DNA of 64,000 bases. It comes from Azolla caroliniana (lineage: Eukaryota; Plantae; Polypodiophyta). The position numbers and the translations under genes were made by a program. Of this stretch, positions 1-64,000 are shown in pieces. Each line of letters opens with the position of its first letter. Position 1 is the first letter of the stretch. Location: the NCBI GenBank assembly GCA_043228905.1, contig JBHGNT010000004.1, forward strand, positions 1,798,001 through 1,862,000, written 5' to 3'. The notes beneath the pieces are model-generated. The model was not told the DNA's origin and ran no database searches. It saw nothing but the letters and a program-made list of their open reading frames with translations.

Positions 1-3000
1 CCTCACGGCCGCCGAACAATCAACGAAGACGGAGCCAGTCACGGGATAACCGAATCTGCAACTATTGCAAGAAACCCGGACACATCAAAGCCGACTGCCG
101 CACACTCAAGAACAAGAACAACAAGAAGAGTGGCCGGCATGAGGAGATCAATTACGTCAGCTTCTCAGCTGATGTGCTACCAGACGACCCGAATATACTA
201 TCAATCGAAAATCCAGTCGGATCAGAAGTTCTACTCACGACTGAAGAATCGAGCACATGGCTCTTAGATTCGGGCGCGTCATTTCACGTGACTCCTCATC
301 GATCCCAATTTCGGCAATATACGATCCGTCACTCCGACTCAGTTCGAGTCGGCAACTCACAACACTGTGACATCATCGGAATCGGCACAGTAGAGCTCAA
401 CCTTGCAGGTGGCTCTACACTTGTACTCCACAATGTCCGACATGTACCCGAGCTCTCAAGGCCATTGATCTCAGTCGGACAACTAGATGAAGACGGCATT
501 CGTGCCGGTTTTTCTTCGGGAGGGTGGACACTCCACAGGGGGAACCTCCTGCTTGCTAGAGGACCCAAGATACACTCCCTGTATCCGTTACATGTTACGC
601 TCAGAGAGGGTAACCTGTTTTTGGTGGATATTCCTGTGTCATCACTATGGCACAGAAGATTAGGACACCTCAGCAAGGCCGGCATCACGCACCTATCTAG
701 AGCCGGATACATCCCCAAACTCTCCTTCTCCGACCATCAATTCTGCGAGCATTGCCAGTATGGCAAACAAGTAGCCGCATCACACCCGACATCAGCACCA
801 AGAGAAACGAGACCTCTCGATTTAGTCCACTCGGACGTCTGTGGCCCAATGCCGCATCAGTCTCTAGGCGGTGCCTCTTACTTCGTCACTTTTATTGACG
901 ATTCGACTCGAAAGGTGTGGGCTTATCCGATTCGCACCAAAGATCGGGTCTTCTCGATCTTCTCAGACTGGCTCGCTATGGTAGAAAATCAAACCGACCG
1001 AAAGCTGAAATGCTTTCGGACAGACAATGGGGGAGAGTTCAAATCAGAAGAATTCGTCAAATTCTGCCAACAACACGGCATCCGACGTGAATTTACGGCA
1101 CCACACAGTCCGGAGCAAAACGGGATTGCCGAACGCATGAATCGGACAATCCAAGAACGGATAGTTTCCATGCTCCAACACTCCGGACTGTCGGATGGCT
1201 TCTGGGCAGAGGCTCTACTCACGGCAGTACACATAATCAATATGTCGCCAAGTAGACCTCTAGGACTTCAAATTCCTCAGGAACTATGGATCGGCAGTAA
1301 GCCGAATTACGACAAGTTGAGGATCTTCGGATGCGAGGCGTACGCCCTCATTCCGAAAGATGATCGCCGAAAACTTGCACCTCGGTCCAGGAAATGCATT
1401 TTCCTCGGATATGGATCCGACGGCGAAATGGGATACCGACTCTGGGATCCCGAACGCAGACAAATCGTCCGAAGTTCGGACGTTGTGTTCAACGAGTCGG
1501 CTATGAATCCATCAGTCGAAAAACCAATCGAAGTCCGAAGGGTAACATTTTCCGATGTGCCGACCCTTCAAGAAGGCCCCGCTCTCAACACACGGTCAGC
1601 TTCACGGGTAGCTGAACCTTACACTACCGACTCGGACAACTCCGACTCGGCACAGCAGAACAATCCGCTTTCGGACCATCCGACCTCGATACCCGATGCG
1701 ACCAGTCCAATCATACCTCGACGATCCGAGAGACTGTCGCAACCTCCGGAGAGGTACTCTCCTGGAATTTTCTTCACCGACGCCGGCGAACCGACGTCTT
1801 ACGAAGAAGCTTCGACATCTGTCGATTCAGCCACCTGGCATCTGGCGATGGAGTCGGAAATGCACTCCATTCGGGCAAACAAGACTTGGGATCTGGTCGA
1901 ATTACCCAGGAACCGACGTGCTCTTCCTTGCAAGTGGGTTTATCGACTAAAAGAGACGTCTGATTCGACCACCCCAAAGTACAAGGCCAGATTAGTTGCG
2001 AAGGGCTTCCGACAAGAATATGGCGTCGACTTTGACGAGATTTTTTCACCAGTGGTGAAAATGACAACCCTTCGTTTTCTACTCGGCGTAGTGGCAGCCG
2101 ACAACTTGGAGCTGATTCAGCTAGATGTCAAAACAGCCTTCCTCCATGGTGATCTCGAGGAGGAAATTTATATGGAGCAGCCAAAAGGCTTCGTGACAAC
2201 TGGCCAAGAACATCTAGTCTGTCGACTCAGGAAGAGTCTATACGGCCTCAAACAGGCACCACGACAATGGTACAAGAAGTTCGACGACTTCATCCAATCG
2301 ATCGGCTTCTCCAAAAGCGATGAGGACCATTGTCTCTTTACCAACACAGCTCAAGATGGATCACCCATCTTCCTCATCATTTACGTGGACGACATGCTAA
2401 TTTCTGGACGCCACGCGGGCGAACTTGCCGATCTCGTTCGGCAACTGCGGTTGAAGTTTGCCATGAAGGACCTCGGTCCGGCACGACACATACTCGGCAT
2501 GAAGATTAGTCGGCATCGCGATAAACGACATCTTTTTTTGTCTCAGACCGACTACATCGGACGTGTCTTGGAACGCTTCAACATGCAATCAGCCAAATCT
2601 GCTTCAACCCCGCTCCCCATGAATCTTCGGCTCTCTCAGCGAGACTGCCCGACATCCGGTCCGGAGGGGGAAGATATGAAGTCGGTACCGTATGCACCGG
2701 CAGTCGGCTCCCTTATGTACCTGATGGTCGCGACACGGCCTGATATTTCTCACGCCGTAGGAGTCGTTAGCAGATTTATGCACAATCCTGGCCGATCGCA
2801 TTGGAACGCAGTCAAGCATGTGTTCAGATATCTGGCTGGCACAAAAGACCACGGCATTCTTTTCGGTCCGAACCGAACCTCAGGCGTAGTCGGTTACACC
2901 GACTCGGACTTCGCCGGCTGTATAGACAGTCGGAAATCAACAACCGGATACTGCTTCAAATTCGGCAATGGAGCAATCTCGTGGAAGTCGAAACTTCAGG

Positions 3001-3365
3001 AGTGCACAGCGACCTCAACGACCGAAGCAGAATATGTAGCTGCGTCCGACGCAGCAAAAGAAGCTTTGTGGCTCGGTCGGCTGGCGCACACGTTTCGACA
3101 AGTCGACCATGACTCAGCTCCAGTTGTCTACAGCGACAGTCAAGGTGTTGTTGCCCTGTCGAAAAATCCGGTTCACCACAACGCCTCCAAACATATCGAC
3201 GTTCGATATCACTTCGTTCGGGACTGCGTCATTTCAGGGAAAATCGGTCTAGAGAAAATATCCACAACCGACAATGTCGCAGATGGAATGACCAAGTGTC
3301 TTTCGGCAGACCGTTTTCGGTCTCTTCGGCATCAGATGGGCGTAACGACAAACCAGTCCGGTTAG
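1..3365 (+). CDS. Ty1/copia gag-pol polyprotein (5' end outside window)
   Basis: Uninterrupted frame with the copia domain order: zinc knuckle CNYCKKPGHIKADC (~56-97), protease WLLDSGAS, LWHRRLGH..CEHC, integrase (HSDVCGP, TDNGGEF, NGIAERMNRT), RT (YKARLVAKG, IYVDDM), RNase H (TDSDFAG, TEAEYVA, SKHIDVRYH, ADGMTK). Confidence 0.97.
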   Translation, partial: SRPPNNQRRRSQSRDNRICNYCKKPGHIKADCRTLKNKNNKKSGRHEEINYVSFSADVLPDDPNILSIENPVGSEVLLTTEESSTWLLDSGASFHVTPHRSQFRQYTIRHSDSVRVGNSQHCDIIGIGTVELNLAGGSTLVLHNVRHVPELSRPLISVGQLDEDGIRAGFSSGGWTLHRGNLLLARGPKIHSLYPLHVTLREGNLFLVDIPVSSLWHRRLGHLSKAGITHLSRAGYIPKLSFSDHQFCEHCQYGKQVAASHPTSAPRETRPLDLVHSDVCGPMPHQSLGGASYFVTFIDDSTRKVWAYPIRTKDRVFSIFSDWLAMVENQTDRKLKCFRTDNGGEFKSEEFVKFCQQHGIRREFTAPHSPEQNGIAERMNRTIQERIVSMLQHSGLSDGFWAEALLTAVHIINMSPSRPLGLQIPQELWIGSKPNYDKLRIFGCEAYALIPKDDRRKLAPRSRKCIFLGYGSDGEMGYRLWDPERRQIVRSSDVVFNESAMNPSVEKPIEVRRVTFSDVPTLQEGPALNTRSASRVAEPYTTDSDNSDSAQQNNPLSDHPTSIPDATSPIIPRRSERLSQPPERYSPGIFFTDAGEPTSYEEASTSVDSATWHLAMESEMHSIRANKTWDLVELPRNRRALPCKWVYRLKETSDSTTPKYKARLVAKGFRQEYGVDFDEIFSPVVKMTTLRFLLGVVAADNLELIQLDVKTAFLHGDLEEEIYMEQPKGFVTTGQEHLVCRLRKSLYGLKQAPRQWYKKFDDFIQSIGFSKSDEDHCLFTNTAQDGSPIFLIIYVDDMLISGRHAGELADLVRQLRLKFAMKDLGPARHILGMKISRHRDKRHLFLSQTDYIGRVLERFNMQSAKSASTPLPMNLRLSQRDCPTSGPEGEDMKSVPYAPAVGSLMYLMVATRPDISHAVGVVSRFMHNPGRSHWNAVKHVFRYLAGTKDHGILFGPNRTSGVVGYTDSDFAGCIDSRKSTTGYCFKFGNGAISWKSKLQECTATSTTEAEYVAASDAAKEALWLGRLAHTFRQVDHDSAPVVYSDSQGVVALSKNPVHHNASKHIDVRYHFVRDCVISGKIGLEKISTTDNVADGMTKCLSADRFRSLRHQMGVTTNQSG

Positions 3366-3558
3366 AGCCGGACACAGAGCAGGATGGTTCCCGACAACCG
3401 ACATCAGTTCCTTAATGATCGGCTTCAACTGTTCCGACCCGACCAGTTCGGTCTTCTGCTTTCGGACCCTGCCGACTCGAACAAAGCTGAGATGTCCGAG
3501 AACCCAAGTCTATACCTGTAATCTTAGATAACCCATGTATACGCCCATTACGGGGGAG

Positions 3559-3840
3559 TGTCGAATACATGTGTATAATGGACGTATTCACACTATCCCG
3601 TTTTGGCCATTTATGTAATTAGCATAAAGGGTAGTTGCCCTAAGTCAGTCACTATATATAGTGACCTTGTAACCTTTTTGTAAGGTTGGGTGTTGTATTA
3701 TTACTTTGTGGAATAAGAAGTCTTTTGTGCCTCTCTCTCTCTCTCTCTCTCTGTGCACGACCTACAATCTGTCATACGCAGGTAATCAGCACGAATCGAA
3801 TGCTTCTTGATCTTCCGCATTGACGACATTGTCTCCAACA
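3559..3840 (+). repeat. 3' LTR of copia element 1 (~282 bp)
   Basis: Starts TGTCGAA directly after the PPT and ends CTCCAACA. Contains a TATATATA box (~3653) and a (CT)n tract. The 5' LTR is not in the window, so the right boundary is inferred. Confidence 0.8.
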
Positions 3841-5788
3841 CATACCCTCGTCCATTGTTTGGCATTGCCTGTGTCGTACTCCGGTTCATTCCACGCATTG
3901 TCGGCCCCTTTCCCTGCCAGATCGTGCATCGCGGCTCATCCGCATACCAATGTCCTCCGCATCCGAGGAACACCCCGTAGTAGCCCGATTGGCCCTTCCC
4001 GTTTTCGTGTTGCTGCAACAGGTCTTGAGTCTTCCGCTTGCCGTCGTCCCCACGCCCCCACCAGCTTGTCACCCGGGCTTGCCGTGTCAGTCTTCACTAC
4101 TTCGACGGAGCTACTGAGATTTACGAAACGAGTGTGGAGGATCCTCCTCCGGCCTCTATTGCCATCCCCTGACTCCGACCCTGTGTAGTCCACTATGTAC
4201 CCGTCCTCTCGTTCCCGGCACCTCCCTTGTGCTGTCTTCCGCTTCCTTTGTTCGGCACCGGCCGTGCCGAACACCGTCCCGTAGTCACGCCTCGATCCGG
4301 CCCATGATGGCCACTTGCAAGACTCTTGTTCCGTCCCAGGTGTGCCTTTCCGGCCCGACACACCTCCCTGTGTTTGCCCCTATTGGCTCCTTCCGTAACC
4401 GGCCTGTAAGGGTTTCGCACTTCGTCCGCCCCCGTCTTACCGACTCCCGATCTGCTATCTCGTGTCGTCGGGTCCCGTTCCCTGTCGCCACCGTCCTTCT
4501 CCCTAGGTCTCACGCCGACTCCCGTTAGCCGGCTGCCGGAGTCTCCGGATCGGTGTGAGGGTCCCATAGGACCGAACTCCGTTTCTCTGCTTGCCGAAAT
4601 TCGGGTGTTTTCTGTCGGAGTCCTTCGCGACTCTCCTCGTGTCTTCCGCGTTGCCGGGTCCCGCCTTCGTGTTGCCGGGTCCCGTTTCCCGCCGCCACCA
4701 ACCTTCTCTCTCGGTCTCATGTTGCCATGTTGGCCGAACTGCCGGAGTCTCTGGTTCGGTGTGGGGATCCCGTAGGACCGGACTTCCTTATGCCTACTGA
4801 CCTTGCCGGAAGATCTAAGATGGTCCGTAGCCGCCTCGCCGGCCTCAAACCTCCTTGCCGTTCGTCGCTTCCTGTCGTCTGATAACGTTCATCTGCCGCC
4901 ACCGATCTCTCCTATAGGACTCACGGCCGACCGCCGGATTGGTGTGAGGATCTTCGTGGGACCACCCATTCGTAGCCCTTTGCCTTCGTCCCCTCACTAC
5001 CACCAATCGTCACTCTAGGTCTCACGCCGGCTCTCGGGCCGACCACCGGAGTCTCCTGATCCGGTGTGAAGGATCCTCCTCGGGCTCGCCGTATCCTTGA
5101 CCCTTATCCCGGGTCTTCCTTCTTTCGCAAGTCGAGAGGGTGGCTCGCTCCACACCCTCTCCTGTGGTACCGACGTACCGTGTTCCCGGCCTCTTCGTAG
5201 GCCTGCTCTCTTCCTCCCTCCCGAAATGGTTTTCCGGAAGTCCGCTCCGCTCGGTTCTCGTCCAGGTCCGTCCGTCATTCTCGGGATTGCCGGGTCCCAT
5301 TCTCCTATCGCCACTGATCTCTCCTATAAGACTCACGCCGGCACTTGGGCCGACAGCCGGATCAGTGTAAGGAACTCCGTAGGACCGGCCTTCATTCTCC
5401 TGTACTTCTGCCGAACTCGTCGTCGCTCTCCTTGCTGCTTTCCCGCCTCAATCTTCCTTCTCTTTGGTCTTACGTTGCCACGTCGGCGGAACAGCCGAAG
5501 TCTCCGTATAGGATGTGGCGTAGCTGATTTCTCAACGTCTTTCGGCAACTCGTCCGGGCCACCGCCCCTTTTAGTGGTGTCGGTGGATAGCATCCGCTCC
5601 GTGAACAATCAAGCGCCACCTGAGCTTGATTCTCCAATGTCCGGAGTTTCGGCTCCGATGCCTACCTTGCCAGACTCGTTCCAAACCTTTGATCACCTTC
5701 CTTCCAATTCCCGACCTTCGCCCGATCGGTCTTTCTCCCCATGTAAAAGAGGGCGGCTCGTCCCGCACCCTCTCCCGTATCGGCACCT

Positions 5789-7216
5789 TTATGCCGAATT
5801 CGGCCCCGACCGAACAATCCACGACCGGATTACGCTCCACCCGTATCGGAGCATCGCGCAGTTCGGTCCCCGGTCGGGTCGTTCCTTGGTCTCTTCGTCG
5901 ACCTTGTCACTGGCCATCTCCCATCCATCTTCGTTGGCATCGTGCCAGGACTCCTCGGTACCGCCATCCATCTCCTCGGTCTTACATGGGCATATGGGCC
6001 CGAATGCCGAGATCTCCGGAATCGGGTCCAGGGGCTTTCGTCCGCTCCTTCCCCGTATCGTCTCGCCGGTGATTCTTGGTCTCTCGCTGCCGCCTTCCTC
6101 CGCTTGGGAATCACGTGGGCACTTGGGCCCGACTACCATTGTCTCGGGAGCAAGTGTGGGAAGGCTCAAAGAATCGCTCGTCCCGTTTACGCCCTTGTCC
6201 GTAGCCACCGGCTCTTCATGGTCGGCGGTCGTCTCCTTACTGATCGCGTAAGCCCCGCCTGGGCTTGCTTCTCCGATGTCCGAGGTTTCGGGCTGACATG
6301 CCCGAAACTGTTGGTCCCAACGTTCCAATCCCGCGAGAGGTATCTCGCCCTCCTCCTTAGCCGTTCTATCTCCGCAAGACGAGAGGGCGTTTTGTTCCGC
6401 AGCCTCTCCTGTGGTACCGTGGTACCGATCTTCCGCCATCGCGCGGGGCAAGTCCGTCTCCTCAGTCTTGGCTTGCGGCCTCAATCTTTCCTCTTCCTCG
6501 AGCATCGCCTCGAGAGCTGCGTACGCCTCCGCAATCCTGGCCCCAACGCCGACCCTTGCCGAATCTCTTTGTCGTTCGGCCTCTTCCCGCTGTGATGGCA
6601 CGCCGTCGCGCCCCTTCCTCTTAGCCTTCTCGGCTCGCTCGTTATCTAGCCGTTGGCACATCCTTCCGACCTTCGACCAGTCCTTCGTAAGCCCATTCTC
6701 TCCGTCGTTCTCTTTGAGCTCAATCCCGATGGCCTCCCGTTCCGCTCGGTCGATCGACCTGACGAACAATAGGACTTTGTCCGCCCCCACCAAACCTTGT
6801 TCCCGCTCCGGAAGCCGAGCAAGCCGTCACTCGAACTCTTGGAACGCCTTCGTTGCACCCCGGTGGGTTTTTGCCGATGCTACCCACTGGTTGAAGTCGT
6901 GCCGTCCCCGGCTCTTCCGCCGTCCTCCATATGCCTGCAGGAGCGCCTCTTCAAAGGCCTCCCATGAACTATGAGCTTCTCGGAGCTCCTTCACCTCCGC
7001 GTGCATACGAACGGCGACAACCCGACAGAAGAACTCCAGCCTAACCGCTTCGTCCACGTCTCGCTCCTCCATTTCCACGTTGTAGGCTTCCAAGTAAGAT
7101 GGGACTTTGTCCCCGTTGAAACGGCCGACTCTTTCGACCACTCGCTCAACCGCTTGTTGCGCTGCTTCTCGCCTCATCACCACTCGTGTCGACTCCAACA
7201 CCACTTCGGCCACCAT
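5789..7216 (-). pseudogene. Retrotransposon gag-like protein with one in-frame stop
   Basis: GRFNGDKVPSYLEAY...SWEAFEEALLQAY...FNQWV...DKVLLFVRSID resembles gypsy capsid gag. ORFs 6827-7315 and 5789-6793 are in the same frame, separated by a TGA at 6827-6829. Confidence 0.7.
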
Positions 7217-7273
7217 CTCCGCGAGGTCGTCGTCATCCGATCCCAACCTCCCTTGCCGCCCTTCACGCAAATA

Positions 7274-8030
7274 TGTCGCGTTGTTACGCGCGTGCGTGTA
7301 GAAAGGCGGGACCATGGGGGTCCTGGACTAGGGAGTGACGGAGCGCAGGAAGTCGTGCTTCACCCTCTCCGGGGCACCCCAGGAGCACACCGGAAGCAAC
7401 CGAATGAGAGAGAGAAAGAGAGGGAGACAGAGAGGGAGCGCGCACTTGACGCCGACTCACACACACACACACACATGCCGACCCGACTCACGCCCTTATG
7501 TGTAGGAACGCAGGAAAGGGGAAGCACCCGACACCAACAGAGACACACATATACACAGACAAACGCAAATGTATGTATTACAAGGGAAAGAATACAACCC
7601 CCGGCTTCGAGCAAGACCAACCTAGGGTAGGTTACAACAGCAGTCTGCAGTCAAGCCACCGTCCGGGGAGCTCTCGGGCTCGTCACGTAGAGCGGGGTCT
7701 TGCACAGGAGACCGAACAGGAACAACCCTCCACAGTCCACCCACACCGCGAAGAAGAGGAAGAAGAAGTAGAAGAACTAACCCTAAATCTAACGGTATAC
7801 CCTCTAACACAAAATGGGCAACCCCTCTACAAGGGACCATCCCTTCCTTTTATAGAACAAGGAGAGGGATGCGTTACAATGTGGGATAAATCCCGATTTA
7901 CATAGGATTCTTCGTCTCGACTTGACTCCTATTATTCACACAATTACATGAGGGTGAGTGCACATGGTGCACCCCGCCGATGTAGCCAATATTTCCCGGT
8001 TTCCGCCTCTGGACGAAATTCTTCACGACA
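7274..8030 (-). repeat. 5' LTR of element 2 (~757 bp)
   Basis: Minus strand begins TGTCGTGAAG and ends TGGTCCCGCCTTTCTACACGCACGCGCGTAACAACGCGACA, matching both ends of the solo LTR. CTATAAAAGG TATA box near 7850. Confidence 0.85.
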
Positions 8031-8683
8031 CCGTTTCTCATTGCAGGCTGGTCCGGAGTTGGGACGAAGCTTCTGGTTCCGGTTCAATGGTGTGGAGACA
8101 AGTCGGCATTCTGTCATGCCGAACTTGTACAGCATATTCAAGACATAATGTCGTTGTGAGAGTAATATGTCGTAGGGGGTTCGGATCACCTAGATCCCAA
8201 GAAAATAATGAAGGTCCCCTAGGTTCTTCATCTCAAATGCGTCCAACAATAGGGACTTGACACGGTTGATTTCTAGAACACCTGGTCTGGTGATGACTAA
8301 ATCATCAACATACAGCAGTATACATACCAGACCAGCTAAGCCTTGCCGGATGAACAATGAAGAGTCCGATTTGGAGGCCACAAACCCCATCTTACGCAAC
8401 CGATGCATGATCTTTGCATTCCAAGCTCGAGGGCCTTACTTCAGGCCGTACAACGACTTCTTCAGCCGGCATATCGCCGACTTGTTCATCTCCGATTGAA
8501 AACCGAGAGGTTGAGTCATAAAGACTTCTTCTTCAAGATCACCTTGAAGAAATTCATTCTTCACATCCATCTGATGAAGATGCCACCCCCTTGCCGCAGC
8601 AACCGCTAGCACCACACGAACCGTCGTCATCTTCACTACCGGAGTGAAGGTCTCGTCGTAGTCGATTCCGTGGGTTTGCGCGT

Positions 8684-9401
8684 TGTCGTGAAGATTTTCT
8701 TCCACGAGCGGAAACCCGAGCAACGAGAGCCAAAGAGCGATGTGCAACATTGCACACGTACATAATGTATTTGTAATAATAATAGGGGAAAAGGGTATGG
8801 TGCTAGAAATGCCCCATAAGATCCCTAAGGTATAAAGGCGATGTGGTCTTGTGCGCACATCCACGCGAGAGAGAGAGAGAGGTACTATGCGGTACATAGG
8901 TACCTAGTTGTTTGTGAGGAGGTGGGAGTTAAGGGGCCATCAATCTCACCCTCCCCCAAATCAAGGCAAATATCCCCTTTGAATGAAAGGGGATATTTTA
9001 GTCTCGTTTTTGTAAACTGTCTTCCCTCCTTGTGCTATAAAAGGAGAGGGAAGGCACCATTGTGAGGGTTGCCTATTTTGAGTGTGCGAGGTATACCACA
9101 TAGGTCGAGCGTTAGGGTTAGGGTTAGGGTTTCTTTGTCTTTTCTTCATCTTCGTCGGTTAGGGTTTCGAGTAGTTTTGGTGCAGCCTACGCAGCCACCG
9201 TTTTGTAATCGTTCATTTCGTTTTAATACATCTTGTTGATCATCTTGTCTCCATCTTCCTCTTGTTCGATCTAATCTCTTGTTCATTCTTCTTCTTCTTG
9301 AGTAAAGCTTCCATTCCGTGTCTGATTCCTTCTCCTCTACTCCTTAGTCCAAGACCCTCGTGGTCCCGCCCTTCTCCACGCACGCGCGTAGCAACGCGAC
9401 A
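8684..9401 (+). mobile_element. Solo LTR (718 bp) of the element-2 family
   Basis: TGTCGTG...CGCGACA termini flanked by GCGT (8680-8683 and 9402-9405). Removing it and one TSD restores the copia RT frame [18 protein letters not shown] on the minus strand. Confidence 0.92.
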
Positions 9402-12280
9402 GCGTATCCCTTCGCCACTAATCAGGCTTTATACCGGTTAACAGAACCGTCGGCATTGTACTTTACCTTGTATATCCACTTGCATCCGATCGGTTTACAG
9501 TGACGAGGAGGGTCAACCAGGTCCCATGTCTTGTTGACATCAAGTGCCCGCATTTCTTCTTCCATAGCGTCACGCAAATTTGCGTCTTTGGCCGCTTCTG
9601 TGTAGCTCTCCGGTTCACGCACTTTCGCCACCTTAGTCATGTACGCATAATGATGCACCATATACTCATTGTACCCGTACCGCTTGACGGGATCCTTCTG
9701 GCGGGTGGACCGACGTAACTCACTGTTACCCAGTTCGAGGCCCTTCTTGGCCGGTTCGGTCTTCGTTGCCGAAGGTCCGCCTTTCTCCTTGCCGGAGTCG
9801 GATGCACACTGATCTGACTCATCGTTGCCGGTTTCAAATTCCGGCATCTTCTTCTTCCCCTTCTCTGTGCGCGTGAACCGTCGCCTCGGTTCCTTGCGCG
9901 GGGAGTGCACGGCAGAGTTTCCACTACTCGTCAGTTCCTCATCGGACTGGTCAGATTGACTCAGTCTCTCGTTTGGCCCACTGAACCGGAACGATTTTGG
10001 ACTCTCATCCTGAGTCCACGCTTCATCATCCTCTACCTTGGCTGGTTCAGGCTCAGTAGCCTCATCCACCGGCACCAGGTCGGATTCGGAAGTCGGAGCC
10101 CGTAAAGAGTACCACGATGCCGATTCATCGAACTTGACATCTCAACTAACTCGGACCTGCTTTGTCCGGGGGTTATAACACATATAACCCTTCTGCTCTT
10201 GAGCATAGCCGATTAGGATGCATTTTTCCGATTTTGCATCCAGCTTCCTCCGCTTCTCTTCCGGTACATGCACATATGCAATGCTACCAAAGATCTTAAG
10301 GTGTCTCAAATTCGGCTTGCACCCGAAATCCAGCTCGTGAGCTGACACCTTGTCACCGATCCAGTTCTAGATGTAGACTACTATTCGGATTGCCTCCCCC
10401 CAGTAGAATTTGGGCATGCTCTTCTCCTCCAGCATTGCCCTTGCCGCATCAATAAGTGACCGGTTCTTCCTTTCGGCAACATTGTTCTGTTGCGGTGTGT
10501 ATCTGCAGTTGAACTCTCGCTGAATTCCCTTTTGCTGCAGATAACTGTTGAATTGGCCGGAAAAGTACTCTTTTCTGCCATCCGACCGCAGGCATTTGAT
10601 CTTCCTCTCCGATTCCCGTTCCACCATGCTTTGGAGACTCCGGAAATTCTTGAAGACTTCACTCTTCCACTCAATGAGGTAGATCCATGTGTGCCGCGTA
10701 TAGTCGTCGATGAAGGAGACGAAATATTGACTCCCACCAAGACTAACATTCTGTGCCGGTCCCCACACATCCGAATGGATAAGGTCGAGCTTGTGTTGAC
10801 GTCATTGCTGTCCTTTTGTCCTTTTGCAAACAGAGCGGTGCCGACGTCATTGGTGTCGAGGATAAACATTCTCCCGTCTCTGCGCCCTTGCGCAATAATT
10901 TGGCCCTCTTCCTCGATGAAGCACCCGAGGTGCGTAAACCGCACCTACATCCCCTAGTCGACGATCTATCCGACCGACACCAGGTTCTTCGTGATTGTCG
11001 GAACGTGTAATACGTTCATCAGCTTCCCCTTCTGTCTGACGTTGCTCAAAGGGACTTCTCCGACATGCACAATTGGGTGAGGAGTGTCATCTTCGGTTTC
11101 GACTACTCCTGGTTGATCCGGTTTCTCCAAAAAGGAGAACCACTCTTTGTGGTTCGTCATGTGGTTCGATGCACCGGAATCAACATACCACACTTCCTCC
11201 GATTTGGAAGTGGTCTTCTTCATCGAGTTCGCCTCGTGCTTCATCACCAAGACTGGCCCGTTACCGTTCTTGGATCCTCCCGATCCCTTCGCGTAGTGCG
11301 AGCTTTGCCGGCCATCCTTGCCGGCCTTGCCGGATCCGTATTTGTCCGAATCGGCGCGTTTTCTCTAGCACTCGCTCTCTCTGTGACCCTTTTTGCCACA
11401 GTACCAGCATTCCGTTGCAGTCTTCTCTTGCCATCTTCCGGTGCCACCATTACTCCCCCTACTCTCGGAGGGTCCGGAACTACTGTCGACACGTTCTCTG
11501 TGCCTTTGTTCCTAGTCTTGCCGACCGCTTCCATTGCGTGCCGACCCGCCTCGTCCACCACGCCCACGGGACCGATCCGCTTCCGTGTACAGCATCTGGC
11601 TGTCAATGGGTGCGCTAGTTGACGCACCGGCGTTGTTCTCCTCTACAAGGAGCATCGACTGTAAGTCGAAAAATGACGGCGTATTCTCCCTTGTACACAC
11701 CGCCGTTCGGAACACTCTGAACTTAGATGCCAGGCCTCCAAGACAAACCTGTACCATCTCGTCTTCCTCTACGGTAACGTTGATAGAGGCAAGCGAGTCA
11801 CAGATCTCTTTGATCCGGGCCGTGTAATCCGCCACCGACATGTCCTTCTATCGGACATTGCTCAACTCCTATCAGAGTTGTAGCTTCCGGGTTGTAGTGC
11901 TCGCAGCGAAAACCTTCTTCAGGTTCCCCCAAGCCTCCTTCGGCGTCTTGGCGTCTCTGATGTGGCTAAGCAACTGGTCTCCGACACTGGACGCGAAGCA
12001 GTACATCACTCTACTTGCTGATTGTTCCCACACTAGGAAGTCCTTATGTGCCGCATCAGGTGCTGTTTCATTGGCTCCTTCGACGAAACTCCAGTAGCCA
12101 TGCCCAAGCATGTACTAGTGCATCTTATATGACCAAGATGCATAGTTGGATCTGTCGAGTTTCTCCACAGGGAGCGAGCTAGCCATACCTCTATCCATCA
12201 CTTCTCTGTCTGTTGTTTTACGACCTGTTAGGGTTTGCTTTCAAGCGTTTGTCGTTGTAGAGGAGGTTCTCAACCCTCGC

Positions 12281-12292
12281 GCTTTGATACCA
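12281..12292 (-). promoter_or_regulatory. tRNA-iMet primer-binding site of copia element 4
   Basis: TGGTATCAAAGC directly after the LTR end; one mismatch to the canonical TGGTATCAGAGC. Confidence 0.88.
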
Positions 12293-12706
12293 TGTAAATG
12301 ATTACTTGTGGAAGCGTTAGAAAATAGAGAAGGAAGGGAATACACAGAGTACACGGGAGAGACAAAGAGAGCAGAACTTCAAGTCTATATTCAAAAACAA
12401 TAAAAACACCCTATACATACAACTATGCTCAGTAGCATTATTTATACAAGTCCTCGTGGGACTGACAGAAGTACCACGTACTTCAATGCTCACACGAGCA
12501 TCTGACACTTGCTACGAGACTATAATTGCCTAGTAGTCTACACTAATACTAGGCTTCCGGTTACTGATTGGATCCGGCTAACCGGCTCCCTGGCTCACTG
12601 GCTCTGTTGCTTGTCGGCTCGGTTGCTCACAGCTTACCAATCCGTCTCACTTGCCGGCTCAGGCTTATTCAGCCGATCCGGCTCCAGTTGAGCTTGCCGC
12701 TCAACA

Positions 12707-12968
12707 AGGGAAAGCAAAATGATAGAAAGGGGAACCTAGAATCGAAACCCTAAAACAAAATAGGGAGAATAAGTAAAACCTTAACGGTCTACCTCAAAAT
12801 GACAAAATGGCGACCCCCTCACCCCCTTTTATAGTGGAAAAGGGTGATGCTTATTATAAACAGAGAGGCCAAATATTACTCTCTTTTCGAAGAAGAATAT
12901 TTGCCTTAATCTTAGGAAGAGAGATTGGTGGGGCCTTAACTCCCTCTCCTCTCATTTTCCCTCACACA
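12707..12968 (-). mobile_element. Truncated older LTR fragment of the element-2 family
   Basis: The reverse complement aligns by eye with the solo LTR around 8915-9080 (GGGAGTTAAGG..CAATCTC..AAGGCAAATAT..CTATAAAA..CCATTTTG). It abuts RLK intron sequence at ~12974. Confidence 0.7.
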
Positions 12969-13043
12969 ATAATGATCAAAGTATCTCCAAATATATATAC
13001 CTAACGTATATTTTCCTATTCGGATTTTGGTCATTTGAAATAG

Positions 13044-15428
<2,385 letters not shown>

Positions 15429-16229
15429 TTTCAATGGACATGCATGCAACATACAATATATACTAAATATGTACACATATTTATTTATGCTTATGCATGT
15501 AAGGTAATAAAGAATGAGGGTTGATTTTGTTTGCTCTACACCAAGACATAAGATCTTGAAAGGCATTTTATCATAATAAATGTTAGTTCGAGTGTTCTTG
15601 AGGTGGATGTGGATCATCAAGTCTGTTCAAGTTCATGACATATTTTTATGTTTTTTTTCGATCTTTCGTGGTTCTTGCTGATCATACATTCGAGTAAGTC
15701 CTACTTTGTGCAATCTTTTGGATTTGATGGCTTAATTTACTTCTCGAGGTTTGAATATATCATTCTAGACTTCCATGCTAGCATATGAATATTTGGGTTG
15801 ATGTACATATTTTTCTATGTTGTGTAACGTGTTAGAGCTTCAACAAAAAAATATGATTTCCAAAATTGCTCTTTCTTGGTCCCTTAACCAAGTAATGAAT
15901 GGTGAATAAAATTCCATGCAATTTATTAAGGATTGTTCCCTCATTTGTAATCTTGCAATTGCCACTTTATATTTTTCAAACTACTTGATTTCTAGTTTCG
16001 TTTTACATGACCCATAATCATCATCCAAAGGGTTACGGTCCAATTTGTGAGGGTTTTTATTTGAATCATTTATAAGACGACATGCCAAATACATACATAT
16101 AGTTGAGAGACAAGCTCAACATGTGTTTGTATAAATGGAAGTGAGTGAAAGCACACATTATTGTAAATCGTGTGAACTATATAGTTACACAAGAAACTAG
16201 ATTCAATATCCAGTTAGCCCCTCAAAGTT

Positions 16230-16590
16230 AGTGCAATCAATGAATAGTTAGATATTCTTATTGCTTTAAGGGGAGCTCCAAAACCAAGTGTACATCTGGA
16301 TTAAAGTCCAATGCGTAATCACATTCAATATGCCGATTGAAGAAGTCTTTGTATGACTTGAAACAAAGGTCCAAGGGCGTGTAACTCAAAGATAATGCAA
16401 TATCTCACTAAATTGGCTTCAACGTGTTGAAATTCGACAACTCATTATATGTTCAAAAAGGTGGACGAGGCCCGCTCTTTATCATCTTACTCACATAACG
16501 CCATTACATTATGAACCTACTGTCAAAATTCAAAATGGTCGAGTGTAAGCCCATCTTGACCTCTCTTGATCGCAACTTAAAGTTGCACAA
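16230..16590 (+). mobile_element. Decayed copia RT fragment (spacer copy 1)
   Basis: [13 protein letters not shown]-like and KFKMVECKPI remnants; paralogous to 30120-30625. Confidence 0.7.
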
Positions 16591-16599
16591 AGCCTTTTG

Positions 16600-17475
16600 G
16601 TTCCCAGCCCTTGCTCTGTCTCACACTTTAAGGATCCTTGCGTCCTTTCCTCCTTCGCACCGCAATTACCAATCTTGATTGGGACAACCTCAATTCCCAA
16701 CTCTTGCTTTTGGTTCTCTTGTGATTCTTTGCTCCAATCAGGATAGTGTCACGCTTCCTTGGCCTTGATCGAACATACTTTCATGGTCATTGCCTTCACC
16801 CGAACTTGGGACTCCAGCTGTTCTTCTTCTTCCTTGACTCCAACTTGGTTCACCCCTACTCGAGAAGAACCCCCCTCCTGCTTGGGACATTCCCGTGCTA
16901 AGTGTGCATCTCCACGGTTGAAGCAACCTAGCTCATGTTGGGACATGGTTTGCATGTTGCTTCTACCCAAGGTTTTAAATTGGGTGTCCCTAGCCCTCCT
17001 CTTCCTTGGCTCTTCATACTTAGCTTGGTCATATGTTCTCGATCTACGTCATCTCTCTATGGATTCTTCTTTGTGTTGGGCTGCCTCCCAATCAACAACC
17101 CACTCCGCTATTTCGACCGCTTCTTCTAATGTTTCCGGCTCCATTTTCGCCCGTTCTCTCTGCATCAACAGTCGTTCTCCATACAGGAAACCATGCAACC
17201 TATCAAAATCACTCATATTAGTAATTTAAACATTTAATTTCCTACACGTAAAAAACTCTTGAGTTAGATTTCTCCACTCATCTCTCAACTTAAATGGTTC
17301 ATTAATGAAATACTCCCTTATCCTTTGCTTGAAATCCTCCCAATCTTCAAAGGGTTCCTTTGAGACTACCCGTGGGGATTGGGTGGTCCCAACCCAAGGT
17401 GACACCCTTTTTGGTATAGGGACTGGGACTAGGCCCCTTGGTGAGTTCCAGTTCAGTTAGTACAGGGCAGGGGAA
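16600..17475 (-). mobile_element. Decayed gypsy gag and LTR-like fragment (spacer copy 1)
   Basis: FLYG..RELAKMEPETLEEAVEIAE motif and zinc-knuckle remnant CFNRGDAHLARECPK; paralogous to 30630-31945. Confidence 0.65.
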
Positions 17476-17479
17476 CTAT

Positions 17480-17930
17480 ATATATATTGTTGTGTATGAT
17501 GCCTCTTAAGCTCTTGGTAATATATATCTTAAAGCTTGAGCTAACATTTAAAAATTACTAATTCCTTTTCAAGGTTGAGCTTGCTGTAGATCCTCGACTA
17601 TGAATATATAAAACACTTGGATTTGCATCACTGCCTCTTTAGTGAAAACACCTAACTTGGCAATTATATTTAGACATGAAGACGAATTTCCGAATGTACA
17701 GCATACCCTTGAATTGGAACTTCTATACTGATTATAAATATCTTGCTAAAAAGTTGAAATTTCCGAACCAATGTGAAGGGTAACTTCCCGGTAATGCATC
17801 TTACTTGGTGCTAATCATGATGGCATGTGACTAGTAAGGATGCATGCATGGTCTTTGAACCGGTGTAGAACGCTTGAGATAGGGCTTGCTGTTGCTCAAG
17901 GCTCGGAATATCTACACACTTTCGCCAAAA
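17480..17930 (+). pseudogene. LRR-RLK kinase exon remnant (subdomains V-VIa)
   Basis: Degenerate copies of the IL.YEY.K..LH..LF and LN..RRLEI.L.VAQG.EYLHTFA exons with their intron sequence. Confidence 0.75.
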
Positions 17931-20900
17931 TTAACTCCTGTGTAGTATACATGTGAACGTCTTGAATGTTGCACAAGCACTATAAGACCTATTAGCCATA
18001 TCTCGGGGCCTCCATTCTCTTACTCTCTCAAAGAATTGGAGGAGTAGGTGTGCTAGTATCGTGATTCTAGTCACTCCTCCATTCCAATATCCATTCCTAA
18101 GCTCCCATTTGCTCTTGTCTTGCCAATGTGTCCTCTGCTATGTAGACTTTGCTGCTGCCTTAGTGTTTGCAGTGTCTCCTTGACTTCTATAGCAAATTGA
18201 CACCCCACATTGTGAACTATGTTTGCGCCCACCGCATCCTCAATCAATCAGCAACCAACAATCACAAAGACATATAACCATATGTAATGTAACAAGTTAA
18301 AATTGGCTATAACACACACTCACTCTTTTCCACTCATTGCATAACCAGTAATGAATCATATCATAAGGGGGTCAAATTTAGACGCCTGCAAACCTATACA
18401 AATATACATGCGTGCATGCAAGCCAACACACATACATACATACACATATATACATCCAAACACTCCATACACACATCCATACATACATACACTCATGCAT
18501 ACATACCATGTGTTGAGAAGACATACACCAGAATTCTTTTGGCAAACTTACTATTCAATGACATGGATATAGTCATAATATGTCCATCAAGCAAAGACAC
18601 ATTCGAAACAAGCACAAATGTCCATCATTCGAAACAGAGGAATCATGAGCTTTAGAAAGGGGATCACCATCCTAGAAACAAATATGGATGGAAGATCACT
18701 GAAAATAAGGTATATTATGCAAACCCTAACTGGAAAAGTTTGAGAATAAAACAAGCATAGCAAGTGAGTCTGACCCGTTCGTCAAAAGTGAACAATAACC
18801 CTAGAAAATGTTATTACTGATTTGGAAAGAAAAGAATTTGACCAAACCCTATCCAGAACCCTAGAATCAAAACCTTGGAATGCAAACCCAAAACCAAAAA
18901 ACAGATGGAACTCTAAAATATAACGCATAACAAATAAATAACAAATGGGTTTGCATTGTTGGTTGAAATTCTAAGAGTTTGTACTGTTTAGACTCTAGAG
19001 TGAATATATTTCCTTTCTCAGAATAAATAAATACCACGTTAATAAGATCGAGTGTCAAAACTTTATGTCAAAAACCTCCAAAAACAATCCAACGTAAATA
19101 TATCAGAACAAATCCAATGTCAACACAAGAGAATATACTTTCAAAATAATTCCATCAATACTTTTCCATCACATATTGTGACATTTTTTCAAAAGAACTA
19201 TCAAGTTCTGTCATTGTTGACATACTAATGAGTTTAACGAACCCTATAGTGGGTTTGTGTTTCAACTTATGCTTAGCTTTTGATTTAGTTGTTGACACAC
19301 TAATTAACAGACTAGGAATGGCCTTGTTTCTCAACATATATGTGTAAATCTTGATTTAGTTGTTGACATGCTTGTAATGAGTTTAAAGGACATGGAGTGG
19401 CCTCATTCCTTAACTCATGGTTTGGTTTTAAGGGATCTGTATTCTCAATTGTGTGGCACACATGAACCACGAGTCAAACTCATTTAGGGATTTAAATTTT
19501 AGTGGAAGGTTTGACCTTCCGAAAGAGGTTTTTTTCAATGCTTTCCCATATTTGGAGGAAGAAGATAATATGTATAGTACTTGCTAAAGAAATGCATGTG
19601 ATAAGTATACAATGCACACTATTCACTCCATAGACTAGGTCATACCTTGGGAGGGTAATTTCGACACAATCTTGGAATATGTTAAAAACACATCACTTAC
19701 GCGGAATTAGCCTACACCTTAATGCATTTACTACACTCTTGATTATGATGCAGTAGTATGATGTACCAACTTGGATGATTCAAATATGCACGCAACATGC
19801 TTATGGTCCTAGTGTTAATTATGGGTGGGACATGCCAAAGACATAAAATTGCAGTAGTTGGAGCAAGGAGTGTAGTCCTACTTTATGCATTATCCCATAT
19901 AAAATACAAAATCAAAGCTTTTATAAAGGTTTGAATAATTAATATAATGTAAAGATGCCCCTTTCAAGATGCCAAAGCCTACACGAACAACATGTAGCTA
20001 TTTTGGAGCATTTTAAACTCCAATGTGATATCTCATCAAGTTTGGAGAGTGACCAATTTTTTGTACAAGTGGCGACTAGTTAAGAACAAATGGATATCCC
20101 ATTTTGCCTATGAAATATAGTTTCACATATTAATTGTCCGGGGCAATGAAAAAGATTTAACATTAGCAAGACAATTAACACCAAAAATTAGTCGAACACT
20201 AAACCCATTGCATTGACACAAATGATTGGGATGGCATATTGATCTCATGGTCCATGTACAATTTGCACATACGAAATTGAAGAGCGGACCAAAACTTGTA
20301 TAAATCCGATTTGAATGTCAAATATGGTAGGTAGCATCTTATGTGCATTGAAGATTGTTTGCTAGTAGAAAAGGACACAATGTGGTGTTAAGTTTTTCAC
20401 TCGTGTTGTATCTTTTCGTAGACTCTCCATCCTATATTTTCATGTCATTCATTCCATCTTCTTCTAGCAAGTGAGTGAGATCATGAAGAGTCACAGAAGA
20501 GCAATATAATAAGGCAATCGTGTACTTATTAACGTACATCACCATGATGAAGGGCCCGCAAAGACATTCGTTAAAAATAGATTCAATCAATCGCAACCAT
20601 AAGGAAGAAAGAACATAAACAAATCGCTGGTGCCCAAGGAGACTCACGTGTTTGGGTCCGAACAATGTCTTTGTATTTTATAAACTCATGCCCATGCCCA
20701 CTCCTAGGCCCTGTTTTCCCTACTGCCCCTAATACTCTGCTTTCACATGTTGTCACTTTGTCCTAAAACAATCAATGGTGGGATTTTGTTGACCCTGATG
20801 TTAGAATTAGATTATTGATGCCCATGATGTTGAGAGCCTCCTCATTTCTAAGGCCTAACTATCTATGAATTATGGGGTTAAATCACTAATTCCTCTTGGA

Positions 20901-21011
20901 GTCTGTACAGCTCCCTAATCATTATCAGCTTCAATCAGCTTAATTCAACCAAATCTCTTATCAAACCAAGACCCTGCTTCATTCGTGTGGAAACCCCATA
21001 ATCACCAAATC

Positions 21012-29295
<8,284 letters not shown>

Positions 29296-30119
29296 TTTCG
29301 ATGGACATGCATGCATCATGTGTATTGTATGCATAATATGCAACATACATTCACATTCATATGTGTCCATGTATGTACATATAGGCTAGTATATGTATAC
29401 CAAATTGTTTATGCTTATGCATGTAAGCTTATAAAGAATTGAGTGTTGATTGTGTGTGCACCGCACCACAACATAAGAACTTGGAAGACATTTTGTCATT
29501 AAAATGTGAGTTCGAGTGTGTCATGATGTGGATATGGAGACCAAGTAGCTCCTTGGAAAGTCCGTTCAAGTTCATGTCATATTTTTGTGTTGTTTGTCGA
29601 TATTTTGTGGTTCTCATACCTATCATACATTCGAGTAAGTCCTACTTGGTGCAATCTTTTGGATTTGATGGCTTAATTTACTTCTCAAAGTTTGAATATA
29701 TCATTTTGGACTTCCATGCCGACATATGAATCTCTAGGTTGATGTACATATTTTTCTATGTTGTGTTTGAGCTTTGACAAAAAAATATAAGGTCCAAAAT
29801 TGCTTGACAATATTGAACAGTAAATAAATTTGCATGCATTTTATTAATCTTGCAATCTTGCAATGGCAATTTTATATTTTTCCAAACACTTGATTTCTAG
29901 TTTACTTTTTACATGACCCAAAGGTTAGAGTCCAATTTGCGAGGGTTTTTATTTCAATCATTCATAAGACTACATGCCATTTACATACATATTGTTGAGA
30001 GACAAGCTCAACAATGAACATGTGTGTGTATAAATGGAAGTGTGTGAACGCACACATTATTGTAAATTGTGTAAACTATGTAGTTACACAAGGAACTAGA
30101 TTTGATATCCGGGTTAGCC

Positions 30120-30625
30120 CCTCAAAGTTAGTGCAATCAATGAATACTTAGATATTCTTATTCCTCCACAGGAGCTCCAAGAAGAAGTGTACACGGTGCA
30201 ACCATCAGGATTAAAGTCCAAAGCACAATCGTGTGCAATATGCAGACTAAAGAAGTCATTGTATGACTTGAAACAAGCTCCAAAGTTGTGGCACTCAAAG
30301 ATAATACAATATCTCACTAAATTGACTTCGATGTGTCGAAATTCGACAACTCTTTGTATGTTTGGAAGAGTGGACAAGGCCTGCTCTTTATCATGTTGTA
30401 TAGAAAGCCTCAAAGACATCAAGTCGATGAAAACATAGTTTTTCTGCAAGTTCGAGATGAAGGACCCGGATGAGCTCCATTATATCCTAGAAATTGAAGT
30501 CATCCAAACACTCAACAAGTTCTTACTCACGTAAGGGCATTACATTATAAACCTACGGTTGTTCAACTTTAGCATGGCCAAGTGTAAGCCCATCTTGACC
30601 CCTCTTGATCACAACTAAAAAGTTG
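30120..30625 (+). mobile_element. Decayed copia RT fragment (spacer copy 2)
   Basis: [31 protein letters not shown] and FEMKD..ELHY remnants. Confidence 0.75.
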
Positions 30626-30629
30626 CACA

Positions 30630-31945
30630 AAGCCTCTTGGTTCTGAGCCCTTGGTCGATCTCATACTTTAAGGATCATTGCGTTCTTCCCTCCTTTGCAC
30701 TGCGATTATCAATCTTCGATGGGACACCCTCAATTCCCAACTCTTGCTTTTTGTTCTCTTGTGATTCTTTGCTCAGTTCGGGACTTGCTTCCTTAGCCTT
30801 GATCCAACATACCTTCATGGTCATTGCCTTCACCCAAACTTGGGACTCCAACTAATCTTCTTATTCCTTGATCCTAACTTGGGATCTCGCTACACGAGAG
30901 GAACCCCTCTCCCACTTGTGACATTCCTGTGCTAAGTGTGGATCTTCTTTGTGTTGGGATGCCTCCCAATCACCAACCCACTCTGCTATTTCGATTGCTT
31001 CTTCTAATGTTTCTTGCTCCATTTTAGCTAGTTCTCTCTGCATCGATAGTCGTAGTCCACAGAGGAAACCATGCAACCTATCAAATCACTCATATTGGTA
31101 ATTTGACACATTTAATTCCCCATACTTCATAATATAACTCTTGAAGTAGATTTCTTCACTCATCTCTCAACTTAAATGGTTCATTCCACACACAAAAAAA
31201 ACTCCCTTATCATTTGCTTAAAATCCTTCCAATCTTCAAAGGGTTTCTTAGCTCCACCAATAAGTACCAATTGTAGGTGTTGCTCTCAAGTTATTGACTT
31301 GCTACCTTCACCCATACTCTTGGCTTCACCAAACTTTGCTCTAGAAAGTAATCCACATTGTGGATCCACTTATTTAGCTCCAACGACTCCCTCATCCCAA
31401 CGTACTCCCTCGGGGGTACCGGCTTGTAGCTTTCATAGCCATCCTCCTCCTCGACCCTTTCTCTTGGGGGTCTCAAAATGCACATAAAACATGATTGGGA
31501 CAAAGAGATTGGGAGCATAAGATGATTCATATTAAATTCATGAGACAAGATTACAATAGTCTCAAATTGGGACAAACAAAAAATGAGGGTTGAGACAATT
31601 CGAAACTAAGTCACGCCGGATCAAGATTTAGCCAAGACGAGTCAAGAGTCAAGACAACTCCCCAAACTGTGTTGTGGAATGAGAGCACTTCCAAATATTA
31701 TAATAAATGAGAGTAGAACTCAGAGGTCAAGAATGATCAAAATGAGGTGAAACTCCTCTTTATATAGACTAAGAGATGACCGTTGGGACTAGTCGTTGGG
31801 TAATCCTTTGAGACTACCGGTTGGGATTGGGTGGTCCCAACCCAAGGTGACACTCTTTTTGGGACAGGGACTAGGATTGACCCCCTTGGTGAGTTCCAGA
31901 TCAGATTGGGACTGTGTCCTAGTTAGGACAAGGCAAGGGCACTAG
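30630..31945 (-). mobile_element. Decayed gypsy gag and probable LTR (spacer copy 2)
   Basis: PREYVGMRESLELNKWIHNVDYFL..WVKVAS and FLCGLRLSMQREL gag motifs. The right-hand part recurs at 17365-17475 and ~59100-59400. Confidence 0.65.
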
Positions 31946-31949
31946 AAAT

Positions 31950-32360
31950 ATATTGTTGTGTATGACGCCTTTAAGCCCTTGGTAATATATATCTTAGAGA
32001 TTGATCTAGCATTTAAAAATTACTAATTTCTTTTCAACGTTGAGTTTGTTGTAGATCCTCATCTATGAATATATCAAACACATGGATTTGCATCACCACA
32101 TCTTTAGTAAAAACACCCAACTTTGCAATTATATTTAGAAGTGAAGAGGAAATCCTAAAGTACAACATACTCTTGAATGGGACCTTCTATAATAATTATA
32201 AATATCTTGGTAAAAAGCTGAAAGTTCTGAACCAATTTGAAGGGTAATTTACTGTTAATGCATTTTACATGGTGCTAATCATGATGGCATGTGACAAGTA
32301 AGGATGCATGCTCTTTGAACCGGTATAGACCAGAATATCTTCACACTTTCGCCGAATTTA
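31950..32360 (+). pseudogene. LRR-RLK kinase exon remnant (spacer copy 2)
   Basis: ILIYEYIKHMDLHHHIF and a partly deleted ..EYLHTFA exon; paralogous to 17480-17930. Confidence 0.72.
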
Positions 32361-33028
32361 ACTCCCGCCTAGTATAGATGTGAAGGTCTTGAATGTTGCA
32401 CAAGCACTATAAGACCTATTGGTCATAGCTCGCTCGGCCTACAGTCTCTCACTCTCTCAAAGAATTGGAAGAATAGGTGTGGTAGTATGGTGATTCTAGT
32501 CACTCCTCCATTCCAATGCACCCATTTGCACTTGTCTGCCAAAGTGTCCTGTCCAGCATTGTTTGCCACCAAGGCAACCTTTTTGGTATATGTTAGTTTG
32601 GGCTCCTATGTACACTTTGTTGTTGCCTGAGTGTTTGCAGTGCCTCCTTGACCTCTCTAGCAAATTGACACCTCATATTGCGAACAATTTTTGTGCCCAC
32701 ACCATCACCCATAAGGGCACAACTCTCAAAGTTGGGCTCATATATGGCATCATTAGTTCCGTGCTCTCTTTTTTATATTTATCCCACAACCAATTCAAAC
32801 AAAAAAAGTTGAATCAATCCTGAGAGACAAGGACCACCACATCTTCAATCAATCAACAAACAACAATCACAAAGTTATCCAACCATATAAAATGTAACAA
32901 GTTAAAATTGGCTATAACACACGCTCACTCTTTTCCACTCATTGCATAACCAATAATGAATCATATCATAAGGGATCAAATCTAGGTGCATGAAAACCTA
33001 TACAAATATACAAGCATGCATGCAAACC

Positions 33029-33069
<41 letters not shown>

Positions 33070-36000
33070 GTATACATCCAAACACACATACAGGCATGCA
33101 TACATACCATGTGTTAAGAACACATACAACAAATTTCCTTTTGTATGCTATATATTTGTAGACTTACTCTCTGATGACATGGATACAATCATAATATGTC
33201 CACCAAACAAAGGCACATTCGAAACATGCACAAATGATTTTTGAGAAACTTCAATTTAACCTCAAAAATATAAAGCAAAAGTTTGGCCTTCTAGCTATTT
33301 CACATGAAATAGGTTTTCACAATGTTAGATACGAATGCATGTATGCATATATTGAACCATAGTATGAACCATACGTACCATACGTGCATTCACATTCAAG
33401 AATGTTTGTGCATTCACATTCAAGAATGTTTCAATAATTTGAGTATGGTAAACACCGTCGAAGTATGGTAAATACCATACTTTTGTATTCATTATTTATT
33501 ATAAGGTACATATAAGAAAATTAAGGTAAAAAGTGAAAAAAAAAACATAAGAATGTTTTGATAACATACACATTCGTTTGCATTCGTATGAAAAGGAATG
33601 TTTGTGAATGGATTGGAGTATATTACTTCCACGTATAAATGCATGATCATATGGATATATGAAGAAGGAACCAAGAGAAACACAGATGAGTAAAACTGAA
33701 AACTGAGAGTTTGCAGAGGCACATTTACTGGAAGCAGAACAAATTAGTAGAACTTAATCCCATATGAAAAATAAGAAGTTTGTGTGTTATGAGAAAGGAG
33801 GAAACAGAGACAGAGACATACTTAGCAAAAGTAAATTGATAGGGAAAACCAGAATGAAAACAAAGAGAGCAGTCAGAAGCCTTAGAAAGGGGGATCCCCT
33901 TCCTAGAAACAGATATGGAAGATCACTGAAAAATAAGGTATATTGTGCAAACCCTAACTGGACCATTTTGAGAATAAAACAAGCTAAGTAAACTTTAACC
34001 AGAGCAAGTGAGTCTGACCTGTCCGTCAAAAGTGAATAATAACCCTAGAAAGTGTTATTACTGATTGACAGATTGTAAAGAAAAGAATTTGACCAAACCC
34101 TATCCAGAACCCTAGAATCAAAACCTTGGAATGCAAACCCGAAACCTAAAAAATGGATGGAGCTCTAGAATATAAAACATAACCCTAGACTGCAAACCCT
34201 AACTCTAGAAACGAACGGAAGAACTGAAAATACGTGCATTTTAGTATAAACCCTAACCCTCAGATTCACTGAAAATACACGTCGGAATGGCCTTTGTCAA
34301 CTAGCATTGTGAACATTGTGAAGATAAAATCGAGAAAAGAGGACTGAAATCTAGAAATAAGAAGGCAGAACTAGAATTTGAGATCATGAAGGGATAAAAG
34401 AAGAAAGAAGAATCAAAATCATAAGAAAAGAGGGGGGGGGGGAGAAAAAAGGAATTGGAATATTCAAACGGAAAAAAAGAATCAGAAATAGAAAAAAAAT
34501 AGAAGAAGAAGATCAAAAGAAATTGGTTGAAATTCTAAGAGTTTGTATTGTTTAAACTTTGGAGTGAATATACTTCCTTTCTCATAATAAATACCAAAGG
34601 CAATCAGATCGAGTGTCAAAACTTTATGGCAAAACCTCCAAAACAATTGAACTTAAATATAAGAACAAATCCAATGTCAATGTGAGAAAATGTTTCCATC
34701 AATACCATTGCATCAAATTGTGACATTTTTTGACCAAGGAACTATAGAGTCCGTCATTGTTGACAGACTAATGAGTTTAACGAACTCAGAGTGGGCTTGT
34801 TTTTCAACTTATGCGTATATTCTGATTTAAATGTTGACATATTAATATTGAGTTTTAATGGACTTGGATTGGCTTTGTTTTTCAACATATGTGTAAATTT
34901 TGATTTAGATGTTGACATGCTTGTAATGAGTTTAACGGACTTAGGTTTTAAGGGATCGATATATTTATGTATTTCAATTGCATGACACAGAAGAACTAGT
35001 CAAACTCATTTAGGGATTTATATTTTAGTGGAAGGTTTGACCTACTGAAAGAGTTTGGAGAAGAGCGTAGATCTATGTTAAACATTTCCGATGCTTTCCC
35101 CATATTTGGAGGAAGAAATTAATATACTACTTGCTAAAGAAATGCACGTAATAAGTATGTATACAATGCACACTATTCAGTCCATAGACTAGGTCATACC
35201 TTGGGAGGGTAAACTTTCGAATTTTGACACAACCTCGGAATAGGTTAAAAACACATAACTTACCAACAATTAGCCTACACGTTTAGGCATTTAACAATGA
35301 ACTAATAGCACCCCAACACGCACCAATATTTGATTTATTTCCTACGCATCTTACATCTATTTACACGAAAAGGGTAAGTGCACCCCAAAAAACCCAACCC
35401 AACCCACACTTGAAAATAATGTGGCATCGTTAATACATTGGACTTGATTCTTCCTTATCGTCTTCAAGGCTGCAATCTCAATTACTGATGTAGTATTATG
35501 ATGTACCAACTTGGATGATTCAAATGTACATGCAAGATGTTTATGGTTTTAAAGCTAAATGTGGGTGGGACATGCCAAAGACAAGGAGCAAGGAGTGTAG
35601 TCCTTCTTTGTGCATTATCCCATATAAAATACAAAGTCAATGAGGATTGTAGTACTACGGTGTGCATTATCCCATACATATATATTACAAAGTCAACGCT
35701 TTTTTATAAAGGTTTGATAATATAATGTAAAGATGTCCCTTCCAAGATGCCAACGCCTGCATGGCTAGCATGTAGCCATTTTGGAGCATTTTAAACTCTA
35801 ACGTGATAGCTCATCAAGGTTAGAGGGTGACCTATTTTTTGTATAGGTGGCAACGACTTAAGAATAAATGGAGATCCCATTTTGCCAATTAAATATAGTT
35901 TCAAGGATGAATTGCTCGGGCCAATGAAAAAGATTTACATTAGCGAGACAATGAACCCCAAATATTAGTCAAACACTAAACCTGTGGCATTTACACAAAC

Positions 36001-36865
36001 AATTGGGATGTCATATCATTCTCATTGTCCATGTCCAATTTGCACATACGAAATTGAAGAGCGGATGAAGACATGTATGAATCTGATTTGAATGTCAAAT
36101 ATGGTAGGTATCGTCTTAAGTGTGTATTGAAGATTGTTCGAGCCTCGTAAAAGGACACAATGTGTTGAAAAGTTTTTCACTTGTGTCGTGTCTTTTCGTA
36201 CACTCTCCATTCTACAAGTTCATGTCCTTCATTCCCATCTTCTTCCAAAAGGTGAGTGAGATCACGAAGAATCAGAGAAGAGCAATCGCGTACTCATTAA
36301 CTAACGTACATCAAACGCGAGGGCCCCGCAAGACATTCGTTAAAAAGACAATTCAATCGATTGCAACTATAGAGAAGAAAAAGAACAAGAAGGAATCGAT
36401 CGATGAAGCCCGAGGAGACTCGTATTTCTTTCTTGCGGTCGCTAGGTGTGAACACTTAAACGCCCACGGCCACAAGGAGAACTGTTTTCCCCTACTACAT
36501 ACCCTATTATATACTCTCTGTTTTCACAGGTTGTGACTTTGTCCTAAAACAATCAATGGTGGGTTCCTTTTAAATTTGTTTTTTGAACGTTCCTAGGTAG
36601 GCCCCCCCCCCCCCCCCCCACCTGCATTTCATTTTTCTGTACCACTTTGTTTTGTTGACCCTGATTAATGTTAGAATTCATGCCCCATGATGTTGAGAGC
36701 GAGAGCCAACCTATATCTAAATTCTAACTATCAATAATTTTAGGGTTAGATCACTAATTCCTCCTCTGCACCCCCCCCTAATCAATCATTCATTCATTAT
36801 CAGCTTCAATCAAGAGTAAATTATACCCTGCTTCATTCCTTTTGAAACCCCATGATCACCACATC

Positions 36866-44156
<7,291 letters not shown>

Positions 44157-45989
44157 TCTCAATGGACTTGCATGCATAAATAATGTATGCATGCATCATG
44201 TATATATTATACCATACATTCACGATCATATGAATGTATATATTAGTATATACCATATATCCATGCAAAATAATGAGCAATGATGATCGTGCGAGAGTGT
44301 CGATCATATGTGCAACACAACATGACATAAAAACTTAAATTGGTTGACTTTTGAGTTGGAGTCGTCGGAATAGCTCTACTTGCTTCTCTCCTAGGTGCTC
44401 GGAAACATGGATTATTATTGAGTCCCTACCACTCCATGCCATATTTGACTTACTTCTCTTTCAATATTATATTGTTATGACACTCTCGCAAGTACATTCT
44501 ACCTGATTTTAATTTATAAGTTCCTGGCTAAATGTACTTCCCATGCTAGCATATGAATCCCTAAATTGATTTACATTTTGTTACTCTCTTGTATGAGAGC
44601 TTAGACAAAATCATATGATCTCCAAAATTGTTTCACCCTGTTAATGAATGGTAAATAAGATTTGCATGTATTGTATTAATTATTGTTCCCACTTTTGTAA
44701 TCTCACTTGCAATGGCCATTTTCAATTTTGCCAATCACTTGATTCTCCTTTACCTTTTGCATAACCCACCCTGGTCCCTCATCATTCAAATGGTTTGTGT
44801 GCGTGTATCATACGAAAATAAATACTTCATGACATGATTGATTTTGTTAATGAGCACATATGGGATGAGTTAATCATTGTTCTAAGGTGCAAAGACATTA
44901 TAAACACGCATGTCGTTTTTACAAGTGACAACTAATTACCTAATGGTTCGGCTAATAGTTAGCTAATATCCAACTTGTTATTTAATGATATCTAATTTGT
45001 TGTTTAACTAAAACTAATTAGCTATTTAATGCTAGCAATGTATAATAGTGAATGTTAGCTTATTAATTATGCGCTATGCATAAGCTAATAACCTTTGAGT
45101 AATTGCTAATGTAACTATTTAACTATAATAAAAATTTTACAATGATAAGATTAATAAGAGAAAGTGAGATTATTGTTACAGTATTCGTTATGAATTAGCT
45201 AATTAACTATGGCTAAAAGCTAATATAACTAATAGGTAATTCATTAACATAAGCTAATAAGTTAATGTTAAGCAATAACTATTGATGCCTTCTTATAAGA
45301 TACAAATTTTAATAATTAATTAACTGCTAACTAATTACACTAATAATCATTTTGTTTAAACAATACAATTCCCTATAAATGGAATATTGTAAATACCCTA
45401 ATGATAATTAATAGTTATTGTAGCTATTAGCTATCAAAGGCCAATGAAGAATAGCTAATTGATAAGTGTAGATGCATGTTTGCATAGATTAGAAATACCA
45501 ATAGTGAATCAAGAAGGTGAATTGGATGCTCCTTGTATCCACTCCTTCCAAAACATTTCTTGCACAAATCCTTACAAGTGATAACACGCTCTCATTAGTT
45601 TAGAAGATGATGATTATATCCTTGATCTCTATGTCATTGGCTTACATCTTTGGAGCGATTGAAACCTCACAATTAAACTTCTTCAATCTAGACCATATGC
45701 TTAGATTGCATAATGAAACATTAGCATGTTGCAATGTCAAGCTCAATTCTTTGAAGGTCAGGGATGGGAGTAGTGGAATCATGCTCCAACCATCAAGCTT
45801 TTACATTAAACTTGTTAATTTACAAGTGAAAATCAGGTTAGACACCAAAAGTAGAAGAAAAACGTGATCAATGCTAGTAGTAGATCCATGTATGGAGCAT
45901 GTCCATATATATAATGCGAGAATTTGGCACCATACAATGAATTCCATGCATACAGGAAAAATGGCGATTCTAGTGATGGGATTTAACTT

Positions 45990-46032
45990 ATCCCACATGC
46001 AAACATTTCAAAATGAACAAACCCTATAAATG
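45990..46032 (+). promoter_or_regulatory. Plant snRNA-type promoter (USE + TATA) with Pol III spacing
   Basis: ATCCCACATGC at 45990-46000 (plant USE consensus RTCCCACATCG), a 24-nt spacer, then TATAAA at 46025-46030. Confidence 0.6.
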
Positions 46033-46054
46033 AAAGGGAGAAGATACAGTTTTC

Positions 46055-46155
46055 ACAGCTGTGAGGAGGTCGGTGCATTGCAGCCATAGCCCGGCTGCGT
46101 GATTACCTTTGATTCTACATGAAAGCATCATGGCACCCGATTCTGAGCTCATTTT
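46055..46155 (+). ncRNA. Candidate orphan box C/D-type small RNA, independently transcribed
   Basis: Box C variant GTGAGGA (46061-46067), box D CTGA (46143-46146), AGC/GCT terminal stem, internal helices, TTTT at 46152-46155. GC-rich relative to its flanks and directly downstream of USE/TATA. Confidence 0.55.
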
Positions 46156-46476
46156 GCTGCCATAATTATTATATACAGGCATCGCCAGTAAATGCATTAG
46201 AATTTAGGACAGTGGTACTCTAATTTTAAGGCGCTACTGCTCATCTGAAAATCTCGTGTATGAGAGATAACTATTGCTTAGTACTGTGACTAATCCGATC
46301 ATCTACTAACCCTCCTCTAATTTAACTACCTTCTTCTGCCACAAAATATTCGTATATACTTCCACTTGTTAAGAAAACATTGTGATTTCTCCATGTAGAA
46401 GAAAGAAAAACACTCAAACAACAAGGAAAACGCTGTGACCTAATATGGAATGATTGATTGATGGGAGAGGACAGGG

Positions 46477-46586
46477 AAAAAAATTTAATTTGGACCATTC
46501 CTCAATTTGTGCATGTCATCCTTGCGCAGGAGCCATGCTAAGCTTCTCTGTATCGGTCCAAATTTATCAGATGTCCCCGAAGGGAC
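46477..46586 (-). ncRNA. U6: U6 snRNA, divergent copy or pseudogene
   Basis: Minus strand GTCCCTTCGGGGACATCTGATAAATTTGGACCGATACAGAGAAGCTTAGCATGGCTCCTGCGCAAGGATGACATGCACAAATTGAGGAATGGTCCAAATT followed by a T7 tract. ACAGAGA box and AGC triad intact; about 8 differences from plant U6 as I recall it. Confidence 0.93.
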
Positions 46587-46949
46587 AAAGCAATTGTCTG
46601 ATTCCTTGAAGTAGGAAGCCTTAATCTCTTCATAGACTTGATTTGGTGCAACGTGCTAATGGAAGCATGTTTTTGTTCTAATTACTGTATGTGCCATATA
46701 TCTAACATACTTGATGTTCGGGTCCTATTGAGACCATAATCAGTTTATCGATTAAAATCCTTAAATAATAGAGAATGGTGTGAGTTCATTGAGTTAATCC
46801 GACACATTAATTCAACCCTAGAGAGAATTGAAGTTGCTTACTATGTGAATAGCAACAATTCACTAGATCAATGTGACCTCACATGGACATTCCCTTCCAT
46901 AAAACATGTGTTATTCTATCGATGATAATGCTTTTCCGAGCTCATTTAC

Positions 46950-47400
46950 AATTGTTAGAGAACTCGCTTTTAATGTCTCCTTGATTGTTTCACTACATTG
47001 CACAACATATAGCTTTCACTTGAAATCTCATAAATTGGTTCCTTCTTTTGTCCAACTTCAGCTGCTTTATATTCAATCTCACACTTAGTTTGCAGCATTA
47101 GTTTGGTTTGAACCAGTTGGTATGTGCAAGTCAGATGAGTATGTGGTATGTTGATATGCAACATCCATCTGTGTCCGCTAAAGGTTCTACCAATGGATAT
47201 TGCTCACCAACATACTGGAAACATTACATCACATGAATTCATCCTGGAGGTGGGGCGCATTGGAGATGCCAAACATTCTCATCTCCATCGATCTGAAAAC
47301 GTCTTTTCTTTATTCTGTTGGGTCACTTAATGGTAAATATTGGATCAATACATCCACAAACAAGTCAATAAAGATAGCCAAACTGCAATATTTTATTTCT
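46950..47400 (-). mobile_element. Highly decayed gypsy RT remnant
   Basis: Frameshifted traces QNKEKTF, MFGISNAP and IGRTFSGH resemble the RT motifs KTAF, MPFGLxNAP and I.GRTFEEH. Confidence 0.4.
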
Positions 47401-48357
47401 TCCATCCTTAAACTCTGACTTCTTTTTATTAGATTTTTACCACTTTTTCTTAAATTAACTTGAATATTGTTTTCTAAAGCATCTCTTGTATGCACGCATA
47501 AGATTGATTAGTCTTACCAACCATTGATGACCACTAACAAGTCATTCCCATCCCGAGTAGATATCGATATAGAAACATGTTACAATATCAAATGTGATGA
47601 TGGTTTGGATTTGGTTGTGTTTTGAACTAGTATTTTTTTCCCAATCAATGTTTACGTTTAGATATACATTCGTGTTTTCTTCTCTCTCGTGGGTTTGAGC
47701 TTTGGATATGGTGATGTGTAATGTCGTGCGAACTCACTAGGTTGGTTTTAATCAAATCTTATCATGTTCATGGTTTGGATTTGGTTGTGTTTTAAATTAG
47801 TTTTTCTTTCTGGTCACTGTAACTTTTGTTTACATTTTTTCGTGCTTTCTTCTCTTGATCTTGAGCTATGGATATGGGGAGCTTTAGATATTTACCGGTG
47901 GGTTTTTAATCTAGCCTATTTTACCATCATATGTCCAAGTTGCTAGATGGCCTGGAATTTGACTATGGTTAATGAAATAGTATGTTCCTATGCTACTCTC
48001 ATATACATGTGTGATTGTAATGGGTTTTCGAATGATCGATTATGATCTACAGTTCCCCACTACCTCAGTGAGAAAAATAGAGGGAGGAGATTCAGAGTAA
48101 TGCCATAATTTGTGGTGGGTAACGTTTGGTAAAAGTAGAGAGATTGAGAGACAGAAACTACTAATTCATAGACGTCCCTTGTAGATATATACACACATAT
48201 GGTATATATACATGCATATGAATGTGAATGTATGGTATACATATATGTACATGATGCATGCATACATATATGTATATATGTCCATTGACATCAACGTGGT
48301 ATGAATGGTATGTATGATATCTTTTTTATATACATAACACAGACATGTATGTTGAAA

Positions 48358-55778
<7,421 letters not shown>

Positions 55779-56016
55779 GTGGTGAATGATGAATAGGGAT
55801 GGAGGAGAATTGATGCAGGAGAGTTGATTAAGTCAGTTGGTGCAAAGTAATTGATGCTCTAATCTCATTAAATCTTAGCAGAAATCAGATTCTCGGGGAT
55901 AATTAACGACAAAATGAGCGCCATGGAATGCTCAAAAAGACCATGTTTTGAGGGCCCCACTTCCCCTGTTTCTCTCTGTCTGTGTCTTTCAAAGAGAAAA
56001 CTACTACCATCCCATG

Positions 56017-56056
56017 TATATAGATGTATGTATGTATATGGTTATAGTTATGTATG

Positions 56057-56088
<32 letters not shown>

Positions 56089-56094
56089 TGTATG

Positions 56095-56160
<66 letters not shown>

Positions 56161-56172
56161 TGTATGTATGTA
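56017..56172. repeat. (TATG)n/(TATATG)n microsatellite, representative of many TACA/CA/GA tracts
   Basis: Directly visible. Similar tracts at ~15030-15225, 22703-22748, 26460-26650, 28850-29050, 33030-33066, 43850-43945 and 60900-61050. Confidence 0.95.
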
Positions 56173-57684
56173 TTGGGTGTGGCCTCCTTTGAAGTATTGT
56201 CACTTTGGGACCGTGTGGTCATATGCGTGACCCACTCACTCGATGAGCATGAGCTCGATCCTCTTTCTATATATCAATAGCTCCTTGAATTTCGACGCCA
56301 TTTCAAAATCCTCGTGTTTGCATCAGCACGTGGTTCCAAGACTAAAATATTAACAAAAGAGGTTGTGTCCTCCTCGCGATCATAAACCCAACATGTTCAA
56401 TGTGACAAGAGCTTTGCGATACTCACACATTGTTCGATCACTAAATGATCATGTTTTTCTTTTTTCCGTGTTTGTAACGGGTGTGATTGAATGGATATAA
56501 TGTGTTAAATGGCCATGGTTGAGCCCATCACTTGAAGCATGATGTAAAATGGCAATTGAGGATCAATTAGTGAATAATGATGTACACACATAGCCATCTT
56601 TAATTTTCCCTAAGTTCTTCACATTTCGTTCAACCTTGATCGTAATGTCTACGATCTCATTCATGGGGCTTCTAGAAGAACACAAAATGACATAGAAATA
56701 GGATAGAAAGTCTAGTAAGAGTTGAATCCAAATGAAACATTTTGATATACATTGTTCATAACTCGCAATCAAACTTCAATACACAAAAGATGATGCCTTT
56801 CAATATTGACATAGAGCTCAGGTTAATACATGTTATTGTCAATGTTTATAGTTCTTGAATTTTGTTGTGTGTACAAGGGCAATGACAATGACATGTTTTT
56901 GCTATCATGTGTGTATTTAGAAATTGAATAATTTGGATATTTGAGGGTCATCTCCAACGTTGACAAGCTATTGCTTTCCAATTTTAAATTCTCCGAGTTA
57001 TCCATTAATATTACATGACTCTACTATACATACGGATTATGGACTGCTACTAAGAATAACATTTCTGAAGTTTTGGAGCTGCATTCCAATCTTTTTTTTA
57101 ACAGATTGTAGGATAATCTAGAAGTTTTCTCCCCGTTTCTTGGTTGTTTTCCTCTACTTTGGATGTATATAGATTCGTGTCCCTAGCTCATTTAAACAAA
57201 GGATCCATGGCTAGATATTGTCTTACACAAGACAGCCTTGGGAAGGATAGTCGCTTCCTTTCCATCTATTTTGTATGTTGTAGCTTATATGCCTTTTTTA
57301 AAACTAATGGAAGGATATTTTGTTTTGAAAAAATAAAAAACATTACGTGACTTTGCATAGAGGAAGAAACAGGATCTTTACATTATGAATTATTCAAATC
57401 TTAAGAAACTGCTCACGTTGTATTTTATATCGGATAATGCACAAAGGAAGGCTACATTGGCTATTCAAACTACACTTATATGTGTTTAGCATGTCCCACA
57501 TGTAATTAGCTTAGGACTACAAAGATGTAGTACCTGTGGATCATCCAAGTTGGCTCCTTAAACCAACCACTCCATGAACCTAAGCTAATTGTCATGAGCT
57601 AAGATCTACAAAGTAATTATACTTATCTTGATGGTTAATGAATAAGGGAATGGGTGTGTATAACTTTTGATAAAAGTCACATGC

Positions 57685-58105
57685 ATTTTTTTAACAACTA
57701 TATTTCTCTTTCTTTTGACTATGGGGAAGGCATTGACAATGTTTAACCTAGATTCTACTCCTAAAAACTAATCCATTAAGTCAAACCTTTAACTAAAATT
57801 GAAATCCCTAAATGAGTACAATTGTTCTTATGTGACACAATTGAGAATATACCAATCTCTTAATAGCTCAGAAAAAAGTTGAAAAATAAGGCGCATTTCA
57901 TTAACAACTATATTTCTTTTTCTTTTGACTATGGAGAGCATTGAAAATGTTTAACCTAGATTCAAGTACTCAATACTCATCTGTAAGTCAAAACTTTAAC
58001 AAAAATTGAAATCCCTAAATGAGTTGAATTGTTCTTATGTGAAGAGTGTCACAATTGAGAATATACTAATCTCTGAATATTTAAGAAAAAAGTTGAAAAA
58101 TAAGG
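57685..58105. repeat. Imperfect ~210-bp tandem duplication upstream of copy D
   Basis: The unit TTAACAACTATATTTCT..GAAATCCCTAAATGAGT..AAAAAGTTGAAAAATAAGGC occurs at ~57691 and ~57901. Confidence 0.85.
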
Positions 58106-59099
58106 CCACCGCTTGTTAATATATTAGCTACATCTTCTTAGTTCCTCTAAGGAATGTTCACAAGTTGTGATGGAATTGTTTCAATGAACTAAATTTTCCT
58201 TTCATATTGGATTTGTTCCTATTCAACGATTGATTATAGAAGAGATTTTATTATAAAGTTGACACTTCGTTTTTCTTTTGCTATGATGATGATACTATGT
58301 ACATATAAGAAAGCATCACTCCAAATCCAAAGAATGTAGACCACGTGTATGTATGTAGTCTATTTGAACACTTGACTTTTGGAACATAAAATAAAGTCAT
58401 ATACATATGTTATATAATAGAATAGTAACATCAACATGGTTAAATTAGTTTTTGTGCATCTTTGTCACGGACCACAATTCATTTAAGTTATATGATATAA
58501 TAATAACACTATTGCACTAATTGTGATGGTTTTTCTTCATTAACCATCATTAATTTCTATGGTCCTAAAACATGGAGAGATGGGATTTGATCCTTTTATC
58601 CGGAGGGGAATTATTGAGATGGGAAGGAAAGGCTTGGGATCGTCTTGTTGATGCAAACATATGGGGTTCGATGATCCCAATATTGCAATAACATAAAATT
58701 CTGAAGGTGTGTTGAGTACAATTCAAATGAAGAGGTCGATATCTTTTTTAAGTCTTACATGTGGGTCATGTGTCTTTGTTATCTATCTTTGGTTGTGGTA
58801 TGTAGGCATTATCTGTGATGTATATGTGCAACAAAGTTAAATATGTATGAAGCATTCTTCAAGGAGTATCTTAGAAATACCTCTGGGATTCAACCATTAC
58901 ATCTAAATCTGATCAAATCGTTGAAGAGGAAAGTTTACAAAATGTGTTAAAGGAATTAATGTTGTATTCTCTAGTTCAATGAGCCTATTTTATAAATCGC
59001 ACAATAAGACACTAAATGGAAACATGGGACAAAAATGCTCATATATGATGATTAAAACTCAAAGGCTTATAATCATCCCAAATTTGCGAAAAACCAAAA

Positions 59100-59400
59100 C
59101 TCAAAGTTGGGACTAATCGGATGAATCGGGATGAGTTTGGACAACTCCCAAAACTAATAGAGAGAAAGAGTGAGTGCTCCACACTCCTTGAGCAATATAA
59201 TGTGAATTAGAATTCGGGAATGAGAAGAAATGAGGAATTCGGTTCTTCATTATATAAGGCCAAAGAGGGTCGTTAAGACTATTCATTTGCATAGGGTTGG
59301 GATAGACCATGGTGGCGACCCCTTTGGAATTGGGACTAGGGCCCCTGGTGATTCCCAGACAGTTTCAGGTTTGTGTTCTAGTTGGGACAAAACGGGAACA
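59100..59400. mobile_element. LTR-like dispersed repeat fragment
   Basis: GAC.CC.TT..GGGACTAGG..CCCC.GGTGA.T.CCAG..CAG shared with ~17400-17475 and ~31850-31940. Confidence 0.5.
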
Positions 59401-60897
59401 CCACAAAATGAATTTAAGAAACATTGGGATATTCTAACTAATGGGAACTATTATTTATTAGGCAAAAAAAGGAACCTTTACGGGTTTCCAACTTGTATAA
59501 ATGTGTTAGAGCTCTCACGTAAATGGGCATTTGGATGCTCCAACTTTAGGGCTGCATTTTGGGCCTCGTTCTATCCCCTTTTCACTTCTAAGAGCCACTT
59601 TTATGAAGCTTTCCCACACTAATGATTAGAGATATACATGTTTATTGCTTAGTAATTGTTCATTTAATTGAGTCACCTTGTATATGTTTCTTATATAGCA
59701 GTTACCAATTTAACGAAGGCAATCATATTTCTTAAATATTTTAGTAATTATGTGTGTGTTAATATTATATGAACTTAAGATTTAAGATGCTTTCGAGGCT
59801 TCTAGGATTACATGGAGTCGAGAAATAAGTGCTTTTATGTGTTGATGTACGACTTGGTCTTTGCCATTCTGGAGTGATGTTCCCTAATCCCTTGCTTAAC
59901 CCATTGAGAAGAAGGCAACCCCTAATGAGTCGGTAATGACCCTTATAAGTGCAACACTCCAAGGTATAAATCATGTTTGCCCCTCTTTGAGAAAACATAA
60001 ATGAAAATAGATGATGGAGCATGCCATAGAAGAATATTAATGAATTTTACTACCAAGTATTTGGAGATCACTGTTGACCTTGTGCATGCACACTTGAGTG
60101 CATTAAGGGAGGTGCCAAAGAGGTGTCAGTGGGGAGGAGCTTTACATATGTGAATTAAATCTCAAACCTAGAAACAATAGATGAGTGAAGTTGTCATATG
60201 TATATGAAACAACCAAGACACATTCAAGTTCATGTGGGAATGAAAAAAAGAAGTTCTTATTGGGACCAAGTTGGATGCAAAAACCATGTTGTCCTCATAG
60301 TGAAGAGTTCCATTTAGGCGATATGATACAAGAAAGAAAGAAAAGCTATATGAATGTCTTCTAAGAGGCCCAAATGGCATATAAGACCAAACAAGATATT
60401 ACATCTTCAAATGTTTTGAGACAATATAAAAGAATATTCCATGATTGATCATCAAATCCTTTTTGCAAAACGAAACACGAGGACTCTAGAGCCAAAATCT
60501 ACACATGCATTTTATTATAATGCCTTTAGGTCTTAGAACAATGAGTAATTCACCAGATAATAAATATATGTGTACTAATAATGTCTTTGAGCCCCAAATG
60601 GTTGCAGAACAATTATTAGGTCACCAAGTTGAAACCCCCTAAAAAAATACATCGTACAGAAATACAGAATACATTGGGAAGAAAATAAAGATGCAATATT
60701 AGTCATGAGATGCTCCATGGTTTCAATCAACTTAGGGAAGCTACCAATAAAAAAAAGATATATTAACGTCTTCTAAGACCAAAATTGGCCCATGAGAACT
60801 CAACCCAAAGATATATTAAGGCCATGGGCCATTAGAGAATCTTGAAACCGATGCTCACGACGTATGGTACACATACATATATGATATATCCATGGTG

Positions 60898-60951
<54 letters not shown>

Positions 60952-61012
60952 TATATACATACATATACATTCATACGCACATACAGTTTGTGCATACATA
61001 CTGATACATACA

Positions 61013-61043
<31 letters not shown>

Positions 61044-61070
61044 GCATGCATGCATCTGCGTCCATGGACA

Positions 61071-64000
<2,930 letters not shown>

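Follow-up and report, generated by a model that had tools for sequence, protein, structure and literature searches.

To our knowledge, U3 is the only land-plant box C/D RNA known with a type-3 Pol III gene of its own. In C/D particles, the kink motif of the RNA binds Snu13/15.5K, followed by Nop56/58 and fibrillarin. Other stand-alone C/D RNAs with a structured interior are plant U13 and yeast snR45 and snR4. The plant U13 orthologues snoR105/108/146 are presented, in the part of PMC2875012 that deals with them, as capped RNAs of ~130 nt whose USE + TATA genes have a Pol II configuration. The U13/snR45/snR4 type combines a 5′ guide before box C with a loop guide, both complementary to 18S (sections of PMC5464676 and PMC2875012); for instance, snR4 serves ac4C in 18S helix 34, where its bipartite guides flank the target C (same section of PMC5464676). 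In Ostreococcus, Ot-CDsno69 is an intergenic, monocistronic, capped RNA that ends in a T-stretch and is proposed to be a Pol III product in the relevant part of PMC7671301.

The locus described here lies in a 64,000-nt stretch of the Azolla caroliniana genome, referred to below as the window (Table 1). Our preferred reading, to which we assign a probability of roughly 0.6, is that it belongs to a conserved, U6-clustered multigene family producing a ~95-nt Pol III RNA, which would form a structural, non-guide C/D particle possibly serving U6; this figure covers the conserved gene, its transcription by Pol III, C/D assembly and the absence of an aimed methylase. Like plant U3 (RF01847), the genes are monocistronic and of C/D type, with USE and TATA, a start 67 nt past the USE and a T-run; both RNAs have two kink-turn motifs, neither appears to be a methylation guide, and both occur in multicopy arrays in this genome. 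However, U3 measures ~235 nt against 93 nt here and has a 5′ domain with rRNA-pairing boxes that the family lacks, the two share no sequence similarity (p 0.49), and the U3 genes lie on C3, C5 and C107, whereas the family sits beside U6. The earlier note on this DNA could match the unit neither to U3 nor to U13, and our results agree: no Plant_U3 match occurs here and the true U3 genes are elsewhere, while the predicted start, itself inferred, falls only 4 nt before box C, and no conserved complement to helix 45 was found, which separates the unit from U13/snR45. The 5′ guide, the loop guide, the 18S complement and the other U13 features were not found in the family, and of the bipartite snR4 guides for 18S helix 34 some copies have a one-sided 7-nt match with nothing on the other side. 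The order and spacing of boxes C, D′, C′ and D and the terminal stem are those of canonical C/D methylation guides, but the family has no conserved antisense of at least 10 nt, its D-side strand is paired internally, and it has its own promoter where canonical guides come from a polycistronic precursor. Ot-CDsno69 resembles the family in its intergenic position, its monocistronic C/D gene and its terminal T-stretch; it differs in being single-copy and 124 nt long, with a long 5′ extension and a predicted 25S target, and P2 and P3 could not be seen in it by eye.

Table 1. Features of the RNA gene and its surroundings, in window coordinates
Feature	Position	Strand	Remark
USE ATCCCACATGC	45990..46000	+	RTCCCACAT core common to U1-U6 and U3 genes of the same genome
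TATA box TATAAA	46025..46030	+	24 nt past the 11-nt USE; 24 nt in 21/22 family genes
Predicted RNA, ~97-99 nt	46057..46155	+	core 46057-46149, then CA and U-tail; model score 95 bits
P1 terminal stem, 5′ strand AGC	46057..46059	+	pairs with GCT 46147-46149
Box C GTGAGGA, non-canonical	46061..46067	+	
Helix P2, 5′ strand GGTGCA	46072..46077	+	partner 46132-46137; 5 bp in window copy
Hairpin P3 GCAGCC-ATAGCCC-GGCTGC	46080..46098	+	stem and loop both conserved
Box D′ TTGA	46109..46112	+	in 19/22 copies
Box C′ ATGAAAG	46119..46125	+	predicted K-loop with D′
Helix P2, 3′ strand GGCACC	46132..46137	+	sits at D-guide position
Box D CTGA	46143..46146	+	20/22 copies; predicted kink-turn with box C
T4 run, candidate Pol III terminator	46152..46155	+	T>=4 within 20 nt of 3′ end in 19/22
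Degenerate promoterless U6 snRNA copy	46484..46586	-	RF00026, 87.7 bits; tail-to-tail with the RNA gene
~960-bp cassette	45651..46611	.	piecewise 70-93% homology to U6 + RNA clusters on C7, C21 and C491 (blastn)

The 93-nt unit running from AGC to GCT has 53% G+C in a surrounding region of 30-38%, and its predicted 5′ end is inferred from the 67-nt distance to the USE common to U3 and U6. The promoter, box, stem and terminator elements named in the earlier note are all present at the positions it gave, with the initial AGC at 46057-46059 rather than ~46055, and the sequence also bears out the hairpin GCAGCC/GGCUGC and the lack of T4 inside the unit, which is followed by CA and then TTTT. The layout is that of a box C/D RNA, as had been proposed, with boxes C and D lying close to the 5′ and 3′ ends, respectively, and closed off by a short terminal stem, and internal D′ and C′ boxes are present as well; this C′/D′ motif, the multigene family and the linkage to U6 had been overlooked. 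A "second arm" reported earlier forms in the predicted fold of the window copy but surrounds the C′/D′ motif, and pairing of the linkers around D′/C′ across copies is weak (permutation p 0.03-0.06, stems of 2-7 bp), so that a conserved fourth helix was rejected. For the RNA as a whole, the prediction is a C/D kink-turn at the ends, a helix in the center, a hairpin, and a kink-loop formed internally by C′/D′. A search for USE + TATA as a regular expression gave two matches in the real window, one of them inside a repeat, and none in 300 block-shuffled windows. The folding energy of the window copy alone is unexceptional (z = -0.81; 36 of 200 shuffles fold equally well), and since a single copy folds no better than shuffles, the case had to rest on comparison.

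Rfam at gathering score reports only U6 in the window, and at E<=10 it gives four noise matches across 45800-46400 and nothing else on the unit. The homologue contigs yielded noise and two partial sR44 matches of 18-20 nt, which score 13-16 bits where the cut-off is 45, and scans of the RNA clusters found U6 and no other family. The Rfam search, which had been suggested as a check, thus leaves the unit without a matching family. We found no description of this RNA in the open-access literature, and it probably represents an undescribed RNA gene family. A plant telomerase RNA was considered and rejected, as the 93-nt unit has no CCCTAAA-type template and a type-3 transcript of more than 200 nt would be expected.

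A DNA search of the same genome returned 11 matches, and the pattern USE + TATA + box C returned 20 in its 523 Mb against 0 in the reversed control. All 20 lie at six places, namely the window and five clusters, of which C7 carries three and C21 and C491 one each; the C491 cluster has the same layout as the one at C7:18.59 Mb and may be a second haplotype. A covariance model built from 16 copies and run on 251 kb of fetched DNA gave 41 matches, of which 24 score at least 64 bits, a further 11 have E<0.001 and 6 are weaker; many of the weaker ones are broken (17 of the 41 are weak or broken), and 23 of the 24 strong matches have a USE 66-69 nt upstream. The model search covered fetched DNA, so copy numbers are floors and the family has at least 24 strong copies. 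Within the clusters, a 3.4-kb tandem unit (L038-L039, C7:18.455-18.469 Mb) carries one intact family gene and one promoter-damaged copy, together with a U6 promoter behind which U6 itself breaks off after ~19 nt, and in one family copy (L044:5681-5831, minus strand) 63 nt of the 5′ part are internally duplicated in tandem. Outside this genome, the pattern matched metagenome contigs three times: two are true homologues (L055, 95 bits; L054, 89 bits), both with the same USE, and the third (L053, 9.7 bits) was dropped as chance; a decayed 44-bit copy was also present. The two homologues are 88% identical to the nearest copy of this genome, so the conservation described here is between close homologues, perhaps of a single lineage. 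The pattern search gave no match in viral contigs and four in prokaryote genomes, none above 11 bits.

The alignment comprises 22 distinct strong copies, 20 from this genome and 2 from metagenomes, after setting aside two exact duplicates, one C491 duplicate and the internally duplicated copy; pairwise identity ranges from 61 to 99%, with a median of 71%. Identity reaches 93% in the terminal stem, 89% in box C, 89% in D′, 77% in C′ and 93% in box D, and 86% in helix P2, 80% in the P3 stem and 79% in the P3 loop, compared with 50-65% in the linkers. Box C reads UGAGGA in 12 copies, UGAAGA in 8, and UGAUGA and UGAGGG in one each, so the canonical form occurs in only 1 of 22, with GA invariant; box D is CUGA in 20 of 22, D′ is UUGA in 19 of 22, and C′, 6-9 nt from D′, is UGAAGA in 12 of 22 and UGAAAG in 4 of 22. 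P1 and stem II are paired in 95.5% of cells; for all 20 modelled pairs together the share is 92.7% of 440 cells, against 31-43% in slid controls. Compensatory changes in homologues, another check suggested by the earlier note, were found at four pairs altered on both sides, two of them among the six P2 pairs, although these amount to six cells among related paralogues, and the shuffle control (4/500) gives no probability for related sequences.

Selection on the window copy itself can be judged from its paralogues and the U6 copy beside it. Compared with its two closest paralogue types, it differs at 1/57 and 3/57 core positions and at 9/36 and 10/36 linker positions, with the reservation for the Fisher tests that the core was partly chosen from the same alignment; three additional comparisons drawn from the metagenome copies and those of this genome gave one significant result. 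The adjacent U6 copy differs from intact U6 at 10 of 103 letters and has no USE upstream, and it looks as if the window copy has been selected while this U6 decayed. We consider it very probable that the unit is a real, selected RNA gene.

To assess the promoter, we compared 74 genes of this genome, comprising the family, U6, U3 and U1/U2/U4/U5. The USE core RTCCCACAT is common to the family and to the U1-U6 and U3 genes; the earlier note would have doubted the promoter had U6 and U3 used a different USE, and both have this core at the same 67-nt distance. All 22 family copies have the USE, with the start 66-69 nt downstream and at 67 in 17 of them, and USE and TATA stand at a fixed distance, as in type-3 promoters. 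The start follows the USE by 67 nt in U6 (10/14) and U3 (7/7) and by 65-66 nt in U1/U2/U4. The family USE is ATCCCACAT, the U2/U5 variant, and GTCCCACAT is found in 13/14 U6 and 7/7 U3 genes. USE-TATA spacing is 24 nt in the family (21/22), 21-23 nt in U1/U2/U4/U5 (31/31), 22-24 nt within a longer TA run in U6, and 26 nt in U3. The Pol II spacing of 32-34 nt, which the consulted part of PMC8287931 reports for Arabidopsis and generalizes to vascular plants, is absent among the snRNA genes examined here; short spacing in non-seed plants may already be contained in Figure 6 or the supplements of that paper. The earlier contrast of ~24 with ~33 nt does not distinguish Pol III from Pol II here in its textbook form, and the spacing argument for Pol III is weak because U1/U2/U4/U5 also have short spacing, with only 1-2 nt between them (L078-L105) and the U6/U3-type genes.

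The choice of polymerase rests on the T-runs, the absence of internal T4 and this offset of 1-2 nt, which together make Pol III transcription of the family likely. A run of at least four T begins no more than 20 nt after the 3′ end in 19/22 family copies, 7/7 U3 and 14/14 U6 genes, and in 0/31 of U1/U2/U4/U5. Internal T4 occurs in 1/22 family copies, leaving 21/22 free of it, and in 13/13 U2, 2/2 U4, 6/6 U5 and 0/10 U1 genes. Five or more T are found in only 9/22 family copies, three have no T4 nearby, and the window copy has only T4. Contigs from two sequencing runs presumed to be RNA, compared with L036:4000-8900, covered neither of the two gene copies in that interval, which counts neither for nor against transcription.

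We searched for targets in 18S, 5.8S, 25S, 5S, ITS, ETS/IGS, U1-U6, U3 and, among the tRNAs, the tRNA-Pro arm of the same genome. The best duplexes before D or D′ have 7-13 bp at scattered sites in rRNA, ITS, U1-U6 and U3, and shuffled guides cover the same range, 82 of 141 reaching at least 9 bp on 7 kb of RNA. No 9-mer complement is common to eight or more copies in 18S, 5.8S, 25S, ITS, ETS/IGS, U1-U6 or U3, alignment to U1-U6 and U3 in sense and antisense does not go beyond shuffles (best p 0.10), and conserved antisense of ~10 nt or more at D or D′ was not found in the RNAs scanned. The first reading of this DNA had seen no convincing long rRNA complement and had set the unit apart from ordinary methylation guides, and both points hold, with no conserved guide in rRNA or spacers and the D-adjacent strand base-paired within P2. 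A methylation guide with a hidden target, in which P2 opens and the pre-D strand pairs with the tRNA-Pro anticodon arm, 5S or another RNA, nevertheless has some points in its favor. Human SNORD97/SCARNA97 guide tRNA-Met methylation (see PMC6601510), the C/D and C′/D′ motifs are both kept, about half of the copies have a run of 8-11 pairs with the tRNA-Pro(UGG/CGG) arm (8 perfect in the window copy), and 9 of 22, both metagenome copies included, form nine pairs (2 G.U) with 5S nt 81-89 immediately before box D. However, these matches are of chance length, as the shuffled guides indicate, and were found after the fact, which is why tRNA-Pro and 5S were rejected as targets. Moreover, 13 of 22 copies leave three box-D-adjacent bases unpaired to tRNA-Pro, where at most two are tolerated according to a passage of PMC5464676, the window copy lacks the 5S match, and P2 shows equal conservation on its two strands, with the 5′ strand changing along with the 3′ strand (L046:8101, L049:7442). 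We regard this explanation as unlikely. More doubtful still is a role like that of U3, U8, U13 or snR4, as a chaperone of pre-rRNA or a guide for acetylation, toward which the earlier note leaned: the family does have its own type-3 promoter, as in U3 and plant U13, a structured interior and 6-7-nt complements to 18S helix 34, but box C has no 5′ extension, no 9-mer shared by at least eight copies is complementary to 18S, 5.8S, 25S, ITS or ETS/IGS, and neither snR4 nor U13 guide elements, as described in the available parts of PMC5464676 and PMC2875012, are present. With no 5′ extension and no conserved rRNA complement, the proposed U13/U3-type role finds no support, and the earlier interpretation is upheld for an independently promoted C/D-type gene while its spacing argument and its chaperone or acetylation role are not.

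About equally improbable is that the family is the diverged orthologue of a snoRNA already known from plants or algae but absent from Rfam or beyond its reach. Rfam is limited to curated families, plant orphan C/D RNAs such as snoR6, 28, 106, 107, 133 and 149 are listed in Table 2 of PMC2875012, and the account in PMC7671301, as far as consulted, makes Ot-CDsno69 a precedent for a capped, T-ended C/D RNA; against this, Rfam at E<=10 over the unit gives noise only, snoR133 and snoR149 belong to polycistronic clusters in the consulted part of PMC2875012, and Ot-CDsno69 is set apart by its length of 124 nt, its 5′ extension and its lack of P2/P3 by eye. The least probable alternative holds that these are passengers or selfish transcribed repeats, amplified with the U6 arrays and devoid of cellular function. 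The 17 weak or broken model matches, the co-duplicated flanks and the unremarkable single-copy fold would fit such a view; yet change falls on the linkers and spares boxes, stems and promoter, even in the window copy beside a decayed U6, pairs change on both sides, and the copies, with 20/20 matches at six places, are not dispersed. A SINE or snoRNA retroposon, which would be dispersed, lack an upstream promoter and end in an A-tail, was rejected, as the copies occupy six places and have retained both the promoter upstream and their flanks. Ranked together, a role with U6 or U4/U6 comes first, followed by a hidden tRNA or 5S target, then a chaperone and a diverged snoRNA side by side, and absence of function last.

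The preferred reading, a structural C/D particle that does not guide, can be laid out as a series of steps. USE, TATA, boxes, stems and T-run are kept in 22 copies while the linkers drift. SNAPc/TBP would recruit Pol III, with the start at 46057 and the stop in the T-run, and the RNA would need no processing from a precursor, as in plant U3. Its two G.A/A.G motifs would each bind Snu13/15.5K, then Nop56/58 and fibrillarin. Because P2 sequesters the strand with which box D would guide, and because the D′ strand lacks conservation, the methylase would have no fixed site in rRNA or snRNA. Finally, and this is the weakest step, the exposed, conserved hairpin P3 may dock a partner; on the strength of the co-amplification of the family with U6, we tentatively suggest U6 or U4/U6 maturation, which shares Snu13. 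Still more speculative is the full combination, in which the family is a second Pol III-made, U3-like C/D particle of ferns that is encoded at high copy beside U6, acts through a hairpin instead of a guide and serves U6 or U4/U6 maturation, in a lineage where the 10-bp spacing rule has ceased to govern whether snRNA promoters use Pol II or Pol III.

The link to U6 was mapped for 26 genes (24 strong and 2 weaker promoter-bearing) against 20 of 48 U6 matches. The distance to U6 is at most 2 kb for 15, at most 5 kb for 19 and at most 13 kb for all 26; conversely, a family copy lies within 5 kb of 13 of the 18 best U6 genes, and there is none near 11 other U6 loci, of which 5 are intact. U1 pairs with U2 in a similar fashion, and tRNA, U5, U3 and 5S genes are also arrayed, from which the family appears to be organized like a housekeeping RNA of this genome. 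Since other RNA genes form arrays too, the linkage to U6 may be historical rather than functional. The family does not align to U6 above shuffles in sense or antisense (p 0.10 and 0.28), and although a stretch resembling U6 had suggested that the family derives from it, this was rejected at p = 0.10, with the other snRNAs at p 0.19-0.96.

If the preferred reading is true, the family would be a second multicopy, target-less C/D family, tied to U6, and a class of small RNA in plants not represented in Rfam. It would offer a clean case for the role of orphan C/D RNAs that are unable to guide, and a hairpin-based particle serving U6, if confirmed, would represent a new functional class of C/D RNA. 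The Pol II-type spacing of 21-23 nt found here, against 32-34 nt in Arabidopsis (PMC8287931, in part), makes the choice of polymerase testable by swaps of 1-2 nt, and short spacing also matters for choosing guide-RNA promoters in ferns.

Several further elements were observed along the way. A repeat in the window (7830-7887, minus strand), also found at L056:6580 (minus strand), carries ATCCCACAT, then 22 nt, then TATAAAAG, a geometry that matches the U1/U2 promoters of this genome; it is likely the LTR of a retrotransposon. Near U6 loci, a USE followed after 24-25 nt by TATA occurs at L062:9048 and L058:5951 (both plus strand) with no Rfam family downstream, the former followed by a G+C-rich stretch of ~200 nt, and such elements could be other type-3 genes or decayed promoters. 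The window also contains four protein-kinase exon fragments (12860-13396, 40988-41317, 50561-50947 and 63463-63843) in a region of repeated multi-kb duplications, with the RNA + U6 cassette between two of them. Elsewhere, tandem tRNA arrays (L106-L161) hold many decayed copies (Lys, Arg, Thr, Ile, Pro), and the 5S genes form a separate 590-bp array outside the 45S unit. Ot-CDsno69, besides its 5′ extension, has by eye a 9-nt complement to the 18S helix-45 sequence, judging from the part of PMC7671301 consulted, and may be the algal counterpart of U13. A plastid-type stretch (L120) has tRNA genes and two reading frames, identified as psbZ and petN, in the order trnS, psbZ, trnG, trnC, petN. This order fits the derived arrangement of core leptosporangiate ferns given in the relevant part of PMC3098776.
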